NCBI GenBank assembly: GCA_016969615.1
Contig: GCA_016969615.1_4548.1
Length of the DNA: 38,485 bases
Reading direction: 5' to 3' (one strand)
Source of the DNA: a phage
Numbering within the stretch: the first letter of the stretch is position 1; each line of letters opens with the position of its first letter. Shown piece by piece: positions 1 to 38,485 of the stretch. Under the pieces are notes generated by a model. The model was given only the letters and a program-made list of their open reading frames with translations. It had not been told where the DNA came from and did no database searches. Position numbers and translations under genes: made by a program.

Positions 1-648
1 GCTTCGCAAGGCCGCATCACCGACACTAACCCACGCTCCTAGCCCAATGCCACCAGACGTTTCAGGAGTGGAACCAGCAGGAACGTTCTTTGGAAGCGTA
101 CCATCCCAGCGGTAATAATCACCATCCTCTTCCCATAGCAGGGCCTCGTTCCATGTTGTAACGTTGAAGCCTTTCTCGAAGGAGCGACGGGTAATATAGC
201 CAACTAGACCAGCTGCCTTGATTCTCTCAGCGATTCGTCGTGCTTCGTCCTCGCTATCCTTAGCGTTGCCAGCAGAGCTACCAGCAGCATCGGCATATTC
301 CTTCGCTAAGTCAACAGTTTGGTCTCGACCTTCTTCTGCAATATGGATAGCCTGAAGCTCTGCATTGGTCAGGTCACTAGCTGTCAACACTGAGCCATTC
401 CTGAAGTCTACCACTAAGTCAGTTCCAGTCTGACGGTGAATACGAACGATGTCGAAACCTGATTGGTCAACCAACATCTCAATCATCGTTGGATTAAGGA
501 ATCGGTAATCTCGACCAACTTCCAGTACACGGTTCAGGGTGGGGTTAGAGCTATTCACCAGCGTAACAACAACAAACGTTCTGGCTAGGTATTCGAACTC
601 AATCCTGTACTGAGTGTTTCCTGAAGGGAATTGTGTAATCGTGGACAT
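1..648 (-). CDS. gp17: Tail fibre/tailspike protein, N-terminal adaptor domain (5' part only; ORF runs off the window start)
   Basis: ATG at 648..646 after AAAGGAGG; 216 codons open to position 1; translation [32 protein letters not shown]...[12 protein letters not shown]...[10 protein letters not shown] matches the conserved T7-family gp17 N-terminal domain. Confidence 0.85.
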
Positions 649-698
649 TATGCCTCCTTTGTGATTTAAATGGAGACCTATGGTAGCGCCTCCAGTTT

Positions 699-716
699 CC
701 TATAGTGATAGTTTAG
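699..716 (-). promoter_or_regulatory. Phage RNA polymerase promoter core upstream of gene 17
   Basis: plus-strand cctatagtgatagtttag = minus CTAAACTATCACTATAGG; 11 copies of this core in the window; overlaps gp16 stop. Confidence 0.8.
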
Positions 717-3700
717 TCCTTGATGTGGATACCTTGCTCCTCAAACGTTCCAAGCAACAGCTTCTGGGTAATTGGGTCGTTCGGAACCAGTTCACGGAAC
801 GTATTATACATCCCGGTCATGTAGTCACGCTCGTTGACACGAGTATCGGCCTTGAGGTAGCCAGCCAAGTTGTAAGCCGAAGCGCCAACGTTAGCAGCAT
901 ATCCGAAAGCTGGAACCTGCTCCAAGAAGTTACCAACAATATTCATCACAGGGTCACTTGTAGCTGCACCATACGCGATGGCACGTTCAGTCTTCTCTGT
1001 AGACGAACGAGGTAGGATAGACGAACGGAGCATCTTAGTGTCCTCGTACCCAGCGATACCACCAAGAATGTTAGCTACCCCAAGTGGTCCACCGAGATGT
1101 GAACTACGGGACAGAGCCGCATAACCAATCATCGTCGGGTCCAGAGCTTGCTTGAGGTAGTCACGGTCACGACCATCCTGCATAGCGTAAGCCTTGATGT
1201 GTGCCTGAGCCATGTAGTAGATACCAGCAAGACCCATAGACATCACAGTGGACAGTGCAGCGTCAATCGCTCTGTTGTTCTTCGTGGCGTTATAGAAGGT
1301 TCGCATGGTTCTCCCATTGATGGACTTGATGACGAAGTTCTTAAACTGAAGGACAGTCTTAGCCAGAGGGCCATAAGCCTTGGCGTCCATGTTACTCAGC
1401 TTGTGTGGACGAAGCAATGTCTCGTCAGCGATGGTGTCGCCCATACGCCACAGGTCCATAGCCCTTGGGTCCTGACTAAACGCCTTCTTATCCTTGATCG
1501 TGTACTTCCCGTCTGGACCACGCGTCACTGACTCACGGATGAGGGACTTAATGCCCTTCCACTGCTCGTCAGAGATACCAGCGGTCTTCAGCCATCGGTC
1601 ATCGAACTTACGCTTACTACCAGTCAGGCTATGCTCCACGATGTCAGATAGGAAGCCTTGACGTCCAGCATCTAACAGGTAGTTGGTCGTACCGTTTAGG
1701 ACTTTAGTGAACGGAGAGCGTACGGCAAGTTCACCAGTGTAATACTTGGCAGTCCCCAGAGCTGTAGCTGCACCACGACCGAGGTCACTGTAAGACCGCA
1801 GACGGTCGATGACATCCTGTTTAGACGGACGGATTGAGTCATCCAATTCTTTACCGAAGAGAACACTATGCAGGTCCTTAATCTCTGAGGCCCCTACCTT
1901 CTTGTTACGGAAGGCTAGGTCACGGAACATCGGGACTCCATGCAGCAGCGCACGAACGTTGCCACGAGCCAGCATGCCTCCAATCTCCGTTAAGTTCTGA
2001 ACACCCATGTAGGCATTCTTAGCGAAGAACGATAGGTCTGTCATTGTGCGCATCACGGTAGCGAAGGCTGCATCATCAGCACCATCACGTCGAGCACGAC
2101 CAGTTAGAATCTTCAAGGTGTCACGTAAGGTAGATACCTCACCTTTCAATTTACCGTCATCCCCAGCCTTGTTCATCATGGTCTCAACCAAGTCCTTCAT
2201 GTCCTTCGTGGTTTTGCCTGTACCAGCCATGATAGCAATATCGCCATTAACTCGACGGTTGTAGGCCGGGACAATCTTGTCCATGTCCCACTCACGCAGG
2301 TTGTTGACACTGAAGGTCTGACCGTTAGGAAGGACGATTGACATATCGCTATCGAACAGGTTACGAGCCTCAAGGAAGCTGTTGTTCTCCAGACCAACCA
2401 GACCGTTGATGTTCTCTTCCATTACGGATGAACGTTCGAACTGCTCGGTGTGAGAGATACCGTAAGCCTTATCGTTGGCGTACTTATCGACCGCAGCAGA
2501 AAGTCCCTCTGGAGTCAACGTAGGGTCAGCCTCTAAGAGTGCCTCGTCCACGCGTTTCTTGACTTCAGGTCGAGACGCATAGCTGGTCAACCATGACTTC
2601 TTGATGGCCTCCTGCAACGCCTCTGGACTCCCAAGCTCCTTGATGTACAGCTCCTTCATCTGTTTGCTATACACATGAGGGACGTAGGTCCCCTTGAATC
2701 GGCTACCCGGAAAGATAGACTGAGCGTCTGGACGACCAAACATAGCTGGGTTCTCCATCATCTCACGCTTGGCGTCAAACTGGTTCTTCAGTAGGTCATA
2801 GACTTTCAGCTCTCCCGGAGTCAGTTCAGCCTTCAGGTTCCCACTACCATCTTCGATAGCCATGGACACACGCTGGTAGATGTCCTGACGGAATGCACCA
2901 GAGTCTCGCCAGAATGCTGTCTGGAAGTACGGGTCCTTTAGTGCCTCAGTAACCGCATCGTCGATGTCGTTGTAGAACCGATGGTCCACAGCACGAAGTC
3001 TCTCGAACACGTCTGACGCAGTTGTCCCGATTTTACCTGAGGCCCCAGACTGCATACCAGTTGGTGAACGCACTAAGTCAGCAGCTACTCCACGAATCTC
3101 AGGGTTCTCAGACCGAAGCAGCTTCAGACCAATCTCGGTAAGTCCGCCAAGGTTCACGCCAGCAGCTGCACGTTCCGGCTCAATCACTTCGTCAAAGACT
3201 TGACGTGTCTTAGGGTTCAGAGGGTTCTCACCAATCAGGATTGAACCATCTTCCAGTCGTACACTACCCGGCTCGTTCGGAACGTCAGCGAACTTAACAC
3301 CTTGATGACTAAAGGTCTGCTCACCTTCCTGAATAGGTAGACGAGACAGGTCCTGACCGTCAACATTACGTGCAGTCTCACGGGCTTCCAGACGTGTGGC
3401 TGGACCAGCAAACTCATTAGTGTTGCGGCCCAAGGCTCTTCCTAGTCCATCAGCGATAGCAGTCATACCACCACCGAATAGAGCGCCACCAAGGATAGCT
3501 TCAGCCACATGAGCATCACCACCAGCCACTGAGGTACGGGCCATCTCAGACACACCAGCCAGTGCTCCGGATTGAGCCGCCACGGTGAACATCTTGTTTA
3601 CCAGTTTACCTCCTTTACCCACCTGTCCAGCAATCGGAACGTATGTCAGAGGGTCAACGCCAGCGCCAATAACACCAGCAGCCAACTGAGCACCAGTCCC

Positions 3701-4600
3701 AGCCTTGGCCTTCTCTTGGTCCAACTTCTGGTTCTCAAGCGCCAAGTTAATAAGCTCGGTCAGGTTCTGAGGAGAGCCACCAGTAATGACTCCGTAATAC
3801 TGAGGCAGAACCCCAGCGTTACGAATCTGGTCCAGCTCCTCACGCGACCACTTATGGTTGTTCCATCTGGTCGGGTTGAACACATCACCAATGACATCCA
3901 GTGAATCCTCAGTCTGGCCAGCTCGGATAGCCACGCCGACCATAGAGTTCTTCACTTCAGCTTCTGCAGCAGCACCGAAACCGAACCACGTAGAGCGATC
4001 CTCTCGCTCCTGCATGGTCTCTCCAGTAGCCTTATAGAACATCTCACCGAACGATTCGTTGGGAGCTTCAGGTGCTTGACCCTCAATGTTCAGACCAGCA
4101 GCGGTCGGAAGGTTCTCACCCAGAGCTACTTTAGGTTTAGCCTTGAGTCCTTCCGTGAGTGCGTCAAATACGTTAGCGCTTACTGGTGGAGTCTTTGGGC
4201 TGATACCGTTGAGTGCTCTTGCTACTCCCTGTTGGTAGACTTCAGGGTCGTACCGGGAGCCTGTCTCATGGAAGCTGATAGCTTGCGCCAGAGAAGACAA
4301 GGTGTCCGGGTTCGAGAGGTCGAGACTCTGGGTAGCTGGGATACCAGTCGCAGCCACCACTGAGTCTATATAAGCCTGAGTGTCGTTCTCATTAGGAGGT
4401 GCCCATCGGTTGATAATCTTCTCGATGGAGTCATAACCTTGGCGACCGTAGGACAGCAGGTTTTTACCTAAAGCTCGGACGCCAGACTCTGGACTATCGA
4501 AGGTGACGAATGCGCCATCATCTCCAGTCATTCCTTCCCATTGGTCCTTACTTACCCGGATGTTACCCGGATTGTTATTGCGAATACCACGAGTCGCCAT
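713..4600 (-). CDS. gp16: Internal virion (core) protein D
   Basis: 1295 aa; long blocks align with T7 gp16 (RSTWFGFGAAAEAE..., TRWNNHKW..., AGVIGAGVDPLTYVP); follows gp15 as in T7. Confidence 0.93.
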   Translation of the reverse strand: MATRGIRNNNPGNIRVSKDQWEGMTGDDGAFVTFDSPESGVRALGKNLLSYGRQGYDSIEKIINRWAPPNENDTQAYIDSVVAATGIPATQSLDLSNPDTLSSLAQAISFHETGSRYDPEVYQQGVARALNGISPKTPPVSANVFDALTEGLKAKPKVALGENLPTAAGLNIEGQAPEAPNESFGEMFYKATGETMQEREDRSTWFGFGAAAEAEVKNSMVGVAIRAGQTEDSLDVIGDVFNPTRWNNHKWSREELDQIRNAGVLPQYYGVITGGSPQNLTELINLALENQKLDQEKAKAGTGAQLAAGVIGAGVDPLTYVPIAGQVGKGGKLVNKMFTVAAQSGALAGVSEMARTSVAGGDAHVAEAILGGALFGGGMTAIADGLGRALGRNTNEFAGPATRLEARETARNVDGQDLSRLPIQEGEQTFSHQGVKFADVPNEPGSVRLEDGSILIGENPLNPKTRQVFDEVIEPERAAAGVNLGGLTEIGLKLLRSENPEIRGVAADLVRSPTGMQSGASGKIGTTASDVFERLRAVDHRFYNDIDDAVTEALKDPYFQTAFWRDSGAFRQDIYQRVSMAIEDGSGNLKAELTPGELKVYDLLKNQFDAKREMMENPAMFGRPDAQSIFPGSRFKGTYVPHVYSKQMKELYIKELGSPEALQEAIKKSWLTSYASRPEVKKRVDEALLEADPTLTPEGLSAAVDKYANDKAYGISHTEQFERSSVMEENINGLVGLENNSFLEARNLFDSDMSIVLPNGQTFSVNNLREWDMDKIVPAYNRRVNGDIAIMAGTGKTTKDMKDLVETMMNKAGDDGKLKGEVSTLRDTLKILTGRARRDGADDAAFATVMRTMTDLSFFAKNAYMGVQNLTEIGGMLARGNVRALLHGVPMFRDLAFRNKKVGASEIKDLHSVLFGKELDDSIRPSKQDVIDRLRSYSDLGRGAATALGTAKYYTGELAVRSPFTKVLNGTTNYLLDAGRQGFLSDIVEHSLTGSKRKFDDRWLKTAGISDEQWKGIKSLIRESVTRGPDGKYTIKDKKAFSQDPRAMDLWRMGDTIADETLLRPHKLSNMDAKAYGPLAKTVLQFKNFVIKSINGRTMRTFYNATKNNRAIDAALSTVMSMGLAGIYYMAQAHIKAYAMQDGRDRDYLKQALDPTMIGYAALSRSSHLGGPLGVANILGGIAGYEDTKMLRSSILPRSSTEKTERAIAYGAATSDPVMNIVGNFLEQVPAFGYAANVGASAYNLAGYLKADTRVNERDYMTGMYNTFRELVPNDPITQKLLLGTFEEQGIHIKD

Positions 4601-4604
4601 TATG

Positions 4605-6887
4605 TTACTCCTTACCGATTAGTACGTTTGCGATACCCTCCAATGAGACGTCATTGTACATCCCTCCGCGCTTCTCGATGTTGGACTCTCGGTCAGCTCG
4701 ACGTTTGTCACCAGCAGCTTTAGTCCCGACGATACGCGCTCGCTTGTTAGCGTCACGTTCTGCCTGAGCGTATGCGGCATCTTGTGCCTTCTGCTGTTGT
4801 TCGCGGTAGAGTTTACCTACAAGTTCTTTATCGTAGCGAATACGAATAGTCCCTGTAGCGTCTTGGAGGAAGATAGAGCCGTTCTGTTCAACAACGGACA
4901 ACTGAGAGTTCACTACCCAAGGGTTGGCCTTAATGAGCTGCTTACGAGCGGTGTCGATAATGTCTCGACCAACCTGCCACGACTCTGGGCTATCCCCGAC
5001 CATAAGCTGGTGTTTGGAAACCATGCCGATGGACTTACCGTCCGAACCTTCAGACTGGAACGTTACTGTATTCTCATTAAGCCAGCGTTGAGTCTGCTGA
5101 GTTGCGGCGTCAGCGTTACCTGTACGATAGTACCATGAGTCCCAGACCTTACGAGCACTTGAGTCCAGAGACGTTGGGAGGCGAGACAACTGGGTGTTCT
5201 TGGAGTCGTTCTTCAACTCCTGCCACGCCTTGTCTGACTCCATGCGCATCTCACGGCTTTGACTTGCAGCTTGCTTATCAGCTTCAATCATCGTCTGAGG
5301 GTCCAGACCCATCTTGTCCATCTGGTCGAACGTAGAGAACAACTGAGCTTGGTCAGGATACAGAGCAGCAAAACTTGAAGGGTCCTGAGTGTAGGCACGA
5401 CGAAGAGACTCGAAGCGTTGCATCTTGTCTGGGTCGTACTGTCCACGGATGACAGCAGCTTGCCACTCGCCAGCAGCGTCCTGAGTTAGAGTCTGGAAGG
5501 CATTACGGAACGGACCGTTGTTAGTGTCGGCTCTTAACAATGCCACCTTCTGAGCGTCTTTAGCAGCCTCAGGAATGTCCATCTGGTCAATCTGCTGTAG
5601 CTTGGCAGACGCATAGTTGTTCATGTCAGAACGCTTGAACTCGCCTGTAGCATCTGAGACCGGAAGGTCCTCATAGTTGGTGGACACGTTGTCACCAGCC
5701 AGACGTCGCTGATACACTTGGTCAATGACCAGTTGCTTGTTCTGAGTCTGGATTAACTTAGTGTTCTCCTTCGCCTGTTCAGCAGACTTACGCTTTACCG
5801 CTTCCAGTAAGCTGGCTTCGGCATTAATAAGCATCTGGCGCTGAGGCGTTAGTTCTTCACCCGGCTGAAGCAGGTTGTTCTGCTCCTTGAGTTTCTGAAT
5901 CTTGGCAAGACCGATGGTTGGGTCGTCCTGAAGAATCGCAGACTGAACGCCTAACGCTAAGTCCTCCTGATACTTAGCCACCAGCTTGTACTCAGTTCCT
6001 TGTGCCTCAACAATAGCAGCGTTGAAGACATCAGGTCCCACAATCTCCTCGACTGTAGCGTCCACACCGTTAAGGGTGATTCGCTCTCCTCGAACTTGCT
6101 GTAGGAAGTTTGAGCCGCCAGACTTCTGGATTGCGTCACGGACCGTCTGGGTGATGACCTCTCGTGCTCGCTGGTCCGAAGGGATCGCAGCAGTAGTTAG
6201 TCCATCCCGAAGGTAGGCCATGAAGGTCTTTCCAGACTCAGGCGAACGCATCAGGTCCCCATCGTTAAGGAACGAGTTCATCTCAATACGAGTGTTCAAC
6301 ATTGCTGTCTCTTCAGACTGCTTGCTGAAATACTTATTGAAAGACCCATAGATAGCGATGTTGCGGTCTGTGATGTTATCGTTGAACCCGCGCTGGAAGA
6401 ACTCGTCGGTAGGGTTAATACCCGCCTCTTCAGCATAGGACTTAGCGGCGTCCTGCAGTCGCTGGTGGCGATACTCTTCCATCTCCTGACGTGTACGGAA
6501 CTCACCGTTCTGAATCTTAACGTTAATCTCGTCATCCACCGCAAAGGCAGCGTTACGGCCCGTCTTGACTCGAAGTGCTTCCATAGCGTAAGGGTCGTCC
6601 TGATATAGCAGCGTGCCGTTCTGGATAGCCTCACGTCTTTGCTGAGGTGTCAGCTTACGGATAATCTCGTTAGACCTCTCGTCGGCACGGGTCTTCTCCT
6701 CGTCTTTGAACTGCTTGTATAATCCAGTCCCAGACTCAACGAAGTTGGTTAACGCACGAGCCAGACCGGAGTCACCAGTTGGAGCCTGAACGCTGGCTGC
6801 TTGATAGTTGACGGCGATAGTTTTACCCGGCGCTCTGCCACGACCTATAGTCCGATTAGCCAGTGCTGATTCAATATTACTAGCCAT
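4605..6887 (-). CDS. gp15: Internal virion (core) protein C
   Basis: 760 aa; motifs shared with T7 gp15 (ADERSNEIIRKLTPQQRREA, GTLLYQDDPYAMEALRVKTGRNAA); RBS AAGAGGAGG. Confidence 0.9.
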   Translation of the reverse strand: MASNIESALANRTIGRGRAPGKTIAVNYQAASVQAPTGDSGLARALTNFVESGTGLYKQFKDEEKTRADERSNEIIRKLTPQQRREAIQNGTLLYQDDPYAMEALRVKTGRNAAFAVDDEINVKIQNGEFRTRQEMEEYRHQRLQDAAKSYAEEAGINPTDEFFQRGFNDNITDRNIAIYGSFNKYFSKQSEETAMLNTRIEMNSFLNDGDLMRSPESGKTFMAYLRDGLTTAAIPSDQRAREVITQTVRDAIQKSGGSNFLQQVRGERITLNGVDATVEEIVGPDVFNAAIVEAQGTEYKLVAKYQEDLALGVQSAILQDDPTIGLAKIQKLKEQNNLLQPGEELTPQRQMLINAEASLLEAVKRKSAEQAKENTKLIQTQNKQLVIDQVYQRRLAGDNVSTNYEDLPVSDATGEFKRSDMNNYASAKLQQIDQMDIPEAAKDAQKVALLRADTNNGPFRNAFQTLTQDAAGEWQAAVIRGQYDPDKMQRFESLRRAYTQDPSSFAALYPDQAQLFSTFDQMDKMGLDPQTMIEADKQAASQSREMRMESDKAWQELKNDSKNTQLSRLPTSLDSSARKVWDSWYYRTGNADAATQQTQRWLNENTVTFQSEGSDGKSIGMVSKHQLMVGDSPESWQVGRDIIDTARKQLIKANPWVVNSQLSVVEQNGSIFLQDATGTIRIRYDKELVGKLYREQQQKAQDAAYAQAERDANKRARIVGTKAAGDKRRADRESNIEKRGGMYNDVSLEGIANVLIGKE

Positions 6888-6898
6888 TAGTCCTCCTC

Positions 6899-7492
6899 TT
6901 ATCTATGACCTGTAGGTGTGCCTTTAGCAGCACTAATCGGTGCAGCACCACCATCACCAGAGCTTGAATTTCCGGCGATAGATTTACCAGCAACATACCC
7001 TTGCATCCCGGCGTTAGCAACATTAAGTGCATGAGCTAGTGGGCTGGTCTTGATGATTTTACCTTGACCACGGATAGCAGACTTGGTGTTCTCAATGTTG
7101 GCGATACGGTTCCCGAATATAGCCGCATAGTCACGGTTGTAGCTTTCGGTAATCCCTGCTCGCCCCTTGACTGTATCTCCTTTGACCTGACGTTCAATCC
7201 TGTCCATAGAGTTACCTTCCAAACCGGACTCAGCTACCGCAGCTCGGACCATACCCTGATTGCGGATACCGTTTAACGTGGTCTCTGTCAGTTCAGCCAT
7301 CTGCTGCTCCTTCAGGTCTCGCTCCTGCATCCTCAGGTTGGCGTCAGAGTAGTTCATCTGCTTAACCATCTCCTGAGCCTGACGGTTCTGAGCGTCGATA
7401 GCAGCACCCTCAGCTTTGGCCTGACTAGAAGCGGACATAGCGGCACCAGCTACAGCCATAATACCCATGCCGATACTTACTGGCTCGCACAT
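6899..7492 (-). CDS. gp14: Internal virion protein B
   Basis: 197 aa (T7 gp14 196 aa); starts MC..., hydrophobic N-terminus; position between gp13 and gp15. Confidence 0.8.
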   Translation of the reverse strand: MCEPVSIGMGIMAVAGAAMSASSQAKAEGAAIDAQNRQAQEMVKQMNYSDANLRMQERDLKEQQMAELTETTLNGIRNQGMVRAAVAESGLEGNSMDRIERQVKGDTVKGRAGITESYNRDYAAIFGNRIANIENTKSAIRGQGKIIKTSPLAHALNVANAGMQGYVAGKSIAGNSSSGDGGAAPISAAKGTPTGHR

Positions 7493-7947
7493 ACGTCCTC
7501 CTTAGAGATAGTGAATAGTTGAAAACGCTCACCAGTTACTGGGCTTACAGTCCAATCATCATGGAATTTAGCGCCAAGCAACTTCAAGAATTTAATGTGA
7601 GACTTATTGCCTGACCACACGTAGTTCCAGATGGTCCCGTATTGGTCTAACATTAAGTCCCTGTACTCAGAGATACGCTTTATGAACTCTCGCTTCTCTT
7701 TAGGTCTCAGCTTATAGACCAGACCCGAAGTCAAGAACCATACGTTATCCCCTTGGTTTCCACCATAGGCAAACACTTCACCTACACCGTTCGTTAAAAC
7801 CACAGATGATGGAGATAGGTGCTTAAGCAGTCTCTCAGAGAGACCCACGGTTGACCCGTAGTTTGCTTTGCATTCATTAACATCATCTGCTGAAAGATGC
7901 CACAGAAAGTAGTGGACATCTGGTTCCGTAGCCTTGCGAATATACAT
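7477..7947 (-). CDS. gp13: Internal virion protein A (assigned by position)
   Basis: 156 aa ORF after a phage promoter, RBS AAGGAG; position equals T7 gene 13; sequence similarity not verified. Confidence 0.6.
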   Translation of the reverse strand: MYIRKATEPDVHYFLWHLSADDVNECKANYGSTVGLSERLLKHLSPSSVVLTNGVGEVFAYGGNQGDNVWFLTSGLVYKLRPKEKREFIKRISEYRDLMLDQYGTIWNYVWSGNKSHIKFLKLLGAKFHDDWTVSPVTGERFQLFTISKEDVCASQ

Positions 7948-7980
7948 AAAGTCTCCTTATAACCTTAAGGGCCTATAGTC

Positions 7981-7998
7981 CCTATAGTGATAGTTAAG
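7981..7998 (-). promoter_or_regulatory. Phage RNA polymerase promoter core upstream of gene 13
   Basis: minus CTTAACTATCACTATAGGG; sits inside a 12-bp perfect inverted repeat (7967..7978 / 8005..8016). Confidence 0.8.
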
Positions 7999-8023
7999 GT
8001 AAATCTATAGGCCCTTCAATAAG

Positions 8024-10381
8024 TTAGACGGAACTAGCTTTCTTAGCGTATGACGCCTCCCAGCCACAGCCAACGATGGACACTGGGGTAGGATAATCTG
8101 ACTCTAAGGTTAGACTCGTGGTTAATGCGTTACCATTCATAGCGAAGCGATACTGACCGTCCCCAATGTTGGTAGTACCGATGGTTTGCTGGCCAAGGGT
8201 GTACCCGTTGAAGGTGTTCACGAACTCCCTCTCACCGTTTCTGACAATGAGTCTAAGAGCGCCAGTGTCCTTGTAGTTTACCCAAGCACGACGAAGCTGT
8301 AGACGACCAGTGTCTTCAGACTGAGTTCCACTATCATCTTCAATCTTAATAAGGAACCGTGAGAACTTGTATGACATCAGGTAAGCCCTTCCAATGAACA
8401 CTGTACGTCCTGACCAATCGCCATTAACGGTAACCACAGTGGAGGTGCCAGTAAGGTCACCAAGGTCTACATAAGCACCCTGACTGTCAATCAGATAGTA
8501 CCGACCGGGAGACGGAGCGTTGCCATCATAAGCAGTGCCAATATCCACCGTAGTCTTATATGTGTCAGCGTTATATGAGCCAATTGGGATAACCATAGAC
8601 ACTTTGGAGTCAACGTGGAGTCTATATGGCTCTAACGGAAAGTCAGTTGCCTCCTTGATGAACTTAAGGTGCTCAAGGTCCACGCCGCCTTGGTGCTGAC
8701 GAACAATGAACATGGTAGAGCCAATCGACGCAGACGCCAGAATCTTATCAGCTTTAGGGAACTCCCAGTGCGACCAAGAGGCTTGAAGCTGTACGCCGTC
8801 CTTAAACAAGAACTTGTAGATGTAGATTCGGTTGTATGCACCTGTAGAGTTGACGCAGATGTAGTTCTCAGTCCCTGTACCTTGAATGTCAAACACCCCG
8901 TTAGGGATATAGGACAGTACGTGGCCAGTGGTATCATCGGCATCCTTCACGTCAGACACATCTGCTACAGCGAAGTATCGCTTAATGCTGGTGAATGACC
9001 CACGAGGTGCTGAGAAGAAGACTGAGCGTCCTACAGCGAACGGTCGGGCATTATCTCCTAAGGCAAACTCTGAGCCTACATCAAGCTGGATAGACTTCGA
9101 GGTAAGGACCCCTGAGCTTGTCATCACGAACTGCACCTCATCTGACCAAAGTAGTAGCTGCTCACTAAACGGAACGGCATACTTAAGGATTGAGATTCTA
9201 GGGTGACTTACAGCTACGTCAATAGGATCATCATCACTCAGTGTCGCCACACTCTTAGGGAAGAACGCAAAGTAGCTTGCTGAACGGCTCATGATTACGT
9301 TCTCGCCTGACAAGAACCCCAGCCTATTCCTGTAGAAGAACACATCGTTAATCGTGGCATCCACGAAGCTAGGCATAGGGTTTGTGTCATCATTACCAGA
9401 GCCACGCTTAGACCAGTCCAGAGTCTTGAACTCAAAGGAGCCGTCAGATTGTCTAACCAGAGCATGTGGCATTGTGGTGTTATCGAACCCAGTGACCACT
9501 CCCGGCTCTACTGTCTCCTTCCATGTCTTAGTGTTGGAGTCATACATCACGTAATATTCATCGGCGCTACTGTTGGTCTCACCTTGAATCTTAATGATGT
9601 AACCATTTGGAGCTGCAAGAGGTAACTTAGAGATTGTTTGCACCGTGTCGAGTACTGGGCTGATTAGCTGGTTAGCGTAGCCATCCTCCGTCTCCACTGA
9701 GTTAATGTCAGTCCCTGAAGGGGCAGTGATTAGCAGGAAGCCAGACCCAAGGTCGAACGTGAAGGTAGGGTAAGCAGCAACAAGAAGGTCTCTCAGAGCT
9801 GCACCGATGGCCTGAGCATCCACCTTAGGTGGGTCATTCTCGGCATCATTACCTGCTGGCAACTTATGCTCTACCTTAACGCCTCCATTGATTCCTACCT
9901 TAAGGGTGCGACCATACTGTCCACCACGCAGGTTGATTAAAGCACGAGCTTTACTATTATAACCAGAGTGTGACTGCTCGCTTCCACCTTTAACGATAAC
10001 CTTACGGTTCACGATGAACGTATAGTCTGCAACGGTAACGACACGGATGTCATCTCGCGGGTTGGACGACTCAACGTAATCTACCGCACCGGAAACTGAG
10101 TACTGATTACCACTCAAGTCAACTACCTGAATGTTGGACCCGTTGAACACGATGAAATACTGCTCCTGCTCATCACGGTTAATCAGGTGGAACTTAGGGT
10201 TGCTCCCAACGTCGATGTTAAGACGTCTCTTGAAGACTGTAGGTGGACGCTTCTGGAGGCCATCACTCTCTGATGACCAGCAGTTTACCTGTTCCTCGCC
10301 TTGGTCCGAGAACCTCAGGATGTCGGGCTGTTGGCTAATACCACCTTTAAGGTTCTTGATTGATTGAGTAATTAGTGGCAT
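8024..10381 (-). CDS. gp12: Tail tubular protein B
   Basis: 785 aa; N-terminus MPLITQSIKNLKGGISQQPDILR and C-terminal LQLRRAWVNYKDTG match T7 gp12. Confidence 0.93.
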   Translation of the reverse strand: MPLITQSIKNLKGGISQQPDILRFSDQGEEQVNCWSSESDGLQKRPPTVFKRRLNIDVGSNPKFHLINRDEQEQYFIVFNGSNIQVVDLSGNQYSVSGAVDYVESSNPRDDIRVVTVADYTFIVNRKVIVKGGSEQSHSGYNSKARALINLRGGQYGRTLKVGINGGVKVEHKLPAGNDAENDPPKVDAQAIGAALRDLLVAAYPTFTFDLGSGFLLITAPSGTDINSVETEDGYANQLISPVLDTVQTISKLPLAAPNGYIIKIQGETNSSADEYYVMYDSNTKTWKETVEPGVVTGFDNTTMPHALVRQSDGSFEFKTLDWSKRGSGNDDTNPMPSFVDATINDVFFYRNRLGFLSGENVIMSRSASYFAFFPKSVATLSDDDPIDVAVSHPRISILKYAVPFSEQLLLWSDEVQFVMTSSGVLTSKSIQLDVGSEFALGDNARPFAVGRSVFFSAPRGSFTSIKRYFAVADVSDVKDADDTTGHVLSYIPNGVFDIQGTGTENYICVNSTGAYNRIYIYKFLFKDGVQLQASWSHWEFPKADKILASASIGSTMFIVRQHQGGVDLEHLKFIKEATDFPLEPYRLHVDSKVSMVIPIGSYNADTYKTTVDIGTAYDGNAPSPGRYYLIDSQGAYVDLGDLTGTSTVVTVNGDWSGRTVFIGRAYLMSYKFSRFLIKIEDDSGTQSEDTGRLQLRRAWVNYKDTGALRLIVRNGEREFVNTFNGYTLGQQTIGTTNIGDGQYRFAMNGNALTTSLTLESDYPTPVSIVGCGWEASYAKKASSV

Positions 10382-10390
10382 AGGCCCTCC

Positions 10391-10618
10391 TTAAATCATA
10401 CTCATTAGGACGTATCCCTCAGCGATGTCGCCAACGTCAGCAATGTGGACAACCTTACGTGCTACCTGTTGTCCAGTATATCCGTTGTCCCACTCGTTCA
10501 GGATAAGCCAGTCGCCAACCTTAAAGTCCCGGTCGTTAAGTCTCAGCTCTGCTGTCTTTAGACCTAGTTGTACTGGACCAAAGTGCTGGCGGTGAATCTT
10601 CAGGTTGTGACTAGCCAT
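10391..10618 (-). CDS. Small ASCH/PUA-like (DUF3850-like) protein
   Basis: 75 aa; pattern HNLKIH..HF..V..GLKTAELRLNDRDFKVGDWLIL.EWD...YTG recalled as the DUF3850/ASCH signature; ATG overlaps gp11 stop (TAATG); no counterpart between genes 11 and 12 in T7. Confidence 0.6.
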   Translation of the reverse strand: MASHNLKIHRQHFGPVQLGLKTAELRLNDRDFKVGDWLILNEWDNGYTGQQVARKVVHIADVGDIAEGYVLMSMI

Positions 10619-11184
10619 TAGTCCCTCCCGATGTCTGACATCATGTTGTATCGACCAGTGTCCATCTCGTACTCCATCACCTGCTGGTAGAGTTCTGCTT
10701 CCTGCTCACGAAGATACAGTTCAGACTCTTGGCTACCGAAGAACTTAGCATTGAACTCACGGCTGGCCTTGGTAACGATGTAGTCCCTGAATACCACAGG
10801 CATCTCAGAGAACGGTTTCATCTCGACAAGCTCTACCGTTATAGGGTCGGTGAAAGTGGTTGACTGAGTGGACAGGTCGTACAGGTATCCACCCATGTTG
10901 CTGTAGTAGCTGGTGGCCCCGGCAGTCATTACACGAAGGTATGACGGCAGGAATCGAATCCTGTTGTCTTGGACGTCAGGTGTCAGGACAGCAGCTTCAT
11001 TAATGTTAAAGTTCCATCCTTTAGCTTGGACCTGACGATTGACACGATGCAGGATACGTTGAGCGTTCGAGACGTCAGCGTTACCTTCGTCAAGCTGTAG
11101 GACTGCTGGTTCACCGATAGCAGCTAACATATCGTTGATGGCATCTAAGTCATCGTTAGCATTCAGTGGAATGTATTGAGCCAT
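10618..11184 (-). CDS. gp11: Tail tubular protein A
   Basis: 188 aa; motifs shared with T7 gp11 (AIGEPAV, RQVQAKGWNFNI, FRDYIVTKASREFNAKFFG, MEYEMD); RBS TAAGGAG. Confidence 0.9.
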   Translation of the reverse strand: MAQYIPLNANDDLDAINDMLAAIGEPAVLQLDEGNADVSNAQRILHRVNRQVQAKGWNFNINEAAVLTPDVQDNRIRFLPSYLRVMTAGATSYYSNMGGYLYDLSTQSTTFTDPITVELVEMKPFSEMPVVFRDYIVTKASREFNAKFFGSQESELYLREQEAELYQQVMEYEMDTGRYNMMSDIGRD

Positions 11185-11196
11185 AGGTTTTACTCC

Positions 11197-11286
11197 TTAA
11201 CGGTCATAGGCACTAGACGGTGAGCTGGACAGCAGGTACGCCCAGAATAAGACGAATAGTGCTAACCCTGTGTAAATAAGGACCAT
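11197..11286 (-). CDS. Candidate 29-aa hydrophobic micro-protein between T-phi and gene 11
   Basis: AGGAGG then 4 nt then ATG; MVLIYTGLALFVLFWAYLLSSSPSSAYDR; stop TAA lies inside the gene 11 RBS; below the ORF-track length cutoff. Confidence 0.35.
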   Translation of the reverse strand: MVLIYTGLALFVLFWAYLLSSSPSSAYDR

Positions 11287-11300
11287 AGTCCCTCCTTAAG

Positions 11301-11340
11301 CAAAAAACCCCTCAAGCACCCGAAGGCACCCAAGGGGTTT
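11301..11340 (-). terminator. T-phi-like intrinsic terminator after the capsid gene
   Basis: minus RNA AACCCCUUGGGUGCC-UUCG-GGUGCUUGAGGGGUU followed by UUUUUUG; same place and style as T7 T-phi. Confidence 0.8.
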
Positions 11341-11343
11341 CAA

Positions 11344-11502
11344 TTAGTTTGTGGATTCAGCCAGTTTAGCGGCCCTGTTCGCAGCACGAGTCCGCGCAGC
11401 TTTCTGTTGCGGAGTTAGGGTCTCCACTTCAGGTGCAGCCGCCAGTGTAGCGACGATAGGTTGGCTAAAAGCTGTTACGCTCCCGCCGCTGCGCTGAAAA
11501 CC
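11344..11502 (-). CDS. gp10B: Putative -1 frameshift extension giving minor capsid protein 10B
   Basis: GGTTTTC at 11496..11502 in 0-frame as CTG GTT TTC, 7 codons before the 10A stop; -1 frame is open 49 codons to TAA at 11344..11346, just before the terminator; mirrors T7 10A/10B. Confidence 0.55.
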   Translation of the reverse strand, partial: GFQRSGGSVTAFSQPIVATLAAAPEVETLTPQQKAARTRAANRAAKLAESTN

Positions 11503-12524
11503 AGAGCACCAGCAGCTTCTGGACGCAGACCACCGTGACCCATTGCGTACTTACCAACAATCAGGTCGCCCTGAGCATCGACGTCACGGTCACGTTCCAG
11601 CGCCAAGTCACGCAGCTTAACAGTACCCACAGCAGAACGGTGAGAGAACAGACCCACAACGTTGTCCAGAGCAACCTTAACGGTAGAGCTGGAAGTAGCT
11701 GGGAATGCGTGTTTCTGACCAGAAGCAATGGTAATACCATCGTCACCACGAGTCTCACCAGCGCCGCCCTGAGTCAGGTGTGGAACCTCAACCACAACGA
11801 AGCCCATTACGTTACGGATGTTGCCCGTCTCAGGGTCAATCAGCGCAGCGTAGTTGGCAGCGTTAGGCATCAGAGCAGCCAGAATCGCAGAGTAGTTATC
11901 TGGGGTGGTGTAGAAGTAGCGGTCGCCAGCAGGCACGTAGTTGGAGGTCAGCTTCGCACGAGCGATGGTCAGTTGACCGATGATCGCTTCACCCAGTTTA
12001 GCCGGGGTGTTCAGGTCAGCTTTCGTACCAACTTCCAGTACGGAGGCGGTTCCTAGACCAGCAATGTTCTCGTTGGATGCAGCCGGAAGGTTACACAGGA
12101 TAGCCATTTCAGCTAAAACCGCACCATCGGCAGCGATAGCCAGAGCTTCACCTAGCTGGTTGGAATACTCACCAGCCACGTCATAGTGGTTCATCGCGTC
12201 TTCAATATCGAAAATCATCACATCGGCAGTCAGCAGACCATCAATGGTAATCACTTTCTCGGTATGTTTGATACCTTTACGCTTATCGGACAGTCGCTCA
12301 CCGGGAGCCAGATACACACCAGAGGTGCGACCCATGACCGGGAACTGAGCAGACTTACCGTTCTGAATGGTACGGACAATATGCTTGTCAGCCGTTACAG
12401 AGCGGCGAGTGAATGCGGTCAGGACTTCACCAGCAAAGACCTTCAGGAACAACGCCAGAGCGTCGGAATTAGACTTGCCTTTACCTTGGTCTGTACCAAT
12501 TTTCTGACCCGGAACGTTTGCCAT
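11475..12524 (-). CDS. gp10: Major capsid protein (10A)
   Basis: 349 aa; extensive identity to T7 gp10A (ALFLKVF.GEVLTAF, ITIDGLLTADV, MPNAANYAALIDPE, KYAMGHGGLRPEAAGA); preceded by promoter with GGGAGACC leader. Confidence 0.95.
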   Translation of the reverse strand: MANVPGQKIGTDQGKGKSNSDALALFLKVFAGEVLTAFTRRSVTADKHIVRTIQNGKSAQFPVMGRTSGVYLAPGERLSDKRKGIKHTEKVITIDGLLTADVMIFDIEDAMNHYDVAGEYSNQLGEALAIAADGAVLAEMAILCNLPAASNENIAGLGTASVLEVGTKADLNTPAKLGEAIIGQLTIARAKLTSNYVPAGDRYFYTTPDNYSAILAALMPNAANYAALIDPETGNIRNVMGFVVVEVPHLTQGGAGETRGDDGITIASGQKHAFPATSSSTVKVALDNVVGLFSHRSAVGTVKLRDLALERDRDVDAQGDLIVGKYAMGHGGLRPEAAGALVFSAAAGA

Positions 12525-12630
12525 ATGATAATTCTCCTATTCAATTGAAATATAAAGTTTATTACTTACTGTACGCCCAATCCGTATGGACTGAAGTAAT
12601 AGGGAAACCTTGAGTCTGTATCTTGGTCTC

Positions 12631-12648
12631 CCTATAGTGATAGTTTAG
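12631..12648 (-). promoter_or_regulatory. Phage RNA polymerase promoter core upstream of gene 10
   Basis: minus CTAAACTATCACTATAGGGAGACC; transcript start can fold GGGAGACC...GGUUUCCC like the T7 phi10 leader. Confidence 0.85.
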
Positions 12649-12650
12649 TC

Positions 12651-13535
12651 CTACAGGCTCGATGCAGCTACCTTAGCGCGAACTTCCATCGTGTACTTAG
12701 CGTCACGCAGGTATCGCGGGTCACTCATAGCCTTAATCATGTCAGCCTTAGAGCTGAATGCTTCGGTCTTAGGAGCCTTAGGTGCTACCACAGGTTTAGC
12801 CTGAGTGGTGATGGTACGCTGAGGTTTAACTCCTACAGCTTTACCAAGTGTCTTTCCAGCAAGATTCAGCAGAGCTTTGGTAGTCGCAATGTCCTTACGA
12901 ACGATAGCAGCTTCCAGTGCTTCACGAGTTGACGGGTCGGTTGACTCAAGGTGGGACAGGATTCGATTAAACTGTTCAGCTCCACCAGCGTAGCGAACCA
13001 CGCCAGCAGCATATTGTTCAGCCAGAGCTTCCTGACCACGGACAAACGAATCTACGAAACGCTTGGTGTAACCTGCTTCCTGCAACTTAGCGTAGGATGC
13101 GTCAGACAGCTTACCGTCCTTGGCGTATTCAGCCTTGATAGCGGTAATTTCATCAGCAGTGACCTTGCCAGCTTCCACAGCAGAAGACACCATGTCGTCG
13201 AATGCAGCTTCGTTTTCATCCAGCGCGGTGACACTTTCAGTCAGCTCTTTCGGTGCATCACCCAGTTCGATGAACTCAGGCTGCTCACCATCGGTCTCAG
13301 ACTCTTCGTCATCGGACTCGTGGTCTTCTTCACCTTCAGTCTCTTCGACGTTCTCGTCTTCTTCGGTAGCCTCTTCGTTTTCGGCTTCCAGTTGCTTGAA
13401 GGTAATAGCGTCGTCGCCATCACGAACAGCTACGTCCTGTTCAAGCATAGACTTTTGGTGTTCGTTCAGGTCCTCAACGGAACCAGTGATTGCATTAGAG
13501 CTAACGCCGAACTCGGCATAAACTGATTGAGACAT
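12651..13535 (-). CDS. gp9: Capsid assembly (scaffolding) protein
   Basis: acidic protein; C-terminal KAMSDPRYLRDAKY and SYAKLQEAGYTKRFVDSFVRGQEALAEQY match T7 gp9; likely start ATG 13535 after AAAGGAGAA (track ORF begins at upstream GTG 13574). Confidence 0.88.
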   Translation of the reverse strand: MSQSVYAEFGVSSNAITGSVEDLNEHQKSMLEQDVAVRDGDDAITFKQLEAENEEATEEDENVEETEGEEDHESDDEESETDGEQPEFIELGDAPKELTESVTALDENEAAFDDMVSSAVEAGKVTADEITAIKAEYAKDGKLSDASYAKLQEAGYTKRFVDSFVRGQEALAEQYAAGVVRYAGGAEQFNRILSHLESTDPSTREALEAAIVRKDIATTKALLNLAGKTLGKAVGVKPQRTITTQAKPVVAPKAPKTEAFSSKADMIKAMSDPRYLRDAKYTMEVRAKVAASSL

Positions 13536-13565
13536 TGAGTCGTTCTCCTTTAAGTCGTTAATAGG

Positions 13566-13659
13566 TAGAGCCACTCAAAGTGGGACCTGTAGGATGACTG
13601 AGGCTCAATACCCACGGTCATTGTTTGCGCTACAGTAAGTCCCACTTTGAGTGGCTCTA
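13566..13659 (-). repeat. Long near-perfect inverted repeat in the gene 9 leader
   Basis: tagagccactcaaagtgggac (13566..13586) is the exact reverse complement of gtcccactttgagtggctcta (13639..13659); a 6-bp extension follows a 3-nt bulge. Confidence 0.7.
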
Positions 13660-13665
13660 ATTGTT

Positions 13666-13683
13666 CCTATAGTGATAGTTTAG
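13666..13683 (-). promoter_or_regulatory. Phage RNA polymerase promoter core upstream of gene 9
   Basis: minus CTAAACTATCACTATAGGAACAA; overlaps gp8 stop. Confidence 0.85.
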
Positions 13684-15248
13684 GCTTGAGCCATGTCCTC
13701 ACCAGCTACTTGTCCAACAGTAGCGCCCATGTTAGCACCAGCAGCAGACGCACCGTTGACCACAGCTCCTTGAGCGGATTGTTCAGCCATACGTTGCAAC
13801 TTCTCGTCCTGAGTCAGCAGCAAACCAGCAGTGTCAATACCTAAGGCATTCAGCAGCCGCAGCTTCAGGGTCGGCAAGTTAATGTCTGGGTCCTGTTGCA
13901 GAGACTGTAGCCCGGTCATCATGTCTACTGCCTGAGTTAGCTTCTCTAAGTCCTGACCACGGCCCAGAGCTTCAAGACCAGTGGAGACAGTAGGCTCTAC
14001 CGCTTCTTTCGGAAGGTCAGGAATCATGCCAGCAGACTGAAGCTGGTTCATCAGCACACGGACGATAGGTAACTGAAGCTCTTGTGATTGTACTGAGTAC
14101 ACGCCACCTAAGGTCGCCTCCAGTTCGCCAGCAACATAACGAATCTCTTCAGCAGTGACCCGCTCGGCATTACGCTGAACAGCACTATTAAGAAGGAAGG
14201 CCCAGCCTAAACGTTGCTCGATAGCGTCAGCCACAGACTTAGCAATCGTAAAGTCCTGACCTTTCGTCAGTTGCAGGAAGTTGATGTCCTCAACGCGACC
14301 AGCCACGAACTCACCTGTAGCCGCCTTGTTCAGACGTCGAGGTTGCGTGATACCGTTCGGGTTAACGAGGCCAACCACCTTGGAGGCTACCTTAGCCATT
14401 TTGGTGATAGCTTCTGTAATCGTCTCCAGCGAGTTCAGGTCTCCCAGATACTCCTCGCAGTAAGAACGACCGTAGTCTTCACCATCCAGTCGAACCATTC
14501 GTACCGGGATGTATGGACATGCAGTCAGCGGGTAGGAACCATCGGTCCCTGTCACCTCAATGCCTTCCACTTCCTCGTAGCGCAGATACTCGTCGTCCTG
14601 ACGGTAGATGTGCGTATACACTTCAAGCTCGGTGTCAGGCTCATAGTCGTCTGCATTGAGTTGAGACTTCACGTCCTCCGGTAGAGCACTAAACGCTACC
14701 TTGTCGAGAGTCACAATCTGCAAGATGTTACCGAACGCATCACGTTGAACAACGTAAGACACTAAGCGGTACATGCGCATCGGACTGTAGGTTCCTTGTT
14801 CTGGTGGAGGGATGTAGAGCAGGCAGTTACCTGAGACGATAAGCTGCTTCAGCGCCTCGAACAATGGGACACGGAAACTGTTAGTCTCCATGTAGGCCAT
14901 CAACACACGCTCGACCATAGCCAGCCCTTCGTCAACACGAGCAGCCGCCTCTGAGTCCTGACTCAAGGTCTTTGCCTCATATTCGGAGACTGTCAGTCGC
15001 ATCCACGGTGACTGAGGGAATAACGCCAACATCAGCTTTGCAGCCAAGTTGTTCAAGCAGCGAGCACCTACAGCTTGCCACGGCGTCACGTATTCCGTAG
15101 AGGAGTTATCTGACTCCTTAGGAAATAGAGAGGGGATGGTCACGGCAGCACAGTTCTGAGCGCGTGTCTCATATGGCTGTCGTCCGTTCTTTAGTCTATC
15201 ATAAACTGCCTTCGCGCCTTCGGCAGCAAAGCCTTCACGTTCAGCCAT
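13680..15248 (-). CDS. gp8: Head-to-tail connector (portal) protein
   Basis: 522 aa; long identity to T7 gp8 (YETRAQNCA, IPSLFPK, YRLVSYVVQRDAFGN, GLVNPNGITQPRRL, ERVTAEEIRYVAGELE). Confidence 0.95.
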   Translation of the reverse strand: MAEREGFAAEGAKAVYDRLKNGRQPYETRAQNCAAVTIPSLFPKESDNSSTEYVTPWQAVGARCLNNLAAKLMLALFPQSPWMRLTVSEYEAKTLSQDSEAAARVDEGLAMVERVLMAYMETNSFRVPLFEALKQLIVSGNCLLYIPPPEQGTYSPMRMYRLVSYVVQRDAFGNILQIVTLDKVAFSALPEDVKSQLNADDYEPDTELEVYTHIYRQDDEYLRYEEVEGIEVTGTDGSYPLTACPYIPVRMVRLDGEDYGRSYCEEYLGDLNSLETITEAITKMAKVASKVVGLVNPNGITQPRRLNKAATGEFVAGRVEDINFLQLTKGQDFTIAKSVADAIEQRLGWAFLLNSAVQRNAERVTAEEIRYVAGELEATLGGVYSVQSQELQLPIVRVLMNQLQSAGMIPDLPKEAVEPTVSTGLEALGRGQDLEKLTQAVDMMTGLQSLQQDPDINLPTLKLRLLNALGIDTAGLLLTQDEKLQRMAEQSAQGAVVNGASAAGANMGATVGQVAGEDMAQA

Positions 15249-15259
15249 TCGTCACCTCC

Positions 15260-15508
15260 TTAAATAGAAATACCGCCACCAGAGGTGCGAGAGACCTGAA
15301 GGCTACGCTTACCAGAACGCTTCACTTTCTTCTCATCAGATGCGGTTGTTTCAGTATCCACATCCTCCACTTTGTCGTTAGGTACTTCCACTGGTGCTGC
15401 TGGGGTCTGAGCCTCAACAACCTTAGGCGCGTCATCAGAGCCAAGACCAACGGTCCCTAGCGTACTTTTCACCACTTTCTTGAAGGCCTTACTGATTGAT
15501 TTACCCAC
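15260..15508 (-). CDS. gp7.3: Small virion/tail assembly protein
   Basis: 82 aa; C-terminal SGKRSLQVSRTSGGGISI resembles T7 gp7.3 C-terminus; GTG start after TAAGGAG. Confidence 0.75.
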   Translation of the reverse strand: MGKSISKAFKKVVKSTLGTVGLGSDDAPKVVEAQTPAAPVEVPNDKVEDVDTETTASDEKKVKRSGKRSLQVSRTSGGGISI

Positions 15509-15905
15509 GATTAATCTCCTTAGTTGTTACGATGTCTACCGACCCGGAAACATGCTTGACACGAGAATACCAGCCAAGACCCCAACGCTTGCACTCTTCG
15601 TCTATGATGTGTCTGACAGTCTCAAGAACCTTGCGGGAGGACTGCGAGTCACGACGAATAGCGACGATTGAAAGGTCAAGACCTGGAGTCGGTCGATGCC
15701 AAGATGCGGTAGCCAGCATGTAGAGATACGCTACTGGCTGACCTGAGACATCGTAGATTGTGTACTCTTCACCGTCGAACTCGTCAGCCATACGGTAAGT
15801 ATGAGCCTTGAAGTCCTCGAATGACTTGAAGTTAGACTGCCCGTCTTCCCAGAGGCGACAAGCGCACATGTGGCGACCTTCGCGTGAGTTGAGATATGGG
15901 AGCAT
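15501..15905 (-). CDS. gp7: gp7-position protein (host-range/virion protein; positional call)
   Basis: 134 aa ORF between gp6.7 and gp7.3; size matches T7 gp7 (133 aa); sequence similarity not verified. Confidence 0.5.
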   Translation of the reverse strand: MLPYLNSREGRHMCACRLWEDGQSNFKSFEDFKAHTYRMADEFDGEEYTIYDVSGQPVAYLYMLATASWHRPTPGLDLSIVAIRRDSQSSRKVLETVRHIIDEECKRWGLGWYSRVKHVSGSVDIVTTKEINRG

Positions 15906-15909
15906 TGTC

Positions 15910-16134
15910 TTACCCCATGTTTACGCCAGAGGCCCGCATAGCGCGACTCACTGACGATTTATCTTTAGGTGCAGACTCCTTCTTAACCTTAAGGTCTTTG
16001 ATACCTTTGGTCTCATTGGTGTCCACATCCGATTCAGCCCCGATGTCAACTGACGCAACTTCCTCACTCAGAGGTGCTGGTTCAGGTGCTTGGACCGAAG
16101 GCTTCGGAGTGCTAATCTTTGGACTGAAACACAT
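15910..16134 (-). CDS. gp6.7: Small ejected virion protein
   Basis: 74 aa; MCFSPKISTPK...PEPAPL resembles T7 gp6.7 N-terminus; RBS GGAGGG. Confidence 0.75.
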   Translation of the reverse strand: MCFSPKISTPKPSVQAPEPAPLSEEVASVDIGAESDVDTNETKGIKDLKVKKESAPKDKSSVSRAMRASGVNMG

Positions 16135-16148
16135 AGTCCCTCCTACAG

Positions 16149-16421
16149 TTAATCGAACTGAACGGTATCTTTCAGCTCACGACGCATAGCAATCGCAGAG
16201 TCGAGAGTGTCAGAACAATACTGGAGACCCTTGATGAACCCGGCAATGAACGCATCGCTGTAGCCTTGCTGCTTGAGGAGACTGATAGCTCCCGTCTTCT
16301 CAGCGTAGCTTGCGTTGAACAATACGTGCAGGAACTGGATGGCAGACTGGGAGATGTTCGGGACATCAAGTCTTTCTTCCTGTAATTGCTTAACAACGTT
16401 TTCAATAGCATTAAGCGCCAT
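16149..16421 (-). CDS. gp6.5-position hypothetical protein
   Basis: 90 aa; first ORF after a phage promoter; RBS AAAGAGGAGA; positional assignment only. Confidence 0.5.
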   Translation of the reverse strand: MALNAIENVVKQLQEERLDVPNISQSAIQFLHVLFNASYAEKTGAISLLKQQGYSDAFIAGFIKGLQYCSDTLDSAIAMRRELKDTVQFD

Positions 16422-16486
16422 CTTGAATCTCCTCTTTAAGTTAAGACTAAAGTCTATCTTATAGTCATATCTTAGGTCCTAAAGTC

Positions 16487-16504
16487 CCTATAGTGATAGT
16501 TTAG
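16487..16504 (-). promoter_or_regulatory. Phage RNA polymerase promoter core upstream of gene 6.5
   Basis: minus CTAAACTATCACTATAGGGAC. Confidence 0.85.
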
Positions 16505-16557
16505 TGTTTCACCTATGGATGACTGTTGGGTTGATAGGATATGACTATCGGTTAGAC

Positions 16558-16650
16558 TCAGTGTTTAGGACGGTTGTTCGACCCGAACCACTTATACATG
16601 CAGTAAAGGGCCAGAAGTCCGGCCCAGTAAATCACATGGATGGTGTCCAT
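16558..16650 (-). CDS. Candidate 30-aa membrane micro-protein (gene 6.3 position)
   Basis: AAGGAGG then 7 nt then ATG; MDTIHVIYWAGLLALYCMYKWFGSNNRPKH; overlaps the last codons of gp6. Confidence 0.35.
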   Translation of the reverse strand: MDTIHVIYWAGLLALYCMYKWFGSNNRPKH

Positions 16651-17501
16651 AGGATGACCTCCTTGGACTTAGGGTCGTAGTCGGAGGCTCTGCAAATACG
16701 AGCGACCTGAGCTTGGACCAGAAGTTCCTCCTCGGTCATCCCAGCTTTAGCAGCCAGAGTCACCATGCAGTCCCACAGCGTCATATCGTCACGCTTTGGA
16801 TACTTCTTCCACTCAGTCTTAATCTGGCCTTTGTTCTTACCAGTCTTAAGCTCACGGCTCTCCTGCACGAAGTAGTACGGCTCGTCAAGGAACGCACGAG
16901 TGGTATCCTCACCCATCCCCGGAATGCCACCGTAGCCATCTGTAGTGTCACCCTTGATGGTTTGCTCCATGTGCCAGTAGTCCGCCTCAGCAGTCGTATG
17001 ACTCAGGATTTCACCAGTGGTTAACCAGAAGAACTCACAGTTCGGGATGGTCTTGAAGTCCTTATCACATGACACCAGCACAGCATGGTCACAACCAACA
17101 ATCTGAGGTCGGGTCCCGATGATACCCATACAGTCATCACCCTCAAGCGTAGGACGGAGGAAGCTGTTGAACCGTGGGTCAGCCATCACTTCGGCTACGA
17201 ACTTCTTGTAACCTACAGGCTTGCGAGAACCTTTACGGTTAGCCTTATAGGTAGGCAGAACGTCCTTACGCCAGTTGTAATCGTCGGTGAAACACATCAC
17301 AATCTTAGCGTCTTTCCACGCCTTGCGCTTCTTAACGATTTCAGAGATGGTGTTCTCAAGTATACGATGAGCCTTCTCGTGGTCGCAGATAAGGGTCCAG
17401 ATGTCATCACCCCAGTCTGTCTCATCCTCGGCAGCAGCCATAGAAGAATAGACCAGATAGTCGCCATCCAGCACCAGAGCAATCTTCTTATTCGAAGTCA
17501 T
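16632..17501 (-). CDS. gp6: 5'-3' exonuclease
   Basis: motifs shared with T7 gp6 (CDHEKA..ILE, KANRK, KPVGY, LEGDD.MG, SCDKDFKTIPNC, TIKGD.TDGY.GI.G, WDC...AKAGMTEE); likely start ATG 17501 after AAGGAGG (track ORF begins at GTG 17582). Confidence 0.9.
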   Translation of the reverse strand: MTSNKKIALVLDGDYLVYSSMAAAEDETDWGDDIWTLICDHEKAHRILENTISEIVKKRKAWKDAKIVMCFTDDYNWRKDVLPTYKANRKGSRKPVGYKKFVAEVMADPRFNSFLRPTLEGDDCMGIIGTRPQIVGCDHAVLVSCDKDFKTIPNCEFFWLTTGEILSHTTAEADYWHMEQTIKGDTTDGYGGIPGMGEDTTRAFLDEPYYFVQESRELKTGKNKGQIKTEWKKYPKRDDMTLWDCMVTLAAKAGMTEEELLVQAQVARICRASDYDPKSKEVILWTPSM

Positions 17502-17626
17502 TCTTTCACCTCCTTGTTGCATTTGAGACACCACCAGTATGAGCTGCCAGCATATCCCTCCAACATAGGATGTTGTCCACACTTTTTACACTTTAACCTA
17601 GATGCAAATAAACCTTTCAGGCTCAT
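17498..17626 (-). CDS. Small zinc-ribbon protein (gene 5.9 position)
   Basis: 42 aa MSLKGLFASRLKCKKCGQHPMLEGYAGSSYWWCLKCNKEVKE with CxxC...CxxC; ATGA overlaps with gp5.7 stop and gp6 start; does not resemble T7 gp5.9 as I recall it. Confidence 0.5.
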   Translation of the reverse strand: MSLKGLFASRLKCKKCGQHPMLEGYAGSSYWWCLKCNKEVKE

Positions 17627-17832
17627 AGACAGCCTCCGTGTTGGTTCAGGAACTTGGTGCCAGCAGCGGTAATCTCCCACGCACCGTTGTTACGCCCATC
17701 CATAGACAGGCAGCTTAGATGTCCACGACTCGCAGCCTCAGCCACAAGTGCAGCGTTGTTGCGCACATAGTTGGACTGGAAGGTCTTCGGGCAGGACTTA
17801 AGTGCCGCTAGGACCCGTAAGTATTCACTCAT
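17623..17832 (-). CDS. gp5.7: gp5.7-like small protein
   Basis: 69 aa; MSEYLRVLAALKSCPKTFQSNYVRNNAALVAEAASRGHLSCL...GRNNGAWEITAAGTKFL matches my recollection of T7 gp5.7; ATGA overlap with gp5.5 stop. Confidence 0.75.
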   Translation of the reverse strand: MSEYLRVLAALKSCPKTFQSNYVRNNAALVAEAASRGHLSCLSMDGRNNGAWEITAAGTKFLNQHGGCL

Positions 17833-18101
17833 TGCTTGAACCTCGCGCTGATATTGTAGACCCCTTGCAACTCGTCTTTCAGTTGGGACGCCAGAATAGA
17901 CTTCAGGTGCAGCTCAATGGCAGCTTCGACCCCATGCTCTACAGCAGTCTCTACCAGCTTCCGTGCCATACCATCCAGCTTCTCACCGGAGACATAACAC
18001 TTGGTCAGCTTCACCAGCTCAATAGCGTATGACTCTACGTCCTCAGACGTAAAGACGATCTTCATGTCAAACTTACAGGTAAGGCGTTTAGTAATAGCCA
18101 T
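17829..18101 (-). CDS. gp5.5: gp5.5-like protein
   Basis: ATG at 18101 overlaps gp5 stop (TAATG) after GGAAGGAG; MAITKRLTCKFDMKIVF resembles T7 gp5.5 N-terminus; track ORF begins at upstream alternative start. Confidence 0.6.
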   Translation of the reverse strand: MAITKRLTCKFDMKIVFTSEDVESYAIELVKLTKCYVSGEKLDGMARKLVETAVEHGVEAAIELHLKSILASQLKDELQGVYNISARFKQ

Positions 18102-20272
18102 TAGTGACACTCCTTCCACGTTGGTCCAATCTTACCTTCGGTATCAAGGACACATTTAAAGTTATAGAACTCACCCACCTTACGCATAGCAAGTTGAGCA
18201 ATCTTGACGACTTCTTCGGCAATCTCCTGAGTACGACACGCAATCTGTAGCTCATCGTGAACCCAAGCCATGTACGCGAAGTCTCCTTCCCAGCCGTGGA
18301 CATACCCGGCCTCTTCGAGCATACGCTCGGTCTCGACAATCCAGTGCTTACATACTACAGCACCATCACCCTGAAGTAGTGCGTTAAGTGCTGAGTGTGG
18401 CGACCGGATGTGAATGCGGCGACCATCCAGACCTTTAAGCCAGCGACGTTTCCACTTCACGATGTTCTCACCATCTACCCACTTCGACTCTGAGATGAGC
18501 GTGTTCTGCACAGCCTCTCGCAGGTCCTTGATAGCTGGTGTACCCTCAATGAATTTCTTCATCAGGGCCGCACCTTCCTTCTTACCACCGCCAACTATCA
18601 GTCCAATCTTAGCGGCCCCCGCACCATACAGGAACGCATAGATGAACGTCTTGGCGTTATTACGGAAAGCATCGTGGTCATGGCTCGACTTGTCGCGTGG
18701 GACGTTAGGTGCTAACCCAGCGTTGACTGCGTTGGCCCAGTGGATGTCACCTTCGACCACAGTCTTCGCATAGTCGCCACCATCAAACGGAGCAGCTCGG
18801 TTTCCCAGACAACGAAGCTCAAGACCAGAAGCATCCACGCCCACTTGAATCCAAGGGTCTGGCTTACCGTCCTTCTTGTTCCACGCTGCACCGAAAGCAC
18901 CACGGCAAGTCTCACCATACGGAGCACCGTTAGCCGGGACCTGAGCCATGTTTGGAGAACTATGTGTCGCACGTCCGGTTACTGCTCCACAAGGGTTGAT
19001 TGAACCGTGCATACGTCCGTCTGGACCTACAAGTTTCAACCATGCGTTCTTACCTTCAGCCGCCTGACCGATGCGCTTCTGGACCACCAGATACTCACGG
19101 ACCAGCTCTACGCAAGCCTGAGCCTCTGCGTCTGGTAACTTAACGTGTTCTAACGTCTCGTCATCGACTACAGGTTTCCCGGTGTCAGTGAAGTCCACAG
19201 GCTCCCAGCCACGCTCCATCAGGACTTTCGCTAAGTGGTCTCCGCTTCCCGGATTAAACTCAACGTAAGTGATTGGCGTGAATGGTGCTCCTTCCATCGT
19301 GTCACGCGTATCGCGTTCACAAGGTTCAAGACCTAAGCGTTGAGCTTTGTTCTTCGGCTTCTTAAAGATGCCACCGACCTTAGGATACACGACTCTAGGA
19401 TACTTCGGAAGGTCCTTACCTGTCCGTGGATGTCTGAAGAACTCCTTGCCTCCCTTCGGTGCATACCAGCTACCGAAAGTCGAGCGCAGCTTGTCCAGCA
19501 ACTCCGCACGCTTGACGGTGAGTTCACGATATAAGCCTTCGACCATCTCGGTGTTCATCGGATAGCCGTTACGTTCCATCTTCGCACAGGTCCACGCAGC
19601 ATCATGTTCCAGACGCAACGCATAAATCTGGTCGAAAGCAAACTGTTCAGACTGGAAGTAATACTTGTCAGTCAGGAACTTCTTGAACAACGCCAGTGTT
19701 ACCACAACGTCCTGAACGTTATAGTCCAGCATCTCCTGAGATGGGAACAACCATTCGTCCCCAGACTTATATTCGATACCTTCGTCCTTGCACTTGGCAA
19801 CGTAATCGTGTTTGTACTCACCCTTCATTTCACCGAGACGATAGCCCCAAGCCTCAAGAGACTGACGGCCCATCATATTAGGTGGCAGGCGTCCAGCTTT
19901 CACAGCACCCATGTCTGAGAACTTAATGTTGGGATACATCAAGCGACCCAACACCAAGGTATCAATCATCTTGTGTTTCGGGAAGTTAAAGCGTTTCCCG
20001 AAGTACAAACGCTTCAGCTTGTCGATAGCTGGGATGTCATAGTTGATACCGTTATGGAAGACCAGCATACCCGTAGGCGTTGCAGCAATTTCTTCCACCT
20101 TCTGTACATACTCTTTGAAGCCACCGACGATACCGACCATCGGCGCTGCCCCATACTTAAGGGTCTCATTCGACTCGGCATTAATCAGGACCCCACAATG
20201 GAACTGGGACACGGTGTCAAGGAGACCGTTTGTCTCGATGTCCGAACCCCAAATATCCTTAAGGTCAAACAT
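18101..20272 (-). CDS. gp5: DNA polymerase
   Basis: 723 aa; N-terminus MFDLKDIWGSDIETNGLLD and many blocks align with T7 gp5; no sign of an intron or intein. Confidence 0.95.
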   Translation of the reverse strand: MFDLKDIWGSDIETNGLLDTVSQFHCGVLINAESNETLKYGAAPMVGIVGGFKEYVQKVEEIAATPTGMLVFHNGINYDIPAIDKLKRLYFGKRFNFPKHKMIDTLVLGRLMYPNIKFSDMGAVKAGRLPPNMMGRQSLEAWGYRLGEMKGEYKHDYVAKCKDEGIEYKSGDEWLFPSQEMLDYNVQDVVVTLALFKKFLTDKYYFQSEQFAFDQIYALRLEHDAAWTCAKMERNGYPMNTEMVEGLYRELTVKRAELLDKLRSTFGSWYAPKGGKEFFRHPRTGKDLPKYPRVVYPKVGGIFKKPKNKAQRLGLEPCERDTRDTMEGAPFTPITYVEFNPGSGDHLAKVLMERGWEPVDFTDTGKPVVDDETLEHVKLPDAEAQACVELVREYLVVQKRIGQAAEGKNAWLKLVGPDGRMHGSINPCGAVTGRATHSSPNMAQVPANGAPYGETCRGAFGAAWNKKDGKPDPWIQVGVDASGLELRCLGNRAAPFDGGDYAKTVVEGDIHWANAVNAGLAPNVPRDKSSHDHDAFRNNAKTFIYAFLYGAGAAKIGLIVGGGKKEGAALMKKFIEGTPAIKDLREAVQNTLISESKWVDGENIVKWKRRWLKGLDGRRIHIRSPHSALNALLQGDGAVVCKHWIVETERMLEEAGYVHGWEGDFAYMAWVHDELQIACRTQEIAEEVVKIAQLAMRKVGEFYNFKCVLDTEGKIGPTWKECH

Positions 20273-20298
20273 GGTTAATCCTCCGCTTTAGTCTAATC

Positions 20299-20335
20299 GT
20301 AAAGGCCACTCGCTGTGAATGACCTTGAGTCTAGA
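20299..20335 (-). promoter_or_regulatory. Conserved leader element, probable RNase III-type processing hairpin upstream of gene 5
   Basis: minus TAGACTCAAGGTCATT-loop-AGTGGCCTTTA; stem AAGGUCA/UGGCCUU with one G-U; near-identical element at 36981..37020. Confidence 0.5.
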
Positions 20336-20336
20336 C

Positions 20337-20501
20337 CTAGAAGTCTGTACGCAAGAAGTGATACATAAACTTCCGGTTAGCTCTCTTCCACGCCGCAGAG
20401 TTGAACCGCTGGTCTCCCAGAATGTTCGACAGGCAGGTTGCTTCATCGCTCCACCATTTATACATGAACCGATGGTATCGAGCTTTAAGTTTTCTTAGCA
20501 A
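20337..20501 (-). CDS. Small basic hypothetical protein (gene 4.x position)
   Basis: GGAGGAG immediately after gp4 stop, TTG at 20501 (ATG alternative 20465); R/K/W/Y-rich; start uncertain. Confidence 0.45.
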   Translation of the reverse strand: MLRKLKARYHRFMYKWWSDEATCLSNILGDQRFNSAAWKRANRKFMYHFLRTDF

Positions 20502-20512
20502 TGTACTCCTCC

Positions 20513-22216
<1,704 letters not shown>

Positions 22217-22267
22217 TCACTCCTTAATCACAAATGCGAACAAAGGGACAGGACTCACGGTCCCATC

Positions 22268-22285
22268 CCTAAGGTGATAGTTTAG
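22268..22285 (-). promoter_or_regulatory. Variant phage promoter upstream of gene 4
   Basis: minus CTAAACTATCACCTTAGG, two mismatches to the core (CACTATAGG to CACCTTAGG); contains the stop of the upstream small gene. Confidence 0.55.
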
Positions 22286-22497
22286 GCTTTGAAGAACTGA
22301 GACAACTGGTCAGCTTTGGTGTCAGCCTGACACGCCTTCATGCCAGCTTCCAGTGACGCGATTCTCAGCTTGTCAGCCAGAGCAGCAGCATCAGCCGCAC
22401 CGTCAGCAGTCTTCTCTGCTACCTTTCGTTCCATAACCGCAGCACGACGATAACCACGCACCACCAGACGGCCAAGAAATTCGATAAGTTTAATCAT
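22282..22497 (-). CDS. Hypothetical 71-aa helical protein (gene 3.8 position)
   Basis: ATG 22497 after AAAGGAGAA (6 nt); MIKLIEFLGRLVVRGYRRAAV...; track ORF extends upstream from GTG into gp3.5. Confidence 0.55.
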   Translation of the reverse strand: MIKLIEFLGRLVVRGYRRAAVMERKVAEKTADGAADAAALADKLRIASLEAGMKACQADTKADQLSQFFKA

Positions 22498-22520
22498 TGA
22501 GTGTTCTCCTTTAGAGTTTA

Positions 22521-22982
22521 TTAACCGTGGTCGGAAGTGACCAGTTCGTCGGTGGACAGCCAGCGTTGCAAGTCGAAACTTGGACACGCCTTTGGTGCTA
22601 CGTCATGGTGTGCTTTGATTTCTGCCTGAGGATACAGGGCCTTCAGGTCAGCCAGCTTGTTGCGCAGGGAGTTCATCTGGGCCGGAGTGAAGTTAGCTTC
22701 AAACTTGCCCTTAGCGTCAATTCCACCTACAAGGCAGACGCCTACAGACCGTGAGTTCCAGTCCTTAACATGTGACCCTACGACATTGACCGGGCGACCC
22801 TCTTCCACAGTACCATCGCGCTTGATGATAAAGTGGTAGCCTACGTCCAGCCAGCCTTGCTGCTTATGCCACATACGGATGGTCTCCACCCCGATGTCCA
22901 TCTCTGGCTTGGTAGCCGAACAGTGAACGAATATAGCGTCAGTCCGGGACCGTGGGTTGAATTGCACCTTACTCACCATCAT
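22521..22982 (-). CDS. gp3.5: Lysozyme (N-acetylmuramoyl-L-alanine amidase), RNA polymerase inhibitor
   Basis: DAIFVHCSATKP, WHK.QGWLDVGYHFIIKRDGTVE, VGVCLVGGID.KGKF.ANFTPAQM, HH.VAPKACPSFDL match T7 lysozyme. Confidence 0.93.
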   Translation of the reverse strand: MMVSKVQFNPRSRTDAIFVHCSATKPEMDIGVETIRMWHKQQGWLDVGYHFIIKRDGTVEEGRPVNVVGSHVKDWNSRSVGVCLVGGIDAKGKFEANFTPAQMNSLRNKLADLKALYPQAEIKAHHDVAPKACPSFDLQRWLSTDELVTSDHG

Positions 22983-23193
22983 ACACCACCAGCTCTACAG
23001 CTACGAGGTTCAGATGACGTTGGAAGCGGTTAGCATCCGTGGTGTGCATCTGGAGTAACTTATGGTTGAAGACGTGGGAGTTACTAATCTTCACGTACAC
23101 TTCACCCGGCTTACCGTGGACGATAAACGCATAGCCTACCGGGATTTTATCAATGGTCAGACGCTTACGAACGACCTTAACTTCCTGAGTCAT
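22969..23193 (-). CDS. Hypothetical 74-aa protein between genes 3 and 3.5
   Basis: ATG 23193 after AAAGGAG (7 nt), overlaps gp3 stop; no counterpart at this position in T7. Confidence 0.5.
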   Translation of the reverse strand: MTQEVKVVRKRLTIDKIPVGYAFIVHGKPGEVYVKISNSHVFNHKLLQMHTTDANRFQRHLNLVAVELVVYDGE

Positions 23194-23645
23194 CACTTAA
23201 CTCCTTTCTTCTTCGGGATGAGTATACCGGAAGGCAGACGTACAGTCGCCTCTCGCAGCCACTCGACCGGGATGAACTTATCGGCATACTTATAGCCGTT
23301 CTTTTCGCACCATGCGCCATACGTGGTTGGAGACCCTTTGTATAGCTTGGAGCGGGAACTTGAGAACACGAACCGGATGTCTAACTCTGGGTGCTGTTCT
23401 CGTATCAGAAGGTGCTTCTTACGGTCATCACTGTCGAAGATACCTTTGGTCTCCACGATGATACCGTTGGGAAGGATAAAGTCTGGTGTATACTTGTGGT
23501 CGGAAGCCGGAATCACATAGTTGATATAATGGCTTTCGTACTCCGCTTTGACGCCGTTGTGTTCCAGCCACTGCTGGTTCTTGGCTTCAAGTCCAGAGCG
23601 GTAGGCACCCACAGAGTGCCCCCGTTTTGCAGACCATTGGGCCAC
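23193..23645 (-). CDS. gp3: Endonuclease I (Holliday junction resolvase)
   Basis: YVIPAS.H.YTPDF.LPNGI.VETKG, DDRKKHLLIREQHPELDIR.VFSSSR.KLYKGSPT.YG match T7 gp3; GTG start overlapping gp2.5 stop. Confidence 0.93.
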   Translation of the reverse strand: MAQWSAKRGHSVGAYRSGLEAKNQQWLEHNGVKAEYESHYINYVIPASDHKYTPDFILPNGIIVETKGIFDSDDRKKHLLIREQHPELDIRFVFSSSRSKLYKGSPTTYGAWCEKNGYKYADKFIPVEWLREATVRLPSGILIPKKKGVK

Positions 23646-24343
23646 TAGAAGTCGTAATCGCCACCAGAGCTGGAGTCGTCACCACCTTCGGAACCATCGT
23701 CACCGAAGTCATCATCACCGAAGTCACCATCAGTTGACGCTTTGTAGCCAGTACCGAGGTCTTCATCATCACCCCAGCCACCATCGCCACCAGCACCATC
23801 ACCTTTCCACTCCTTCAGTTCTACCAGAAGGCAGGACTCAAGCTGAAGCTTAACGCTTGCACCAGTCGCAGCGTTCCACTTAAACGGCAGGACTTTAAAC
23901 TTGACCTTCAGCTTAGACCCAGCGCCAATATTCGGGACGTCACGGATGAGTTTAGCATCGGTGTCGTAGAACCGCAATACGATAGGCTCGGACTTGCCGT
24001 CTTTCAGGTAAGACGCAAAGCATTTAAACTTCAGGGTAACAGTACCGTCACCATTCTCAATCCACGGCATGTCGCCTTCACGCGGCTCGATAGGCTTCTT
24101 GCCACGCTGAACCTGAGGTGGGTTCTTCTCGTGGTCTGCGAGTGCTTTCGCATACGCATCGTCGTGAATCTTCTGTAAGACATCAATCATCTTACGGACC
24201 TTCGGGTTGCCAAGGTCGAATGTAAGGTTAACCTTATGCTCACCACGCTCATTAAACTTGGTGTCTGCTTTGTTCAGCCATGCGTAAGGCTCAACGATAC
24301 CAGCTACCGGAGTGGTGAAAGTCTTCAGTTGCTCTTTAGCCAT
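23645..24343 (-). CDS. gp2.5: Single-stranded DNA-binding protein
   Basis: 232 aa (same as T7 gp2.5); acidic C-terminal tail ending DYDF. Confidence 0.93.
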   Translation of the reverse strand: MAKEQLKTFTTPVAGIVEPYAWLNKADTKFNERGEHKVNLTFDLGNPKVRKMIDVLQKIHDDAYAKALADHEKNPPQVQRGKKPIEPREGDMPWIENGDGTVTLKFKCFASYLKDGKSEPIVLRFYDTDAKLIRDVPNIGAGSKLKVKFKVLPFKWNAATGASVKLQLESCLLVELKEWKGDGAGGDGGWGDDEDLGTGYKASTDGDFGDDDFGDDGSEGGDDSSSGGDYDF

Positions 24344-24386
24344 CGGTGTAAATCTCCTAATTTAAAGTTACGAACTGGACGTCTGT

Positions 24387-24404
24387 CCTACAGTGATAGT
24401 TTAG
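24387..24404 (-). promoter_or_regulatory. Phage RNA polymerase promoter core upstream of gene 2.5
   Basis: minus CTAAACTATCACTGTAGG (one mismatch). Confidence 0.75.
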
Positions 24405-24559
24405 GTCTCAGGACGAATCCGTCCGACCACAAACCCTGCATCCTCATACTCTTGGGACTTCAGGGTAGCCTCTTCAAGAGACTTTGCGTACACCGGAACC
24501 TCGAAGGACTGAACGCGACCCTCAAGCTCCACGATGTATTTCTTCTCAACCTCAGTCAT
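24401..24559 (-). CDS. gp2: Host RNA polymerase inhibitor Gp2
   Basis: 52 aa [52 protein letters not shown]; the SFEVP.YA..L.EA......Y..AGF.V.R.RP block matches T7 Gp2; RBS GGAAGGAG; below ORF-track cutoff. Confidence 0.75.
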
Positions 24560-24637
24560 AAACCGCGCTCCTTCCAATGGTTATATAACGTAATGTAGTC
24601 CGGGTTGAGAGTCTTCTCATACATCTCCCGGCACCAC

Positions 24638-24973
24638 TCACTCGGCAGCATAGCACTTACCTTTATGCAGGTCGAACAGCTCCTGATAGAAGGCTGCTTT
24701 GTTCAGGTCCTTCTCCATAGTAGCCAGCTCTGACTTCTTGCCAGCCCGGAGTCGATACTTCAGGACGTTACCCATGCAGAACCCACGGAACTCACTCACA
24801 GTCATTGACCGTGCGATAATCTCAATGGATTCCACGCCGTCAAAGACCTGATAGTGGGACGGCTTGCGTACCCCGTCATCTTTACTACACTCGGCGCTGA
24901 CTCTAAGAACAGCACCGCAGTCGCACGGACCGGAGCTAAGGACTGAGCGGCACAACCCATGGTGCTTAGTCAT
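24638..24973 (-). CDS. Cys-rich small protein with DUF3310-like C-terminal motif (gene 1.7 position, much shorter than T7 gp1.7)
   Basis: 111 aa; RBS GAAGGAGG; N-terminal C..C.C...C cluster; HYQ...GVESIEII...GNVLKYRLRAGKK resembles the DUF3310 signature as I recall it. Confidence 0.55.
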   Translation of the reverse strand: MTKHHGLCRSVLSSGPCDCGAVLRVSAECSKDDGVRKPSHYQVFDGVESIEIIARSMTVSEFRGFCMGNVLKYRLRAGKKSELATMEKDLNKAAFYQELFDLHKGKCYAAE

Positions 24974-25226
24974 TGATCACCTCCTTCATGAACTCAACGA
25001 ACAGACGAACTCGGGGCCACTTGGTGTAGACCACGGGTACATTGGTCTCACACTTCTGGCGAGCCTCTTCAGCTTTGCCCGGAGTAATCAGAGCGTAGAC
25101 TGTAGGTGACAGCTTAACGGCCTTCCCGAAGTATCCGAGCTTCTCGTTACGATTAATGCAAGCGAACGGGTTGTTGGACAGGTGGAAGGTATTGGAATAA
25201 CGGTTGAACATTAAGTTCTTAGACAT
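24966..25226 (-). CDS. Hypothetical 86-aa protein (gene 1.5/1.6 position)
   Basis: first ORF after a phage promoter; RBS TAAGGAGA; no domain recognised. Confidence 0.55.
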   Translation of the reverse strand: MSKNLMFNRYSNTFHLSNNPFACINRNEKLGYFGKAVKLSPTVYALITPGKAEEARQKCETNVPVVYTKWPRVRLFVEFMKEVIND

Positions 25227-25254
25227 AGAGTCTCCTTAGGTTGTTGATGGTTGT

Positions 25255-25272
25255 CCTATAGTGATAGCTTAG
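25255..25272 (-). promoter_or_regulatory. Phage RNA polymerase promoter core after the ligase gene
   Basis: minus CTAAGCTATCACTATAGG (one mismatch). Confidence 0.75.
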
Positions 25273-25291
25273 GTCCAGCTGGTGGCCCAGA

Positions 25292-25325
25292 CGCAAAGAA
25301 ACCCAGCAGTCCTAAGACCACTGGG
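25292..25325 (-). terminator. TE-like intrinsic terminator after the ligase gene
   Basis: minus RNA CCCAGUGGUC-UUAG-GGACUGCUGGG (10-bp stem, two G-U) followed by UUUCUUUGCG; 12 nt after the ligase stop, as T7 TE follows gene 1.3. Confidence 0.65.
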
Positions 25326-25336
25326 TTGACATTTAG

Positions 25337-26458
25337 TTAGCTCTTAATGGTCGGGTTATCTTCCGTCCCGCGCCAGCACTTGAAGCTAGGGTGACGTAAG
25401 GAACCATCTGGTGTCATCTCCATGTAGGAGACTTCGCATTGATGTCCTTTGTAGGGGTTCACATCCTCAAGACATTCCTCACCACATTCTTCCCGCTCAA
25501 TATCAGTCATGCAGTCATTCCAAATATAGGCACGTTCAGCTTCAACCGCTTCGGTGAACTCATCCATCAGAGCCTGAGAGATATTGTTAGCAGCAACTAC
25601 CATACCGTTCTCAAGCAGTACGTCGAACCCAATCACCTTACCTTCGTTGGCGAGACCTTTCGTCCCCCAATTCAGTCCTACCACGGTACCATCAATGGTG
25701 TTCTCCGGCTTCATCTTCCACATACCAGACTTCTTGCCACGCTTATATTTACCCAGCGGGTCCTTGACTACCAGACCCTCGTGTCCTTCCAGACGCTTCT
25801 CTTCATATAGGGAGTTGAGCGACTCAAGGTCATAGACCGTGTGTGACTCAGACAGAACCCAGTCGATTTCCGGGAGGTATTTCTGGAGGAGAGGGACGAT
25901 AGCTTCGGCCTTCAGGCGGGTTACGCTATGGATAGGACCTTCGGCTTTCTGGTCGAGGATGACGTTAAGGTCGATGATACCATAGACGACCACGCGGATG
26001 TGGTCTGTTGCCAGATGGAAAGGGACCTTATGCTTCTTCTTGGTGTCGATGTCAGCATCTGGGTTGCCATTCCAAGCGTAGTTCTTAGTGTCTGACCACA
26101 TGGTACGGACTAGACCTGAGGAAGTGTTGAAGTCGGTTGCAGGAACCATGACCTCACCGTCAATCATCAGGCCCGTACCTTCGTAGCCAGCCTGTTTAAG
26201 GAACCATCGCCAGTATCCACAGTTTGTTAATTCGGTAGGACTCCCACGTTCTGACTTCAGATGCTGAAGCGCTGGAAGCTCTTTGGACTCACGGCTTAAC
26301 CATTGAGTCTCACCAGTAGGGAAGACCGGAAGGTTCAACCGGACACCGTCATACTTCACTTCAGCTTCCAGAGACCCGGCTGCTTCCAGTGCCTTCTTAA
26401 TGCCAGACTCAGAGTAATCTACAGCGCGGTGCGGGTGGGTCTTGATGGTAGTAGTCAT
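25337..26458 (-). CDS. gp1.3: ATP-dependent DNA ligase
   Basis: 373 aa; KYDGVR adenylation motif, EGHEGLVVKDP, KRGKKSGMWKMKPE, ETPDGSLRHPSF; aligns with T7 ligase. Confidence 0.95.
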   Translation of the reverse strand: MTTTIKTHPHRAVDYSESGIKKALEAAGSLEAEVKYDGVRLNLPVFPTGETQWLSRESKELPALQHLKSERGSPTELTNCGYWRWFLKQAGYEGTGLMIDGEVMVPATDFNTSSGLVRTMWSDTKNYAWNGNPDADIDTKKKHKVPFHLATDHIRVVVYGIIDLNVILDQKAEGPIHSVTRLKAEAIVPLLQKYLPEIDWVLSESHTVYDLESLNSLYEEKRLEGHEGLVVKDPLGKYKRGKKSGMWKMKPENTIDGTVVGLNWGTKGLANEGKVIGFDVLLENGMVVAANNISQALMDEFTEAVEAERAYIWNDCMTDIEREECGEECLEDVNPYKGHQCEVSYMEMTPDGSLRHPSFKCWRGTEDNPTIKS

Positions 26459-26475
26459 TGATAATATCTCCAGAA

Positions 26476-26763
26476 TTAAAGGAAGCGACCAGTATAGTCG
26501 TTGAACTGTTTGTTAAACCAAGTGGCGACCGCTACGGTCTGCATATCTTCGTCGCGGATACTCGGGTACTCAGTGAAGTCCTTCTCAATGAGGACCTCCC
26601 GTGTGTGGACGTGGATTATAACCGCTCGTACGCAGTATCTGTTCGCCGCCTGGTCGAACCAAGTTCTTACCACTGCGTTGTAATCGGTCTCGGACTGCCA
26701 GTTGTTGATGGACTGACGCAGAGTGTTCAGGTTGCCACTATGTGCTCTTGAGAACATGCCCAT
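26476..26763 (-). CDS. gp1.2: gp1.2-like protein (host dGTPase inhibitor family)
   Basis: 95 aa; MG...SGNL N-terminus and W.D/CVR/DED blocks resemble T7 gp1.2; position after gene 1.1. Confidence 0.65.
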   Translation of the reverse strand: MGMFSRAHSGNLNTLRQSINNWQSETDYNAVVRTWFDQAANRYCVRAVIIHVHTREVLIEKDFTEYPSIRDEDMQTVAVATWFNKQFNDYTGRFL

Positions 26764-26766
26764 ACT

Positions 26767-26946
26767 TTACGCTCCTACGAAATACTTCTCTTGGTTAACC
26801 ATAGATTCTTTACCTTCAGCGTTACGGAAAGCGCCCTTGATACCACCGCCACGCTTGGTCTTGTTCAGCTTGCGGCCCTTCGGGATGTAGCCTTCAGTCT
26901 GCCGACGTTCACGGATGCGCTCGAAGTTGATAGTATTCTGATACAT
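26767..26946 (-). CDS. gp1.1: gp1.1-like small basic protein
   Basis: 59 aa; contains KGRKLNKTKR, as in T7 gp1.1; first ORF after a phage promoter; below ORF-track cutoff. Confidence 0.6.
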   Translation of the reverse strand: MYQNTINFERIRERRQTEGYIPKGRKLNKTKRGGGIKGAFRNAEGKESMVNQEKYFVGA

Positions 26947-27023
26947 ACGGTTAAATCTCCAGTAGTGTTTATTTAGGGTTAATCATGAAGGCAACGACTT
27001 TAAGTCATTACCTTGAGTCTAAT

Positions 27024-27041
27024 CCTATAGTGATAGTTTAG
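27024..27041 (-). promoter_or_regulatory. Phage RNA polymerase promoter core upstream of gene 1.1
   Basis: minus CTAAACTATCACTATAGGATTAGACTCAAGG; followed by the recurring TAGACTCAAGG motif. Confidence 0.85.
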
Positions 27042-27058
27042 GGTATGAATCGTGGTCT

Positions 27059-27505
27059 TTAAGGGAAGACTTGTACCATGCGTTCTTGCTTGGCCTCCTC
27101 ACCATAGACCCGCACCAGCTCGTAGTCGTACTGTATGAGTCCAACAATGTCGCTAAGTCGATACTCAAAGTCTTTCTGAGACCCGTCTACGTGGTGCTGG
27201 TGGATGGTAATGGTGCGCTCAGTCTTCGATACGGTGAAGTTCTTAACGTTCTTACCACAGTTACCCGGTCCAGTCTTGAACTCAGTCGGTTGATACGTGC
27301 CATTGAACAGCGCCATGAACTTGATGCCGACCATACGCTTGACAGTTACAGACGATAGTTGCGTTAGGCGCTTACGCTCTGATTTAGCAAGTTTAACCTT
27401 CAGTCTCTCGTTGTCCTTATCCCGGACCGTTACGGCTCGCTCCAAGTATGCCACCTTCATGCTCAACTCTTTGATTTGTGCTTTAAGTTTTGACTTACCG
27501 AACAT
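27059..27505 (-). CDS. Hypothetical 148-aa protein with basic coiled-coil-like N-terminus
   Basis: RBS AGAGGT (7 nt) then ATG; lies between gene 1 and the gene 1.1 promoter where T7 has no gene. Confidence 0.7.
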   Translation of the reverse strand: MFGKSKLKAQIKELSMKVAYLERAVTVRDKDNERLKVKLAKSERKRLTQLSSVTVKRMVGIKFMALFNGTYQPTEFKTGPGNCGKNVKNFTVSKTERTITIHQHHVDGSQKDFEYRLSDIVGLIQYDYELVRVYGEEAKQERMVQVFP

Positions 27506-27583
27506 AGGGTTAACCTCTTCTGTGTTGGATTAAAGTGAATACTGCGAGTGCTCCCATCCACAGGGACAGCAACTGTAGGTCTG

Positions 27584-27784
27584 TCATTTGGTAGCCTCCT
27601 CTTTAAGAGCTTGCTCGTGTGTCTGCTTAACCAGCTTAACCAGCCACTTGAATGTTACGTTAAGCCGCTTTGACAGCTCTGTAGGGATGATCGTGGTCTT
27701 CACCAGACCCTTACCATTGTGCTCTGTTACGGTCACTATTTGAGTCCCACCATTAACGCCTGTCTGCTTGTGTGCAAATTTCAT
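27584..27784 (-). CDS. Hypothetical 66-aa protein just after the RNA polymerase gene
   Basis: RBS CAGGAGAGAG 12 nt after gene 1 stop; stop overlaps (ATGA) a further 25-codon hydrophobic ORF (27510..27587). Confidence 0.55.
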   Translation of the reverse strand: MKFAHKQTGVNGGTQIVTVTEHNGKGLVKTTIIPTELSKRLNVTFKWLVKLVKQTHEQALKEEATK

Positions 27785-27796
27785 AACTCTCTCCTG

Positions 27797-30478
27797 TTAA
27801 GCGAATGCAAAGTCTGAAGACAAGATGTCTTCGATATTCAGTTTACCTTTCTTCGGAAGCTCTGGCAGCTTGTCGCGCTGGCTCTCATGAAGCTGGTATT
27901 CAAACTGCTCATAGAAGTCAAGCAGCACATCGTTGTCGCGGTAGGTCTCGACCATCGTCTCACGGACACCACGGAACAGATACTCAGCGTCAGCCGGGAT
28001 GGTCCCGAAGCTATCGTGAATCACTGCGAATGACATCACGCCATACTTGCGGTGAGTGTGGACTACAGTCTTGCGGAGGTGGCAGCCATCTTGTGAGTGG
28101 ACGAAGTTCGGGCTAATTCCTGACTCCTGCTTGTGCTTGTCCAGATCTTTCTTCATGCCTTTGTTGACGGTAGGCTGAAGGTTAAATGATCCTAAGAACA
28201 TCAGGTTCAGACGCGTGGTATCCTTCTTGCGGTATTCCTGCCAGACCGGGAACCCATCAGGTGTGACCCAGTGTACCGGAAGGCAAGGCTTCAGGATTTC
28301 ACCAGTCTTCTTGTCTTTCACTTCAGCAGCAAGCAGCTTGGCAGCACCTTGAAGCCACTTCATCGCGTCAACCGCAGCGACTACAGTCACAGACACAGCT
28401 TCCCAAATCATCTTAGCCATGAAGCGGGACGCTTGGCTTGGTTCGGTGAACATAGCGCCAGACCCTGAGTCAATTGCTGGCATCACGATGTCCTCGTAAA
28501 CTTGGTCTGCAAAGCCGTACTCTTTCGACCCGTAGGCCAGAGTCATGACTGAGCGCTTAGTAACCTTGCGTGACATACCGTAAGTCAGCCACTGCCGGGC
28601 CAGCTCTCGTGTCCCCAGCTTGAGACGTTCGGTAATCTCACCAGTCTTCTTATCCTCATGAGTGACCATCTCGTTGTCCGTACCATTAACCAGCAGGACT
28701 TTAAGCTCTTCCTCAATGCGGTCAGATACGATGCGGTAGATGTCTTGGACCTTACCGGAAGGCGTCAGGTTTACTGCATGTCCACCGATGTGATCACGAA
28801 GCATCGCGCTAAAGTGCTGAATCCCAGAGCAGGACCCATCGAATGCTATCGGCAGCGAGCAGGAGTAAGACAATCCGTGATGCATTACGCCAGCATACTC
28901 GAAGCAGAACGCTAGGAAGCAGAACGGAGAGTCTAACTTTCCCCACCACTCAATGCTGTCCATCGGTGCCTTAGCGGCAGCCATGATGTTGTCGTGGTTG
29001 TCTTCCACCCACTTGATGCGCTCCTCGAAGGTTACTTTATCGACACCCGCGCAGTTTGCCCCGTGGACCTTCAGCCATTTGAAACCGTCGGCCCCAATAG
29101 GCTTACCGACCGCCAGAGTCAGAAGACCCTTTTGCATGTCGTTACCTTGAGGGTTGAACATCGGAACAGCGTATACACGACCTCGCCAGTCCATATTGTA
29201 CGGAAACCATATGGCCTTGAACTGAGAGAATTTGTTCGCTTGGTTGACTATAAAGCTCAGTGACAATCTTCGCGACCGCCGGGCCTTCTCTCGGCGGTAG
29301 ATGCCAGCAGCAGCCTTCTTCCATGCCTTGAGTTCCTCTTCAGTATCCCCCGCATAGTCTTCAGGCTTCAGCGGCTCCATCTGAGGGATGTCGTCAATAG
29401 GCGTGTTATTCAGCTTCTCGACCTTGTTCACCACGTCCAGCACCTTCTTGTTCACTTTCCAAGGCGTATTCTGGATGATATTCACAGCGTCATAGACTTC
29501 AGGCATGTACACATCTTCGTAGCGTGCCACCGCAGACTTAGACCCTAAGCGAATCAGTGGTAGTGGTCTGCGACCTTTGGCCCAGTACCCACCGCCTACG
29601 ACACCAGTCCACGGCTTAGGTGGAACGACGCAAGGCTGGTAGACTGGAGCGATACCCGCAAGGCTGAATCCTCGTTGTGCCATCTTCTTGACCCAGAAGT
29701 CTGACAGGTGGACCATCTCAACGTCAGCCGCTACATTACCAGCACCGTAACGCTTAAGCTCAACCAGTTGTGTAGACTGGATGACAATCTCAAGCATCTT
29801 GATGCCAACGTGTACCGCTTCGGTCGGACTCCAAGTACCCCACGCATCTTCCAGCTGACCCTGCTCCAGCATGGAGGTCTCAACCGCTTGCATGTAGGCT
29901 TTCTTATAGGATGCCCCGGCTCGCTTGTTCAGGTTCTCAGCTATCGCCTTCTTGAAGTGCGCCTGCTCCTTGTCTCGGATTCGACCGAAGCGGATTTCAT
30001 CTTCAAGTGTGCGACCTATCGCGGAGGCCATCGGTGTAATCGGTATACCTTCAGGCTTGACCAGCTTGGAGAGGATGACCTTCAGTATGATAACCGCAGC
30101 AGACTCACAGGAGATGTGCAAAGAGCGGTCCTTGACGGCCTTCTCTTCAGTGCTCAACATGGTGAACGCTACGCTCGGACGTGAGGTTGACAGCTTCCCG
30201 TCTTGACCTTCATGCCACTCCCTGACGGCTTGCGCAATCTTAGGAACCAGAGTCTGCATCAAAGGCTTGGCTACCTGATTGTCTGCCAGTTCCCCGCGCT
30301 CAGTCTGTCGCTCAAGGTTCTTGATGAAACGTCGCTCGCCTTCAGTGTATGCCTCATGCTCAAGCTGAAGCTGTTTGACTGCAAGGTCTTGCCCGTAGTG
30401 GTCAGCCAGCAGGTTAAACGGCTCAATGGCGTTCGACACATCGGAGAAGTCGTGTTTGTCAATAGGGATGACTCTCAT
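27797..30478 (-). CDS. gp1: DNA-directed RNA polymerase (single-subunit, T7 type)
   Basis: 893 aa; near-continuous alignment with T7 RNAP (PFCFLAFCFEYAGV.HHGLSY.CSLP.AFDGSCSGIQHFSAMLRD, HDSFGT, FAFA C-terminus); specificity-loop region differs from T7. Confidence 0.97.
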   Translation of the reverse strand: MRVIPIDKHDFSDVSNAIEPFNLLADHYGQDLAVKQLQLEHEAYTEGERRFIKNLERQTERGELADNQVAKPLMQTLVPKIAQAVREWHEGQDGKLSTSRPSVAFTMLSTEEKAVKDRSLHISCESAAVIILKVILSKLVKPEGIPITPMASAIGRTLEDEIRFGRIRDKEQAHFKKAIAENLNKRAGASYKKAYMQAVETSMLEQGQLEDAWGTWSPTEAVHVGIKMLEIVIQSTQLVELKRYGAGNVAADVEMVHLSDFWVKKMAQRGFSLAGIAPVYQPCVVPPKPWTGVVGGGYWAKGRRPLPLIRLGSKSAVARYEDVYMPEVYDAVNIIQNTPWKVNKKVLDVVNKVEKLNNTPIDDIPQMEPLKPEDYAGDTEEELKAWKKAAAGIYRREKARRSRRLSLSFIVNQANKFSQFKAIWFPYNMDWRGRVYAVPMFNPQGNDMQKGLLTLAVGKPIGADGFKWLKVHGANCAGVDKVTFEERIKWVEDNHDNIMAAAKAPMDSIEWWGKLDSPFCFLAFCFEYAGVMHHGLSYSCSLPIAFDGSCSGIQHFSAMLRDHIGGHAVNLTPSGKVQDIYRIVSDRIEEELKVLLVNGTDNEMVTHEDKKTGEITERLKLGTRELARQWLTYGMSRKVTKRSVMTLAYGSKEYGFADQVYEDIVMPAIDSGSGAMFTEPSQASRFMAKMIWEAVSVTVVAAVDAMKWLQGAAKLLAAEVKDKKTGEILKPCLPVHWVTPDGFPVWQEYRKKDTTRLNLMFLGSFNLQPTVNKGMKKDLDKHKQESGISPNFVHSQDGCHLRKTVVHTHRKYGVMSFAVIHDSFGTIPADAEYLFRGVRETMVETYRDNDVLLDFYEQFEYQLHESQRDKLPELPKKGKLNIEDILSSDFAFA

Positions 30479-30497
30479 ACTTAAAGTCCTTGTTATT

Positions 30498-30538
30498 AGT
30501 CTTTCACTTAAAGTCTCTTTGGTCTTTCACTTGGAGTC
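30498..30538 (-). repeat. Two 18-bp direct repeats in the gene 1 leader
   Basis: plus agtctttcacttaaagtc (30498..30515) and ggtctttcacttggagtc (30521..30538), 15/18 identical, between promoter and gene 1 RBS. Confidence 0.6.
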
Positions 30539-30551
30539 TTAGACCTTGAGT

Positions 30552-30569
30552 CCTATAGTGATAGTTAAG
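30552..30569 (-). promoter_or_regulatory. Phage RNA polymerase promoter core immediately upstream of gene 1
   Basis: minus CTTAACTATCACTATAGGACTCAAGG; about 70 nt upstream of the RNAP start codon. Confidence 0.8.
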
Positions 30570-30575
30570 TCAGAA

Positions 30576-30836
30576 TCACTTGCATATCAGTGGGTTAGCG
30601 TGAAGATGACTGAAGTCACCATGAGTCGTATGCTTGATGGTTGACCGTTGGTCTATCGCCTTCCAGCCTGAGACCAGAAGTTTACCATCGTCAGTGATTG
30701 GTCGTCCACCATACGCCAGACACATCAGTTCGGACTTATAGCCCTCAGCCCGGAGTCTTGCTTGCAGTACACGGTCGCGCTCCTGCTGTTGACGTGCGGA
30801 GTGTGAAGAGTGGCGGTGAGTGTATGTAGATTTCAT
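30576..30836 (-). CDS. Hypothetical 86-aa early protein
   Basis: ATG overlaps (ATGA) the stop of the restored HNH reading frame; no domain recognised. Confidence 0.55.
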   Translation of the reverse strand: MKSTYTHRHSSHSARQQQERDRVLQARLRAEGYKSELMCLAYGGRPITDDGKLLVSGWKAIDQRSTIKHTTHGDFSHLHANPLICK

Positions 30837-31248
30837 TGTTGGTGCTCCTGTAAGTATTTGATTGCTCTCGCCAGCAGTTCCTGCGAGTCGTTAAATTTTC
30901 CCAGAGTGGTGTTACATGAAAAGCAGAGAAGACCTCGCACCTTCCCCCCGTGGAGTGGCAGTGGTCTACTGCGAGTCGTTGCCCTCTAGTCTCTTCCCCT
31001 GCACATATCGCACACACTCCACCCTGCCTCTCAAGCATCGCATCGTATTCTTCCACAGTAATCCCGTACAGTCTTTTAAGGAAGGATTTGCGCTGCACAT
31101 TCTTGAAGCTCTCTTCATTGCTGCGCTTTTTTCGTGCCAAATACTTGCAGGCTTTGCATTGATTTTCGTAACCATCCTTATGCCCCAGATGTTTATAAAA
31201 ATCAGTCAACGGCTTTAATGTGTGACACTTCTTGCATATCTTTTCCAT
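30833..31248 (-). pseudogene. Endonuclease VII-type HNH endonuclease, reading frame broken at a C6/G6 homopolymer
   Basis: 0-frame gives ...GGVCAICAGEETRGQRLAVDHCHSTGG then off-motif residues; the -1 frame after the six-C run at 30944..30949 reads KVRGLLCFSCNTTLGKF... (canonical Endo VII motif) and ends TGA overlapping the next ATG. Confidence 0.75.
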
Positions 31249-31445
31249 CACAGCTTACTTCCCAAAGTTGCTATATCCCAGACGTTCGCGAGGTTGCGCA
31301 TGAATCGTCCGTTAGGTTGACGTACAGTCCAGCGGCCCGGACGTACATAGTTGAATTTGTAGACTTTACGCGCCTTGTTAATGTCTCTCATCAGCACGTA
31401 GGCGATAAGTCCATAGCCTATGACTATCAATAGTGTTATACTCAT
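31248..31445 (-). CDS. Small membrane protein (65 aa)
   Basis: N-terminal hydrophobic helix MSITLLIVIGYGLIAYVLM; stop overlaps the HNH start; ATG overlaps the stop of an upstream 29-aa ORF. Confidence 0.5.
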   Translation of the reverse strand: MSITLLIVIGYGLIAYVLMRDINKARKVYKFNYVRPGRWTVRQPNGRFMRNLANVWDIATLGSKL

Positions 31446-31531
31446 AGTGATTTCCGTTTAATGCAATCGTATATCCCATAGCCTATCAGCCAGATAACTG
31501 GCGCTAGGCATACCCAGTATCCCACACTCAT
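31442..31531 (-). CDS. Candidate 29-aa membrane micro-protein
   Basis: AGGAG then 6 nt then ATG; MSVGYWVCLAPVIWLIGYGIYDCIKRKSL; below ORF-track cutoff. Confidence 0.35.
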   Translation of the reverse strand: MSVGYWVCLAPVIWLIGYGIYDCIKRKSL

Positions 31532-31768
31532 AGTTAACTCCTATTAATGCAAGTGGTAATCTTTGAGGCCACCTATCAGTCGATGACCTCTCGTTTATCA
31601 CTCAGTACCTGCCAGTAAGTTACACCTCAGCGTGCAAACTGTCGTGCATATGTTTTCGTACTTCATAGACCACTTTCAGGTGACGCATAGCCACATCGTG
31701 GTTTAACTGCCCGGTCTTGACCATAAGCCGGGCGTAGGTGACGTGGTGCTGGCATAGTCCATAAGTTA

Positions 31769-32107
31769 TCAGCACTCGCAGTCCTCCTCTTCAGCCTCGA
31801 ACCATACCACATCACGGCTATTGGACACATCGTTATACAGTGCCTCATAGATGCGAGCTTGTAGTATACGCGTTACGTCCTTGGTATCAGGCATCATACC
31901 AGAGTCTTCAAACTCGTGGTCAATACCATCAGCAGCCATCACCGTGAAAATCTCGTGGTAATAGTGCGGAACCATATTGTCTACGACTTCATGCAGCGCA
32001 TCGCTGTAGTCATCACCTTCAGCTATTTCGTCGTACTGAATGCGCTCGTTAAATGCTTTAACAGTTGCAGCCAGCAGGTAATAGTATGCGTTAGCGTTAC
32101 GTTCCAT
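31769..32107 (-). CDS. ocr: Ocr-like anti-restriction protein (DNA mimic)
   Basis: 112 aa, acidic; [46 protein letters not shown] is near-identical to the T7 gp0.3 core; acidic C-terminus. Confidence 0.9.
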
Positions 32108-32187
32108 AATTATATCCTCGTTTGTTTGTGTATGTTGTGACTATCATTCAGGCCGCTATGAGTCTAACGACCTGTAGTTAATCACTC

Positions 32188-32433
32188 TCAGTTAGCGAAA
32201 TAAGGAGCTGAGGCGCTCGCTGTAGGACTCACGGTTATCTGTGAGTCTATCAAGTAGGTCTCGTTGTCTATACGCACAGTATCTACGCTGTAGTTGCTGA
32301 ACGGCTTGCTTGAGACCTTGCGCACTACCACACGGTGACGCGCTCCTGTCATCTCTTTAAGCTGAATCCACGCATAACCTTTAGTGTTCACGAATACTTC
32401 ATTGTGATTAGTGATTGTGCTTAAGTGTTTCAT
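32188..32433 (-). CDS. Hypothetical early protein, first gene after the early promoters and upstream of ocr
   Basis: 81 aa from ATG 32433 (RBS AAAGGA, 8 nt); track ORF starts 3 codons earlier at 32442 with no usable spacing; no domain recognised. Confidence 0.6.
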   Translation of the reverse strand: MKHLSTITNHNEVFVNTKGYAWIQLKEMTGARHRVVVRKVSSKPFSNYSVDTVRIDNETYLIDSQITVSPTASASAPYFAN

Positions 32434-32465
32434 AGTGTCCATCCTTTAAGTTAGTGGCTATCAGT

Positions 32466-32496
32466 CAGGGCCTTCAGATGTAGACTCAAGGCCCTG
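32466..32496 (-). promoter_or_regulatory. Early-leader hairpin (R0.3-like RNase III site candidate)
   Basis: perfect 9-bp inverted repeat cagggcctt / aaggccctg with 13-nt loop; 3-7 nt downstream of it lies CTCTTTAACAATCTGG, which matches the T7 0.3 leader as I recall it. Confidence 0.5.
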
Positions 32497-32618
32497 TAGT
32501 TAGTCGCTATCGGCGCACATTAAGAGTTTATCCAGATTGTTAAAGAGCATTCGCATTGGCTGTCGTCGCCGTGCTATCCCGTTTCAGTGTTGGGACTCAC
32601 TAATCTTGCTTGCCGTAT

Positions 32619-32647
32619 AAGTTACTACAGTCAAACCAGCTTGTCAA
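32619..32647 (-). promoter_or_regulatory. Host sigma70-type early promoter candidate (A3-like)
   Basis: minus TTGACA, 17 bp, TAACTT. Confidence 0.4.
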
Positions 32648-32686
32648 TCACTTTCTTAACTCGCTTGCTGTCCTGCTTGGTGAATC

Positions 32687-32715
32687 ATACTACGTTAAGT
32701 CTTACATCTTGTCAA
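32687..32715 (-). promoter_or_regulatory. Host sigma70-type early promoter (A2-like)
   Basis: minus TTGACA, 17 bp, TAGTAT; upstream TAAGTAGACAGCCTGATAAGTC matches the T7 A2 region as I recall it. Confidence 0.6.
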
Positions 32716-32827
32716 CTACTTTCTGTCATCTGCCTGTTGTTCGTATGACTTATCAGGCTGTCTACTTAACCTGGATGACCCGGCGTCTCCACTATCCGGT
32801 TGTTGCCGTGTCGTGTTGACGGAAGCT

Positions 32828-32856
32828 ATTAAGCCACAATCTAGACCCATAGTCAA
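32828..32856 (-). promoter_or_regulatory. Host sigma70-type early promoter candidate (A1-like)
   Basis: minus TTGACT, 17 bp, CTTAAT with AT-rich upstream stretch; layout resembles T7 A1. Confidence 0.45.
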
Positions 32857-32940
32857 TAGGTAATTTGAAATAATATTGATTGAGCTATCGTCGGCCCCAT
32901 GGTGTAAGAGGATATAGTCTTTGATTAACATGTCTTAGAC

Positions 32941-33064
32941 CTTAAGTCTATAGCCATTGTGTCTATTAACTGTAGGTTTATACTGTAGGTGTTGGTGTCG
33001 TATGGTTGAGACTGTAGGTTAGTGAGACTGAAGGTTGTGACTTATGGTTGTGACCTATGGTTAT
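32941..33064 (-). repeat. Array of short degenerate repeats on the genome-left side of the junction
   Basis: at least seven copies of minus AACCTACAG-like units (plus ctgtaggtt, cttatggtt, cctatggtt); analogous to the T7 CCTAAAG arrays. Confidence 0.5.
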
Positions 33065-33239
33065 ACAGATAGAGACTCAGAGACAGACCGATAGTCCCAA
33101 CCTATCGTCCCGACCTCCAGCCATAGCCTAGACCTATCGTCTTGACCATCGGCCCAACCTTATGATATACTGGGGTAGGGCCTTTGGTCTGGACTGAAAG
33201 AGGGCCTATGGGGAGACTTGAGGTTCTTGAACTGTGAGA
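33065..33239 (-). repeat. Candidate terminal-repeat region / physical genome left end (single junction copy)
   Basis: minus strand from 33239 reads TCTCACAGT...CCCCATAGG...GTCTCTGAGTCTCTATCTGT, resembling the start and end of the T7 terminal repeat as recalled; extent is a guess. Confidence 0.3.
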
Positions 33240-33450
33240 TGTGGTCTCAAACTTTTGGTCCAAAACTCATCGTCCCTCCTTAGGAGTCCCTGCTACTGTA
33301 GGTAATACCGTAGGTCAGAGACCTTGGGATAGACCATGGACTGCTATAGTGTTACTTTAGGTCCTTGACTACAGTAGCTAAGGTCAGTAGAGTGAGTCTT
33401 TATCCACGTACTGACCTTAGGTCTTCCGCTCATGAATCATTACCATGATT
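33240..33450 (-). repeat. Short degenerate repeats on the genome-right side of the junction
   Basis: minus GACCTAAGG, GACCTTAG, GGACCTAAAG, GACCTACGG, CTCCTAAGG units; contains a degenerate promoter-like sequence at 33339..33360. Confidence 0.45.
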
Positions 33451-33453
33451 GCG

Positions 33454-33612
33454 TTAATTACACTGAGAGACCAGAGAGCATACGAGAGTCTCGACCCACC
33501 CGACCCACTGACTTCCAGCAGTAACGCCAGCAGCAAGTAGAACAGCAGCAAGAAACCTGTATGTAGCTCGATTGGTCGCCAGAGCTTTAAGTACAGCTTT
33601 GGTCTTTGCCAT
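33454..33612 (-). CDS. Candidate 52-aa hydrophobic protein (gene 19.5 position)
   Basis: AGGAGG then 10 nt then ATG; MAKTKAVLKALATNRATYRFLAAVLLAAGVTAGSQWVGWVETLVCSLVSQCN; downstream of the last phage promoter; below ORF-track cutoff. Confidence 0.35.
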   Translation of the reverse strand: MAKTKAVLKALATNRATYRFLAAVLLAAGVTAGSQWVGWVETLVCSLVSQCN

Positions 33613-33796
33613 ATGCTACATACCTCCTGTATCTATGGTCGGTGACTATCTGTATTGGAGGGATTATGATTAATATCACCCTCCTTCCATCGGTGCAAGC
33701 CTTAGGTAAGAACTCGGAGTCTGCCTCCTAAGGTCTTGCATAAAGTCTGCATATGTATATTCACTACAGTAATACTATAAGTAACCGGGGGTCTTC

Positions 33797-33814
33797 CCTA
33801 TAGTGATAGTTAAG
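33797..33814 (-). promoter_or_regulatory. Phage RNA polymerase promoter core after the terminase gene (phiOR-like)
   Basis: minus CTTAACTATCACTATAGGGAAG; reads across the genome-end junction. Confidence 0.8.
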
Positions 33815-33909
33815 TCCAAACTCCTTGTAAAACAGTAGGTTAGACTGGTAGTAACTATAGGTTACTAACTGCGTATTCACGCAGCTTTCACCTATAATTA
33901 TTCATTCAG

Positions 33910-35673
33910 CTAGTGGAACGTAACGTATGACCCTAGTCCCAGCTCGTCGTCCGTATCGTGAGTTACCCGGACCCCATTGTCCCAGAACTCAGTGTGGATG
34001 GACTCGAAGCCTTTCCGTGGGTTCTCCATCTGTTCCTCCAGCCACTCCTCAGTGACTTCACGTTCGCCCTTGTTGGCATCCTTAGCCATAGACTCAACGA
34101 AGAACTGTACACCGATAGCCAGAGCATCAAGTCGGTCATCGTGTGCCAAGGCTCCACGTTCACGAGAGATACGTGTCATCTGGTAGAAGAGAGAGTAGAT
34201 AGGGTTACGAACACCATCCTTATCAGAGGCCGACTGGTAGTCTTGGACGATAGCAGCAGCGTTAACGATAAGTCGGTGAGACCCCATGATAGGCTCCAGA
34301 ACGTCACAGATTCGGAGTTCTTTCTGCCCCTTACTCTTCACTTCAGTTACAGCAGCAGGATGGATACGACCCGCTACAGGCTTGAATAACTCAAGGTACA
34401 TACCATCACCGAAGTTACCCTCAATGACGTATTCGTTGACCTTCCACTTACGACCAATCTTAGCCAGAGCTTCCAGCGTAGAGTCTTCATAACCACCACG
34501 CATACCACCAACTTCCATAGCGAAGATGTAGCCGTTGAGCTGGTACAGTACCGCATATCCAGTTTCATCCTTACCACGACCACTAGGGTCAATGACCAGA
34601 ATCTTCTGGGTGTATGAACTGAAGGCAGAACCTACAGTCTGATACGTGTGGTATGAGTCACCCATGAGTCCAACGTTAGGAACGTCCTCACGCTTGTTCT
34701 GAGGGTTAGGCAACCATTGGTAGACCATTGGGCTGGACGATGGGTCCAAGTCAGCTACGATAAGGTCACGGAGCTTCAGAGGGTACTTCTCAGCATCACT
34801 TAGGTTCGGGTTGAGCATGAACTGTAGAGCGAAGCCAGCTTTACCGTAGGACAACTCACGTTCCTTCAGGTCAGTATCGTCAAATCGAACTTCATCGGTC
34901 GGACGCCAGTAGAAGGCCTCAGGGTCCTCTTCAAGCTCTGCCTGAAGCATAGGAGCCAGACGGTCTCCGTAAGACTGCCAGTCCTTCCTGTCGCGTGGAT
35001 AACGAGCGGGCCAGATAGTAGTGGTGTACCCACGGCCTTCCAGCTCACGATACAAGGTCATCTCGTTCTGAGGAGTACCCAGATAGATGATTGTACCTCC
35101 CGGCTTCAGGATAGCGTCGAACTCCTTCACAAGCTCTGACAGACGGTCTCGTGCGGCCTGAGTCGCTGAGTTGTTTGGAACCTCCACGTCGTCGGCAATC
35201 AGGATGTCAGCACGACTACCAGTCAACTGACCAGTGATACCAACGGACTTAACCGAAGGTGAGTGGTCTGGCTTGGCTGGTCCAACATCGAAGCTGATAA
35301 CCGCATCTCGCTGTCCCTGCTTAGGTTTGAGTTCCTGAAGCTGAGGCATGAGGTCGATGATTCGCTTGATGAAGATGGAGTTAGCATCGGCTCGTTCCTT
35401 TGAGGCCGACACAATCATGAACTTCAAGTCTGGGTTGTTCCATAGCTTCCAGACAACGAAGGCGCACGTAATGAAGGACTTCCCGATACCACGGAACGCC
35501 TGTAGGATGAAGCGCCTGTTGTCCCCAGCCGATAGTTTCTTCGCCATATCAATCTGACAGCGAGTCGGGACTGGGAGTGACAGAGCTTTCCACAGGACGA
35601 ACAGGAAGAACACGAAGTCTGACTTCATACGTGCAGTCATTAGCGCCTGACGCGCCACTAAGTCTTTACTCAA
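33910..35673 (-). CDS. gp19: Terminase large subunit (DNA maturase B)
   Basis: 587 aa (T7 gp19 586); near-continuous identity ([73 protein letters not shown]); start read as TTG at 35673, ATG alternative 33 nt downstream. Confidence 0.95.
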
Positions 35674-35684
35674 TGCTTCACCTC

Positions 35685-36476
35685 TTAAGAGTTAAAGATG
35701 CGGTCAACGCGAACAGTCAGGGAGGACAGAGTAAGGTCCTCAGACCCGGTAACTGCAATGCCAAGCGTAATGCCAGTAGTAACGAACGGGTCGTCTGTAT
35801 TAGCTATGTAGCTATGGATGGCCGCCTCACGAATGGTGAATGACTGCTGGTCATCTGTGTCCGTCACGGAAGATAGGGTAGTGTTATCTGGTCTACGAAG
35901 CTGCACTCGCCACTTATGAGCTGAGGCTGTAGGGAACTCACCAGCGAACCGAACGACGAAGTTTACACCACTGAGTCCCTCTTTAGCTGGGAACAGCATC
36001 TTTCCTTCCGAGATAGTAACGACGCCGCTATCCACTCCCTTCACTAAAGGAAGAGTCATTAGGTTAGTGAACTGTCCCGCAGCACACACTTGGGTTCCTG
36101 ACCAGCTGAAGGTATCCAGAGAATACTCAGCGTGGGATACAGGACGTGACTCCCGATAAGTATACTCTACCTTAACCAGTCCGACGCCACTGTCATTCAG
36201 CTTGGTGACTTTAAGAATCAGGAAATCGTCTTCTGTGATACCATCCACTTCCAGACGTATACTGCTTGATTGTAGAGGCCAGTCGCCACCATCGGAGAAA
36301 TTACCAGTAACAGACGTACCGTCGCTTAGTGTAATCCTTGTAGACTCGGCGTTAGCTGGGACCTTCACGTATATTGTACCAGATAACAAGTGACCGGATG
36401 CGTTCTTCAGTCCAGATGGTGTACCAGTAGCAAAATGCCAAACTACGTCAGTTTTCAAAGTAATAATATTACCCAT
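35685..36476 (-). CDS. Hypothetical 263-aa protein between the spanin genes and the terminase gene
   Basis: ATG 36476 after AAGGAG (7 nt), overlaps gp18.5 stop; Thr/Ser/Gly/Val-rich, no TM segment, no motif recognised; no gene at this position in the T7 map. Confidence 0.8.
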
Positions 36477-36921
36477 TGTCTTTCTCCTTGTCTTGTTGAA
36501 GTCTGCGAATAGTATCCTGTAGTGCTTTAATCCAAGCGTCCCCTTTCAGTCCGATGGAGATAAGACGTTTAGCATCTCGTTCGTCAAGTTCGGCGTAACC
36601 ATCAATGACGCATCGACCGTCACTTTGCGTGGTTCCACTCGTTGGTTTGACTCGGATGCGCAACCGCTTATTGTCAGACTGAAGGTCAGCAATAATCCTA
36701 TCAGTGCTACCTTCCAGCGAGGACATTTCGTCCTGAAACCGTTTGGACACTTTGTTGACTTCAGCTTGGACAGCAAGCCTTGTATCCTCCGATGCCTTAA
36801 GATTCGAGGTGTATTCTGCATTGACCTTAGCCTCCCACTTATTGTTAGCGGTGTGGTAGCCCCCAGCAAACATCACTGCTGCGAGTAACCACGGAGCCGC
36901 TCTCTTTAAAAATTCGAGCAT
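36469..36921 (-). CDS. gp18.5: i-spanin (Rz-like)
   Basis: 150 aa; N-terminal TM helix; STDRIIADLQSDNKRLRIRVK and RDAKRLI...KGDAWIKALQDTIR match T7 gp18.5. Confidence 0.85.
   Translation of the reverse strand: MLEFLKRAAPWLLAAVMFAGGYHTANNKWEAKVNAEYTSNLKASEDTRLAVQAEVNKVSKRFQDEMSSLEGSTDRIIADLQSDNKRLRIRVKPTSGTTQSDGRCVIDGYAELDERDAKRLISIGLKGDAWIKALQDTIRRLQQDKEKDNG
36546..36821 (-). CDS. gp18.7: o-spanin (Rz1-like) embedded in the gp18.5 gene in another frame
   Basis: signal peptide plus lipobox (LTISGC); RWKVALIGLLL...SGCASES...MV.PNLTNEMLNV matches T7 gp18.7; start assigned at ATG 36821. Confidence 0.7.
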   Translation of the reverse strand: MQNTPRILRHRRIQGLLSKLKSTKCPNGFRTKCPRWKVALIGLLLTFSLTISGCASESNQRVEPRKVTVDASLMVTPNLTNEMLNVLSPSD

Positions 36922-36980
36922 AGGTGTACTCCCGGTTTATCAGATTTCACGTAGAGTCTCCTCCACTAGTTAGTGTTAAC

Positions 36981-37020
36981 CATAAAGGCCACTACATACA
37001 GTAATGACCTTGAGTCTAAC
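36981..37020 (-). promoter_or_regulatory. Conserved leader element (R18.5-like RNase III hairpin candidate) between genes 18 and 18.5
   Basis: minus TAGACTCAAGGTCATT-loop-AGTGGCCTTTA; same stem as 20299..20335 with a different loop. Confidence 0.5.
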
Positions 37021-37031
37021 ACTTAAGAGAT

Positions 37032-37295
37032 TTACTGCACTCCATATCCAGTGTCATTATCTTCCGTAGCGGAGAGCACCTTATCGTACTCTGCGTTCAG
37101 GGCCTCCATATCAGCGAGCGTCTTCTCGTCAACAGACACCTTGCTTAGCACGAAGTTGTGACGAGCCAGTAGCTTCTCAATGGCGTTGTAAAGCTGAGGT
37201 GAACGCTTAGAGTCATCCCGCAGGTCTTGCAGCATGAGTCGAGCACGTTCAGTATCTAGCATTAAGAGGAACTTCTCTAAGTCCATCTGCGTCAT
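37032..37295 (-). CDS. gp18: Terminase small subunit (DNA maturase A)
   Basis: 87 aa; L.MLDT..A..ML.DL.D...RSPQLYNAI.KLL.RH.F matches T7 gp18; ATGA overlap with holin stop. Confidence 0.85.
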   Translation of the reverse strand: MTQMDLEKFLLMLDTERARLMLQDLRDDSKRSPQLYNAIEKLLARHNFVLSKVSVDEKTLADMEALNAEYDKVLSATEDNDTGYGVQ

Positions 37296-37486
37296 GTTTT
37301 ACCACCTCCTTTAATCGTTTTGTAGACTAGCACACCAATCTGGACAACGGTGTACGCGATAGCTGCAACGTAGAACCATTCGTTCAATGTAAGTCCGAAG
37401 AAGAACCGACTGGCACCATCAGCCGCAGCGGTCCCGACGATAGGAGAGGCTTTAAGGACCTCATTCTTGAAGTCTAACTCAATCAT
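37292..37486 (-). CDS. gp17.5: Holin (class II)
   Basis: 64 aa; LDF.NE..KA.PIVGT..AD.SAR.FFGL.LNEWFYVAAIAYTVVQIG matches T7 gp17.5. Confidence 0.9.
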   Translation of the reverse strand: MIELDFKNEVLKASPIVGTAAADGASRFFFGLTLNEWFYVAAIAYTVVQIGVLVYKTIKGGGKT

Positions 37487-37556
37487 AAAACCTCCAGTTT
37501 AAAGCGGGTCGTCCGTGACCCAAAGTTGTTACCATACGTTGGTCAGCGTGTAGTTA

Positions 37557-38485
37557 TCACTCAAACCAAGTTGATATTTTGTAAGTGATTGAACCGCGAA
37601 TGGTTGCTGATGATGTAAGATCTTCATTTGTCAATGGCGAGGTTGATGATCCATCTACTAGCTTGTAAAAATCTAATGTTGTTGAATTTCTTTCCATAGA
37701 TATACAAATCTGACCAACACCAGAGCTAACCCCACTTACCCTTGATATGGTCCCAGATGCCACATCGGACGATGCGTAAGGTAGATTTCTAAACCGTAAC
37801 TGTCCGGTTTGACCTCCCGCACCATTGAATGAAATATCAAATTCAAGGGTAATTAAACCACCTTCTTTTCTCAGTTTTACGTCTTTTGTGGCGCCACCTA
37901 TGTCAGATGTAATATCCCCGAAAGTTATCACCACAGAAGAGTCAAGAACCGAACTAAGGGAGAAGGGTTCAAACACGACAAGGTTAGTACTGCCTCCTTT
38001 GTAGATATAACTATTGGTAGGTGTGTTGTACCGCACTGTGTTACCCTCGCCACTACAAGCAACACGTGGGATTGTATTGCCGCCGAATGAGCCACCATTG
38101 AACACAATGTTATTCCCAGTACTATGTATCCAGAGGTCACGACTATATGAAGTGTCTTGACCGAACACTAAGAAATTATTGAAGGTGAGGTTGTTATCAC
38201 TATGCACAGATAACAGGTTACCTGTACCACCTGCCGGTAAGATATAAAAGTCTGTAAGTGTCATGTCATTACCTTGCTGAAAATGACCCAGGACTCCAAG
38301 GGCAGCATCCTGTGTAGTGGGTAACTCAGCACCACATCCTGTAAGATTAAAGCCGTTGTTATTATCAAACCAGTACGCGCCATACACTGTACCATCAGAC
38401 GCACAGCTTCTCATATTACCATACTGCTGGTTGCTAATTCTAAATGCACCAGGCGTTACTGTAGGGTCTGTAACCTTAGCAAATA
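37557..38485 (-). CDS. gp17: Tail fibre/tailspike C-terminal receptor-binding region (3' part only; ORF enters from beyond the window end)
   Basis: open frame from the window edge to TGA at 37557 (308 codons), then holin as in T7; visibly AT-richer than the rest (about 35-40% GC in sampled lines); no similarity to T7 gp17 C-terminus recognised. Confidence 0.7.
   Translation of the reverse strand, partial: FAKVTDPTVTPGAFRISNQQYGNMRSCASDGTVYGAYWFDNNNGFNLTGCGAELPTTQDAALGVLGHFQQGNDMTLTDFYILPAGGTGNLLSVHSDNNLTFNNFLVFGQDTSYSRDLWIHSTGNNIVFNGGSFGGNTIPRVACSGEGNTVRYNTPTNSYIYKGGSTNLVVFEPFSLSSVLDSSVVITFGDITSDIGGATKDVKLRKEGGLITLEFDISFNGAGGQTGQLRFRNLPYASSDVASGTISRVSGVSSGVGQICISMERNSTTLDFYKLVDGSSTSPLTNEDLTSSATIRGSITYKISTWFE

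Follow-up and report, generated by a model that had tools for sequence, protein, structure and literature searches.

Kayfunaviruses are T7-like phages that serve phage therapy and engineering, among them K1F and phages of Salmonella Typhi and E. coli K1. In T7 itself, genes 11 and 12 have only a 23-nt spacer between them, and were described as adjacent in the initial annotation of the sequence analyzed here. The small gene found between their counterparts in this sequence belongs to DUF3850, one of the larger uncharacterised phage-associated families; our search of the literature on DUF3850, Kayfunavirus, and "gene 11" returned no functional study of the gene and no DUF3850 biochemistry. More is known about other proteins with an ASCH domain. 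YqfB-type proteins hydrolyse ac4C by means of Lys21, Thr24, Arg26, and Glu74 (PMC9599836), and in a 2026 preprint all 19 tested ASCH proteins, of both the GKTR and the GKER type, removed ac4C from tRNA in vitro, with the Lys plus Glu/Thr shown to be essential by mutagenesis (10.64898/2026.02.27.708502). For DUF3850 itself, ParB-CTPase-DUF3850 fusions enriched in prophages have been reported (2025 PNAS paper, PMC12704722).

The DUF3850 gene at the gp11/gp12 junction

The window, that is, the whole stretch of 38,485 nt that was analyzed, is a complete T7-like genome in which every gene lies on the minus strand, and megablast assigns it to Kayfunavirus, within the K1F/EcoDS1 group, with identity up to 97%. 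A 75-codon ORF at 10391..10618 (minus strand, stop codon included) encodes a 75 amino acid product, MASHNLKIHRQHFGPVQLGLKTAELRLNDRDFKVGDWLILNEWDNGYTGQQVARKVVHIADVGDIAEGYVLMSMI. Upstream of it lies gp11 (10618..11184, minus strand), the tail tubular protein A or gatekeeper (phrog_446, E 9.4e-68), and downstream gp12 (8024..10381, minus strand), the tail tubular protein B or nozzle (phrog_457, E 8.9e-283). The ATG of the ORF (10618-10616) and the gp11 TAA (10620-10618) have one base in common, so that the overlap reads TAATG (10616..10620, minus strand), as it also does in L017 and L086-L089; the initial annotation had placed the ORF in this slot with its ATG overlapping the gp11 stop, and the position proved exact. 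The last codons of gp11 (I-G-R-D) contain a Shine-Dalgarno-like GGGAGGG (10623..10629, minus strand) 5 nt 5' of the ATG, and gp12 starts 9 nt past the stop of the ORF, across a spacer that reads GGAGGGCCT (10382..10390, minus strand) and holds the gp12 ribosome-binding site, GGAGG. Two antisense ORFs (10425-10595 and 10445-10561, plus strand) were rejected as unsupported, all genes of this genome being on the minus strand. An Rfam scan of the whole window gave no match at the gathering score, and the region is thus not explained by a known RNA element.

The assignment to the DUF3850/ASCH fold, proposed earlier from the pattern of the sequence, was borne out by HMM searches of Pfam, in which both families scored above their cutoffs: DUF3850 (PF12961) with 70.1 bits against a cutoff of 22.9 (E 1.9e-19; residues 4-73 on profile positions 2-76/77), and ASCH (PF04266, PUA-like clan) with 26.2 bits against 21.2 (E 1.4e-5). 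In addition, PHROG 986, "RNA-binding protein", was matched at E 2.8e-35, and the solved DUF3850 structure 3IUW at E 1.2e-10, which gives the protein the fold of this family. Structure prediction likewise yielded a confident AlphaFold model (66 homologues; mean pLDDT 95.3). The same 75 amino acid protein found no match in NCBIfam, and among the defence and anti-defence families of PADLOC-DB it found only PDC-M07B, at chance level (E 0.0073, 14 bits, 34 residues).

Orthologues with 61-77% amino acid identity are found in this slot on four independent contigs of about 34-40 kb, and their start overlaps in the same way. Pairwise dN/dS of the DUF3850 gene (Nei-Gojobori) is 0.07-0.18, with dS of about 0.9-3.6 in divergent pairs, as compared with 0.06-0.26 overall and 0.11-0.26 in divergent pairs for gp12; the gene is under strong purifying selection, at a level like that of gp12. 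Taken together, the Pfam scores, the same-site orthologues, and the dN/dS values are far beyond chance. A missing ASCH/DUF3850 match and a lack of conservation in relatives, either of which the initial annotation would have counted against its assignment, are both excluded by the HMM scores and the orthologues, and the ORF is a genuine gene, whose product, a member of DUF3850, consists of one minimal ASCH-fold domain.

The comparison of the window with L087 (ERZ13616895 contig) showed a near-identical gp11 (dN 0.002, dS 0.22) beside a DUF3850 gene and a gp12 with saturated dS (2.1 and 1.7), which points to a recombination breakpoint at or near the TAATG junction, the gp11/DUF3850 boundary. Between L017 and L087, the DUF3850 gene and gp12 are decoupled (dN 0.17 vs. 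0.06).

Distribution, site history, and expression in Kayfunavirus

A survey of T7-like genomes, which had been suggested as a check, found the insert conserved at exactly the same site in about 164-181 phage records, or roughly three quarters of sequenced Kayfunavirus members. The EcoDS1 orthologue (YP_002003774), between genes 11 and 12, is labelled "RNA-binding protein", other records use "DUF3850 domain-containing protein", and a 100% identical protein is present in EcoDS1, Klebsiella phage Pkp-1, ST31, KE18, and others. Since the gene is already annotated in GenBank/RefSeq, as in EcoDS1, it is no discovery. The initial annotation had called such a gene unexpected in the structural late operon; this stands insofar as the placement is atypical for the family and differs from T7, but not within Kayfunavirus, where carrying the annotated gene is the majority state. 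The DUF3850 gene is therefore an ordinary, known feature, and what sets it apart is solely where it lies, as compared with the other family members and with T7.

About 55 Kayfunavirus records are without the gene (e.g., K1F, ZG49, Dev2, SH3, and SH4), and three types of junction can be told apart. Type 1 carries the DUF3850 gene (the about 164-181 records above; window 10619-10629). In type 2, gp11 runs directly into gp12 through a TAATG, as in K1F (L090 1911-1968; natural junction GACTAATGCC), ZG49 (L003), and 25 others, 27 records in all. In type 3, an 11-nt spacer separates the two genes (GGAGGTGAT, as read in ESh23, L005); its 28 records include Dev2, SH3, SH4 (L175), SH5, and ESh23. T7, T3-like, and Klebsiella and Pseudomonas T7-like phages showed DNA similarity in gp12, with the insert missing. 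The SD-like codons at the end of gp11 (GGGAGGGAC) are found in all DUF3850-carrying genomes and also in K1F and ZG49, whereas gp11 of ESh23 ends in GGTCGAGAC (GGTCGAG), without the SD-like run; the pre-gp12 spacer of ESh23 (GGAGGTGATATG) survives downstream of the DUF3850 gene in L017 and L087. With SD-like codons found in both type 1 and type 2 but not in ESh23, the type-3 junction whose sequence was read, and with the spacer of that junction kept after DUF3850, this pattern suggests a precise deletion in K1F. The simplest reading of these junctions is that a Dev2-like ancestor received the gene at its gp11 stop and that a precise secondary loss followed in the K1F and ZG49 lineages.

Given that about 55 relatives do without it, the gene is dispensable and no core part of the tail, i.e., a dispensable accessory ("moron-like") gene of one lineage. 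Compared with the window, ZG49, which is without the gene, has a gp11 that is 99.5% identical and a gp12 that is 94.9% identical over the first 233 residues; for ESh23, also without the gene, the values are 96% for gp11 and only 71% for gp12. Natural isolates with and without the gene, and with very similar gp11 and gp12, provide a ready-made genetic test.

Two further records show additional changes at this site. KM02 (L002, PQ179042) has an extra gene for a 146 amino acid EndoVII-type HNH endonuclease between DUF3850 and gp12 (2740-3180). LI10P1 (L004, OZ035801) encodes, at ~699-850, a 50 amino acid chimera, MASHN followed by HETGEVRGLLCRHCN, in which DUF3850 codons 1-5 are joined to the C-terminal part of the endonuclease; the deletion runs between two copies of the microhomology CACAACC, one within codons 4-6 of DUF3850 and the other within the D-H-N-H codons of the endonuclease. 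Judged by these two phages, the gp11/gp12 junction is a hotspot. We also observed Kayfunavirus genomes deposited under unrelated hosts: MT350292 (Enterococcus phage EFA-1), PV615262 (Acinetobacter phage vB_Aba_01KA), OM256482 (Providencia phage EPr2), and PV485104 (Klebsiella phage Pkp-1). All four are 94-100% identical to the window in the DUF3850 region, one of the listed hosts is Gram-positive, and the records are probably mislabelled or derive from contaminant isolates.

Regarding expression, the nearest upstream phage RNA-polymerase promoter is of the phi10 type (12627..12649, minus strand) and the next one after gp12 is phi13 (7977..7999, minus strand), both identified with the EcoDS1 promoter consensus; the scan for phage promoters gave no match between 7999 and 12627. 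An own promoter for the DUF3850 gene was considered and rejected, as the sigma-70 scan stayed at background level and no phage promoter matched nearby. A T-phi-like terminator hairpin lies in the interval between genes 10 and 11 (11309..11326, minus strand), in agreement with the annotated phiTE of EcoDS1. With this hairpin before gene 11 and no promoter between phi10 and phi13, genes 11, DUF3850, and 12 would be transcribed by read-through, and the TAATG overlap with its embedded SD would couple translation to gp11. We infer from these signals late expression on a read-through transcript of the order 10-[T-phi]-11-DUF3850-12, coupled to gp11.

The DUF3850 family in other phages and in bacteria

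To place the gene among its relatives, we ran a profile search against 1.84 billion cluster representatives, which returned 18,611 proteins at E <= 1e-3, each of these roughly 18,600 DUF3850 representatives standing for a cluster at 50% identity. Members occur in T7-like, lambdoid, P2-like, and T1-like phages and in Enterococcus, Listeria, Gordonia, and cyanobacterial phages. On 68 viral contigs outside Kayfunavirus, no homologue of gp11 or gp12 was found within 3 kb. The neighbourhoods were sampled with up to two neighbours per side in 66 viral loci (proteins of at least 80 amino acids) and one per side in 79 bacterial loci (at least 70 amino acids). Viral neighbours include primase/helicase, P2 GPA, DNA methyltransferases, NinB/NinG, Lar, Mu Gam, and HNH endonucleases, and bacterial neighbours are prophage replication genes, namely those for SSB, RNase T-like exonuclease, YopX, and NinB. 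A conserved operon partner was sought in these 66 viral and 79 bacterial loci, which share a diffuse replication, recombination, and methylase context and no single partner.

Domain fusions were also considered as a guide to function and set aside as uninformative, being mostly to DUF551: among the 108 closest multi-domain representatives, 14 carry DUF551, two Lar, one a dATP/dGTP pyrophosphohydrolase, and one a LexA DNA-binding domain. In a viral contig, L031 (IMGVR_UViG_3300010261_000168), a single ORF at 2530-3228 joins a Dam N6-adenine methyltransferase (PF05869, E 1.8e-35) to a C-terminal DUF3850 domain (E 5.4e-28).

Lambdoid nin regions hold the homologues nearest to the gene from beyond Kayfunavirus, with about 59-64% identity. 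One of them (L173 4001-4270) adjoins NinB/NinX/NinG/Q in such a region, and another (L174 4001-4246) follows genes for a RecA-dependent nuclease and RusA, with DUF551 nearby. Most likely, the Kayfunavirus gene came from the gene pool that enterobacterial temperate phages have in their nin/replication region, and its insertion hit the gp11 stop exactly.

In Bacillales, a family member is the last gene of a conserved, chromosomal four-gene operon, seen in Priestia endophytica (L107 1035-3231), Paenibacillus massiliensis (L114 918-3234), and Bacillus pseudomycoides (L139 1035-3234). In order, the operon encodes a protein of 348-390 amino acids, an ASCH protein of 128-132 amino acids, an AAA_17 adenylate/(d)CMP-kinase-like protein of 173-181 amino acids, and a DUF3850 protein of 81-83 amino acids. 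The first of these proteins matched nothing in Pfam or NCBIfam, and in the PDB only the non-significant 3EO4 (E 0.17). With its ASCH, AAA_17, and DUF3850 proteins, the operon resembles the (PIN)-GNAT-EVE/ASCH/AAA_17 systems described by Bell et al. (PMC7641849).

Putative function and comparison with ASCH systems

The ASCH octapeptide GxKxxExR ("GKER") is present in the window protein as G19-L-K21-T-A-E24-L-R26. Across 66 homologues K21, E24, and R26 are 100% conserved and G19 95%; the family-invariant set H4, K7, K21, E24, R26, D29, R30, D36, E42, H58, and S73, conserved at 92-100% in these homologues, is complete in the window protein, and N28 and Y47 are further conserved polar positions beside H4, K7, D29, R30, D36, E42, H58, and S73. 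In the 108 multi-domain representatives, H, K, K, R, D, R, G, and D are invariant. For a protein of 75 residues, its dozen invariant polar ones are more reminiscent of a specific pocket or an active site than of a surface for generic RNA binding. The protein has a pI of 6.4 (family median 5.9; 80% of homologues below 7), and this slightly acidic character speaks against a basic protein that binds nucleic acids generically, and is in keeping with an enzyme or a pocket reader.

By analogy with characterised ASCH proteins, we consider that the gene may encode a soluble protein that erases or reads a modified base by means of a Lys/Glu dyad, a reading to which we give a probability of about 0.45. 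The product would be a soluble, slightly acidic, non-structural protein made late, in which a cleft around the GKER octapeptide (K21, E24, and R26), together with H4, K7, N28-D29-R30, D36, E42, H58, and S73, could take up a flipped-out modified base or nucleotide. The Lys/Glu dyad might then hydrolyse the N4-acyl group off cytidine, as an ac4C "eraser"; ac4C or N4-acyl-cytidine hydrolysis would be the most concrete option within this class. The substrate could be host tRNA, another nucleic acid, or a free nucleoside, and the gain for the phage could lie in host takeover, in nucleotide salvage or sanitation, or in counter-defence. Ligand, catalysis, and biological role are here all transferred by analogy, and the earlier statement that the fold binds RNA or modified nucleotides would likewise apply at the level of the family. 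Should a modified-base eraser or reader acting against the host be confirmed, it would extend the known phage activities in takeover or counter-defence by a new class and would give the ASCH deacetylase story a biological context.

Several observations weigh against the eraser model. The 19 assayed ASCH proteins included no member of the DUF3850 family, and an earlier study, cited in the same preprint as ref. 40, found the Glu-type ASCH proteins ZmASCH, TRIP4, and EOLA1 inactive on free ac4C. The invariants that are DUF3850's own (H4, K7, D29, R30, D36, E42, H58, and S73) suggest a substrate unlike those of other ASCH families. In bacteria, the tRNA ac4C site that the preprint assayed is ac4C34 of tRNA-Met, the loss of which offers a lytic phage no obvious benefit; late timing is odd for a takeover or anti-defence factor, and the Dam and ParB fusions (L031; PMC12704722) point toward DNA rather than tRNA.

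It is this last point that favours the main rival, a non-catalytic reader of a modified DNA base, N6-methyladenine or another methylated base. By binding host DNA that is methylated, or the products of its breakdown, such a reader would tell host and phage DNA apart or modulate nucleases or defence. Besides the single Dam-DUF3850 contig and the prophage-enriched ParB-CTPase fusions, DNA methyltransferases occur among the family's neighbours, Iyer et al. predicted from methyltransferase fusions that ASCH domains discriminate m6A (PMC4738411), and the window genome is depleted in Dam and Dcm sites (GATC 13 vs. 149 expected; CCWGG 5 vs. 75 expected), so that such a reader would meet mainly host DNA. 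GAATTC is also missing from the window genome (0 vs. 9 expected), host methylation and restriction sites being strongly avoided. We nevertheless regard a methyl reader as doubtful: no experiment has demonstrated m6A reading by an ASCH domain, according to PMC11037411, methyltransferases make up only 3/137 and 1/106 of the neighbours with no conserved partner, the window phage encodes no methyltransferase, the conserved pocket is polar or charged (K, E, R, D, H, and S) with no aromatic cage, and in ASCH enzymes this invariant Lys/Glu pair serves as the catalytic dyad. A protein that binds RNA generically or regulates the translation of the late operon, for instance one that tunes the gp11/gp12 ratio or binds host RNA, would agree with the PHROG 986 match, with the position between two genes whose products have a fixed stoichiometry, and with the historical association of the PUA/ASCH superfamily with RNA (Iyer 2006, as cited by Bell et al.). 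The PHROG/RefSeq label is, however, a transferred prediction, the pI is slightly acidic, no RNA binding was seen for YqfB-type ASCH proteins (PMC9599836), relatives without the gene make normal tails, and in all other phages examined the family is never beside tail genes, which makes this role quite unlikely. About as improbable is a counter-defence protein that, as an eraser or a decoy, reverses base acylation by host GNAT-type toxins or binds or destroys modified nucleotides. In its favour, ASCH proteins are deacetylases (10.64898/2026.02.27.708502), ASCH genes accompany (PIN)-GNAT-EVE and AAA_17 operons (PMC7641849), the Bacillales operon combines ASCH, AAA_17 NMP-kinase-like, and DUF3850 proteins, some proteins of the family carry a fused anti-restriction protein, Lar, and the gene is patchy and accessory in phages. 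In a variant that is conceivable by analogy, modified nucleotides from degraded host nucleic acids would be the alarm signals, as for the PUA-domain defence system PUA-Cal-HAD, which senses m6-dAMP from phage-induced DNA breakdown.

The presence/absence polymorphism at the site, the EndoVII-type HNH gene directly downstream in KM02, and the deletion remnant of both genes in LI10P1 could suggest that the gene is selfish or neutral passenger DNA, such as cargo of a neighbouring homing endonuclease. This is very hard to reconcile with strong purifying selection at dS above 1, with an intact ORF in about 170 records and an invariant active-site motif, and with an endonuclease found, among the examined records, only in KM02 and as the LI10P1 remnant. 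Just as remote is a virion or tail-assembly component (a chaperone or minor tail protein) of this gp12 lineage, a reading that we rejected on distribution. The roughly 55 Kayfunavirus records without the gene include ZG49 with its near-identical gp11 and gp12, T7 is also without it, the overwhelming majority of the family belongs to replication/nin modules, in siphoviruses, P2-like phages, and prophages, or to bacterial operons, and the DUF3850 type does not follow the gp12 type (L017 vs. L087, dN 0.17 vs. 0.06). Nor does the protein qualify as a T7-group virion protein. The only virion proteomics paper found in the literature concerns the Citrobacter phages SH1, SH3, and SH4, which are without the gene.

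Returning to a modified-base eraser or reader, the comparison with described proteins sets the window protein within the PUA-like clan as follows. YTH, EVE, and SRA readers were rejected as models, as no aromatic cage is evident, there is no match at the sequence level, and the pocket is polar or charged. The YqfB-type (GKTR) ac4C amidohydrolase (E. coli YqfB, PDB 9KYF/1TE7) was likewise rejected, and the difference also counts against the eraser model: in the profile alignment, which covers only residues 7-52, K21, E24, and R26 fall on K21, T24, and R26, so that a Glu takes the place of Thr24, and the Glu74 segment is missing, the phage protein ending at residue 75. Closer in motif are the GKER-type ASCH proteins (TthASCH 2DP9, EOLA1, and the TRIP4 ASCH domain), reported in the 2026 preprint to erase ac4C from tRNA, which share the G-x-K-x-x-E-x-R and the Lys/Glu dyad but belong to other subfamilies and are larger (121-160 amino acids) than the 75 amino acid phage protein. 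In the Tth protein, Tyr14 and Tyr81 position the nucleoside; F13 (87%), Y47 (92%), and Y69 (84%), conserved in the DUF3850 family alignment, would be candidate counterparts.

Within the family, no structural difference was seen from the Pfam DUF3850 prototype, PDB 3IUW ("activating signal cointegrator" NP_814290, Enterococcus faecalis), a structural-genomics entry without an assigned function, so that membership in DUF3850 gives no mechanism. The DUF3850 genes in the nin/replication regions of lambdoid and other temperate enterobacterial phages are 55-65% identical to the window gene's product, have the same motifs, and encode stand-alone proteins of 76-90 amino acids, but lie between replication genes and NinB/NinG/Q and are early or delayed-early, in contrast to the window gene in its late structural operon. 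The closest described likeness is the EcoDS1 orthologue, which together with about 170 records shares the same position and the same TAATG, and the window gene is one of them.

Follow-up and report, generated by a model that had tools for sequence, protein, structure and literature searches.

A conserved 21-bp inverted repeat as a candidate structured RNA cassette in the gene 9 leader of Kayfunavirus phages

The 38,485-nucleotide phage contig analyzed here (GCA_016969615.1_4548.1 of assembly GCA_016969615.1, hereafter the window) contains a perfect 21-bp inverted repeat between its genes 8 and 9, the pairing of which is conserved among related phages and the stem of which is under purifying selection. 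The repeat is probably one allele, termed type A, of a structured RNA cassette residing in the leader of the gene 9 late mRNA, where it would insulate or stabilize the transcript and would probably be cut by RNase III. We assign this combined reading a probability of roughly 0.6. The hairpin is best classed with the leader hairpins and RNase III-type signals known from T7-group phages, as a new member of unusual length.

The window is a Kayfunavirus, a member of the K1F/EcoDS1/SH3 group of T7 relatives rather than T7 itself, and the closest phage record shares at most ~95% identity with it over 20 kb. The genome is stored as its reverse complement and in a circularly permuted form, with every gene located on the minus strand. 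Reading along that strand, the end of gene 8 (portal) at 13680 is followed by a phage promoter, the inverted repeat, a conserved block, and finally the gene 9 ATG. The phi9 promoter ACTATCACTATAGGAACA at 13662-13679 is an exact match to the consensus and places +1 at G13667. The full 23-bp promoter (13662-13684) extends over the stop codon of gene 8 (13680-13682), and its 23-bp homologue is labelled 'phi9' in the records of both EcoDS1 and CR44b. The conserved block, CCTATTAACGACTTAAAGGAG, contains the gene 9 Shine-Dalgarno sequence AAGGAG (13545-13550), while gene 9, encoding the scaffolding protein, begins with the minus-strand ATG at 13535-13533, the homologous ATG being the annotated gene 9 start in SH3, EcoDS1, and CLB_P1. 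Thus, an earlier note made from the letters of the window was right to place the repeat between the gene 9 promoter and its ribosome binding site, the strand in question being the minus strand. The features of the locus are given below in the order in which they are transcribed, followed by a short open reading frame that overlaps them.

13662..13684, minus strand: phi9 promoter for the phage RNA polymerase, its 23-bp extent set by analogy to EcoDS1
13660..13667, minus strand: transcript nucleotides 1-8 (GGAACAAT), unpaired in type A according to folds and the comparison of cassettes
13639..13659, minus strand: hairpin 5' arm in the mRNA (+9 to +29), UAGAGCCACUCAAAGUGGGAC, from the repeat search and the fold
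13636..13638, minus strand: 3-nt bulge, UUA in the 5' strand of the mRNA (TAA on the plus strand), read from the sequence
13587..13635, minus strand: upper hairpin, from folds and alignment
13566..13586, minus strand: hairpin 3' arm in the mRNA (+82 to +102), GUCCCACUUUGAGUGGCUCUA, from the repeat search and the relatives
13533..13565, minus strand: conserved A/U-rich spacer CCUAUUAACGACUUAAAGGAGAACGACUCAAUG, invariant in alignments A1 and A2
13557..13652, minus strand: GTG open reading frame, found in two GenBank records (L075 171-266, EPr2_0044; L078 171-266, AREXTEPB_0066)

A repeat search of the window returned arms at 13566-13586 (TAGAGCCACTCAAAGTGGGAC) and 13639-13659 that are 21 nt long, 100% complementary, and separated by a 52-nt gap, which agrees with the exact arms and the separation of about 52 nt reported in the earlier note. 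Its further description of a 6-bp extension past a 3-nt bulge (CTGTAG at 13587-13592 opposite CTACAG at 13630-13635) and of a palindrome, CCACT-CAA-AGTGG, within each arm is likewise borne out by the sequence. A 5-bp palindrome with a loop of 3-5 nt is found in 1.7% of shuffled arms, although this was a post hoc test. Among perfect inverted repeats of the window with spacers below 120 nt, this one, at 21 bp, is the longest, the runner-up measuring 12 bp, and no further copies of the arm with up to three mismatches were detected in the window (0 expected). The entire hairpin occupies +9 to +102 of the phi9 transcript, or 94 nt, and 16 nt separate its base from the gene 9 Shine-Dalgarno sequence downstream. 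In the upper hairpin, beyond the bulge, the 6-bp helix (CUGUAG/CUACAG) is followed by a G-C pair and an internal loop, and then by a 5-bp helix (AUGAC/GUCAU) topped by a weak apical stem-loop. RNA folding, which the earlier note had proposed as a check, yielded -53.3 kcal/mol for the 94-nt RNA in the mRNA sense (z = -9.2 vs. shuffles) and -56.1 kcal/mol for the antisense (z = -8.7). Among all 110-nt folds of the window, on either strand, those at the locus are the most stable, with values of -54 to -59 kcal/mol vs. a window mean of -26.5 (sd 5.7). The GC content of the element (0.50) is the same as that of the window (0.50), and that of the leader is 0.47.

The pattern of variation among related phages indicates which part of this structure is maintained. 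In alignment A2, which comprises 13 copies of the element (10 distinct), just 3 of 56 stem columns vary, compared to 35 of 80 third-codon positions within the adjoining 40 codons each of genes 8 and 9 from the same phages, which served as a near-neutral yardstick (Fisher p = 3e-7). The hairpin interior, with ~12 of its 36 columns varying, differs from the stem (p = 8e-4) and is no different from the third-codon yardstick. Since the stem columns vary less than the yardstick, whereas the interior does not differ from it, it is the stem and not the loop that is under purifying selection. Every sequence retains all 31 pairs of the lower helix, including the full 21 arm pairs in 10 distinct relatives, and all three stem changes preserve pairing. 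In seven phages, A-U has become G-C through changes on both sides (5 vs. 5 distinct sequences), while in HC12, 6925, and 01KA, a G-C pair has become G-U, the same change creating an A-C mismatch on the opposite strand. A relative from IMG/VR (L015/L104) carries three inserted nucleotides that are an exact match in pairing to the bulge, which extends the stem to 30 perfect pairs. The earlier note had made conservation of the pairing in related genomes its own test, and the pairing is conserved. As covariation, this signal is thin, consisting of one compensatory pair plus one wobble that possibly reflect few independent events, and one of the covariation controls was borderline (3/500). Moreover, both the two-sided changes and the bulge fill-in could also be produced by template switching on a quasi-palindrome.

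Two of these changes bear upon the nature of the conserved feature. The A-to-G change found in 7 of the 13 copies disrupts the internal palindrome of both arms and leaves arm-to-arm pairing intact. Because only the palindrome is broken, the long helix rather than the internal palindrome is the feature that has been conserved. Meanwhile, the G-U wobble is available exclusively on the mRNA-sense strand, which is also the strand of the genes and of the nine phage promoters found in the window. Within the preferred explanation, the element works as RNA in the mRNA sense.

The distribution of the element is narrow. A sensitive blastn search recovered the 94-nt element from 14 of 50,697 phage records, all of them Kayfunavirus, each with one copy and always in the gene 8/9 spacer. 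One IMG/VR contig contains it as well, and searches of 5,426 E. coli genomes and 72,556 plasmids returned no match. A 17-nt arm probe produced 39 and 15 matches in metagenome and genome collections, respectively, all of which were to a single arm in unrelated taxa, with both arms found in no contig. We estimate this to be about the number expected by chance at that database size. Among 219 related records sampled, there was no empty site. Since the element occupies one slot only and the matches elsewhere are confined to single arms, it is not a dispersed repeat or a mobile element, and this candidate was rejected given its single copy at a single locus and the lack of copies in the E. coli genomes and plasmids. 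At a permissive threshold, Rfam contained no matching family, the only matches being sub-threshold ones to microRNA precursor models, which is the signature expected of any long hairpin. When the records are sorted by host, type A is found in 5 of 15 Enterobacter-phage, 4 of 92 Escherichia-phage, and 0 of 59 Salmonella-phage records, and this excess among Enterobacter phages may reflect phylogeny. Two records, 'Acinetobacter phage vB_Aba_01KA' (PV615262.1) and 'Staphylococcus phage MBBL139' (OR786095.1), are ~96% and ~90% identical to the region, respectively, and their host labels look doubtful.

Approximately 200 other Kayfunavirus records match the flanks of the element (90-99% identity), but not its middle. 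The phi9 leaders taken from 6 records and 35 IMG/VR loci (including L001-L017 and L083-L106) fall into no fewer than nine cassette types, i.e. type A and at least eight unrelated ones, which lie between GGAACAAC and CCTATTAAC and have flanks that are 95-99% identical. The leaders range from 60 to 138 nt, the shortest being 60 nt, and the cassettes are mutually unalignable (z < 1 vs. shuffles), the exceptions being the two type D members, which can be aligned, and types F and G, which are weakly similar. Type A was considered as a possible descendant of the EcoDS1-type cassette due to the GTCCCAC and AAAGT motifs common to both, an idea that was rejected, as their alignment scores only z = 0.7 vs. 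shuffles. What the cassettes do share is a helix in which the first part of the transcript pairs with a segment just ahead of the conserved block. Examples of this closing helix are GGAACAACG/CGTTGTTCC in the sampled locus L088 and ACGGGACA/TGTCCCGT in IME177, and it is also found in the phi9 leaders of both T7 (GGGAGACC/GGTCTTCC) and T3 (GGGAGACC/GGTTTCCC). The end-to-end duplexes of the nine cassettes, T7, and T3 rank among the top 0.1-5% in comparison to random 16-mers from the window. No phage sampled has an empty phi9 slot. Given that unrelated cassettes all close with a helix, the slot needs a hairpin rather than any given sequence. The phi10 leader, which served as a control, is homologous throughout at the same loci (24 relatives sampled). 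Judging from these sequences, cassette type is not tracking overall genome relatedness, as the genome nearest to the window, BDX03P1 (95%), has an EcoDS1-type cassette.

Within this series, type A is distinct in two respects. Its stem alone begins at +9, vs. +1 to +7 in the others, and its stem alone is perfect over 21-30 bp, vs. 6-10 bp in the others. The nucleotides of its unpaired GGAACAAT serve in other leader cassettes as the 5' arm of the closing helix. The suggestion in the earlier note of a stability element is supported for the general role of the slot, since all phi9 leaders examined are closed near the 5' end, while it fits type A itself less well, as its first 8 nt are unpaired. 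A broader proposal would be that the phi9 leader of K1F-like phages is a swappable, fast-turning-over RNA-hairpin slot, with turnover driven by host systems that sense hairpins or palindromes and with type A as a specialized variant. RNase III, SbcCD, Lamassu/DdmABC, and RNA-sensing defenses would be candidate drivers, and type A might then exploit RNase III or act as a double-stranded RNA decoy or trigger. We regard this proposal as unlikely.

According to the preferred reading, the type A hairpin is carried both by transcripts initiated at phi9 and by read-through transcripts from upstream late promoters. The hairpin would isolate the leader as its own domain and thereby keep the A/U-rich ribosome binding region from pairing with upstream sequence, while blocking both the 5'-to-3' scanning of RNase E and the entry of 3'-exonucleases into the gene 8 RNA. 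Host RNase III would bind the 21-bp helix (30 bp in L015/L104) and cut both of its strands, which is to be expected because an uninterrupted 21-bp helix corresponds to two A-form turns. Such a cut would separate the gene 8 RNA from the gene 9-10 RNA and provide the gene 9 mRNA with a defined, processed 5' end. The analysis establishes that the repeat exists, its position and strand, the conservation of its pairing, and the purifying selection acting on its stem; the effects on stability and translation as well as the cleavage itself we infer, and we place the chance that RNase III cleaves the hairpin in vivo at even or slightly better.

The earlier note had suggested an RNase III substrate, which is plausible. 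In E. coli, the typical substrate of RNase III comprises two helical turns, both strands of which are cut, internal loops restrict cutting to one strand, and a regular helix in which certain positions are G-C pairs can be bound by the enzyme without cleavage (PMC1540722). The cleft of the enzyme takes ~22 bp (PMC6212723). Compared to a required length of ~20-22 bp, or two turns, type A offers 21 Watson-Crick pairs plus 6 (30 in L015/L104), and it is located where a processing site would be anticipated, at phi9 in the stretch that separates the gene 8 stop codon from the gene 9 ribosome binding site. In this respect, it resembles the T7 and T3 sites (R6.5, R13, R3.8, R4.7, and others), which are similarly hairpins of about two turns situated in an intercistronic leader, next to a late promoter and ahead of a ribosome binding site; host RNase III would be expected to act on any helix of this kind. 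However, it also departs from them. The T7 sites contain an internal loop that yields a single cut, whereas the type A stem is perfect and lacks any T7-type internal loop or bulge where it would be cut, its sole irregularity being the 3-nt bulge at the upper end of the stem. In the T3 record, RNase III stem-loops are marked at phi6.5 and phi13, both late promoters, and these T3 stem-loops enclose the promoter and are consequently present only in read-through RNA, whereas the type A hairpin lies wholly downstream of +1. No homology to the R sites of T7 or T3 was detected by blastn against the 50,697 phage records, which returned only the 14 records of the same element, or by Rfam. The earlier note remarked that T7 lists no processing site at this position; this holds for the T7 and T3 records, although the window is a Kayfunavirus and not T7. 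The T7 record lists only a promoter between genes 8 and 9, an RNase III site at phi9 is unannotated in the T7, T3, and EcoDS1 records, and the EcoDS1 record annotates no RNase III site anywhere. The literature yielded no transcript-mapping study of Kayfunavirus and no study of RNase III in K1F-like phages.

Further arguments can be raised against parts of the preferred reading. Firstly, a double-strand cut would deprive the gene 9 mRNA of its hairpin and give it a monophosphorylated single-stranded 5' end, which usually destabilizes mRNA. Secondly, 5'-terminal protection is disfavored, as the hairpin begins only at +9; according to work attributed to the Belasco laboratory, classical protection of this type reportedly needs a stem within ~2-4 nt of the end. 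The latter point also sets type A apart from the stabilizers exemplified by ompA and by the phi10 leader GGGAGACC..GGTTTCCC, the T7-group version of which is used in pET vectors. Like these, type A is a 5'-leader hairpin positioned right after a phage promoter and upstream of a free ribosome binding site, with an A/U-rich conserved spacer. Unlike these, all of its copies leave the first 8 nt unpaired, and a stem close to the 5' end is instead found in the other cassettes, T7, and T3. The window encodes a phi10 leader of its own (12525-12632, minus strand), in which a classical T7-type stem-loop is followed by a second conserved hairpin.

A further comparison can be made with the Correia elements of Neisseria, ERIC, and REP, which are palindromic repeats that, once transcribed, form hairpins that are sensitive to RNase III or stabilize the mRNA, and which are both multi-copy and mobile. 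Similar to Correia elements, type A is an inverted-repeat unit of ~100 nt with TA at both ends that is transcribed within an operon. Unlike Correia elements, ERIC, and REP, it is single-copy and restricted to one slot of one phage genus. A terminator scan detected no intrinsic terminator on either strand, the stem being followed by CCUAUUAACGAC with no U run, and both a terminator and a sigma-70 promoter were rejected as identities of the element, as none was found.

Among the alternatives, the one closest to the preferred reading holds that the hairpin is stable and never processed, serving as an insulator, an RNase E obstacle, or a 3'-exonuclease barrier that RNase III does not cut or from which it is excluded by antideterminants. 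The phi9 leaders of T7 and T3 are consistent with such a role, as both are closed at +1 without an annotated RNase III site, and so are the 6-10 bp closing helices of the other Kayfunavirus cassettes, which resemble protective 5' stem-loops; the ability of RNase III to bind some G-C-patterned helices without cleaving them (PMC1540722) points the same way. On the other hand, an uninterrupted Watson-Crick helix of 21-30 bp is of canonical cleavage length, and a free 5' tail of 8 nt is a poor fit to a classical 5'-terminal protector, which together render this alternative possible, if doubtful. It is also conceivable that the repeat is a mutational by-product of little function, namely an inverted duplication generated by template switching with its arms kept identical by quasi-palindrome correction. 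A slot that accepts at least nine unrelated sequences of 60-138 nt, the lack of any related donor sequence found outside of it, and the fact that both the L015/L104 fill-in and the two-sided A-T to G-C change are outcomes of such correction are all compatible with this scenario. However, the arms vary ~8-fold less than adjacent synonymous sites, and neutral conversion between arms should not reduce the rate of change. The closing helix of every unrelated cassette argues for selection upon structure as well. Furthermore, palindromic DNA of T7-like phages, an RNase III site included, triggers the Lamassu system DdmABC in Vibrio cholerae (PMC11707656), which suggests that long perfect repeats carry a cost at the DNA level. 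Because palindromes can trigger this system, the benefit of a 21-30 bp repeat presumably outweighs that cost, and we consider a by-product of little function decidedly unlikely.

The repeat might instead operate as DNA, whether as a cruciform or secondary origin, which the earlier note had raised, as an operator pair (CCACTCAAAGTGG occurring twice, 73 bp apart), or as a miniature mobile element. The element does fold strongly as single-stranded DNA (-32.4 kcal/mol, z = -8.7), a 5-3-5 palindrome like that of each arm is present in only 0.6-1.7% of shuffled arms, and the TA at both ends of the repeat is what a TA target duplication would leave. Nevertheless, most of the evidence runs in the opposite direction. 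T7-type replication origins consist of a phage promoter followed by an AT-rich segment, whereas the element has a GC content of 0.50 and no AT-rich tract, and its 52-nt spacer disfavors cruciform extrusion. Its occurrence as a single copy in one slot, with no empty site and no copies in E. coli genomes or plasmids, is unlike a mobile element. The A to G change of 7 of the 13 relatives destroys the internal palindrome and keeps the pairing of the arms, and the change found in three relatives is a mismatch in DNA and a strand-specific G-U pair in mRNA. For these reasons, the cruciform or origin was abandoned, and a DNA-level role of any kind appears very improbable. Lastly, the 31-codon GTG open reading frame inside of the hairpin could be a gene, as the records of EPr2 (EPr2_0044, phanotate score -0.307) and vB_Aba_01KA list it as a hypothetical protein. 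It lacks a Shine-Dalgarno sequence, its GTG falls within the 21-bp stem, a 1-nt insertion in EcL30g causes a frameshift and an early stop, the remaining changes in the stem alter amino acids (His to Tyr and Phe to Leu), and most records leave it unannotated. A protein-coding role is scarcely credible, and the reading frame is probably an over-annotation.

Should the type A hairpin be a true RNase III site, K1F-like phages would possess a late processing site of their own ('R9') that is missing from T7 and T3, and processing signals in the T7 group would be gained and lost as interchangeable leader cassettes. For the annotation and engineering of Kayfunavirus, which includes several therapy candidates, the comparison suggests the simple rule that the gene 9 leader needs a hairpin and is otherwise free in sequence. 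In our view, this hypervariable phi9 slot, which demands a hairpin and no particular sequence, is a by-product of the analysis that is of greater interest than the type A hairpin itself. As a long perfect repeat, type A is also a candidate trigger of palindrome-sensing host defenses, and Lamassu DdmABC is a possible driver of cassette turnover.

Several additional observations concern the remainder of the window. The core of the phage promoter, (A/G)CTATCACTATAGG, is present in nine copies (at 695, 7977, 12627, 13662, 16483, 25251, 27020, 30548, and 33793), all on the minus strand, and phi9 is the only one of the nine to be followed by a long perfect hairpin. By comparison with EcoDS1, the physical ends of the genome and its terminal repeat map to 33071-33239 (and 33086-33220), the window being a circularly permuted assembly with one copy of the terminal repeat. 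Within this terminal-repeat region is also found the 110-nt fold that ranks second in stability in the window (about -45 to -49 kcal/mol).

Follow-up and report, generated by a model that had tools for sequence, protein, structure and literature searches.

T7 gene 5.9 lies between genes 5.7 and 6, and in the K1F-like T7-group phage (Kayfunavirus) studied here the equivalent position is taken by a short ORF for a predicted zinc-ribbon protein (here called the ribbon). Does this micro-protein stand in for the RecBCD inhibitor gp5.9, and if not, what kind of gene is it and how is it placed there? We analyzed the whole 38,485-nt stretch of phage DNA that carries it (the window), in which every gene is on the minus strand. 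A megablast search with positions 16600-18200 matched 227 phage records; most are Kayfunavirus, and identities are 90-97%. The ribbon is part of a chain of genes in the order DNA polymerase, gp5.5-like, gp5.7, ribbon, and gp6 exonuclease, all overlapping by 1-4 nt:

18101-20272, minus strand: DNA polymerase, the first gene of the overlapping chain
17829-18101, minus strand: gene 5.5-like (H-NS inhibitor family; phrog_1452, E 6e-19, match from residue 7 of the listed ORF)
17623-17832, minus strand: gene 5.7 homologue, 69 aa (phrog_1334, E 7e-39), at the same position as T7 gene 5.7
17498-17626, minus strand: ribbon ORF, 42 codons plus TGA, a basic C4 zinc-ribbon micro-protein (predicted)
16632-17501, minus strand: gene 6 5'-3' exonuclease, 289 aa (phrog_107, E 6e-79; Pfam 5_3_exonuc_N, 35.4 bits)

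The 5.5-like gene overlaps the polymerase stop through TAATG. The ribbon ATG (17626-17624) shares ATGA with the TGA of the gp5.7 homologue, and the ribbon TGA (17500-17498) shares ATGA with the gp6 ATG (17501-17499). The initial annotation had described a 42-aa CxxC...CxxC protein coupled by ATGA overlaps to both gp5.7 and gp6, and both parts of that description are borne out: translation of 17498-17626 on the minus strand gives MSLKGLFASRLKCKKCGQHPMLEGYAGSSYWWCLKCNKEVKE, followed by the stop TGA, with the Cys spacing C13-x2-C16-x16-C33-x2-C36. Tryptic peptides of the ribbon include GLFASR and CGQHPMLEGYAGSSYWWCLK. A promoter scan found 12 K1F-type promoters on the minus strand of the window, none of them beside the ribbon ORF; the closest on that strand lie at 16487, past gene 6, and at 22268.

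Comparison of 14 homologous copies (57-100% identity) shows that the ribbon ORF codes for a real protein and evolves under purifying selection, because its frame and residues are conserved, its third codon positions vary freely, and dN/dS is below 1. All 14 copies keep the frame, the four Cys (C13, C16, C33, and C36, in two CxxC knuckles), and the YWWC motif (residues 30-33; Y30-W31-W32 and the third Cys), and P20, G27, K35, E39, and V40 are also invariant. Every homologue has the same start, ATG or GTG, directly at the stop of the upstream gene; a 60-aa GTG-initiated version (17498-17680) was discarded as unsupported. Among the copies, pS ranged from 0.4 to 0.97 and pN from 0.03 to 0.33 (Nei-Gojobori), and dN/dS was 0.07-0.36 for ribbon pairs wherever dS was unsaturated, synonymous sites being near saturation. 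A chance ORF or antisense artifact, which the very short ORF and its omission from several GenBank annotations that miss the gene (TM1, 216Ecol046PP, Dev2, Ninurta, and Citrof5) might suggest, is a negligible prospect and already effectively refuted by what the comparative data indicate, namely a conserved frame and length, a dN/dS well below 1, and a good Shine-Dalgarno sequence, along with annotation of the ribbon as a CDS in other GenBank records and no Rfam family in the region. In T7-like phages a single strand carries all the genes; the plus-strand ORF at 17085-17672 lies antisense to the gene 5.7/ribbon/gene 6 stretch.

AF2 modeling on the family alignment (mean pLDDT, 73) placed a short helix (residues 4-9) and three strands (21-25, 28-33, and 38-40) around the two knuckles, and the best structural matches of the ribbon were zinc ribbons. 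The fold is predicted to be a C4 zinc ribbon, and zinc binding is likewise a prediction. Foldseek against viral models returned one significant match, the family member from phage PHB19. Searched against PDB sequences, the family profile gave nothing below E 0.1, and no Pfam, NCBIfam, PHROG, or PADLOC model reached its threshold. Only sub-threshold matches to generic zinc ribbons were seen: Zn_ribbon_IS1595 (PF12760) scored at best 18.2 bits, in P0003 only (cut-off, 25.4), and Lar_restr_allev (PF14354) scored at best 15.6 bits, in P0007 only (gathering threshold, 28.6), with no match in the window protein. Likewise, no family match assigned a nuclease, recombinase, or other enzyme domain to the 42 residues, as a homing endonuclease or self-mobile gene would call for. 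The family is named only "hypothetical" or "uncharacterized" in every source, and literature searches on Kayfunavirus and zinc or on accessory hotspots of T7-like phages found nothing on the ribbon protein.

The family is also rare. By tblastn against 50,697 phage records, 32 records matched (E<=2e-7, about 60-100% identity, 40-43 codons) with one copy per genome, and no second copy was found in the window. Among 5.8 billion proteins there were 7 ribbon clusters, and exhaustive HMMER screening of 1.84 billion representatives yielded 4 family representatives plus borderline multi-ribbon proteins. IMG/VR contributed 3 loci and JGI metagenomes 4; the 185,579 species genomes of bacteria and archaea contributed none. 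Two candidates, P0008 and P0010, were set aside as apparent low-complexity or repeat artifacts sharing YWWC. Wherever the context of a 40- to 46-residue member was recovered, it was either a phage of the T7-like Autographiviridae or a contig bearing T7-like genes. Together, the searches place the ribbon in a very small orphan family, recovered only from lytic T7-like (Autographiviridae) phages of Enterobacterales.

Within these phages, the ribbon gene occupies at least three unrelated gene junctions in different genera. In the first context, it follows 5.7 or 5.9 and precedes gene 6, either directly or with one further ORF in between; this arrangement occurs in Kayfunavirus (the window, TM1, and 216Ecol046PP), Ningirsuvirus, Berlinvirus, Przondovirus, the unclassified Studiervirinae phage PHB19, and its close relative PGX1. 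In the second, seen in Kayfunaviruses Dev2, SH5, EclP_26, and ESh23, it lies between the genes for internal virion proteins gp13 and gp14. In the third, in Klebsiella Molineuxvirinae, its neighbors are a dATP/dGTP-pyrophosphohydrolase-like gene on one side and, on the other, a 64-aa ORF located upstream of DNA ligase.

Most Kayfunaviruses, including most close relatives of the window phage, lack the ribbon. A 371-nt query spanning the 5.7/6 junction matched 527 records, of which only TM1 and 216Ecol046PP align across the ribbon ORF (95.7% nucleotide identity). Some other Kayfunaviruses have no insert at this junction, and others have unlike contents: a 72-aa protein in ECG4, a 78-aa acidic protein in ZH4 (similar over its C-terminal half to the gp5.9 of PGX1 and PHB19), a 110-aa acidic protein in Bas105 (related to a 120-aa ORF of Ninurta), a 150-aa acidic protein in ZG49 (related to a 123-aa ORF of Citrof5), and an apparently decayed segment in LS2. 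Because its contents differ so among Kayfunaviruses (nothing, proteins of 72-150 aa, or a decayed segment), the 5.7/6 junction is a hypervariable accessory slot at which accessory genes, gp5.9-like acidic proteins included, are exchanged. It is a good place to seek further accessory or anti-defense genes in these phages.

Does the ribbon fill this slot in place of gp5.9? The initial annotation saw no resemblance to the acidic T7 protein, and the comparison agrees. Recognizable homology was sought by BLASTP and is absent: up to E 100 the ribbon and T7 gp5.9 do not align, and PGX1 gp5.9, the positive control, matches the T7 protein at E 4e-12. T7 gp5.9 is a dimeric parallel coiled coil with a pI of 4.0 that acts as a DNA mimic (PMC9836394), whereas the ribbon is a predicted beta zinc ribbon of opposite charge (pI 9.3, net charge +4.6; family pI, 7.7-9.3) and, being basic, cannot mimic DNA in that way. 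A nonhomologous replacement at this locus was one of the two readings the annotation had offered; the ribbon would then act on RecBCD, or on whatever gp5.9 targets, in a different way. This reading draws on the shared position with T7 gene 5.9, on the window having no gp5.9-like ORF anywhere, and on the acidic proteins that occupy the slot in other Kayfunaviruses, that of ZH4 with its partial match to gp5.9 among them. But the Escherichia phages PGX1 and PHB19 carry both, with an 81%-identical ribbon set after a true gp5.9 homologue and before gene 6, and Ninurta and Citrof5 have other acidic slot proteins downstream of their ribbons. The coexistence with true gp5.9 is decisive against replacement: the ribbon is added to gp5.9-type genes and not swapped for them. 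Moreover, copies occur at loci unrelated to 5.9 (gp13/gp14 and the Molineuxvirinae dNTPase region), and the slot is empty in many Kayfunaviruses. The sequence comparisons hence do not support the ribbon as a stand-in for the RecBCD inhibitor; we consider functional replacement highly improbable and RecBCD inhibition by the ribbon unlikely. The other reading, an unrelated function, is supported by the lack of gp5.9 similarity, the basic charge, and the predicted fold.

Three further features of the window bear on the anatomy of the insertion:

17633-17637, minus strand: GGAGG Shine-Dalgarno of the ribbon, 6 nt upstream of its ATG and inside the 3' end of gene 5.7
17507-17515, minus strand: AAGGAGGTG (AAG GAG GTG), ribbon codons 38-40 (K-E-V), the Shine-Dalgarno for gene 6, with a 7-nt spacer to the ATG at 17501
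7490-7500, minus strand: empty gp13/gp14 junction, GGAGGACGT^ATGTGCGAG, an alternative insertion site that carries the ribbon in Dev2-type Kayfunaviruses

In phages without the insert, the same GGAGG serves gene 6; ASO2B, for example, has GGAGGCTGTCTATGAGTGAA running directly into gene 6. The empty junction of ASO2B reads GGAGGCTGTCT-ATGAGTGAA, against GGAGGCTGTCT, 125 nt, and ATGACTTCG in the window. At gp13/gp14 the roles are reversed: the window reads GGAGGACGT-ATGTGCGAG, and Dev2 has GGAGGACGT, 124 nt, and ATGTGTGAA, the insert sitting exactly between GGAGGACGT and the gp14 ATG. Because the empty sites show this anatomy, the unit is inserted directly 5' of the downstream start codon. In all three contexts it begins with ATGAGC overlapping the upstream stop and ends with AAGGAGGTG-N5-7-ATG of the downstream gene, so that occupied sites have a direct repeat, GGAGG-spacer-ATG(A), on both flanks. 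In AAGGAGGTG, GAG is invariant in the 14 copies from all three contexts and GTG is present in 12 of 14, third positions included. The ribbon is thus a portable plug-in ORF, a unit of about 125 nt that lacks its own promoter and fits exactly between one gene's stop codon and the ATG of the gene that follows.

The ribbon itself borrows the resident ribosome-binding site, and its K-E-V codons together with ATGA give the displaced downstream gene a new ribosome-binding site and a stop/start overlap, which keeps the polar effects of insertion minimal. Recombination between the short stretches of GGAGG-spacer-ATG(A) homology present at every gene start may account for both gain and loss. The cassette has a GC content of 42%, compared to 50% for the window. 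Between the window and Ninurta, pS is 0.40 for the ribbon (only 42 codons) and 0.73 for the adjacent gene 5.7, a low value that would fit later exchange between genera. Between ribbons of the three contexts synonymous sites are saturated, so the moves between contexts are old. Hitchhiking with a neighboring HNH homing endonuclease was rejected: an HNH gene separates the polymerase gene from 5.5 in TM1, PGX1, and L013, but the window has no ORF of such size there.

A unit built in this way could be a neutral or selfish passenger, harmless through the translation signals it restores and conserved in part by the dual coding of ribosome-binding sites. Its most nucleotide-conserved stretches are indeed the ATGAGC start overlap and the AAGGAGGTG Shine-Dalgarno, and its sporadic distribution includes frequent absence with no obvious consequence. 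However, purifying selection acts also on the central Cys, G17, P20, G27, YWWC, and K35, which have no dual-coding role and whose third positions are free, and the 42 residues include no nuclease, integrase, or mobility function to drive selfish spread. Because selection reaches residues outside the dual-coding signals, a pure passenger is unlikely, and we regard the passenger explanation as a whole as very unlikely.

The main rival to a role in host interaction is a trans-acting cofactor of DNA metabolism: a free primase-type zinc domain, or a ribbon binding DNA ends or single-stranded DNA, that would modulate the phage replisome, exonuclease, or recombination and not a host factor. When the ribbon profile was aligned by hhalign with the zinc-binding domain of the phage's own gp4 primase, the probability was 73% and the score 25.6, above all 200 shuffles in which the four Cys were held fixed (mean, 12.0; maximum, 23.4). 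Two distant relatives also tie the ribbon to DNA enzymes. P0012 (123 aa) has a similar N-terminal ribbon (hhalign, 97%) and is ATGA-coupled, in an unrelated phage contig, upstream of a 495-aa primase/helicase-like protein that lacks a Cys-rich N terminus; in P0011 (hhalign, 94%), an RNase_T/DEDDh exonuclease is fused to three CKxCG...GGS(F/Y)WWCSHC ribbons in tandem. In addition, the protein is basic, and most of its gene copies are located among the DNA-metabolism genes. Yet the E-values of P0011 and P0012 are borderline (3e-4 and 7e-4), the ribbon shares 22% identity with the zinc domain of gp4, and zinc ribbons readily match one another. The primase-helicase zinc-binding model PF08273 (Zn_Ribbon_Prim) gave no ribbon match at E<=10; its best match in the phage was the N terminus of gp4 (19.2 bits, E 0.0016, below the 23-bit cut-off). 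It would also be unusual for a cofactor of a core process to occur in just a few percent of related phages, or to be moved into a virion-protein block. The similarities to P0011, P0012, and gp4 are leads, not proof, and we judge the cofactor explanation unlikely.

The reading we prefer for the ribbon as a whole, to which we give about an even chance, is a conserved predicted zinc-ribbon protein encoded by a portable plug-in ORF and serving as a host-interaction or counter-defense accessory, not as a RecBCD-inhibiting DNA mimic of the gp5.9 type. Such a dispensable role is favored because the gene is sporadic, sits in a hotspot, is low in GC, and has moved among several loci. Translational coupling would place its synthesis in the class II (DNA-metabolism) period. 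The protein may then act as a small binding module that modulates or inhibits a nucleic acid-handling factor of the host, or possibly of the phage, and its likely interaction surfaces would be the exposed invariant Tyr-Trp-Trp beside the third Cys and the conserved N-terminal MSLxGL helix. Our best guess is that it interacts with the host as a small module for binding or inhibition. A more specific version, which we hold to be doubtful, is a self-contained coupled plug-in that hops between junctions by Shine-Dalgarno/ATG microhomology recombination and encodes a new micro-inhibitor, directed either at host defense (compare Enki, below) or, as a free primase-type zinc domain, at reprogramming the replisome or a nuclease.

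If a specific target exists, a 42-residue zinc-ribbon inhibitor or adaptor would join the host-interaction toolkit of the T7 group. A minimal ORF that carries the ribosome-binding site of the gene it displaces is also a simple model for how accessory genes can be shuffled in T7-like phages while their tightly coupled operons stay undisturbed, and the same architecture is of practical use as a design by which therapeutic T7-like phages could be given payloads.

Compared with known systems, the ribbon is an uncharacterized member of the small zinc-ribbon accessory proteins of phages. It shares the CxxC-x16-CxxC arrangement and predicted beta-hairpin knuckles with generic C4 zinc ribbons (TFIIS/TFIIB/eIF5/NrdR-type; Zn_ribbon_IS1595, Zn_ribbon_19, and Lar_restr_allev) but has GS(S/Y)YWWC and MSLxGL motifs of its own. 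The gp4 primase-helicase zinc domain (PF08273) comes from the same phage group and has the same Cys spacing class; unlike it, the ribbon is free-standing, diverged in sequence, and invisible to the PF08273 model. With T7 gp5.9 the ribbon has in common its place between 5.7 and 6, a small size (42 versus 52 aa), a tight coupling to gene 6 (through an ATGA overlap, versus a 14-nt overlap for T7 gp5.9), and an apparently dispensable accessory character; it differs in being basic, in lacking sequence similarity, in its predicted zinc-ribbon instead of coiled-coil dimer fold, and in coexisting with gp5.9. Like phage morons, it is sporadic, lower in GC than its neighbors, and set between conserved genes in a hypervariable slot. 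Classic morons have their own promoter and terminator, whereas the ribbon has neither, is translationally coupled, and supplies only the ribosome-binding site of the next gene. Finally, Enki is a 52-aa zinc-ribbon anti-defense protein of an Autolykiviridae phage that inhibits AbiH and a retron (10.1101/2024.06.14.598830). The ribbon comes from a different virus family, and the comparison of roles is one of analogy that implies no homology; as another tiny phage protein with a predicted zinc ribbon, Enki is a precedent that such micro-proteins can neutralize defense systems.

The junction between gene 5.7 and gene 6 in the Kayfunaviruses is, as judged from sequence comparison, a hypervariable slot. 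We compared the window 17498-17640 region with loci L001, L002 and L018-L021, and the content of the slot was as follows.

Content of the gene 5.7/gene 6 slot
Some Kayfunaviruses: empty
Window: 42-aa ribbon
ECG4: 72-aa protein
ZH4: 78-aa acidic protein
Bas105: 110-aa acidic protein
ZG49: 150-aa acidic protein
LS2: apparently decayed segment

The ribbon ORF is left unannotated in the GenBank records of five phages, each of which has a gap of approximately 120 nt separating annotated genes.

Unannotated ribbon ORFs
L016:1501-1629, TM1
L017:1501-1629, 216Ecol046PP
L004:1501-1632, Dev2
L007:1501-1629, Ninurta
L012:1501-1623, Citrof5

In Dickeya phage Ninurta, the ribbon is immediately followed on its 3' side by a 120-aa ORF (L007:1626-1988; start ATGAGCC...) with the encoded N terminus MSHYDCKKCGAYPTCDC. 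The remainder of this ORF is homologous to the 110-aa acidic protein of Bas105, which lacks the N-terminal part. The Ninurta N terminus appears to be what is left of a second ribbon cassette that was truncated and became fused to the next gene.

Two borderline relatives from the profile search carry similar ribbons in other settings. P0012 (123 aa), whose N terminus holds such a ribbon, is encoded on an unrelated phage contig (L029:5001-6859) and is ATGA-coupled to a 495-aa primase/helicase-like protein that lacks a Cys-rich N-terminal zinc domain. PDDEXK nuclease and Rad52-like genes lie upstream of the pair, which may represent a split primase zinc domain. In P0011 (L032:5001-6425), a CKxCG...GGS(F/Y)WWCSHC ribbon is repeated in tandem, three times in all, ahead of an RNase_T/DEDDh exonuclease domain, and the gene adjoins an IS3-type transposase.

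With up to 3 mismatches allowed, the K1F-type phage promoter consensus CTAAACTATCACTATAGG matches the window at 12 places, where chance would give 0.01. The 12 matches all lie on the coding (minus) strand.

K1F-type promoter matches
Window 699, 7981, 12631, 13666, 16487, 22268, 24387, 25255, 27024, 30552, 33343 and 33797, minus strand

For the gp5.5-like ORF, the mechanically listed GTG start at 18119 (start region window 18099-18119, minus strand) is probably wrong, since the PHROG match covers the listed ORF only from residue 7 onward. The polymerase stop is overlapped, as TAATG, by an ATG at 18101 (minus strand).

A tblastn search of the whole window did not find a gp5.9-like or ZH4-like acidic ORF (best E values of 3 to 8), and the phage therefore appears to lack a recognizable RecBCD inhibitor of the T7 type. 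The inhibitor itself appears to be a mosaic when L001:1087-1323, L003:1331-1504 and L006:3360-3518 are compared. T7 gp5.9 has only its first 24 residues in common with the gp5.9 of Escherichia phages PGX1 and PHB19, and the C-terminal half of the latter (HGVDNWCGYDDAV...) matches that of the 78-aa slot protein of ZH4.

Follow-up and report, generated by a model that had tools for sequence, protein, structure and literature searches.

An additional gene between the endonuclease I and amidase genes

The window, by which we mean the whole 38,485-nucleotide stretch of phage DNA analysed here, carries on its minus strand the gene order 2.5, 3, 3.2, 3.5, a gp3.7-like ORF and 4. Gene 3.2, the subject of this analysis, lies at the junction of the endonuclease I and amidase/lysozyme genes, and the features around it are listed below in the direction of transcription.

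24387..24408, minus strand: promoter-like repeat upstream of gene 2.5 (a copy of repeat D1; reverse complement ...TAAACTATCACTGTAGG), the putative start of the unit
23645..24343, minus strand: gene 2.5, single-stranded DNA-binding protein
23193..23645, minus strand: gene 3, endonuclease I (Pfam Phage_endo_I PF05367, E 4.6e-81)
23201..23206, minus strand: Shine-Dalgarno sequence AAGGAG, inside the 3′ end of gene 3 and 7 nt before the gene 3.2 ATG
22969..23193, minus strand: gene 3.2, short isoform, 74 codons plus a TAA stop (full-length match to PHROG 15211)
23023..23097, minus strand: invariant core of gene 3.2, codons 33-57, with strands beta3 to beta5 and a short helix as predicted by AlphaFold
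22521..22982, minus strand: gene 3.5, amidase/lysozyme (Amidase_2 PF01510, E 7.9e-17; PHROG 822 amidase, E 8.9e-81)
22282-22497, minus strand: gp3.7-like ORF following the amidase gene (PHROG 1950, E 3.8e-25; weak Pfam DUF5471 match)
22268..22289, minus strand: promoter-like repeat upstream of gene 4 (D1 copy), the downstream limit of the unit holding gene 3.2
downstream of the gp3.7-like ORF, minus strand: gene 4, primase/helicase

Gene 3.2 begins at an ATG (23193-23191) and ends at a TAA (22971-22969), specifying a product of 74 aa. The A at 23193 is common to the gene 3 stop codon (TGA, 23195-23193) and the gene 3.2 start codon, forming TGATG, and the AAGGAG site upstream corresponds to an annotated ribosome_binding_site in the record of phage Peacock. 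A GTG at 23196 in the ORF listing provides an alternative start one codon longer, immediately upstream of which an in-frame TAA (23199-23197) closes the frame. A frameshift fusing gene 3 to gene 3.2 was rejected on account of this stop codon; in 27 of 28 related loci, the frame extends no more than four codons upstream of the start. At the distal end, the first ATG of gene 3.5 (22982) produces a 14-nt overlap with gene 3.2, which would shrink to 11 or 8 nt if translation of gene 3.5 began at the ATG at 22979 or the GTG at 22976. An earlier note on this DNA, prepared from the letters and their open reading frames, had described an extra ORF at this junction with a good ribosome-binding site, a start on the gp3 stop and a 14-nt overlap with the lysozyme gene, and all of these details were confirmed in the sequence.

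Two further observations concern the neighbouring genes. The gp3.7-like ORF extends in the ORF listing to a GTG start inside gene 3.5, giving 101 aa, against about 71 aa in the annotation of relatives. The 3′ end of gene 2.5 (window 23648-23790, minus strand) encodes a long, acidic, Gly/Asp-rich protein tail (…GDDDFGDDGSEGGDDSSSGGDYDF) built from short imperfect DNA repeats (repeat family D4), which we take to resemble the acidic C-terminal tail of T7 gp2.5.

Conservation establishes gene 3.2 as a protein-coding gene

The length of the ORF is not beyond chance, as ORFs of 75, 77, 85 and 120 aa that lack conservation occur on the opposite strand of the same 3 kb. Given such ORFs nearby, the junction might hold no gene at all, its ORF being accidental or the stretch that separates genes 3 and 3.5 serving as regulatory RNA. 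The earlier note had made its gene depend on the reading frame being conserved in relatives, and the frame was open in all 28 related loci, each starting with an ATG that touches or overlaps the gene 3 stop codon; in nearly every relative examined, including the distant P0019 and P0021, the overlap is one base or four bases.

The pattern of substitution is likewise that of a coding sequence. Among 27 distinct DNA sequences of the 70-codon core, variable sites at codon positions 1, 2 and 3 numbered 27, 19 and 56, and the median pairwise dN/dS was 0.14 (348 pairs). The two shifted frames gave dN/dS values above 1 and contained 6 and 12 stops. When the same 108 phage pairs were compared gene by gene, dN/dS was 0.129 for the gene 3.2 core, 0.095 for gene 3 and 0.120 for gene 3.5; purifying selection on the gene 3.2 frame thus matches in strength that on the essential genes beside it. 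Searches for an RNA element gave no Rfam match to the region at E up to 1, and its RNA fold was no more stable than that of shuffled sequence (z = -0.32), on which grounds that reading was dropped. Codon-position pattern, dN/dS and frame conservation all point to coding, and we regard the chance-ORF or RNA reading as refuted, its probability being negligible. Conservation, rather than length, settles the coding status of gene 3.2. The proposal that this is an extra protein-coding gene relative to T7 accordingly holds: the frame is kept in every relative examined and is an annotated CDS in related records.

The ORF corresponds to gene 3.2 of K1F-like phages

Megablast of the region matched 249 phage records, with a best identity of 96.6%, and identifies the window as a Kayfunavirus, a K1F-like relative of T7. 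The 74-aa protein matched PHROG 15211 ('unknown function') over its entire length (E 1.5e-51, residues 1-74 on profile positions 1-74 of 74), as well as the C-terminal part of the 157-position PHROG 16385 (E 7.1e-34, positions 88-157). tblastn located gp3.2 in 221 phage records. Phages FFK3, HC13 and UFJF_EcSW4 encode a 100% identical protein, and in the 95-100% identity bands (76 records) the forms are 74 aa throughout, among the matches listed.

The name derives from existing annotation. The K1F reference record lists gene '3.2' with the product 'gp3.2 protein' (YP_424930, 157 aa), and EcoDS1 also uses the name gp3.2; the Peacock and SH3 records label it 'hypothetical protein'. In a Citrobacter phage paper (PMC4925675), the ORF that one phage has at this position is best matched by a 74-aa 'gp3.2 [Cronobacter phage Dev2]', to which no function is assigned. 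This entry in an annotation table was the sole find of our literature searches, which returned no functional study of gp3.2. The 74-aa gp3.2 proteins of Cronobacter phage Dev2, Citrobacter phage SH3, Escherichia phage Peacock and others (PHROG 15211) share the length, position and architecture of the window protein at 81-100% identity, with no difference of substance. Gene 3.2 is hence already known as an annotation, and the window gene is another copy of it; with identical proteins in public phage records and the locus named 3.2 in the K1F record, there is nothing new in it as a gene. We consider it virtually certain that the ORF is the short, core-only isoform of the K1F-like gene 3.2, a genuine accessory coding gene between genes 3 and 3.5.

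In the record of Escherichia phage YZ1 (L110, MG845865.1), the gp3.2 ORF is present at 1201-1422 and is 98.6% identical to that of the window, yet is unannotated. An equation of gp3.2 with the 'RNA polymerase inhibitor' of YZ1 was rejected, as that label belongs to YZ1 gene 3.5.

Gene 3.2 is restricted to Kayfunavirus and a few Providencia-type relatives

We surveyed synteny in 80 loci retrieved with the window endonuclease I, designating as Kayfunavirus-like those whose endonuclease is at least 82% identical. The gp3.2 core was found in 14 of the 15 Kayfunavirus-like loci. Among the remaining scorable lineages genes 3 and 3.5 abut, as the earlier note had stated for T7, the gap measuring -14 to +29 nt. 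The exceptions are two metagenomic T7-like contigs with small inserts (L103:2900-3300 and L105:2900-3170): their 3/3.5 junctions contain a hydrophobic ORF, about 70 aa in L103 and about 25 aa in L105, and after it a small acidic ORF, and neither junction ORF is related to gp3.2.

Beyond the survey, an exhaustive profile search of 1.84 billion representative proteins yielded only 14 proteins, each with the gp3.2 core; a further search, word-indexed and based on a core profile of greater diversity, brought in no additional lineage. Homologues with about 43-49% identity in the best local match are encoded by three distant relatives, namely P0019, P0021 and a Providencia phage. In all three the gene lies directly after a Phage_endo_I gene, and that of P0021 lies directly before an Amidase_2 gene. 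Among the lineages sampled, gp3.2 thus occurred in Kayfunavirus and a few Providencia-type relatives and in no others.

The one Kayfunavirus-like genome without gp3.2 (L039, IMGVR_UViG_2974604219_000001, 2950-3045) has an 86-nt gap between genes 3 and 3.5, and its existence indicates that gene 3.2 is dispensable in at least some settings. Within the gap, a 22-codon ORF (MAEKYSVSETTISRIRNNKRWK) is similar to the C-terminal tail of the HNH-type protein found in Salmonella phage PRF-SP1, which suggests that gene 3.2 was lost through an earlier insertion and deletion of an endonuclease. In PRF-SP1 itself (L005:1703-2152, MZ923531.2), gene 3.2 and the amidase gene are separated by an inserted ORF of 149 aa that has HNH-like features (…HKCDNKLCLNPDHLEVGTQ…). 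In Providencia phage PSTRCR_120 (L004:1659-2012, MW358928.1), a very acidic 117-aa ORF follows a 153-aa gp3.2 homologue and precedes the endolysin gene. The inserts in these two phages and the remnant in L039 point to the 3/3.5 junction as an insertion/deletion hot spot.

A conserved core is joined to exchangeable N-terminal modules

Forms of the family range from 74 to 226 aa, and about 70 C-terminal residues are common to all. K1F and many relatives possess versions of 134-226 aa, in which an N-terminal module stands ahead of the core. The K1F protein (PHROG 16385) resembles that of the window in locus, lying directly after gene 3 and overlapping gene 3.5, and in sequence, its last 70 residues being 77% identical and bearing the same invariant motifs; it differs in its first 87 residues, made up of a 'GWP...MWGAWV' module and a Pro-rich linker, to which nothing in the window protein corresponds. 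The window gene is therefore not of the long K1F type: the N-terminal module and Pro-rich linker (…PQVLPASSVPPV…) are absent, and the ORF starts at the core.

Among the long forms we distinguished at least six types of N-terminal module, most of them with a Pro-rich linker (…KPQVLPASSVPPV…), and P0013 bears two modules in tandem. Comparisons with hhalign revealed no relation among the modules or between modules and core; with a highest probability of 16%, the notion that the modules are diverged copies of the core, as tandem SH3 repeats, was unsupported at the sequence level. Module A evolves quickly, with dN 4-6 times that of the core and an omega of 0.3-0.5 where dS is unsaturated. tblastn of modules A and B against the phage collection detected neither outside gene 3.2. 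A search with the 226-aa two-module protein returned 250 clusters, of which the 120 listed are proteins of 155-227 aa without a Pfam domain, the named ones among them being Kayfunavirus gp3.2 or hypothetical proteins. Pfam and PADLOC searches of the long isoforms gave sub-threshold noise only. In L029 and L030, endonuclease I is 98% identical to that of the window, and gp3.2 is either short or long.

The existence of longer forms and of partial deletions (87, 103 and 107 aa), together with the indel hot spot at the junction, the HNH gene of PRF-SP1 and the HNH-tail remnant of L039, raises the alternative that the 74-aa ORF is a decaying remnant, left after loss of the N-terminal module and now functionless. 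Against this stand the start codon, Shine-Dalgarno sequence and frame, which are intact in all short-form loci, and the abundance of the short form in the 76 records at 95-100% identity, 74 aa among the matches listed. The selection data bear on it most directly: dN is low in short-form pairs (window versus L010, dN 0.012 and dS 0.60; window versus L012, dN 0.124 and dS 1.05). We regard the remnant reading as effectively refuted by these values and hence very improbable. As the short forms are strongly constrained among themselves, the core is functional alone and is not decaying.

P0008 (157 aa) presents a separate case among the long forms: compared with module A proteins such as that of L024, its first 5 and last ~20 residues match and the middle is unrelated, which looks like a compensating frameshift pair or an assembly error.

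Gene 3.2 probably belongs to a middle-period transcription unit

The promoter-like repeats that flank the locus belong to a family, D1, of 11 copies of 22 nt in the window (plus strand CCTATAGTGATAGTTTAG..., reverse complement ...TAAACTATCACTATAGG), situated at 699-720, 7981-8002, 12631-12652, 13666-13687, 16487-16508, 22268-22289, 24387-24408, 25255-25276, 27024-27045, 30552-30573 and 33797-33818. Read on the coding strand, the repeat resembles the T7 promoter consensus, and the set looks like the phage RNA polymerase promoters of the window Kayfunavirus. No copy intervenes between 24387-24408 and 22268-22289. As such repeats flank the group with none between them, genes 2.5, 3, 3.2, 3.5 and 3.7 probably form one middle-period unit, and the phage promoter upstream of gene 2.5 probably drives transcription of gene 3.2 during the middle (DNA-metabolism) period. 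A promoter or terminator of its own was sought in the region and none was found: sigma-70-like sites were not above shuffled-sequence expectation, and the coding strand had no terminator-like site.

Because the TGATG overlap is accompanied by a strong Shine-Dalgarno sequence, we propose that gp3.2 is probably translated by coupling to gene 3. This arrangement bears on the possibility that gp3.2 modulates a neighbouring protein, either tempering or directing the toxic endonuclease I at a fixed ratio or acting on the lysozyme/RNA-polymerase pair. The overlap with the gene 3 stop, one or four bases long in almost all relatives examined, the overlap with the start of gene 3.5 and a position that is invariant across the whole family would all suit such a role. 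However, tight packing and overlaps are general in T7-like genomes, genes 3 and 3.5 themselves overlapping where gene 3.2 is absent, so the gene 3/3.2 overlap is weak evidence for it. Moreover, endonuclease I and the amidase work without gp3.2 in the other sampled lineages and in L039, and the near-identical endonucleases of L029 and L030 coexist with short or long gp3.2, with no visible co-adaptation. We therefore judge a modulator of neighbouring proteins to be distinctly unlikely.

The core is predicted to be a small SH3-like beta-barrel

Alignment of the family delineated a set of invariant residues, all present in the window protein (window numbering): G20, F23, Y33, S37-N38-S39-H40, F42, Q48-M49-H50-T51-T52, R56-F57 and L61. 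The motifs SNSHxF, QMHTT and RF are invariant down to 33-38% overall identity, and the sole exception to the invariant columns is Thr51Ala in one of 17 aligned sequences. An AlphaFold model built with 8 near-identical sequences had a pLDDT of 38; with 17 sequences including the distant clade, still a shallow alignment, it reached a pLDDT of 81 and a pTM of 0.66 and was all-beta, with strands predicted at residues 7-12, 22-25, 28-35, 40-43, 48-51 and 61-66 and a short helix at 55-58. Based on this model, the gp3.2 core is probably a six-stranded small beta-barrel of ~70 residues in the SH3-like class. In the same model, the invariant residues, which fall in the beta3-beta5 hairpin region and the short helix, would form one contiguous surface.

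Barrels of this class that we name for comparison include FeoA, the C-terminal SH3-like domain of DtxR/IdeR, the KOW domains of EF-P/eIF5A/L2 and the Tudor domains. Foldseek against the PDB returned no match below E = 1. In BFVD the model retrieved its own family, and the other, weak matches were nearly all uncharacterised small phage proteins, mostly of about 60-90 aa. The earlier note had recognised no motif in the protein, and the database searches agree, with no significant match in Pfam, NCBIfam, PADLOC or PDB sequence searches. Specifically, Pfam contained no family for gp3.2 at E up to 1, including FeoA, KOW and SH3b; the PDB gave no match by single sequence or by profile; PADLOC, which covers defence-system proteins, gave nothing for the 74-aa protein; and the single NCBIfam match, to thymidylate synthase (E 0.031), fell far short of the cut-off and has no meaning. 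An HNH homing endonuclease was likewise rejected for gp3.2, which has no Pfam match and is predicted to be an all-beta barrel; the HNH-type junction ORF of PRF-SP1 lies downstream of gp3.2 as a gene distinct from it.

Most members have a mildly basic core (pI 9-10, charge +2 to +5); in L005, L018, L021 and L004 the core is about neutral, with a charge of about zero. The variable N-terminal modules are often acidic. Polar side chains (Ser, Asn, His, Gln, Thr, Arg) predominate among the invariant residues, a pattern that would also suit a small-ligand or nucleic-acid site. Together with the place of the gene in the 2.5-3-3.2-3.5-3.7 unit among DNA-metabolism genes, the basic core fits equally well the idea that gp3.2 is a nucleic-acid-binding accessory of DNA metabolism, assisting gp2.5, gp3 and gp4 in the manner of KOW, Tudor or Sso7d-type proteins. 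Nevertheless, the charge is modest and is about zero in the four members named, the other sampled T7-like lineages replicate without gene 3.2, as does L039, and variable, often acidic N-terminal modules are unusual for a core replication factor. A nucleic-acid-binding role thus seems unlikely to us.

A binding function, possibly directed at a host factor

With no catalytic motif and a plain barrel of ~70 residues, action by binding is the most likely mode, and we lean towards gp3.2 being a non-enzymatic binder. For its target we looked to T7, in which gp2, gp4.5, gp5.5, gp5.7 and gp5.9 are small middle-period host-binding proteins. Like them, gp3.2 is small, encoded among DNA-metabolism genes, accessory and lineage-restricted; it shares no sequence similarity with them, and the comparison is by analogy only. 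On this analogy, accessory status, a recombination hot spot and fast-evolving modules make a host factor the most plausible target, a possibility that we advance tentatively.

Overall, the explanation that we favour, while rating it a little below an even chance, is that gene 3.2 in its short isoform specifies a middle-period small barrel that acts as a non-enzymatic binder, most plausibly of a host target. Under this explanation, gp3.2 would be made in the middle period with its translation coupled to that of gene 3, and would bind stoichiometrically, through the invariant face formed by SNSHxF, QMHTT and RF, to a conserved macromolecule, most plausibly a host factor. A bolder and rather doubtful extension holds that the core represents a new SH3-like phage 'docking' domain family with one conserved host or defence target, its modules being swapped or dropped in an arms race. 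If this were true, gene 3.2 would be a modular counter-defence or host-takeover locus of Kayfunavirus, and the 74-aa form its minimal active unit.

The useful result is a sharper description of the gene: a strongly conserved accessory gene with a probably SH3-like core and exchangeable, fast-evolving modules. Although the gene itself will not surprise a specialist, the combination of constrained core and exchangeable modules provides a modest, testable lead. Kayfunaviruses are under development against E. coli K1, Salmonella Typhi, Citrobacter and Enterobacter; gene 3.2 may touch host physiology or host range and is a reasonable candidate for functional work in these phages.

One member of the distant clade offers a further view of how core and module are connected. 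Compared with P0017 (154 aa), the short form of P0021 (88 aa; L112:181-447) is apparently an internal deletion, in which the start of the module (…DGWAMVRP) is joined to the third strand of the core (…LYLVMSNSH), replacing its first two strands. This join hints that an N-terminal module can structurally substitute for part of the barrel.

Follow-up and report, generated by a model that had tools for sequence, protein, structure and literature searches.

Between gene 1 and the gene 1.1 promoter, the phage studied here carries a block of three small genes, and this block is the standard arrangement of Kayfunavirus, already deposited and not unusual. The window, that is, the whole stretch of 38,485 nucleotides that was analysed, comes from a T7-like phage of the K1F/EcoDS1 type (Kayfunavirus), and the block lies on its minus strand. 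We consider it fairly probable that this is an ordinary K1F-like accessory block, in which a constant pair, a 66-aa protein and a 25-codon peptide, is joined by an optional gp1.05, and that the whole would be made on the gene 1 transcript, be linked to the membrane and be directed at the host. The layout of the block and the named gp1.05 family were already known. What is added here is that the micro-ORF for the peptide is coding by its substitution pattern although it is nearly unannotated, that gp1.05 is a removable module bounded by short repeats, and that membrane helices, split from gp1.05 or fused to it, suggest a site of action at the membrane.

Layout and transcription of the gene 1 to gene 1.1 interval

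The features are given in the order in which they would be transcribed; all are on the minus strand.

30551..30571 (-): phage RNA polymerase promoter GACTTAACTATCACTATAGGA, a consensus copy, directly upstream of gene 1
27797..30478 (-): gene 1, T7-type single-subunit RNA polymerase (893 aa), from its ORF and the RNA polymerase annotation in matching records
27584..27784 (-): 66-aa ORF; ATG 12 nt past the gene 1 stop, AGGAG Shine-Dalgarno
27510..27587 (-): 25-codon micro-ORF MTDLQLLSLWMGALAVFTLIQHRRG; ATGA overlap with the stop of the 66-aa ORF, GAGGAGG 7 nt upstream
27505..27510 (-): ACCCTA direct repeat, left copy; together with the right copy it encloses the gp1.05 module
27059..27505 (-): 148-aa gp1.05 homologue; start 4 nt past the micro-ORF stop, GAGGT 7 nt upstream
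27039..27044 (-): right copy of the ACCCTA repeat, which is the 5′ edge of the phi1.1 promoter
27023..27043 (-): phage promoter CCCTAAACTATCACTATAGGA, the phi1.1 equivalent and an exact consensus copy; it closes the block directly after the 148-aa ORF
26988..27014 (-): 12-bp hairpin just past the phi1.1 promoter, −19.8 kcal/mol, z = −3.1

The first-pass annotation had described three tightly coupled ORFs in this gap, and their positions, which are as first read, the ATGA overlap and the Shine-Dalgarno sites bear this out. It had also set the block against T7, and in T7 gene 1 is indeed followed directly by the phi1.1A and phi1.1B promoters, with no other genes between.

A query of 951 bases over the block matched 208 phage records at the DNA level, mostly Kayfunavirus and mainly phages of Escherichia, Salmonella, Enterobacter and Citrobacter; DNA identity between the window’s block and the best matches listed is 83–89%. 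Gene order, overlaps, promoter positions and promoter sequences are the same in EcoDS1, TM1, ST31, GA2A, SH4 and other Kayfunavirus phages, the EcoDS1-type arrangement being gene 1, a 66/71-aa ORF, the (usually unmarked) micro-ORF and gp1.05. The differences are minor: the window is without the extra 76-aa ORF of EcoDS1, and its gp1.05 is shorter by 7–11 residues than in loci of the EcoDS1/TM1/ST31/GA2A/SH4 type. Some relatives have an extra ORF of 76–86 aa, placed after gene 1 and before the 66-aa gene. The interval from gene 1 to gene 1.1 is a small hotspot for accessory genes, and its constant core is the 66-aa gene with the peptide.

The 66-aa protein is basic (pI 10.0) and matches PHROG 8082 (phrog_8082) with E = 5.4e-39, its residues 1–66 falling on positions 1–66 of the 66-position profile; Pfam, NCBIfam, PADLOC and the PDB sequences gave no match. 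Its 154 close database relatives are all on phage contigs of about 40 kb, and a profile search of the family against 1.8 billion cluster representatives returned only about seven true small-protein clusters at 50% identity, the long repetitive matches in that search being spurious. In Kayfunavirus, the gene always stands just upstream of the micro-ORF. By these distributions, the 66-aa protein is a narrow, genus-level family. Its predicted fold is a basic beta3-alpha2 arrangement (model pLDDT 73). Matches of this fold to LptE, T7 gp1.2, AcrIF24, Xp10 P7 and AP2 are of the generic two-layer alpha/beta kind and were rejected as guides to function.

Gene 1 precedes the block in their common operon. 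The phage promoter consensus (..CTAAACTATCACTATAGGA) occurs nine times on the block’s strand, where none is expected by chance. One copy, at 30551..30571, precedes gene 1, where the EcoDS1 record annotates a matching ‘promoter phi’, and the next, at 27023..27043, lies where promoters are annotated in EcoDS1 and CR8; there is none between gene 1 and the block. The interval 25000..31500 yielded no sigma-70-like promoter, and the terminator-like sites that turned up all lie outside the block. Since neither a promoter nor a terminator separates gene 1 from the block, the block would be made on the gene 1 transcript, as the first-pass annotation had held. Its further label, ‘early genes’, stands insofar as the block shares that transcript; it is incomplete because a promoter for the phage polymerase precedes gene 1. 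The block is thus probably transcribed by both the host and the phage polymerase and is not purely early: the host RNA polymerase would read it first, within the gene 1 message, and the phage polymerase would follow from the promoter before gene 1.

The message probably ends by processing. T3 annotates the RNase III site R1.1 at the place of the window’s hairpin at 26988..27014, and this hairpin, in the R1.1 position of T3 and T7, is a likely RNase III processing point for the 3′ end of the transcript that carries gene 1 and the block.

The micro-ORF and its predicted product

The micro-ORF was found in every Kayfunavirus-type locus inspected (more than 30), including K1F, where it is unannotated. 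It is also present in Caroctavirus CR8, in Providencia phage EPr2 and in four divergent contigs (L040, L042, L043 and L045) whose neighbouring proteins are only 40–57% identical to those of the window. The consensus is MTDLQLLALWLGALAVFTLIQRRRG, with 25 codons throughout and 26 in L042. By tblastn, it occurs in 103 phage records. Only two phage records were found to annotate it: IMM-002, one of 11 annotated records inspected, and GA2A, which came from an exact-sequence look-up. The consensus sequence is absent from a collection of 15 billion proteins, and a literature search with the peptide sequence gave no match. For the protein databases, the micro-ORF alone is too short a query and a tandem duplicate was used instead; it returned just two copies, one extended at the N-terminus and one frameshifted.

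The pattern of substitutions is that of a coding sequence. Among 24–25 distinct DNA versions, with the ORF kept in all 25 unique versions, pN/pS is 0.26 in frame, as against 0.91 and 1.08 in the other two frames, which contain stops and show no synonymous excess. The minimal substitution steps in the micro-ORF comprise 35 synonymous and 20 non-synonymous changes, where 31% synonymous would be expected (p = 8e-7). Residues M1, T2, W10, Q21 and R23-R24-G25 are invariant across 17 aligned variants; the L045 homologue has S at position 2 if it is read from a GTG start. The near-invariant 3′ end overlaps the ribosome-binding site of gp1.05. In the divergent copies, the Arg codons swap among AGA, CGT, CGC and CGA while the QRRRG end stays unchanged. 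An RNA element as the cause of conservation is rejected: shuffled versions fold more stably than the RNA under the micro-ORF (z = +1.8), and Rfam has no match in the region. Conservation of the micro-ORF equals or exceeds that of the neighbouring genes. As judged from its codon pattern, the 25-codon micro-ORF is a genuine, conserved protein-coding gene.

Its link to the gene before it is also conserved. Coupling to an upstream ORF is kept in nearly all loci, by ATGA, GTGA or TAATG. In the window, the ATGA overlap indicates that the micro-ORF is translationally coupled to the 66-aa gene. CR8 differs in its neighbours: its peptide, 84% identical, follows a 45-aa ORF with a TAATG overlap, and a phage promoter comes directly after it, with no gp1.05. 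By hhalign, this 45-aa ORF is unrelated to the 66-aa family.

The product had been called hydrophobic from the outset, and residues 4–20, a core of 17 residues, have a mean Kyte-Doolittle value of 1.97. The ends are MTD at the N-terminus and Q(H/R)RRG at the tail, an asymmetry of charge that fits the positive-inside rule. We infer a single-pass inner-membrane peptide, predicted by that rule to lie N-out/C-in; it would insert with the N-terminus outside and the RRRG tail in the cytoplasm. Residues 8, 12 and 15 are Ala/Ser, Gly/Ala and Ala, which makes a mostly small-residue face, although some variants have S, L or V at position 12. Bacterial small membrane proteins and the peptides of type I toxins have 20–35 aa, one hydrophobic helix and a charged end. 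The micro-ORF peptide is like them in its length, its single hydrophobic helix and its basic, predicted cytoplasmic tail, and unlike the type I toxins in that it has no sequence relationship to them, is encoded by a phage and is coupled to an upstream ORF; the analogy is functional only.

The gp1.05 family and the membrane

The advice to make a comparison with the gene 1.05-type genes of T3-like phages proved to be the right lead for the third gene. The 148-aa protein matches Pfam PF25755 (Phage_T3_1_05) with 84.3 bits (cut-off 27; E = 5.8e-24), its residues 58–128 covering positions 2–73 of the 73-position profile, and matches PHROG 8103 (phrog_8103) over its full length with E = 5e-53. It has 224 database relatives, and PF25755 is present in all 120 of the matches listed. 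The exact sequence is on record from this contig only (38,485 bases, from an E. coli assembly). By tblastn, the family occurs in 469 phage records across the genera of Studiervirinae, and it adjoins gene 1 on the downstream side in all the Kayfuna-, Przondo-, Teetre-, Berlin-, Eluna- and Helsettvirus records inspected. In the window, it stands between gene 1 and the homologue of gene 1.1 (PF08200), a slot shared with T3-like and other Studiervirinae phages; EcoDS1, KP32, L1, SH2, T3, 285P and PcCB251 all have it there. The orthologue is named gp1.05 in the EcoDS1 record, as it is in phiSG-JL2, 285P and L1. The KP32 record has ‘fusion protein’, and other records have ‘hypothetical’ or, spuriously, ‘microtubule-binding protein’. 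By profile match and gene position, the 148-aa protein is a homologue of gp1.05, a widespread and uncharacterised family of T7-like phages.

AlphaFold2 predicts (pLDDT 87) a helix at residues 2–47, a seven-stranded beta domain at 53–133 and a short C-terminal helix. The basic, coiled-coil-like N-terminus that had been read from the sequence is upheld by this helix, by a pI of 10.4 and by a heptad core of L-I-L-V-L-V..L-L. In the family, the coiled coil is hypervariable and the beta domain constant. All BFVD occurrences of the beta domain are in Autographiviridae proteins that are uncharacterised, where it stands by itself (73–100 aa) or follows N-terminal extensions. The window’s protein shares with the gp1.05 of T3-like and other Studiervirinae phages this beta domain, whose conserved core residues lie in EFK-G-G-CGK and, towards the final strands, in G-R-I. 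The first is present as EFKTGPGNCGK. At the second, the window reads G-L-I, where 33 of 33 aligned relatives, and other genera, read G-R-I. A further difference from T3 is that T3 gp1.05 is preceded by its own promoter, phi1.05, whereas the window’s gene is without a phage promoter of its own.

The gene itself comes and goes. It is absent from K1F, EPr2 and CR8, and in 14 IMG/VR loci, which were retrieved by a DNA pattern from the 3′ end of the micro-ORF, the 66-aa gene and the micro-ORF are present in 14 of 14 and gp1.05 in 8 of 14. In the window, the module between the ACCCTA repeats is 466 bp long, and genomes without gp1.05 read GGTTAACCCTAAACTATCACTATAGG, precisely the sequence that recombination of one repeat with the other would leave. 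From these junctions, gp1.05 is an optional, removable module bounded by short repeats. It is counted as non-essential because it is absent from T7, K1F and CR8.

In several other genera, gp1.05 carries its own membrane helix. Proteins of 164–190 aa in Przondovirus (KP32, phi1_146039), Teetrevirus SH2 and Berlinvirus (285P, PcCB251) have a hydrophobic N-terminal helix, with a 17-residue hydropathy of 1.9–3.0 starting at residues 1–5; after it, basic or aromatic residues lead into a long coiled coil and then the shared beta domain. The closest PHROG to this type, the ‘fusion protein’ type of KP32, is PHROG 6440. There, the helix is in the same chain, whereas the window encodes it in an ORF of its own: the window’s gp1.05 reaches a maximum 17-residue hydropathy of 1.06, away from the N-terminus, which indicates no membrane helix. 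Elunavirus L1 and Kayfunavirus gp1.05 consist of coiled coil and beta domain without a membrane helix, and T3 gp1.05 is a beta domain only, of 90 aa, likewise with no membrane helix. Helsettvirus fPS-52 has an ORF with helix and coiled coil apart from a fragment with the beta domain. In the six other genera sampled, the commonest architecture is a predicted membrane-anchored coiled-coil stalk with a cytoplasmic beta domain.

The family is therefore placed, from the N-terminal membrane helices of several other genera, most likely at the cytoplasmic face of the inner membrane. The split and fused helices together are moderate evidence and suggest that gp1.05 acts at the inner membrane; a membrane location is not universal in the family, as the helix-less L1 and T3 proteins indicate. 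The case that the peptide and gp1.05 work together appears weaker than that for the membrane site of the family. No homology between the micro-ORF and the helices of fused gp1.05 was detectable, and because hydrophobic segments carry little information, the link between them is architectural only. The distinction between split and fused helices offers a first testable idea of where this widespread family acts.

Possible roles of the block

The reading that we favour, an ordinary accessory block, may be put together as follows. The peptide would insert in the inner membrane, and gp1.05, as a coiled-coil dimer, would offer a pair of beta domains to a target that is either a host component or a nucleic acid. 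The membrane helix of Kayfunavirus would have a gene to itself, functional also without gp1.05, and the block as a whole would be non-essential and directed at the host. Searches of PDB, Pfam, NCBIfam, PADLOC, PHROGs and BFVD found nothing characterised for the block’s proteins; the sequence and structure searches advised for the 148-aa and 66-aa proteins led to uncharacterised families only (PF25755, PHROG 8103 and PHROG 8082). The orthologues are conserved at this position in relatives and are uncharacterised; the orthology to characterised proteins that would have spoken against the first-pass annotation was not found. Literature searches on the function of gp1.05 and gene 1.05, on small membrane proteins of Kayfunavirus and on accessory-gene screens yielded genome-annotation tables only.

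A more specific reading, which we think less likely than not, takes the 25-aa peptide for the real constant centre of the locus: an inner-membrane micro-protein that would either recruit the 66-aa protein, together with gp1.05 where that is present, to the membrane or act alone on a host membrane target. If it is true, the contrast between the split form of Kayfunavirus and the fused form of KP32-, T3- and Berlin-like phages would be a gene-fusion clue, and the whole gp1.05 family would be placed at the membrane. The peptide need not act with gp1.05, because it persists without it.

That last point bears on a stricter proposal, in which the peptide is the membrane anchor of gp1.05 on a chain of its own, through fission here or fusion elsewhere, and an obligate complex of the two tethers gp1.05 to the inner membrane. 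It is tempting to read the locus in this way, since the micro-ORF stops 4–6 nt upstream of the start of a gp1.05 without a transmembrane segment, since membrane helix, coiled coil and beta domain form a single chain in other genera, and since fPS-52 separates helix and coiled coil from the beta-domain fragment. We nevertheless think the proposal rather unlikely. The peptide is kept under purifying selection where gp1.05 is missing (K1F, EPr2, CR8 and 6 of the 14 IMG/VR loci), and the helices are without detectable sequence homology. The frame relation of the two ORFs varies among relatives with the offset of the gp1.05 start, which speaks against a conserved fusion by recoding; for the same reason, frameshift or readthrough joining the two ORFs was rejected. 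Nor did the tandem-duplicate query find the micro-ORF fused to gp1.05 in the protein database.

The first-pass annotation had thought host takeover or anti-defence plausible. Both are a guess: matches by sequence, by family and by fold gave no lead to a known function. In the form of an anti-defence cassette, at least one of the three proteins would inhibit a host immune system. The location in an early/middle operon would suit this, as would the variable gene content (the optional 76–86-aa ORF, the optional gp1.05 and the different 45-aa ORF in CR8) and the display of a hypervariable coiled coil on the constant beta domain of gp1.05. The 66-aa gene and the micro-ORF, however, are constant and not variable within the genus, there is no sequence match to any characterised inhibitor, and the literature searches gave no support; we regard an anti-defence role as doubtful.

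The peptide might also be a membrane-active effector in its own right, whether a depolarising, toxin-like molecule, an exclusion factor or a modulator of a host protein in the inner membrane, with the flanking proteins as passengers. In its size, in having one hydrophobic helix and in its charged end, it is of the same kind as bacterial small membrane proteins and type I toxins, by analogy; it is conserved at least as well as its neighbours and is independent of gp1.05, and the small-residue face (8, 12 and 15) would suit helix–helix packing. The conserved coupling to an upstream ORF, on the other hand, hints at co-production with a partner, and we judge such an effector unlikely.

Last, it is most improbable that the micro-ORF is no gene at all but a leader or coupling device for gp1.05, or that its conservation belongs to a replication origin, a processing site or another element of the DNA or RNA, for although the Shine-Dalgarno of gp1.05 lies within its 3′ end, which is nearly invariant in close relatives, and the primary origin of T3 falls in the corresponding interval, the substitutions are codon-periodic in the micro-ORF frame specifically, synonymous changes occur in the RRRG codons, the peptide is retained in genomes without gp1.05, and the region neither folds more stably than shuffled sequence nor matches Rfam.

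K1F is used in phage therapy research. Its 25-codon gene, of a kind that is conserved at least as well as the neighbouring genes and is missing from almost all annotations and from protein databases, would be easy to tag or delete.

The window’s own copy of gp1.05 departs from its closest relatives in a shortened tail and at two further positions: V121 and L123 stand where others have D and R, and the basic tail is missing. Given these changes, this particular gp1.05 may be impaired.

Gain and loss of the gp1.05 module

The gene for gp1.05, the 148-aa PF25755 protein, lies in a 466-bp module flanked by direct repeats in the window.

27505..27510 and 27039..27044 (-): ACCCTA direct repeats bordering the module
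L027 1066..1090, and L033: comparison loci of relatives for the ACCCTA junction

In relatives that do not carry gp1.05, namely K1F, EPr2 and six of the 14 IMG/VR loci, the sequence runs from repeat to repeat through an exact ACCCTA junction. This arrangement argues that short-homology recombination at the edge of the promoter is the route by which gp1.05 is gained or lost. A hairpin directly follows the phi1.1 promoter, in the position of the RNase III site R1.1 of T3 and T7.

26988..27014 (-): 12-bp hairpin, z = -3.1

Architecture and integrity of gp1.05

The coiled-coil N-terminus of gp1.05 (residues 1–52; columns 1–55 of the protein alignment, A1) falls into four or more sequence classes that differ greatly from one another, behind which the β domain is almost constant. 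A varied coiled coil on a near-constant β domain suggests that the stalk is either a swapped module or under diversifying selection. The window copy deviates from its relatives in the following segment.

within 27059..27505 (-): gp1.05 residues 121 and 123 and the C-terminus

Here, residues 121 and 123 are V and L, against D and R in each of the 33 aligned relatives, and a premature stop has removed the basic tail of 7–11 residues. Together, these changes raise the possibility that the function of this copy is impaired. The G-R-I motif of gp1.05 is kept in other genera too. In Yersinia phage fPS-52 (locus L039), gp1.05 appears to be broken, judging from its reading frames.

L039 544..792: ORF combining a membrane helix and the coiled coil
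L039 958..1083: separate 41-aa ORF holding only the end of the β domain

Neighbouring reading frames in relatives

In some relatives, gene 1 is separated from the 66-aa gene by an additional ORF of 76–86 aa. In one relative, L045, the micro-ORF homologue has been called longer than usual.

EcoDS1 (L001) 1620..1850 and L042 1727..1987: additional ORF
L045 3501..3626: micro-ORF homologue, called as 41 aa

The L045 call begins upstream, at an ATG that lies within the preceding gene; starting from the GTG at 3549 would give the usual 25 codons, VSNLTWLALWLAFLALTIIIQRRRG. The 66-aa gene has a 71-aa homologue in EcoDS1 that is labelled “gp1.1”, which looks like a mis-naming.

Gene 1 and its upstream region

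30551..30571 (-): phage-RNAP promoter immediately upstream of gene 1, the RNA polymerase gene
30745..31251 and 30833..30940 (-): HNH/Endonuclease VII-type gene, in two ORFs, upstream of gene 1

A phage promoter is annotated at the same place in EcoDS1. The location of the window's promoter ahead of gene 1 implies that this gene would be under positive feedback and that the block downstream would be transcribed by the phage polymerase. A frameshift at six consecutive Gs splits the endonuclease gene in the window. As called, it matches only positions 4–50 of PF02945; joining the two ORFs regains positions 4–81, with 101.6 bits. The split gene is either a pseudogene or the product of a homopolymer sequencing error.

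Follow-up and report, generated by a model that had tools for sequence, protein, structure and literature searches.

Which RNA polymerase transcribes the polymerase gene of a T7-like phage, and what sets the output of that gene once the phage enzyme has been made? T7 is the textbook case of a polymerase gene that is transcribed by the host enzyme alone, and ahead of its gene 1 lie the minor host promoter C and the RNase III site R1. For the locus examined here, the initial annotation proposed a phage-type promoter directly upstream of gene 1, through which the polymerase could amplify its own transcription, and two direct repeats in the leader, which could temper this amplification as an operator or as an RNA structure. 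We evaluated these proposals within the window, by which we mean the whole stretch of DNA analysed (38,485 nucleotides), and among related phages.

The promoter ahead of gene 1

The window is a complete Kayfunavirus genome (K1F-like, Studiervirinae) of about 38.5 kb, with all long ORFs on the minus strand. It shows the reverse complement of the genome and is circularly permuted. A 701-nt query spanning the promoter region matched 213 phage records, mostly of Kayfunavirus, at 80-99% identity. The ORFs around gene 1, eight of them early and upstream and two just downstream, comprise ocr, an endonuclease VII-like gene, a T3 gene 1.05-like gene and unknowns, and the gene content of the early region upstream of the promoter is highly mosaic among relatives. 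The second codon of gene 1 is AGA in the window and AGC, GGC or AAC in 13 compared relatives. The features of the locus are listed in Table 1.

Table 1. Features at and around the start of gene 1, in window coordinates
Feature	Position	Strand	Remarks
Cluster of three sigma-70-type host promoters	32611-32856 (about)	(-)	Orthologous to EcoDS1 'host RNAP promoter' features
Upstream early gene, 86 aa, phrog_7066, function unknown	30576-30836	(-)	ORF list, PHROGs
Predicted phage RNA polymerase promoter, -17 to +6, ACTTAACTATCACTATAGGACTC	30570-30548	(-)	Exact match to the window's own consensus
5' leader of gene 1, 75 nt	30479-30553	(-)	37% GC vs 50% for the genome; purine- and A-rich
Distal direct repeat, GACTCCAAGTGAAAGACC	30521-30538	(-)	Transcript +16 to +33; + strand reads ggtctttcacttggagtc
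Proximal direct repeat, GACTTTAAGTGAAAGACT	30498-30515	(-)	Transcript +39 to +56; + strand reads agtctttcacttaaagtc
Third, weaker repeat copy, 71% identity	30469-30489	(-)	Translation initiation region of gene 1
Gene 1, single-subunit T7-type RNA polymerase, 893 aa	30478-27797	(-)	97.9% identical to K1F gp1
Next phage promoter, core 15-mer	27037-27023	(-)	First one downstream of gene 1

The core 15-mer of the promoter, ACTATCACTATAGGA, occupies 30565-30551 (minus strand) with 0 mismatches. Across the window, ACTATCACTATAGGA has 13 matches at up to three mismatches, 12 of which lie on the gene strand, whereas the chance expectation is 1.0 and a count of 13 was reached in none of 100 shuffles, which supports a promoter of the phage type immediately ahead of the polymerase gene. 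The site is intergenic, flanked by the stop codon at 30576 and the gene 1 ATG at 30478; the phrog_7066 gene ends with its stop codon 5 nt ahead of promoter position -17, and the gene strand upstream of gene 1 reads ...TGA ttctg ACTTAACTATCACTATA/GGACTCAAGGTCTAAGACTCCAAGTGAAAGACCAAAGAGACTTTAAGTGAAAGACTAATAACAAGGACTTTAAGT ATG. The limits -17 to +6 and the start site G30553 (+1) were assigned by analogy with T7. The resulting 5' UTR of 75 nt, from G30553 to the ATG at 30478, agrees with the distance of about 70 nt given by the initial annotation. Its description of the promoter as full consensus holds for positions -13 to +2 but not for -14, at which the site has T, a minority variant common to two other promoters of the window. 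Class II (middle) promoters of T7 initiate with GGA; the site before gene 1 does so too, as do the other middle-type promoters of the window, and the capsid-gene promoter has GGGAGA. Together with the comparison of lineages described below, these features lead us to regard the site as very likely to be a functional phage promoter.

We also considered how transcription from this site would relate to gene 1 and its surroundings. No terminator-like site was found in 30479-30553, between the promoter and gene 1, which suggests that newly made phage polymerase can transcribe its own gene, as the initial annotation had put forward, and continue downstream. The next phage promoter lies about 760 nt past the gene 1 stop, with two small ORFs between, and is taken to be the counterpart of T7 phi1.1A; it has just a 40-nt leader ahead of the next ORF. 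A further phage promoter downstream of gene 1 is present in every genome that we examined. The host promoter cluster sits about 2.1-2.4 kb upstream, and one of its members scores 10/12 in a sigma-70 scan. The presence of these orthologous host promoters upstream suggests that host polymerase can make the first gene 1 mRNA.

Promoter type and polymerase specificity across lineages

We listed promoter-like sites in the whole genomes of K1F, IMM-002, GW1, EcpYZU01 and CR8 (Caroctavirus), in addition to the window, and found three promoter types. K1F, the window and IMM-002 have TAAACTATCACT (...TAAACTATCACTATAGG), GW1 and EcpYZU01 have TAAACCCTCACT (...TAAACCCTCACTATAGG), and CR8 has AAGGAAGGTACACT (TAAGGAAGGTACACTATAGG). 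In each genome, the site located 75-87 nt before gene 1 bears that genome's own specificity sequence. The specificity loop of the polymerase likewise comes in three types: TRLNLMFLGSFNLQPT in K1F, the window and IMM-002; TRLDLMFLGTFRLQPT, with a T3-like Asp, in GW1 and EcpYZU01; and TRIKLMFMG-VQYRPT in CR8, the polymerase of which is 78% identical. Across the six genomes, the three promoter types (positions -12 to -8) match the three loop types. The site thus tracks the polymerase through two specificity changes, which would be unexpected if it were not used as a promoter and therefore argues that the promoter is real. Consistent with this correspondence, a T7 polymerase fitted with the K1F specificity loop drives, orthogonally, a promoter with the K1F sequence at -12 to -7 (PMC3458549).

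The distribution of the arrangement was surveyed in 80 Studiervirinae loci, in each of which we sought an own-type promoter within 400 nt upstream of gene 1. Such a promoter was present in 21/21 loci of the Kayfunavirus/Caroctavirus type, whereas none was found in the 58 loci with promoters of the T7, T3, K11/KP32, Berlin or other types (0/58), which agrees with the initial annotation in that the T7 type lacks the arrangement; one further surveyed locus showed no detectable promoter family. The promoter, the leader and both repeats are shared by 23 IMG/VR Kayfunavirus loci as well as by K1F, EcoDS1, CR44b and PE3-1. The arrangement is, as far as these sequences tell, an inherited trait of the Kayfunavirus/Caroctavirus lineage. 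Slightly off-consensus versions occur in several lineages: A replaces T at -2 in the IMM-002 group, C replaces T at -4 in KE14/KE05, and G replaces A at -3 in EcpYZU01. These deviations suggest that the strength of the promoter may be modest and the feedback small; the promoter is probably short of maximal strength.

That the promoter followed the polymerase through at least two specificity changes argues that self-transcription was selected and is not an accident. We weighed against this the possibility, to which we give minor but real weight, that the promoter is genuine and self-amplification incidental, the selected role being that of a first middle promoter that serves the downstream genes and allows the fast phage polymerase to take over the drawing of the genome into the cell. 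Transcription-coupled genome entry is established for T7. Transcripts from the site would pass gene 1 and meet no terminator-like site directly after it, where none was seen; the GGA start is that of the other middle-type promoters; and weakened versions are tolerated in some lineages, all of which fits such a role. However, the promoter at 27037-27023 could fulfil the same functions without a 2.7-kb detour, and a location 75-87 nt ahead of gene 1 has been retained in 21/21 loci despite the mosaic early region.

The gene 1 leader and its repeats

The two 18-nt repeats lie exactly where the initial annotation had placed them, at 23 nt start to start. They are identical at 15/18 positions (16/18 if shifted by one base) and have in common the exact 11-mer AAGTGAAAGAC (gene strand). 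When the leader was shuffled 5000 times with dinucleotides preserved, an 18-mer pair with at least 15 matches occurred with P = 0.0028 (about 0.003) and an exact repeat of at least 11 nt with P = 0.0046. A repeat search extended the pair to a three-copy family, with 30496-30516 as the reference, 30519-30539 at 86% and 30469-30489 at 71%, spaced by 27 and 23. The third copy had been overlooked by the initial annotation. Tandem Repeats Finder, which is not suited to so small a number of interspersed copies, reported nothing in the leader. The sequences AAGTGAAAGAC and GACTTTAAGT are not general intergenic motifs of the window, which indicates that the repeats are specific to the gene 1 leader.

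The third copy coincides with the initiation region of gene 1, which consists of the Shine-Dalgarno (SD) sequence AAGGA, an 8-nt spacer (CTTTAAGT) and the ATG. Predicted anti-SD pairing is -5.1 kcal/mol for AAGGA, a weak SD, and -3.9 kcal/mol for each AAGUGA repeat core; the predicted accessibility of the repeat copies is intermediate, and the AGTGAAAGAC core of the proximal repeat starts 30 nt ahead of the ATG. Upstream mini-ORFs with GTG starts from the two AAGTGA cores (8 and 3 codons) were considered and rejected as a conserved feature, since they are absent or different in GW1, EcpYZU01, IMM-002 and CR8.

We examined conservation of the leader in 14 K1F-clade genomes. In the intergenic block, which comprises the promoter and the leader, 8/97 columns are variable, compared with 45/110 flanking third codon positions (Fisher p = 6e-8), so that the block is five-fold less variable than the adjacent third positions. 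Over the whole of gene 1, about 61% of third positions vary. The variable columns of the leader number five: +7, +8, the CC of GACT-CC-AAGT and one base of the central pair in GACT-TT-AAGT. Third-position variability falls to 28-43% in the 180 nt on each side, compared with about 60% farther out, which suggests that conservation of the leader could partly reflect recombinational homogenisation instead of selection. We conclude that the leader, repeats included, appears to be under purifying selection and that recombinational homogenisation probably contributes to its conservation.

The repeat pair as such is kept just in the K1F/EcoDS1/CR44b clade, and the spacing of the copies differs by lineage, at about 13 nt in IMM-002, 23 in the K1F group, 24 in GW1 and 28 in CR8. 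A related module, defined as AGT followed by 3-4 A/T/G bases and then GAC, is found in 12 copies within the six gene 1 leaders and in five copies everywhere else in these genomes on both strands, an enrichment that is overstated because the pattern was defined after looking at the leaders. The proximal module starts at -30 in the window, -30 in K1F, -33 in IMM-002, -29 in CR8, -33 in EcpYZU01 and -31 in GW1. As would be expected of a ribosome standby site, the proximal module lies upstream of the SD in the region contacted by the ribosome and is found at a conserved distance from the start codon in six lineages, for a pattern recognised post hoc.

Based on these observations, we propose that the leader may be an unstructured, A-rich translation leader derived from three diverged copies of one module. 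It would have grown by duplication of a ribosome-binding module, the last copy of which would be the ribosome-binding site of gene 1, and the two upstream copies may serve gene 1, with its weak SD, as standby sites for the ribosome or as enhancers. This is the most economical reading of the repeats, and we hold it tentatively, on the strength of the position of the copies and their weak pairing. The leader also bears some resemblance to a known enhancer. The 'epsilon' translational enhancer of the T7 gene 10 leader has TTAACTTTA within ...AACTTTAAGAAGGAG..., and the gene 1 leader contains two occurrences of the epsilon 8-mer ACTTTAAG, one within the proximal repeat and the other immediately ahead of the ATG. 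The leader lacks the complete epsilon sequence, and we treat the resemblance as a lead and not as membership.

Other readings of the repeats were weighed against the translation leader, beginning with the two roles suggested by the initial annotation, neither of which fared well. As an operator, the repeats would offer two sites to a phage or host DNA-binding protein that blocks polymerase just after initiation. The two copies are significantly similar and constrained, their variable columns are the central bases of GACT-NN-AAGT, as expected for a spacer within a recognition site, and MarR sites flanking a promoter upstream of the RNA polymerase gene have been proposed in some temperate T7-like phages (PMC10134795). 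Nevertheless, we consider an operator very improbable: no DNA-binding family was found by Pfam or PHROGs among the ten ORFs flanking gene 1, which include small proteins of unknown function, and no early-region ORF matches such a family; the copies are spaced by about 13, 23-24 or 28 nt according to lineage; they lie at +16 to +56 and do not overlap the promoter; and these phages have no lysogeny module. A regulatory RNA structure, or an RNase III site like T7 R1, was likewise suggested in part by the initial annotation and would be in keeping with the hairpin at the same position in T7/T3-type loci (L028-L031), but this was the least probable of the readings and is already disfavoured. For the 84 nt that begin at +1 and reach into gene 1, the predicted folding energy is -15.2 kcal/mol (z -0.69); neither this segment nor the 201-nt region around it (z -0.50) folds better than shuffles, and the consensus fold over six lineages reaches -1.65 kcal/mol with inconsistent pairs. 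Furthermore, the repeat search revealed no inverted repeat in the leader region, and Rfam gave no match for the leader at E up to 1.

Three further alternatives were weighed. The repeats could lack any function of their own, having arisen by local duplication of the ribosome-binding region and been homogenised by frequent recombination at the conserved promoter junction. The identity of the third copy with the translation initiation region, the loss of the pair outside the K1F/EcoDS1/CR44b clade, the lowered synonymous variability in the flanks and the mosaic gene content upstream are all compatible with such an origin, which we nonetheless judge unlikely given the five-fold lower variability of the intergenic block relative to adjacent third positions (p = 6e-8) and a related module at -29 to -33 even in CR8, with its polymerase of 78% identity. 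Distinctly unlikely, in our estimation, is that the two leader modules (core AGTGAAAGAC), of which the proximal one stays about 30 nt ahead of the ATG from K1F to CR8, form a specific recognition site and not generic leader sequence. The polymerase, or some other factor of the phage or the host, might use such a site to tune translation of gene 1 and so cap the positive feedback; alternatively, the modules might be the DNA element of a replication origin coupled to the promoter. In either case, they would represent a form of control not yet described in this well-studied group of phages. In the primary origin of T7, an AT-rich stretch containing primase sites lies downstream of phage promoters, and the recognition core of the T7 primase is GTC. 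The promoter and the AT-rich leader might correspondingly serve as a replication origin, with the repeats as DNA-level elements. Here too the sequence after the promoter is AT-rich, with 63% AT in the leader compared with 50% GC for the genome, a feature that is necessary for this role and far from sufficient; the leader shows constraint in its nucleotide sequence; GTC trinucleotides are numerous on the complementary strand, one of them within TGGTC at 30520-30524; and the promoter downstream of gene 1 has a leader of just 40 nt. However, the resemblance is purely architectural, GTC is common by chance, and the proximal module keeps a fixed distance from the ATG, which speaks for a role in translation more than for one in replication, so that we find an origin quite improbable.

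Proposed self-transcription of gene 1 and its relation to known systems

Taken together, these results lead us to favour, with fair confidence, the explanation that 30570-30548 is a working class II-type promoter that feeds back on the polymerase, and, more tentatively, that the leader it produces is a translation leader; initiation in vivo, the size of the feedback and the translational role of the repeats are what we infer. According to this explanation, host RNA polymerase would start at the three sigma-70 promoters and make the first gene 1 mRNA. The polymerase protein, once made, would also initiate at G30553 and would transcribe gene 1 itself before continuing into the DNA-metabolism (middle) genes. 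Gene 1 would thereby be part of the early as well as the middle transcription unit, which implies positive feedback on polymerase synthesis. T7 lysozyme inhibits the polymerase, and this inhibition applies to class II promoters; lysozyme inhibition would be the most plausible brake on the feedback. The phage promoter and its leader would replace the host promoter and hairpin of T7/T3-type relatives. In genomes of the T7/T3 type, the interval that separates the last early gene from gene 1, where T7 has R1, holds a sigma-70-like promoter together with a hairpin rich in GC, a pattern visible in L028-L031, whereas in the window this interval is occupied by a phage promoter and a leader lacking significant predicted structure.

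The promoter, as distinct from its function, has been recorded before. The same promoter is annotated as 'phi' in EcoDS1 (EU734172, 2244-2266), as 'predicted promoter' in CR44b (HG818823, 1814-1836) and, mislabelled, as 'host RNAP promoter' in PE3-1 (KJ748011, 2874-2896). In all three, the 23-bp promoter is identical to that of the window and is followed by the same 75-nt leader with both repeats; the leader is identical to the window's in EcoDS1 and PE3-1 and differs at one base in CR44b. In CR8 (HG818824, Caroctavirus), the corresponding position carries a promoter of the CR8 type, annotated as 'predicted promoter' at 3356-3378. The leader repeats are annotated in none of the EcoDS1, CR44b, PE3-1 and CR8 records, and the K1F GenBank record has no regulatory features. 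The initial annotation had named, as what would count against its proposal, an arrangement that is universal and already described in close relatives, and this largely describes the situation, with 21/21 loci carrying the arrangement, although the description consists of GenBank annotation alone. Universal in the clade and annotated in several public records, the promoter is therefore already known. Within the literature covered by our search, we found no published functional study in this genus and no Kayfunavirus transcript 5'-end mapping. The recent Kayfunavirus papers covered mention promoter repeats just generically.

A comparable arrangement has been described in the Pseudomonas phage LUZ100, in which ONT-cappable-seq mapped a phage-specific promoter, phi1, directly upstream of the polymerase gene (PMC10134795). 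The authors proposed a positive feedback loop that is bootstrapped by read-through of host polymerase (PMC10134795). The window shares with LUZ100 a phage-specific promoter directly before the polymerase gene. However, LUZ100 is a distant, possibly temperate member of the Autographiviridae for which a MarR-like repressor is proposed and in which the promoter was mapped experimentally, whereas the window has no lysogeny module and no recognisable repressor, and its promoter is predicted from sequence. The locus also recalls an engineered construct, the T7 autogene, a term still in use, in which Dubendorff and Studier reportedly placed T7 gene 1 under a T7 promoter in 1991. Both circuits place the gene of a single-subunit polymerase under the cognate promoter, and in the window we found both a cognate promoter with no intervening terminator and host promoters that could provide an independent first route to the polymerase. 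The T7 autogene is artificial and can be maintained just with added repression, whereas the arrangement in the window is natural and belongs to a lytic genome, for which runaway expression costs little.

To what was already recorded, our analysis adds the evidence of covariation between promoter and polymerase, the distribution of 21/21 versus 0/58 loci, and indications of selection on a leader with a module about 30 nt before the ATG, points that we consider modest. The constrained leader may offer a small, cheap target for studying how polymerase output is set, and the arrangement is relevant to users of K1F polymerase and promoter parts in synthetic circuits. For the biology of the group, these findings suggest that, unlike T7, the sister lineage of Kayfunavirus and Caroctavirus keeps a cognate promoter before its polymerase gene, which matters modestly for the control of timing in T7-like phages.

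Genome ends and promoter-like sites across the window

The window sequence is circularly permuted. Short repeats such as ACCTACAGT and CCATAGGTC form arrays at window positions ~32990-33120, within 32950-33250 (-). Short-repeat arrays of this kind are typical of T7-group genome ends. The phage promoter that follows the terminase gene would correspond to T7 phiOR. The combination of end-type repeats and a phiOR-like promoter places the physical ends inside the window, near 33.1-33.3 kb. Elsewhere, a promoter overlapped by a second promoter-like core is kept in all five Kayfunavirus genomes examined (the window, K1F, IMM-002, GW1 and EcpYZU01). The primase/helicase gene is preceded in relatives by a proper promoter (GW1: CACTAAAGG), whereas in the window the site at this position is weak and promoter-like.

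Promoter-like sites and an early-region ORF, in window coordinates
Feature	Position	Strand	Remarks
Promoter with directly following, overlapping second promoter-like core (CACTATAGGGACTATAGGCCC)	7971-7994	-	
Weak promoter-like site ACTATCACCTTAGGG	22267-22281	-	3 mismatches; before primase/helicase gene
Endonuclease VII-like ORF	30745-31251	-	Pfam PF02945; early region
Weak promoter-like site AGTAACACTATAGCA	33342-33356	-	3 mismatches
Phage promoter	33810-33796	-	3' of terminase gene

Surroundings and start of gene 1

Relatives differ widely in the genes they carry between ocr and gene 1; IMM-002, GW1 and CR8 have a protein kinase there that the window lacks. The final 100 nt before the gene 1 promoter are shared. 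At the gene itself, IMM-002 carries at 3440-3497 a GTG preceded by AGGA; the gene 1 ATG follows this GTG 15 codons downstream in the same frame, with no intervening stop. The same upstream in-frame GTG is present in loci L017-L022, and the polymerase of the IMM-002 group may thus have an N-terminal extension. Equivalent GTGs in the window open ORFs of only 8 and 3 codons.

Public labels and natural variants of the gene 1 promoter

In PE3-1 (KJ748011), the phage promoter before gene 1 (2874-2896) carries the GenBank label 'host RNAP promoter'. It matches the phage consensus at every base, so this label looks wrong. Many RefSeq and Pharokka-style records (e.g., NC_023576 and NC_011042) also name the T7-type single-subunit polymerase 'N4-like RNA polymerase', a misleading automatic product name.

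Two IMG/VR loci, 2974609768 and 2974652514, have promoters with a K1F-like specificity sequence (AATTAACTATCACTAT), yet the N-terminal regions of their polymerases share only 49-51% identity with that of the window. Neither locus has a phage promoter before gene 1. Their K1F-like specificity may reflect convergence or transfer of specificity. The Salmonella phages KE14 and KE05 have a gene 1 promoter with a T-to-C change at -4 (CACCATAGG), together with a 1-nt deletion in the distal leader repeat, the copy farther from the gene 1 ATG. These natural variants could be used as they stand to test how strong the promoter is and what the repeats do.

Follow-up and report, generated by a model that had tools for sequence, protein, structure and literature searches.

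F-CphI is a characterised free-standing homing endonuclease that uses the endonuclease VII (Endo VII) motif, and its residues D101, H102, R110 and N118 have each been found to be essential experimentally (PMC6083498). Presence/absence mosaicism between conserved neighbours is a hallmark of free-standing homing endonuclease genes (PMC6083498). The phage locus described here resembles F-CphI in that the gene stands free, is flanked by conserved phage genes and encodes the Endo VII motif in the C-terminal half of the protein, and the spacing of the four F-CphI residues is identical to that of D95, H96, R104 and N112 in its intact relatives. It differs in phage lineage and in the N-terminal region, and the copy studied here is frameshifted and has no equivalents of the arginine and the asparagine. 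T4 endonuclease VII (gp49; PDB 1en7, 1e7l, 2qnc), a Holliday-junction resolvase, has the same Pfam family (PF02945), beta-beta-alpha-metal core and 4-Cys zinc site. However, the loop from HxH to GKVRG is longer in the T4 enzyme, which also has a C-terminal domain for dimerisation but no N-terminal zinc ribbon, and it is an essential resolvase, whereas the nuclease described here is encoded by an optional gene. The best match among solved structures, both in sequence and in fold, is Hpy99I (PDB 3fc3), a beta-beta-alpha-Me type II restriction endonuclease (sequence match E = 2e-9 over residues 2–136). Because this match includes the N-terminal Cys-rich DNA-binding part, it suggests that the phage nucleases and Hpy99I have a DNA-recognition module in common, although Hpy99I, a restriction enzyme of bacteria, possesses an additional N-terminal domain (200 aa) and is only 28% identical. 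Endo VII genes of other Studiervirinae are of the same family, size (∼125–150 aa) and architecture, and some of them occupy the same slot with ATGA coupling to a gp0.38-like gene; however, they show only 50–54% protein identity to the allele described here.

The window, by which we mean the whole stretch of 38,485 nt that was analysed, is a piece of a Kayfunavirus-like T7-type phage genome in which every gene with a Bas105 reference match lies on the minus strand. It starts inside a tail-fibre gene (1..648, encoding the N-terminal 216 aa with a 96% match to Bas105) and ends, upstream of the holin, with a C-terminal tail-fibre part for which no Bas105 match was found (37487..38485). Since the ends do not overlap and the tail-fibre gene shows no single-frame read-through across the junction, we take the window to be broken within the divergent receptor-binding region and not to be a closed circle. 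Two genes elsewhere in the window differ in length from their Bas105 counterparts. The gene at 35685..36476 (minus strand), located between the genes for an Rz-like spanin and for the large terminase, has a product of 263 aa versus 140 aa in Bas105; the Bas105 protein matches it in two same-frame pieces that lie ∼363 nt apart (36354..35990), which in the alignment reads as ∼121 aa inserted in frame. In the gene for the gp16-like internal virion protein at 716..4600 (minus strand), ∼162 residues (Bas105 residues ∼691–852) are missing at 2531..2545, also in frame. Bas105 gp16 has 1462 aa, and gp16 of Mt1B1_P3 is shorter as well (3888 nt).

The early region carries, upstream of the T7-type RNA polymerase gene, a gp0.6-like gene, an Endo VII-type nuclease gene and a gp0.38-like gene in this order, the last one being located just upstream of the polymerase gene. 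The TGA of the gp0.6-like gene and the ATG of the nuclease gene (at 31248, minus strand) have one base in common. Exact-sequence look-up of both neighbour proteins of the nuclease gene yielded no record. The features of the locus are as follows:

31248..31445, minus strand: gp0.6-like upstream gene, 65 aa, conserved; left border of the variable slot.
30833..31248, minus strand: Endo VII-type (beta-beta-alpha-metal/HNH) nuclease gene, 137 codons in two frames joined at the G run; 95% identity to the intact 137-aa proteins of the closest cluster.
30946..31248, minus strand: frame-0 homologous part, codons 1–101; zinc ribbon C5, C8, C31 and C34, two helices, C79/C82 and strand beta1 with D95-H96-x-H98.
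30944..30949, minus strand: G6 run (C6 on the plus strand), frameshift site; +2 expansion of ACG-GGG-AAG (G4) in intact relatives.
30943..30949, minus strand: formal X_XXY_YYZ heptamer G_GGG_GGA, codons ACG GGG GGA, in phase with frame 0.
30833..30943, minus strand: −1-frame part, 36 codons plus stop; strand beta2 (KVRGLL), C-x2-C-N with the catalytic Asn, metal-binding helix and C-terminal helix.
30745..30942, minus strand: out-of-frame tail of the raw 167-aa product (RCEVFSAFHV...KTPG, then stop), entering the gp0.38-like gene by 92 nt.
30576..30836, minus strand: gp0.38-like downstream gene, 86 aa, conserved; right border of the variable slot.
27797..30478, minus strand: T7-type RNA polymerase gene.

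Read in frame 0, the nuclease gene encodes MEKICKKC...AVDHCHSTGG and continues with the unrelated RCEVFSAFHV... up to a stop at 30745, which gives a raw product of 167 aa with a 92-nt overlap into the gp0.38-like gene. The minus strand at the break reads CAC TCC ACG GGG GGA AGG TGC, and its G6 run is the sole G/C homopolymer of at least 6 nt across the 38,485-nt window. From 30943 onwards the −1 frame encodes KVRGLLCFSCNTTLGKFNDSQELLARAIKYLQEHQQ followed by a stop and thereby restores KVRGLLCFSCN...; its TGA overlaps the ATG of the gp0.38-like gene as ATGA (30833..30836). The original prediction, made from the letters of this DNA, had described a break straight after DHCHSTGG at the C6 run 30944..30949 as well as a −1 frame that restores the motif and ends with a TGA overlapping the next ATG, and we found both the coordinates and this reading to be correct. 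Its assignment of the gene to the Endo VII-type HNH nucleases agrees with the Pfam search: the raw product matches PF02945 (Endonuclease_7) at profile positions 4–50 of 82 with 45.8 bits and the spliced product at positions 4–81 of 82 with 96.6 bits, both above the curated cut-off of 23.6 bits. The spliced protein aligns end to end with uninterrupted homologs. We regard the two-frame gene as confirmed, far beyond chance. In a search of 5.8 billion protein clusters the out-of-frame tail found no homolog and no database protein covered more than 61% of the raw product; the tail is thus common to nothing in the database. Exact-sequence look-up of the raw 167-aa product gave no record. Otherwise the nuclease copy is undamaged: the restored frame is free of stops, the DNA is ∼97% identical to that of intact copies, and only three amino-acid changes (P21L, V22G and H36Y) are private to it. 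We considered these changes as a sign of relaxed selection and dropped the argument because the positions are variable in the family and other cluster members carry one to three private changes, too.

For the relative that is intact and 95% identical (cluster P0001), an AlphaFold model with a mean pLDDT of 96.1 was obtained from a 42-sequence alignment. The model displays an N-terminal four-Cys ribbon, three helices, a strand at 93–96 (AVDH) and a turn at 97–102, followed in the C-terminal half by a strand at 103–107 (VRGLL), a helix at 109–117 with C111-N112 and a C-terminal helix. Foldseek searches with this model returned Hpy99I (E = 2.5e-6) and T4 endonuclease VII (rmsd ∼3 Å over ∼86 residues), in agreement with the sequence-level matches of both proteins over the full length. 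Within the 42-sequence alignment C5, C8, C31, C34, C79, C82, D95, H96, H98, L106, L107, C108, C111 and N112 are invariant, and G101, R104 and G105 are nearly so. The frameshift falls into the hairpin turn between the two beta strands, after G101, and R104, G105, L106, L107, C108, C111 and N112 are all located downstream of it. Frame 0 retains C79, C82, D95, H96 and H98 but not R104, C108, C111 and N112; neither frame holds the full catalytic set, which is complete only across both frames in combination. Strand 1 is still present in the raw product, whereas strand 2, the Arg, two of the four zinc cysteines, the Asn and both C-terminal helices are gone. Mutants of T4 Endo VII (N62D) and of F-CphI (N118) are inactive. 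Having lost the invariant Arg, the catalytic Asn and two zinc ligands, the raw 167-aa product should be nuclease-dead.

The nature of the lesion becomes apparent from the relatives. The closest cluster in the search of 5.8 billion protein clusters (P0001; 95% identity, 137 aa) has 15 members, all of which read DHCH[S/A/T]TGKVRGLLC with a single Gly. Two retrieved contigs (L004 and L005) carry the intact gene, ACGGGGAAG, in which ACG GGG AAG forms a run of four G (G4); the DNA of the run was read for these two of the 15 close relatives and the other 13 were compared by protein. The window and the two contigs have 650 bp in common at 95.6–95.8% identity, and the two extra G's are the sole indel. 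Distant same-slot alleles (IMM-002, Esher7 and CHRF_10022) encode T-G-K by ACx GGx AAG. The spacing from HxH to RG amounts to exactly 5 residues in 129 of 134 homologs, and the pattern is absent from the other five for different reasons; a longer loop at this place was seen only in the distant T4 Endo VII. The arrangement GGxVRG, with an extra Gly, occurs in none of the 134 homologs, and the frameshifted arrangement was found neither in the 15 close relatives nor among the 134 homologs. Since the relatives encode T-G-K with G4 DNA, the window is to be read as G4 plus two bases and not as G7 minus one. The aligned sequences indicate that the intact state is four G and that the window carries two extra bases; with a G7 run or a −1 slip the frame would be recovered, at the cost of an additional Gly found in no relative. 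This revises the earlier view of a seven-C run from which one base is missing: compared with the relatives, the run is two bases too long. It also means that the observation proposed at the time as decisive, reads showing seven Cs, was mis-specified, because intact relatives have G4 and no homolog carries the extra Gly. Scanning IMG/VR with a DNA pattern of the run and its flanks and JGI metagenomes with a run-length-tolerant pattern yielded no match, and a protein-guided scan of IMG/VR returned only relatives of at most 57% identity.

We were also interested in the distribution of the gene. With a 1-kb query around it, 208 phage records matched both flanks at ∼92–95% identity and none of them contained the nuclease gene. 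In these gene-less phages the slot holds 70–135 nt of unrelated filler, which in Bas105 is fused in frame to the gp0.38-like gene, and the slot has its junctions at the gp0.6-like stop and the gp0.38-like start. The nuclease gene is optional: it is inserted between genes that are conserved and adjacent in relatives without it. In a few Kayfunaviruses the same slot is occupied by an Endo VII gene (IMM-002 gp08, Esher7 and CHRF_20120), representing at least two further alleles with ∼50–54% protein identity, and in phiYeO3-12 and EcoDS1 such a gene is found at the position of gene 13.5. None of 50,697 deposited phage records contains the window-type allele, which was found only in 15 metagenome-derived sequences (ENA/Logan assemblies), where it is intact. 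We consider the intact alleles to be putative homing endonucleases.

Same-slot alleles examined at the DNA level are all intact except for the one in CHRF_10022, and the others appear as single pieces in tblastn. In CHRF_10022, a Salmonella phage (L001, PQ336901.1, 1501–1952), the allele is annotated with 106 aa versus 150 aa, and its break is an A7 to A6 change relative to the sister Esher7 (L003, 1501–1953), from CTCTAAAAAAAC to CTCT-AAAAAAC. Either a nuclease gene in the slot has been broken at a homopolymer a second time, independently, or the record contains a sequencing error. Three Endo VII alleles are near-identical in DNA over their final ∼35 nt (30833..30870 on the minus strand and the equivalents in L002 and L003), GCAATCAAATACTTACAGGAGCACCAACAATGA, despite an overall protein identity of only ∼50%. 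This segment encodes AIKYLQEHQQ and the stop and includes GGAG as well as the ATGA at which the downstream gene starts; its conservation may reflect a translation-initiation constraint of the downstream gene or a recombination boundary. Past the nuclease stop, ∼95 nt of the two contigs with the intact gene (L004 651–745, L005 595–690) cannot be aligned with the window (30803..30832), and their downstream gene encodes 110 aa versus 86 aa in the window. The right-hand slot junction itself is mosaic.

For the origin of the G6 run, the earlier reading had left a sequencing error, a recent inactivating mutation or a −1 slip as alternatives. This list contains the likely answer, while its last entry found no support. 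We consider it probable that a real indel has turned a mobile nuclease gene into a pseudogene, and we infer that the lesion is biological rather than an artefact of assembly. The homopolymer break in the same-slot allele of CHRF_10022, located at a different run, supports genuine decay, although it may be an error as well. If the mutation is real it is recent, since the copy is otherwise undamaged and ∼97% identical in DNA to intact copies. The same lack of further damage would also be expected if the gene were in truth intact and G6 had been miscalled from a run of G4 (canonical) or G7 (extra Gly), an explanation that we regard as possible though clearly less probable. It would fit with the position of the lesion, as 30944..30949 is the longest G/C run in the window and platform errors concentrate in such runs, and with the fact that the frameshifted product occurs in no other assembly. 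However, a true G4 would require a 2-base homopolymer overcall, which is an unusual error on any sequencing platform. For a true G7 one can argue that the loop of T4 Endo VII is longer at this place, so that the G7 protein could plausibly fold, but a real +3 expansion unprecedented in 134 homologs would then have to coincide with a −1 miscall. If the true run were G5, the gene would be dead anyway. The remainder of the window also speaks against a miscall, as it contains no further frameshifted gene and its other homopolymers match the relatives. The other matching Bas105 reference proteins, whose matches cover 85% of the window, align in a single frame or in two same-frame pieces caused by in-frame length differences. 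Of the other runs of at least 5 nt, seven are located in intact frames and two, within the nuclease gene itself, are the same as in L004; 82 runs of four bases are likewise located in intact frames or match L004. Because other genes are unbroken and other runs match the relatives, the assembly is not generally homopolymer-sloppy, although this test is of limited power.

Programmed −1 ribosomal frameshifting on G_GGG_GGA, which would make the nuclease translationally regulated, was the remaining suggestion. The in-phase GGGGGGA heptamer that it invoked is indeed present at 30943..30949, as read directly from the sequence, and in this formal respect the site resembles those of dnaX and of IS911/IS3-type elements; moreover, the −1 frame restores the whole motif together with the ATGA coupling to the next gene. 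Unlike those sites, however, the one in the window has no stimulator, is not conserved and contains an inefficient heptamer. The 15 close and all distant homologs are single-frame, with G4 or GGC-type codons, the out-of-frame tail is unmatched in 5.8 billion clusters, and the shifted product would contain the extra Gly seen in 0 of 134 homologs. A search for a stimulatory structure in the 94 nt downstream gave −15.2 kcal/mol versus a shuffle mean of −18.4 (z = +1.17), a stability not exceeding that of the shuffles, an Rfam search returned no match, and no SD-like sequence was found in the 20 nt upstream of the heptamer. A terminator-like hairpin at 30947..30925 was discarded as a stimulator, as it starts inside the heptamer and is G-U-rich; terminator-like hairpins occur at chance level (2 found versus 2.0 expected from shuffles). 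Productive transcriptional slippage takes place on longer, mostly A/T runs, and we rejected it for this 6-nt G/C run on general grounds. A phase-variable (contingency) homopolymer locus was likewise considered and rejected; the tract of the relatives is 4 nt long and 15 of 15 are in frame. In E. coli, GGGGGGA without stimulator shifts at 0.037 ± 0.008%, at or below the no-motif background of 0.055 ± 0.031%, and reaches 0.22% with IS911 stimulators and 1.07% with the IS3 pseudoknot, which places it among the least efficient of 64 heptamers tested (Sharma et al. 2014, PMC4066793). Since the in-phase heptamer is the only hallmark of a programmed site that is present here, we consider regulated frameshifting exceedingly improbable.

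An adventitious leakiness of the ‘savior indel’ type, in which G6 nearly silences a costly nuclease while trace activity survives through background −1 slippage, G6 to G7 revertants or initiation at GTG 30940 after the SD-like G run, is very unlikely as well. A precedent exists in herpes simplex thymidine kinase, where G-run indels are accompanied by very low-level compensatory frameshifting (Atkins et al. 2016, PMC5009743). Both cases involve a G-homopolymer indel in a viral gene with a theoretical trace product by slippage, but the thymidine kinase state is drug-selected and its compensation demonstrated (PMC5009743), whereas the locus in the window shows no sign of selection or of any product. 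G-rich motifs can serve as SD for −1-frame initiation (Sharma et al. 2014, PMC4066793). A GTG-started ORF of 35 aa does begin 3 nt past the run; however, the fragment is without the Asp-His strand and would need trans complementation. A spacing of ∼3 nt from SD to start is also too short, the expected yield of slippage is about 0.04%, and there is no sign of selection, the state being unique to this genome. We find it highly improbable that G6 is maintained since it throttles a costly homing nuclease to trace levels. Such throttling would rely on −1 slippage on G_GGG_GGA or on G6 to G7 revertants at each burst, and on an active extra-Gly enzyme whose beta-strand turn would tolerate insertions as in T4 Endo VII; if true, it would constitute a phage analogue of the herpesvirus thymidine-kinase ‘savior indel’. 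Even taken jointly, the leaky and the regulated scenarios are improbable.

We thus return to the pseudogenising indel as the preferred explanation. An optional free-standing Endo VII-type nuclease gene, homing-endonuclease-like, sits between two conserved early genes, and replication slippage would have expanded G4 (ACG GGG AAG, Thr-Gly-Lys) to G6 and inactivated it. Ribosomes would leave the conserved frame after Gly101, and the resulting protein of 167 aa would retain the zinc ribbon and, from strand 1, the Asp-His, with DNA cutting lost together with strand 2, the Asn and zinc ligands. The present state would be the decay phase that a selfish nuclease gene passes through in its life cycle, and not a recoding device. 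The finding neither opens nor settles a long-standing question. For annotation it means that the locus would best be entered as a (pseudo)gene with a frameshift, coding for an Endo VII-type homing nuclease whose intact form has four G's, and not as two small ORFs or as a recoding site. Judged by its family, its fold and its behaviour in genomes, the locus is a further, probably broken member of the free-standing nucleases with an Endo VII motif, F-CphI-like and in architecture closest to Hpy99I. Its allele group, not represented among deposited phage genomes, is intact in 15 metagenome-derived sequences. Together with CHRF_10022 the locus would be an optional Kayfunavirus early-region nuclease gene broken at a homopolymer, which fits a cycle of invasion followed by decay.

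Follow-up and report, generated by a model that had tools for sequence, protein, structure and literature searches.

The class I genes of bacteriophage T7 (0.3, which encodes Ocr, 0.4, 0.6, 0.7 and 1.2) are mostly non-essential, and their products for the most part bind or modify host proteins. Gene 0.7, which closes the class I series ahead of gene 1, encodes a protein kinase associated with the shut-off of host transcription. In the T7 relatives K1F and EcoDS1, a gene for a 64–65-aa transmembrane (TM) protein is followed by gp0.38 and then by the gene 1 promoter. The gp0.38 family is catalogued as PHROG 7066, of unknown function, and its homologue in phage CR44b is gene 0.42. In Salmonella phage CHRF_20120 and Escherichia phage IMM-002, the order is gp0.37, endonuclease VII, gp0.38 and gene 1, with an ATGA overlap at the start of a gp0.38 of 83–86 aa. 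Deposited genomes (K1F, EcoDS1, CHRF_20120 and IMM-002) thus already contain this gene family in this position, as well as the arrangement interrupted by HNH. Here, we analyse a further copy of this locus, in which an 86-codon open reading frame (ORF) follows a frameshifted HNH gene, and we ask what the neighbouring genes imply for the role of its product.

The DNA analysed is a stretch of 38,485 nucleotides from a phage (GenBank assembly GCA_016969615.1, contig GCA_016969615.1_4548.1), which is referred to as the window. A megablast search with positions 30400-31500 returned 208 phage records at 87–95% identity, mostly from Escherichia, Salmonella and Kayfunavirus phages. The window represents almost all of the genome of a T7 relative resembling K1F and EcoDS1 (genus Kayfunavirus), in circularly permuted form and with the genes on the minus strand. 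The region around the ORF contains the following features:

27797..30478, minus strand: gene 1, encoding a T7-type RNA polymerase of 893 aa (ORF; annotated as RNA polymerase in the matched relatives)
30551..30575, minus strand: phage RNA polymerase promoter, directly 3' of the gp0.38 stop and upstream of gene 1 (AACTATCACTATAGGA)
30576..30836, minus strand: gp0.38 orthologue of 86 aa (ORF and PHROG 7066 profile match)
30845..30849, minus strand: Shine–Dalgarno AGGAG for gp0.38, read from the sequence, inside the last HNH codons (..YLQEHQQ and stop)
30833..31248, minus strand: HNH/endonuclease VII gene, free-standing, 138 aa if restored (PF02945)
30944..30949, minus strand: frameshift site in the HNH gene, a run of six G (a C run on the plus strand), from sequence reading
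31248..31445, minus strand: gp0.37 orthologue of 65 aa (PHROG 2385, E = 1.5e-31)
31769..32107: ocr homologue

The 1.3 kb from ocr to gene 1 is filled entirely by small ORFs. The last of these before the gene 1 promoter is the 86-codon ORF, as the first-pass annotation had stated: the promoter begins directly after its stop codon, and gene 1 comes next. At 30551-30566 the promoter sequence matches AACTATCACTATAGGA exactly and is one of 12 matches to the phage promoter consensus on the minus strand of the window, compared with 0.22 expected by chance. The annotations of EcoDS1, CR44b and CR8 include a 'phi' promoter at the corresponding place. Two further promoter-like sequences on the minus strand, at 33796-33811 and 33342-33357, have one and three mismatches to the consensus, respectively. 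Both lie upstream of the early region, just downstream of the terminase gene (33910-35673), and probably correspond to promoters of the T7 phiOR/phiOL type; they also show that the genome in the window is circularly permuted.

The ORF begins with an ATG at a compact junction, which on the minus strand reads ...TAC TTA CAG GAG CAC CAA CAATGAAATCT. The TGA (30835-30833) that ends a 35-codon C-terminal HNH frame overlaps the gp0.38 ATG (30836-30834) as ATGA, and the AGGAG (30849-30845) lies 8 nt 5' of that ATG. The overlap of start and stop codons on which the first-pass annotation had remarked is therefore present, although it applies to the restored HNH frame only. In pairwise comparisons of the window allele with 28 relatives, dN/dS ranged from 0.09 to 0.41 (0.09–0.14 for the closest relatives), which identifies the ORF as a real gene under purifying selection. 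A Shine–Dalgarno sequence was found in every locus layout compared, and tblastn located gp0.38 in 224 phage records, annotated as hypothetical every time. The conservation and the translation signal, whose absence the first-pass annotation had named as refuting evidence, are both present, and these results establish gp0.38 as a conserved, selected and translatable early gene.

The HNH gene upstream is not intact as sequenced. To read DHCHSTGGKVRGLLC, seven G are needed at 30944-30949, and six are present. The PF02945 match consequently falls into two frames (profile positions 4-50 and 51-81), whereas after the addition of one G the 138-aa product matches positions 4-81 of 82 with E = 7.8e-28. 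This run is the sole G/C homopolymer of six or more in the window, and all of the large genes are intact. The missing G could be a sequencing undercall, or it could be a genuine slippage mutation that has left a pseudogene. As sequenced, the N-terminal HNH frame crosses the gp0.38 ATG and stops at 30745, 89 nt into gp0.38; if the frameshift is real, ribosomes on that frame would cross the gp0.38 start, and the expression of gp0.38 could be altered.

The ORF is orthologous to K1F gp0.38, the early (class I) gene that immediately precedes the gene 1 promoter. Its product matches PHROG 7066 with E = 1.3e-44 (residues 3-86 against profile positions 6-95 of 95) and, like the products of K1F and EcoDS1 gp0.38 and CR44b gene 0.42, it belongs in a slot between gp0.37 and the promoter, with 78–93% amino-acid identity to these proteins. 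The K1F prototype has the same length of 86 aa and is 78% identical, while EcoDS1 gp0.38 has 132 aa and is 93% identical over the shared part. There are two differences from these systems. The first is that an HNH cassette parts gp0.38 from gp0.37 in the window, which distinguishes it from the K1F-type loci. The second is that the 46-aa N-terminal extension of EcoDS1-type proteins is missing from the window protein. The ORF had been described as an uncharacterised gene; this holds for function, but as a gene it already belonged to a named family. The literature searched on gp0.38, on K1F/EcoDS1 early genes and on Kayfunavirus anti-defence yielded no functional statement.

The family is sparsely represented. 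We found 139–191 relatives in a database of 5.8 billion proteins, and when 1.84 billion cluster representatives were searched with a profile, only 12 clusters were returned, all of phage type, so the family is a narrow one. A 1594-aa profile match with seven repeats matching the Q/R-rich helix was set aside as low-complexity noise. Members at 34–51% identity (P0123, P0125 and P0130, from T7-like metagenomic contigs) lie between a 64–65-aa gene, which their start overlaps, and gene 1. In Citrobacter phage CR8 (Caroctavirus) and Cronobacter phage Dev2, a 0.7-type kinase gene (242–244 aa) precedes the TM protein gene and gp0.38. The family belongs to Kayfunavirus and to some neighbouring T7-like genera. 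Scans of the window protein and 13 diverse family members against Pfam, NCBIfam and PADLOC gave no match, and a PDB sequence-profile search with gp0.38 gave none below E = 0.5. The homology and structure search proposed in the first-pass annotation has placed the protein in PHROG 7066; nothing with a known function was found to resemble it in fold or in sequence.

Family members fall into three length classes (83–88, about 108 and 128–139 aa), which have the C-terminal 80 or so residues in common and differ by an N-terminal extension. The 130-aa forms and several distant members have a common N-terminal module, W-x-Y-x-G-x-DSRGR-x-YW or IxIDxxGR, as seen in P0002, P0121, P0125, P0127 and CR8 gp0.38. 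The shared module suggests a longer ancestral protein, with the 86-aa form arising repeatedly by reduction. In CR8 gp0.38 (L036 2532-2888) there is also an exact tandem duplication of 17 aa, with KSEDGKLLLAGLKAGIQ occurring twice within the predicted third helix.

T7 carries its 0.7 kinase near this position, and the first-pass annotation had reported none here. We reached the same result with tblastn of T7 gp0.7 against the whole window (no kinase; best E = 3.1). As the last class I gene before gene 1 and an early accessory gene, gp0.38 resembles T7 0.7; nevertheless, its product has no sequence relationship to gp0.7, comprises only 86 aa and is non-enzymatic by appearance. The hhalign comparison of the gp0.38 family gave a probability of 0.2% against T7 gp0.7 and also of 0.2% against T7 gp0.6A, and tblastn of gp0.38 and gp0.37 against the T7 early region gave no significant match. 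Two candidate origins were rejected on this basis, namely a detached C-terminal shut-off domain of gp0.7 (by hhalign) and a relative of T7 gp0.6 (by hhalign together with the negative tblastn). Nor does gp0.38 stand in for the 0.7 kinase, since CR8 and Dev2 carry both.

In order to place the HNH gene, the window was compared with 28 related loci, among which six layouts were distinguished:

gp0.37, then the 130-aa form of gp0.38: 5 loci
gp0.37, then the 108-aa form: 12 loci
gp0.37, then the 86-/83-aa form directly: 4 loci, and K1F likewise
gp0.37, HNH, then the 86-/83-aa form: the window and 4 loci
gp0.37, HNH, then the 108-aa form: 1 locus
CR44b, without gp0.37 and HNH: about 30 nt of the HNH 3' end (..AIKYLQENQQ and stop) before the 86-aa gene

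In the window, the HNH cassette comprises 412 nt (31248 to 30837) and is inserted precisely where the gp0.37 stop meets the gp0.38 start. With 95.5% DNA identity, the allele nearest to the window gp0.38 is that of phage ECO104 4-5-2, which is HNH-free and has the arrangement gp0.37-TAATG-gp0.38; the HNH-free junction of this type reads ...GGGAGCAAACTGTAATGAAAAC... Against HNH-free relatives, homology breaks off at 31246 and 30818. The phage collection contained nothing closely related in DNA to the window HNH allele. The HNH proteins at this junction are only 39–63% identical to one another, whereas the gp0.38 cores beside them keep 88–95% DNA identity to their HNH-free neighbours. From the divergent HNH alleles next to similar gp0.38 alleles, it follows that the two genes have separate histories and that HNH has been gained and lost repeatedly. 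The gene order, the ATGA overlap and the length of gp0.38 in CHRF_20120 and IMM-002 are those of the window, but the window HNH protein is only 46–55% identical to theirs and its gene is frameshifted.

Traces of loss are found as well. The HNH remnant in CR44b (L028 1501-1534) is, judged by its sequence, a deletion footprint, and in phages KE18 (PP856720.1) and KE14 (PP856716.1) only the C-terminal third of HNH is left; these remnants point to decay of the cassette by deletion. HNH is not the only gene to have entered this site. Phage PRF-SP1 has a 185-aa ORF of no family at the gp0.37/gp0.38 junction (L038 498-1055), phage vB_Eco_1RS has a 73-aa phrog_32657 ORF there (L039 498-719), and both of these cassettes begin at the gp0.37 stop overlap. 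The overlap of the gp0.37 stop with the gp0.38 start (31246-31250 in the window) is a recurrent insertion hotspot, and the HNH gene is a selfish mobile cassette of endonuclease VII type. Free-standing homing endonuclease genes of T-odd and T-even phages, such as HNH genes of the T7 gp3.8/gp5.3 type and the seg/mob genes of T4, behave in the same way: like them, the window HNH is scattered among close relatives, always at a fixed site, is inserted precisely between two genes that it leaves intact, and has decayed to remnants in some genomes. It differs in that this copy may be inactive owing to the frameshift, and cleavage of the junction is putative.

The manner in which the cassettes end is relevant to the translation of gp0.38. 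In all of the HNH-free loci, the gp0.38 start is preceded by GGGAGcaaactgTAATG, which is a Shine–Dalgarno sequence within the 3' end of gp0.37. At the HNH-bearing loci, the ending CAGGAG...caATGA is shared by four of the five further HNH cassettes found at the site and by the CR44b footprint; the other cassette-end sequences are AAGGAAG (L002) and ACAGGGG (L017). Since most of the cassettes end in this way, HNH cassettes recreate both a ribosome-binding site and an overlap for gp0.38. Over the last 37 residues of HNH (30833-30943, compared with L002 2037-2150), conservation between alleles is 73%, against 46% for the remainder. This region, which also encodes the gp0.38 Shine–Dalgarno sequence and overlap, may be under dual constraint.

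The window protein has a mass of 9.8 kDa, a pI of 9.75 and seven His residues. An AlphaFold prediction from a shallow alignment, in which all sequences were at least 73% identical, reached a pLDDT of 51, and distant members were added for a second prediction. With the diverse alignment, the pLDDT rose to 78.4 and the pTM was 0.61, with residues 11-60 at 88–95. The predicted helices (11-30, 34-41 and 49-70) form a helical hairpin, while the tail formed by residues 71-86 (THGDFSHLHANPLICK) is of low confidence. Nevertheless, the tail is the most conserved segment of the protein, with a mean column entropy of 0.65 bits compared with 1.4 for helix 1. In an alignment of 41 sequences at 35–94% identity, Thr70, Gly73, Phe75, His77 and Leu78 are invariant and Asp74 is nearly so, giving a C-terminal motif T-(T/S)-x-G-D-F-x-H-L that reads TTHGDFSHL in the window. 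In Dev2-type proteins, essentially the tail alone is retained, the remaining protein having been swapped. The first-pass annotation had recognized no motif in this protein, and the domain databases gave none; the family has this near-invariant C-terminal motif.

The usual upstream neighbour of gp0.38 is gp0.37, which corresponds to the EcoDS1 gene named 'gp0.6' and to CR8 0.71; no detectable similarity to T7 gp0.6A lies behind the EcoDS1 name. Hydropathy analysis places a TM helix at the N-terminus of the gp0.37 protein, which has a pI of 11.0, and its basic C-terminal 45 aa are almost invariant across genera (K1F, CR8 and Dev2). The two genes usually meet where stop and start codons overlap (TAATG or TGATG), with GGGAG as the Shine–Dalgarno sequence. 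Homologues of gp0.37 occur in about 600 phage records, at least 202 of which have gp0.38 adjacent.

The first-pass annotation had raised the possibility that the protein is a partner of the nuclease; such a partner could be, for instance, a specificity, immunity or regulatory subunit of HNH that is co-translated through the ATGA. Such a partnership would account for the overlap and for the Shine–Dalgarno sequence within the HNH 3' end, and the same arrangement is seen in other HNH-bearing Kayfunaviruses; however, tblastn with a concatenated HNH and gp0.38 query found an endonuclease VII gene adjoining gp0.38 in only 11 of about 224 carriers. The 86-aa form, the closest allele included, occurs without HNH, and the nearest gp0.38 alleles of HNH-bearing loci are in HNH-free phages. 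Moreover, the HNH alleles are of polyphyletic origin and have diverged strongly in comparison with gp0.38, the junction also accepts unrelated cassettes, and HNH-free phages couple gp0.38 to gp0.37 instead. The co-occurrence pattern thus contradicts a partnership, which we regard as highly improbable. It is hardly more credible that the ORF is the decaying remnant of a gene of 108–132 aa whose 5' part was lost to the HNH insertion. The cassette does stand in place of the first 46–49 codons of the EcoDS1/Bas105 genes (130–132 aa), and the W-x-Y-x-G-x-DSRGR-x-YW module is common to these forms and to distant members, as a loss would predict, but the K1F prototype is itself 86 aa long without HNH, as is the ECO104 4-5-2 gene, and HNH-free forms of 86 or 83 aa are common. 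The start codon and the Shine–Dalgarno sequence are conserved, the low dN/dS against the closest relatives is unlike that of a remnant, and the 86-aa form lacks nothing of the predicted core (residues 11-70) or of the conserved tail.

Two other proposals concern the protein itself. By loose analogy with the arginine-rich-motif phage regulators lambda N and HK022 Nun, gp0.38 might bind nucleic acid or RNA polymerase and regulate the switch from early to middle transcription. The protein is basic with a His-rich tail, helix 11-30 carries Arg15, Arg20, Arg22, Arg27 and Arg29, of which Arg20 and Arg27 are nearly invariant, and the gene always lies immediately upstream of the gene 1 phage promoter. 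This last point loses force in T7-like genomes, where the position of a gene mirrors its order of entry and not its target of action. Furthermore, the first helix is the more variable part of the protein and exists in two divergent allele types, and the searches revealed no DNA- or RNA-binding family to which gp0.38 is similar in sequence or fold; we consider such a regulator to be quite unlikely. A somewhat better case, although still an unlikely one, can be made for gp0.38 as half of an obligate two-protein unit with gp0.37, which would act, for example, in envelope-associated exclusion or anti-defence, gp0.38 being inactive on its own. The stop/start overlap in all HNH-free loci, the adjacency of the genes in at least 202 of about 224 carriers across genera and the almost invariant C-terminal domain of gp0.37 all agree with a joint unit. 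On the other hand, the viable isolate CR44b has lost gp0.37 and keeps gp0.38 intact, about 400 records, most of them from Klebsiella phages and including hundreds that are KP32-like, carry a gp0.37 homologue but no gp0.38, and cassettes are tolerated between the two genes.

The explanation that we favour, and consider very probable in its main part, is that the ORF is the K1F gp0.38 orthologue and that HNH is an inserted selfish cassette; that the gene product is an early host-interaction protein is a further element, to which we give somewhat less than even odds. The HNH cassette has inserted exactly into the stop-start overlap of gp0.37 and gp0.38 and captured the start that had been coupled to gp0.37, with the 3' end of the cassette supplying a new AGGAG and the ATGA overlap. 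As these signals are supplied by the cassette, gp0.38 remains translatable, and since the cassette rebuilds the start signals, the coupling to HNH is a by-product of the landing site with no sign of joint function. Of the two possibilities raised in the first-pass annotation, the independent early function is the one that agrees with the data: the slot upstream of gene 1 is kept in distant T7-like phages, and the gene is under purifying selection.

As to what this early function may be, the general biology of T7 class I genes and the anatomy of a scaffold with an invariant tail lead us, tentatively, to suggest that gp0.38 is a small non-enzymatic host-interaction protein, active in host takeover or anti-defence, that binds a host or defence target through the tail. 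The protein would be made from the early transcript of the host polymerase, ahead of takeover by the phage RNA polymerase. The helical hairpin (residues 11-70) would form a scaffold, and docking to a target protein would fall to the unstructured, near-invariant tail (T-T-x-G-D-F-S-H-L...), an idea drawn solely from the contrast between its high conservation and its low pLDDT. The protein may also work jointly with the membrane-anchored gp0.37. More speculatively, gp0.38 could represent a new class of early effector in the T7 group, in which a minimal hairpin presents the invariant short linear motif TTxGDFSHLHANPLICK to a specific host or defence protein and is possibly recruited to the membrane by gp0.37; we put this forward with considerable doubt.

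The finding is in itself ordinary, being another copy of a catalogued hypothetical protein beside a mobile HNH gene. The overlap of gp0.37 and gp0.38 is of wider use as an example of how mobile genes enter coupled operons without polar damage. In addition, gp0.38 and gp0.37 are strongly conserved early genes of K1F-like phages that are used therapeutically, and they are reasonable candidates for screens of host-takeover and anti-defence functions.

Follow-up and report, generated by a model that had tools for sequence, protein, structure and literature searches.

Gene 0.2 is the first gene behind the host-RNA-polymerase promoters at the genome end of a K1F-like phage. It is almost certainly a real, early, accessory gene cassette. 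As read from the sequence, the cassette is optional, comprises the gene with its ribosome-binding site and a single hairpin, and ends exactly in repeated hairpin sequence. The initial annotation considered the gene a candidate anti-restriction or anti-defence factor because of its leading position. This hypothesis is reasonable and is somewhat strengthened by the analysis; it is plausible, with a likelihood somewhat under an even chance.

The window, which is the whole stretch of DNA analysed (38,485 nucleotides), is read as an almost complete Kayfunavirus (K1F-like) genome that is circularly permuted and reverse-complemented. This reading follows from the left-end region, which has 90–93% nucleotide identity to K1F-like phages, from the RNA polymerase gene, which matches Kayfunavirus genomes at 90–95%, and from the strand of the open reading frames (ORFs), as the terminase, the RNA polymerase and the other large ORFs of the window are on the minus strand. 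The physical left end is placed near 33239 by BLAST against K1F, and the start of gene 0.2 is approximately 800 nt away. The initial annotation described leader elements followed by an 81-aa ORF and then by Ocr. This order is congruent with the features found, which are A-type promoters and an R0.3-like site, the 81-aa ORF, and an Ocr that matches PF08684. The picture is corrected in one respect, as gene 0.2 lies on the minus strand of the permuted genome, and gains a further RNase III-like hairpin that separates gene 0.2 from ocr. The features of the locus are as follows.

32828–32856, minus strand: sigma-70 promoter-like site 1 (A1-like), TTGACT-17-CTTAAT, read from the sequence and aligned with the T7 A1 region
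32716–32931, minus strand: ORF equivalent to K1F 'gp0.1', 71 aa, rejected as a gene
32687–32715, minus strand: sigma-70 promoter-like site 2 (A2-like), TTGACA-17-TAGTAT, from a consensus scan with 10 of 12 matches
32619–32647, minus strand: sigma-70 promoter-like site 3 (A3-like), TTGACA-17-TAACTT, read from the sequence
32445–32512, minus strand: putative RNase III-type hairpin 1 (R0.3 homologue), stem arms 32496–32485 and 32477–32466, inverted repeat I1
32442–32447, minus strand: Shine-Dalgarno sequence AAAGGA, 8 nt ahead of the ATG at 32433
32188–32433, minus strand: gene 0.2, an 81-aa basic protein, ATG at 32433 and TGA at 32190–32188
32137–32185, minus strand: putative RNase III-type hairpin 2, a copy of hairpin 1 that has diverged, in the gap from gene 0.2 to ocr
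31769–32107, minus strand: ocr (gene 0.3), a 112-aa acidic DNA mimic (PF08684, E = 2.9e-32; phrog_2568, E = 8e-52)

The initial annotation placed an 81-aa gene at 32188–32433. Both the coordinates and the length are right, and the start codon, the stop codon and the Shine-Dalgarno sequence are placed accordingly. An 84-aa reading from the in-frame ATG at 32442 is rejected. That ATG falls within the Shine-Dalgarno sequence itself, and the 81-aa homologues of the Kayfunavirus type begin with MK(H/K)LS; the 81-aa reading is therefore correct. The opposite strand of gene 0.2 contains no competing ORF of 30 aa or more. When gene 0.2 is compared with its myovirus homologues, third codon positions account for 50 of the 84 nucleotide differences, dS is saturated and dN is approximately 0.2. 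By this codon pattern, the protein is under strong purifying selection. The gene was also described as unknown; it is uncharacterised but not undiscovered, since public records annotate it as K1F gene 0.2 and it belongs to PHROG 10124.

The K1F 'gp0.1' equivalent was considered as the real first gene and is rejected. Its start lies ahead of promoter 1, and it overlaps both that site and promoter 2. Its frame contains an in-frame TAA in PE3-1 in the five-way alignment, and it is probably not a gene.

The three promoter-like sites have consensus or near-consensus -35 hexamers and line up with the T7 A-promoter region in the five-way alignment. They are putative promoters. Site 3 lies within a 68-nt duplication (direct repeat D3) that K1F, PE3-1 and CY1 do not have. 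Hairpin 1 aligns column for column with the T7 R0.3 region in the five-way alignment. Its predicted fold (-23.1 kcal/mol, z = -3.26) is more stable than those of all 200 shuffled sequences, and the predicted fold of hairpin 2 (-22.6 kcal/mol, z = -3.88) is likewise more stable than those of shuffled sequences. Among nine hairpin copies from four phages, compensatory changes keep pairing at 5 of 10 consensus pairs, which supports a conserved RNA structure. No Rfam model matches either hairpin. Hairpins 1 and 2 are candidate RNase III sites that appear homologous to T7 R0.3.

The extent of the cassette is defined by close relatives of the window. Three Kayfunaviruses, PE3-1, CY1 and Bas105, do not contain gene 0.2; in these genomes hairpin 1 is followed directly by the ribosome-binding site of ocr. 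Relative to these three, the window and K1F contain an insertion made up of the gene 0.2 ribosome-binding site, the gene and the second hairpin. The indel junctions fall in the repeat CTGAcTGATAGyCAC(T)AAC, on the 3' side of the hairpin in PE3-1, CY1 and Bas105. The core of this repeat, CTGAcTGATAGyCAC, has only two exact matches in the window, at 32468–32454 and 32151–32137, and these bracket gene 0.2. The 5' side of the hairpin is likewise covered by a 24-nt direct repeat (D2), which pairs 32511–32488 with 32189–32166. Vec13 contains one more cassette (gp01, 92 aa, phrog_9817) ahead of gene 0.2, together with a third copy of the hairpin. In the SH4-type Citrobacter Kayfunaviruses, unrelated genes occupy the slot between the leader and ocr (table in PMC4925675). 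The gains and losses of cassettes and the presence of other genes in Citrobacter phages indicate that this slot is a small hyperplastic region. Judged from the junctions only, homologous recombination between hairpin copies would be the simplest mechanism for cassette exchange.

Gene 0.2 is far less diverged than its flanks. Between the window and each of K1F, Vec13, vB_EcoP_F and ST31, gene 0.2 has 96–98% nucleotide identity. In the same four comparisons the adjacent intergenic sequence is 81–91% identical, ocr is 86–90% identical, the leader is 82–84% identical where alignable, and the RNA polymerase gene is 92% identical. The RNA polymerase genes of the window and K1F differ with a dS of 0.36, and their copies of gene 0.2 with a dS of only 0.02. 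Constraint at the nucleotide level is rejected as the cause of the low dS, because third positions are saturated against the myovirus homologues. The difference in divergence instead suggests that the cassette has spread recently, and recent exchange among Kayfunaviruses appears to be the better reading.

Homologues of gene 0.2 are also present in phages that are not Kayfunaviruses. Proteins 79–80% identical to gp0.2 are encoded in myovirus contigs of approximately 150 kb (Phapecoctavirus). There the homologue comes with a TTGACA-16-TAATAT promoter of its own together with a stem-loop, a unit that recurs before the next small gene. A search for related loci with a narrow family alignment recovers seven loci. 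In the Ermolevavirus phiKT the homologue is the second early ORF, and in the Przondovirus it is directly ahead of ocr. By this distribution, gene 0.2 has moved between unrelated phage families, and homologues are kept in at least four phage lineages.

Six distant homologues (26–40% identity) are found in T3/T7-like contigs, in SP6/K1E-like contigs and in the Lelliottia phage phD2B. In all six contexts a long non-coding genome end leads into the homologue, with no substantial ORF before it. Among the other T7/SP6-like phages examined, the homologue leads the early region in all but one, which is phiKT. An ORF of approximately 70 aa (phrog_6403), translationally coupled or closely abutting, comes next in four of the six distant contexts, and a gene for SAM lyase follows soon after the homologue in three. 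In the Kayfunavirus and the Przondovirus, ocr is the gene that follows. Searches of 5,426 complete E. coli genomes and of 72,556 plasmids gave no match to gene 0.2, and the family was found only in virulent phages.

The distribution of gp0.2 by host was estimated from approximately 220 records with an RNA polymerase at the Kayfunavirus level and approximately 71 records with gp0.2 at 90% identity or higher. By record name, carriers make up approximately 70 of 93 Escherichia records, 1 of 60 Salmonella records and none of 12 Citrobacter records; these counts are indicative, as they come from two separate searches, ignore phylogeny and count near-identical isolates repeatedly. Of the 17 records named 'Kayfunavirus', about 9 appear to carry the gene.

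The initial annotation proposed homology and structure searches, and these return PHROG 10124 ('unknown function') and no relative in Pfam, NCBIfam, PADLOC or the PDB. The match to the PHROG profile (E = 1.6e-40) places residues 1–81 on positions 1–77 of 77. The window protein shares 100% identity with its counterpart in Kayfunavirus BDX03P1, and 95% with K1F gp0.2 (CAJ29341.1) across all 81 residues. A homologue is encoded in 119 phage records, approximately 70 of which are 93–100% identical to it. The family comprises 43 protein clusters at 69% identity or higher. A profile search of 1.84 billion representative proteins gives only 17 matches at E < 1e-3, most of them 65–90 aa long. These are small phage-type proteins, except for two long repetitive proteins, matched over stretches of 20–35 residues, and two fusions of 189 aa. 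In the 189-aa variant, the domain fused to that of gp0.2 occurs on its own as the first gene of Yersinia phage vB_YpEc11 and is likewise uncharacterised. Nearly every aligned homologue is full length.

The family shares the core motif RK(V)xS(K)xFSN(W/Y)SVDTVRI....YL(I)DSQ, which is present in the window protein. None of the three alignments shows variation at R38 or Y60, and S42, F45, S46, N47, L61, I62 and D63 are invariant or nearly so. The C-terminal tail (...SAPYFAN) contains the invariant A76 and P77 and the nearly invariant Y78, F79 and N81 in the Kayfunavirus-type alignment. The peptide APYF(A/V)N is conserved only in the Kayfunavirus-type branch and in a few distant members. Two AlphaFold2 (AF2) models (pLDDT 74 and 76) are mostly beta, with approximately six strands, and give the tail low confidence (pLDDT 35–56). 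The invariant polar and aromatic residues and the conserved, low-confidence tail suggest, on these models, a binding protein with a docking peptide. By direct reading, the sequence of gp0.2 contains no predicted membrane segment or signal.

The protein is basic, with a pI of 9.45 and a net charge of +3, and the family median pI is 9.5, with 65 of 70 members above pI 8. An Ocr-like DNA mimic is excluded on this basis. Neither PF08684 (Ocr) nor PF23780 (SAM lyase) matches gp0.2 or any of 35 aligned family members, and scans of the same proteins against Pfam, NCBIfam and PADLOC give no consistent family. Single weak matches, such as IPI_T4 (E = 0.07) in one member, are considered noise. A profile search of the PDB with the gp0.2 family returns nothing. 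Structure matches in BFVD are only to uncharacterised proteins of Lelliottia, Acinetobacter and Proteus podoviruses, and no fold match is convincing, as all are below significance with models of pLDDT 74–76. Because the models are only moderate, the lack of a fold match is weak evidence for a new fold. No similarity in sequence or structure to a characterised anti-defence inhibitor was found, and no paper linking gp0.2 with K1F was found in the literature. The supplements of two screens of phage accessory genes (Silas et al.) do not contain the gp0.2 motif, and no report of inhibition was found in the literature.

The closest known counterpart is K1F gene 0.2 (PHROG 10124), which has the same position, at K1F nt 785–1030 between the early promoters and gene 0.3. 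The window gene differs from it in nothing of substance, and every tested feature of membership was found in it. Gene 0.2 also resembles T7 ocr (gene 0.3) in being the first cistron behind A promoters and an RNase III site. It occupies the place of T7 gene 0.3 and probably shares its mode of expression. By analogy with Ocr, gp0.2 would be a small protein of the first minutes with an accessory, host-directed role. The two proteins have no sequence or fold relationship. Ocr is very acidic (pI 4.1 and net charge -20 in the window), whereas gp0.2 is basic and predicted to be mostly beta. Unlike T7, the window contains Ocr as well, as the second gene. The SAM lyase of T3 and phiYeO3-12 (PF23780) fills an equivalent first anti-restriction slot and follows a gp0.2 homologue in three SP6-like contexts, but it is an enzyme of approximately 140–150 aa and its profile does not match gp0.2. 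The T7 class I takeover proteins gp0.4 and gp0.7 belong to the same early transcription unit, and gp0.4 is similar in size. They have no homology to gp0.2 in any library, and gp0.2 differs from them in being optional and host-linked.

The arrangement is also similar to that of promoter-early stem-loops (PeSLs), which are mobile regulatory cassettes of T4-type phages (PMC2839356, PMC4122927). In both systems, a regulatory motif recurs between small accessory ORFs and marks the ends of indels that distinguish close relatives. The Phapecoctavirus homologue itself sits between repeated promoter and stem-loop units. The T7-like repeat differs from a PeSL in that it is an RNase III-type hairpin without promoter hexamers, and it is the junctions only that point to recombination.

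In T7, the left end of approximately 850 bp enters the cell first, the A promoters are used by host RNA polymerase, and RNase III cleavage separates the early cistrons. By analogy, the end of the genome that carries gene 0.2 would be the first to enter the cell. The two bracketing hairpins would allow the gene 0.2 message to be cut out as a separate small early mRNA, similar to the T7 0.3 mRNA, and gp0.2 would be translated from this RNA of approximately 320 nt before Ocr is made. When hairpin copies recombine, cassettes would be gained or lost in the slot that separates the leader from ocr. The product is modelled as a small, basic, beta-rich protein with predicted invariant surface residues at R38, S42, F45-S46-N47 and Y60-L61-I62-D63. 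It would bind and block a host factor that varies between hosts, act stoichiometrically and do so in the first minutes of infection. The most probable target would be an anti-phage immunity protein beyond the reach of Ocr.

A counter-defence role of this kind, in which gp0.2 stoichiometrically inhibits a host-variable factor and most probably an immune protein, has circumstantial evidence behind it and may be correct, at nearly even likelihood. It is consistent with a cassette that is optional among close relatives, shows signs of recent horizontal spread and has moved between unrelated phage families. It is also consistent with a place at or close to the head of the early region in other T7/SP6-like phages, with the restriction to virulent phages and with the host-linked distribution between Escherichia and Salmonella records. 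Ocr or SAM lyase often adjoins the gene; as T7-like early regions hold few genes, this adjacency is weak evidence. Against a counter-defence role, several T7 early proteins from the same region act on housekeeping functions and not on immunity, and gp0.2 is basic, as are nucleic-acid binders.

The first of these objections corresponds to a different reading, in which gp0.2 is a host-takeover factor that inhibits a housekeeping process (division, transcription, RNA decay or the nucleoid) and raises phage yield. T7 gp0.4, gp0.7, gp2 and gp5.5 inhibit host housekeeping processes. The position and timing of gene 0.2 are those of T7 class I genes, and gp0.2 is small and basic. In Kayfunaviruses the interval from ocr to the RNA polymerase gene contains no kinase or shut-off gene of gp0.7 size, which leaves room for a different early factor in takeover. 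This reading is not congruent with PE3-1, CY1 and Bas105, which manage without gene 0.2, or with the near absence of the gene from Salmonella-infecting Kayfunaviruses, as housekeeping targets are nearly identical in E. coli and Salmonella. The pattern of recent spread is also better suited to a conditionally useful gene. A takeover role is unlikely overall, at roughly one chance in five.

The basic charge corresponds to a further reading, in which gp0.2 binds the entering DNA end or early RNA and either protects against nucleases or modulates RNase III processing or translation. The consistency of the charge across the family and the structured RNA elements that flank the gene are the observations in its favour. 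However, every fold match to gp0.2 is below significance, and the homologues occur in differing RNA contexts, which include the promoter and stem-loop cassettes of myoviruses and SP6-like genomes. The conserved, low-confidence tail also suggests a protein partner. Nucleic-acid binding as the function is rather improbable, a little more so than host takeover.

It is more doubtful still that early gp0.2 excludes or cripples co-infecting or resident phages (superinfection exclusion). An accessory and horizontally mobile distribution among virulent phages with common hosts, and the predicted immediate expression, would suit such competition. Many exclusion proteins act at the envelope, but gp0.2 has neither a predicted membrane segment nor a signal. 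The members share no common PADLOC family, and their neighbours are anti-restriction genes and not defence genes. A selfish or decaying passenger that travels with the hairpin repeat and has no useful function would account for a gene that is dispensable in several relatives and a family without known function, but it is very improbable given the strong conservation of the protein across saturated synonymous divergence, its retention in several lineages, an intact Shine-Dalgarno sequence and start, and homologues that are almost all full length.

The counter-defence reading can be extended to a broader one. Here gp0.2 would found a structurally new, immediate-early counter-defence family that is made before Ocr, from the DNA that enters first. 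Its beta core and APYF peptide would bind and neutralise an immune system of E. coli and Klebsiella that either lies outside the range of Ocr or senses Ocr or SAM lyase. The hairpins would be recombination joints, and the slot between the leader and ocr would be an exchangeable anti-defence array, the T7-group counterpart of the T4 PeSLs. Taken jointly, these proposals are speculative and have perhaps a one-in-three prospect at best.

A small early gene without a known role is no surprise to a specialist in T7-like phages, and gene 0.2 itself is already catalogued. What is new is the cassette structure, the missing and extra copies, the signal of recent spread, the distant leading homologues and the basic character of the family. 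The hairpin-bounded cassette, the signal of recent spread and the leading position conserved across subfamilies make gene 0.2 a better-than-average candidate. If gp0.2 has no effect on immunity, it is another small early ORF and the finding is ordinary. Naturally matched phages make testing easy, as Bas105, PE3-1 and CY1 do not have the 246-bp gene in its cassette and K1F, LM33_P1 and the K-12-infecting vB_EcoP_LNA3 and LNA5 do. The cassette architecture also gives a general search route, which is to look for accessory early genes between repeated RNase III-type hairpins of T7-like genomes. Capsulated and O-antigen-bearing E. coli are therapeutic targets for which K1F-like phages are widely isolated. 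If the counter-defence role is true, gp0.2 would represent a new anti-defence protein family without a detectable relative of known fold, and it could account for part of the host-range differences between otherwise near-identical phages.

The early promoter region differs in promoter number between the window phage and related Kayfunaviruses. In the alignment, three sigma-70 early promoters are present in the window phage, as in T7, versus two in K1F, PE3-1 and CY1. This difference corresponds to a 68-nt duplication that carries a second TTGACA box (direct repeat D3). The early-region features of the window are:

32619-32724 (-), sigma-70 early promoter duplication, direct repeat D3
31769-32107 (-), ocr, compared with K1F ocr at 1114-1623
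31620-31775 (-), small early ORF downstream of ocr, phrog_5058
31248-31445 (-), small early ORF downstream of ocr, phrog_2385
30745-31251 and 30833-30940 (-), HNH/endonuclease VII-type gene, Pfam match

Ocr is 112 aa long in the window phage and PE3-1 and 169 aa in K1F, where an additional acidic C-terminal domain precedes the common EEDCE end. The PHROGs matched by the two small ORFs after ocr are of unknown function, and among the window ORFs and their PHROG matches, the stretch from ocr to the RNA polymerase gene contains no gp0.7-type kinase. The HNH/endonuclease VII-type gene looks frameshifted: the Pfam match is limited to residues 58-103 of the 168-aa ORF, and the expected C-terminal part (RGLLCFSCNTTLGKF...) is found in a different frame. 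For its first ~400 nt, the phage collection offers no close relative at the nucleotide level. The gene has the appearance of a private insertion of a homing endonuclease, either in decay or mis-assembled.

Additional genes and repeats accompany gene 0.2 and its homologues in other phages:

Vec13 (NC_048023.1) 930-1208, extra 92-aa early gene ahead of gene 0.2, phrog_9817
phage nepoznato 3900-4300, repeated promoter and stem-loop units among small early genes
phiKT 3499-3993, ORF upstream of the gp0.2 homologue, phrog_2226
L004 5246-5455, L005 5222-5431 and L006 1325-1543, ~70-aa ORFs after the gp0.2 homologue, phrog_6403
L002 5001-5570 (P0049), 189-aa gp0.2-domain fusion
vB_YpEc11 1051-1398, its stand-alone partner

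The extra gene of Vec13, of unknown function, is followed by its own hairpin copy, which results in a three-hairpin, two-cassette array before ocr. In the 151-kb Phapecoctavirus nepoznato, the gp0.2 homologue lies among small early genes separated by repeats of a near-consensus sigma-70 promoter and then a GC-rich stem-loop (CACGTAGGGCGGC...GCCGCC). This layout is reminiscent of the T4 PeSLs. The phiKT ORF matches phrog_2226 ('SAM-dependent methyltransferase', E = 3.5e-29), and its public annotation as 'tail tape measure protein' looks like a mis-annotation.

In the SP6-like contexts (contigs L004, L005 and L006), the phrog_6403 ORF (MYxHEIYTES...EEVIT) overlaps the preceding gp0.2 homologue and is probably translationally coupled to it. 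The two may form a two-gene module that is absent from Kayfunaviruses. In the 189-aa protein of contig L002, the gp0.2 domain is joined to a second domain that stands alone elsewhere as YpEc11_01, the first early gene of Helsettvirus vB_YpEc11. This ORF is a merger of two 'first-gene' cassettes.
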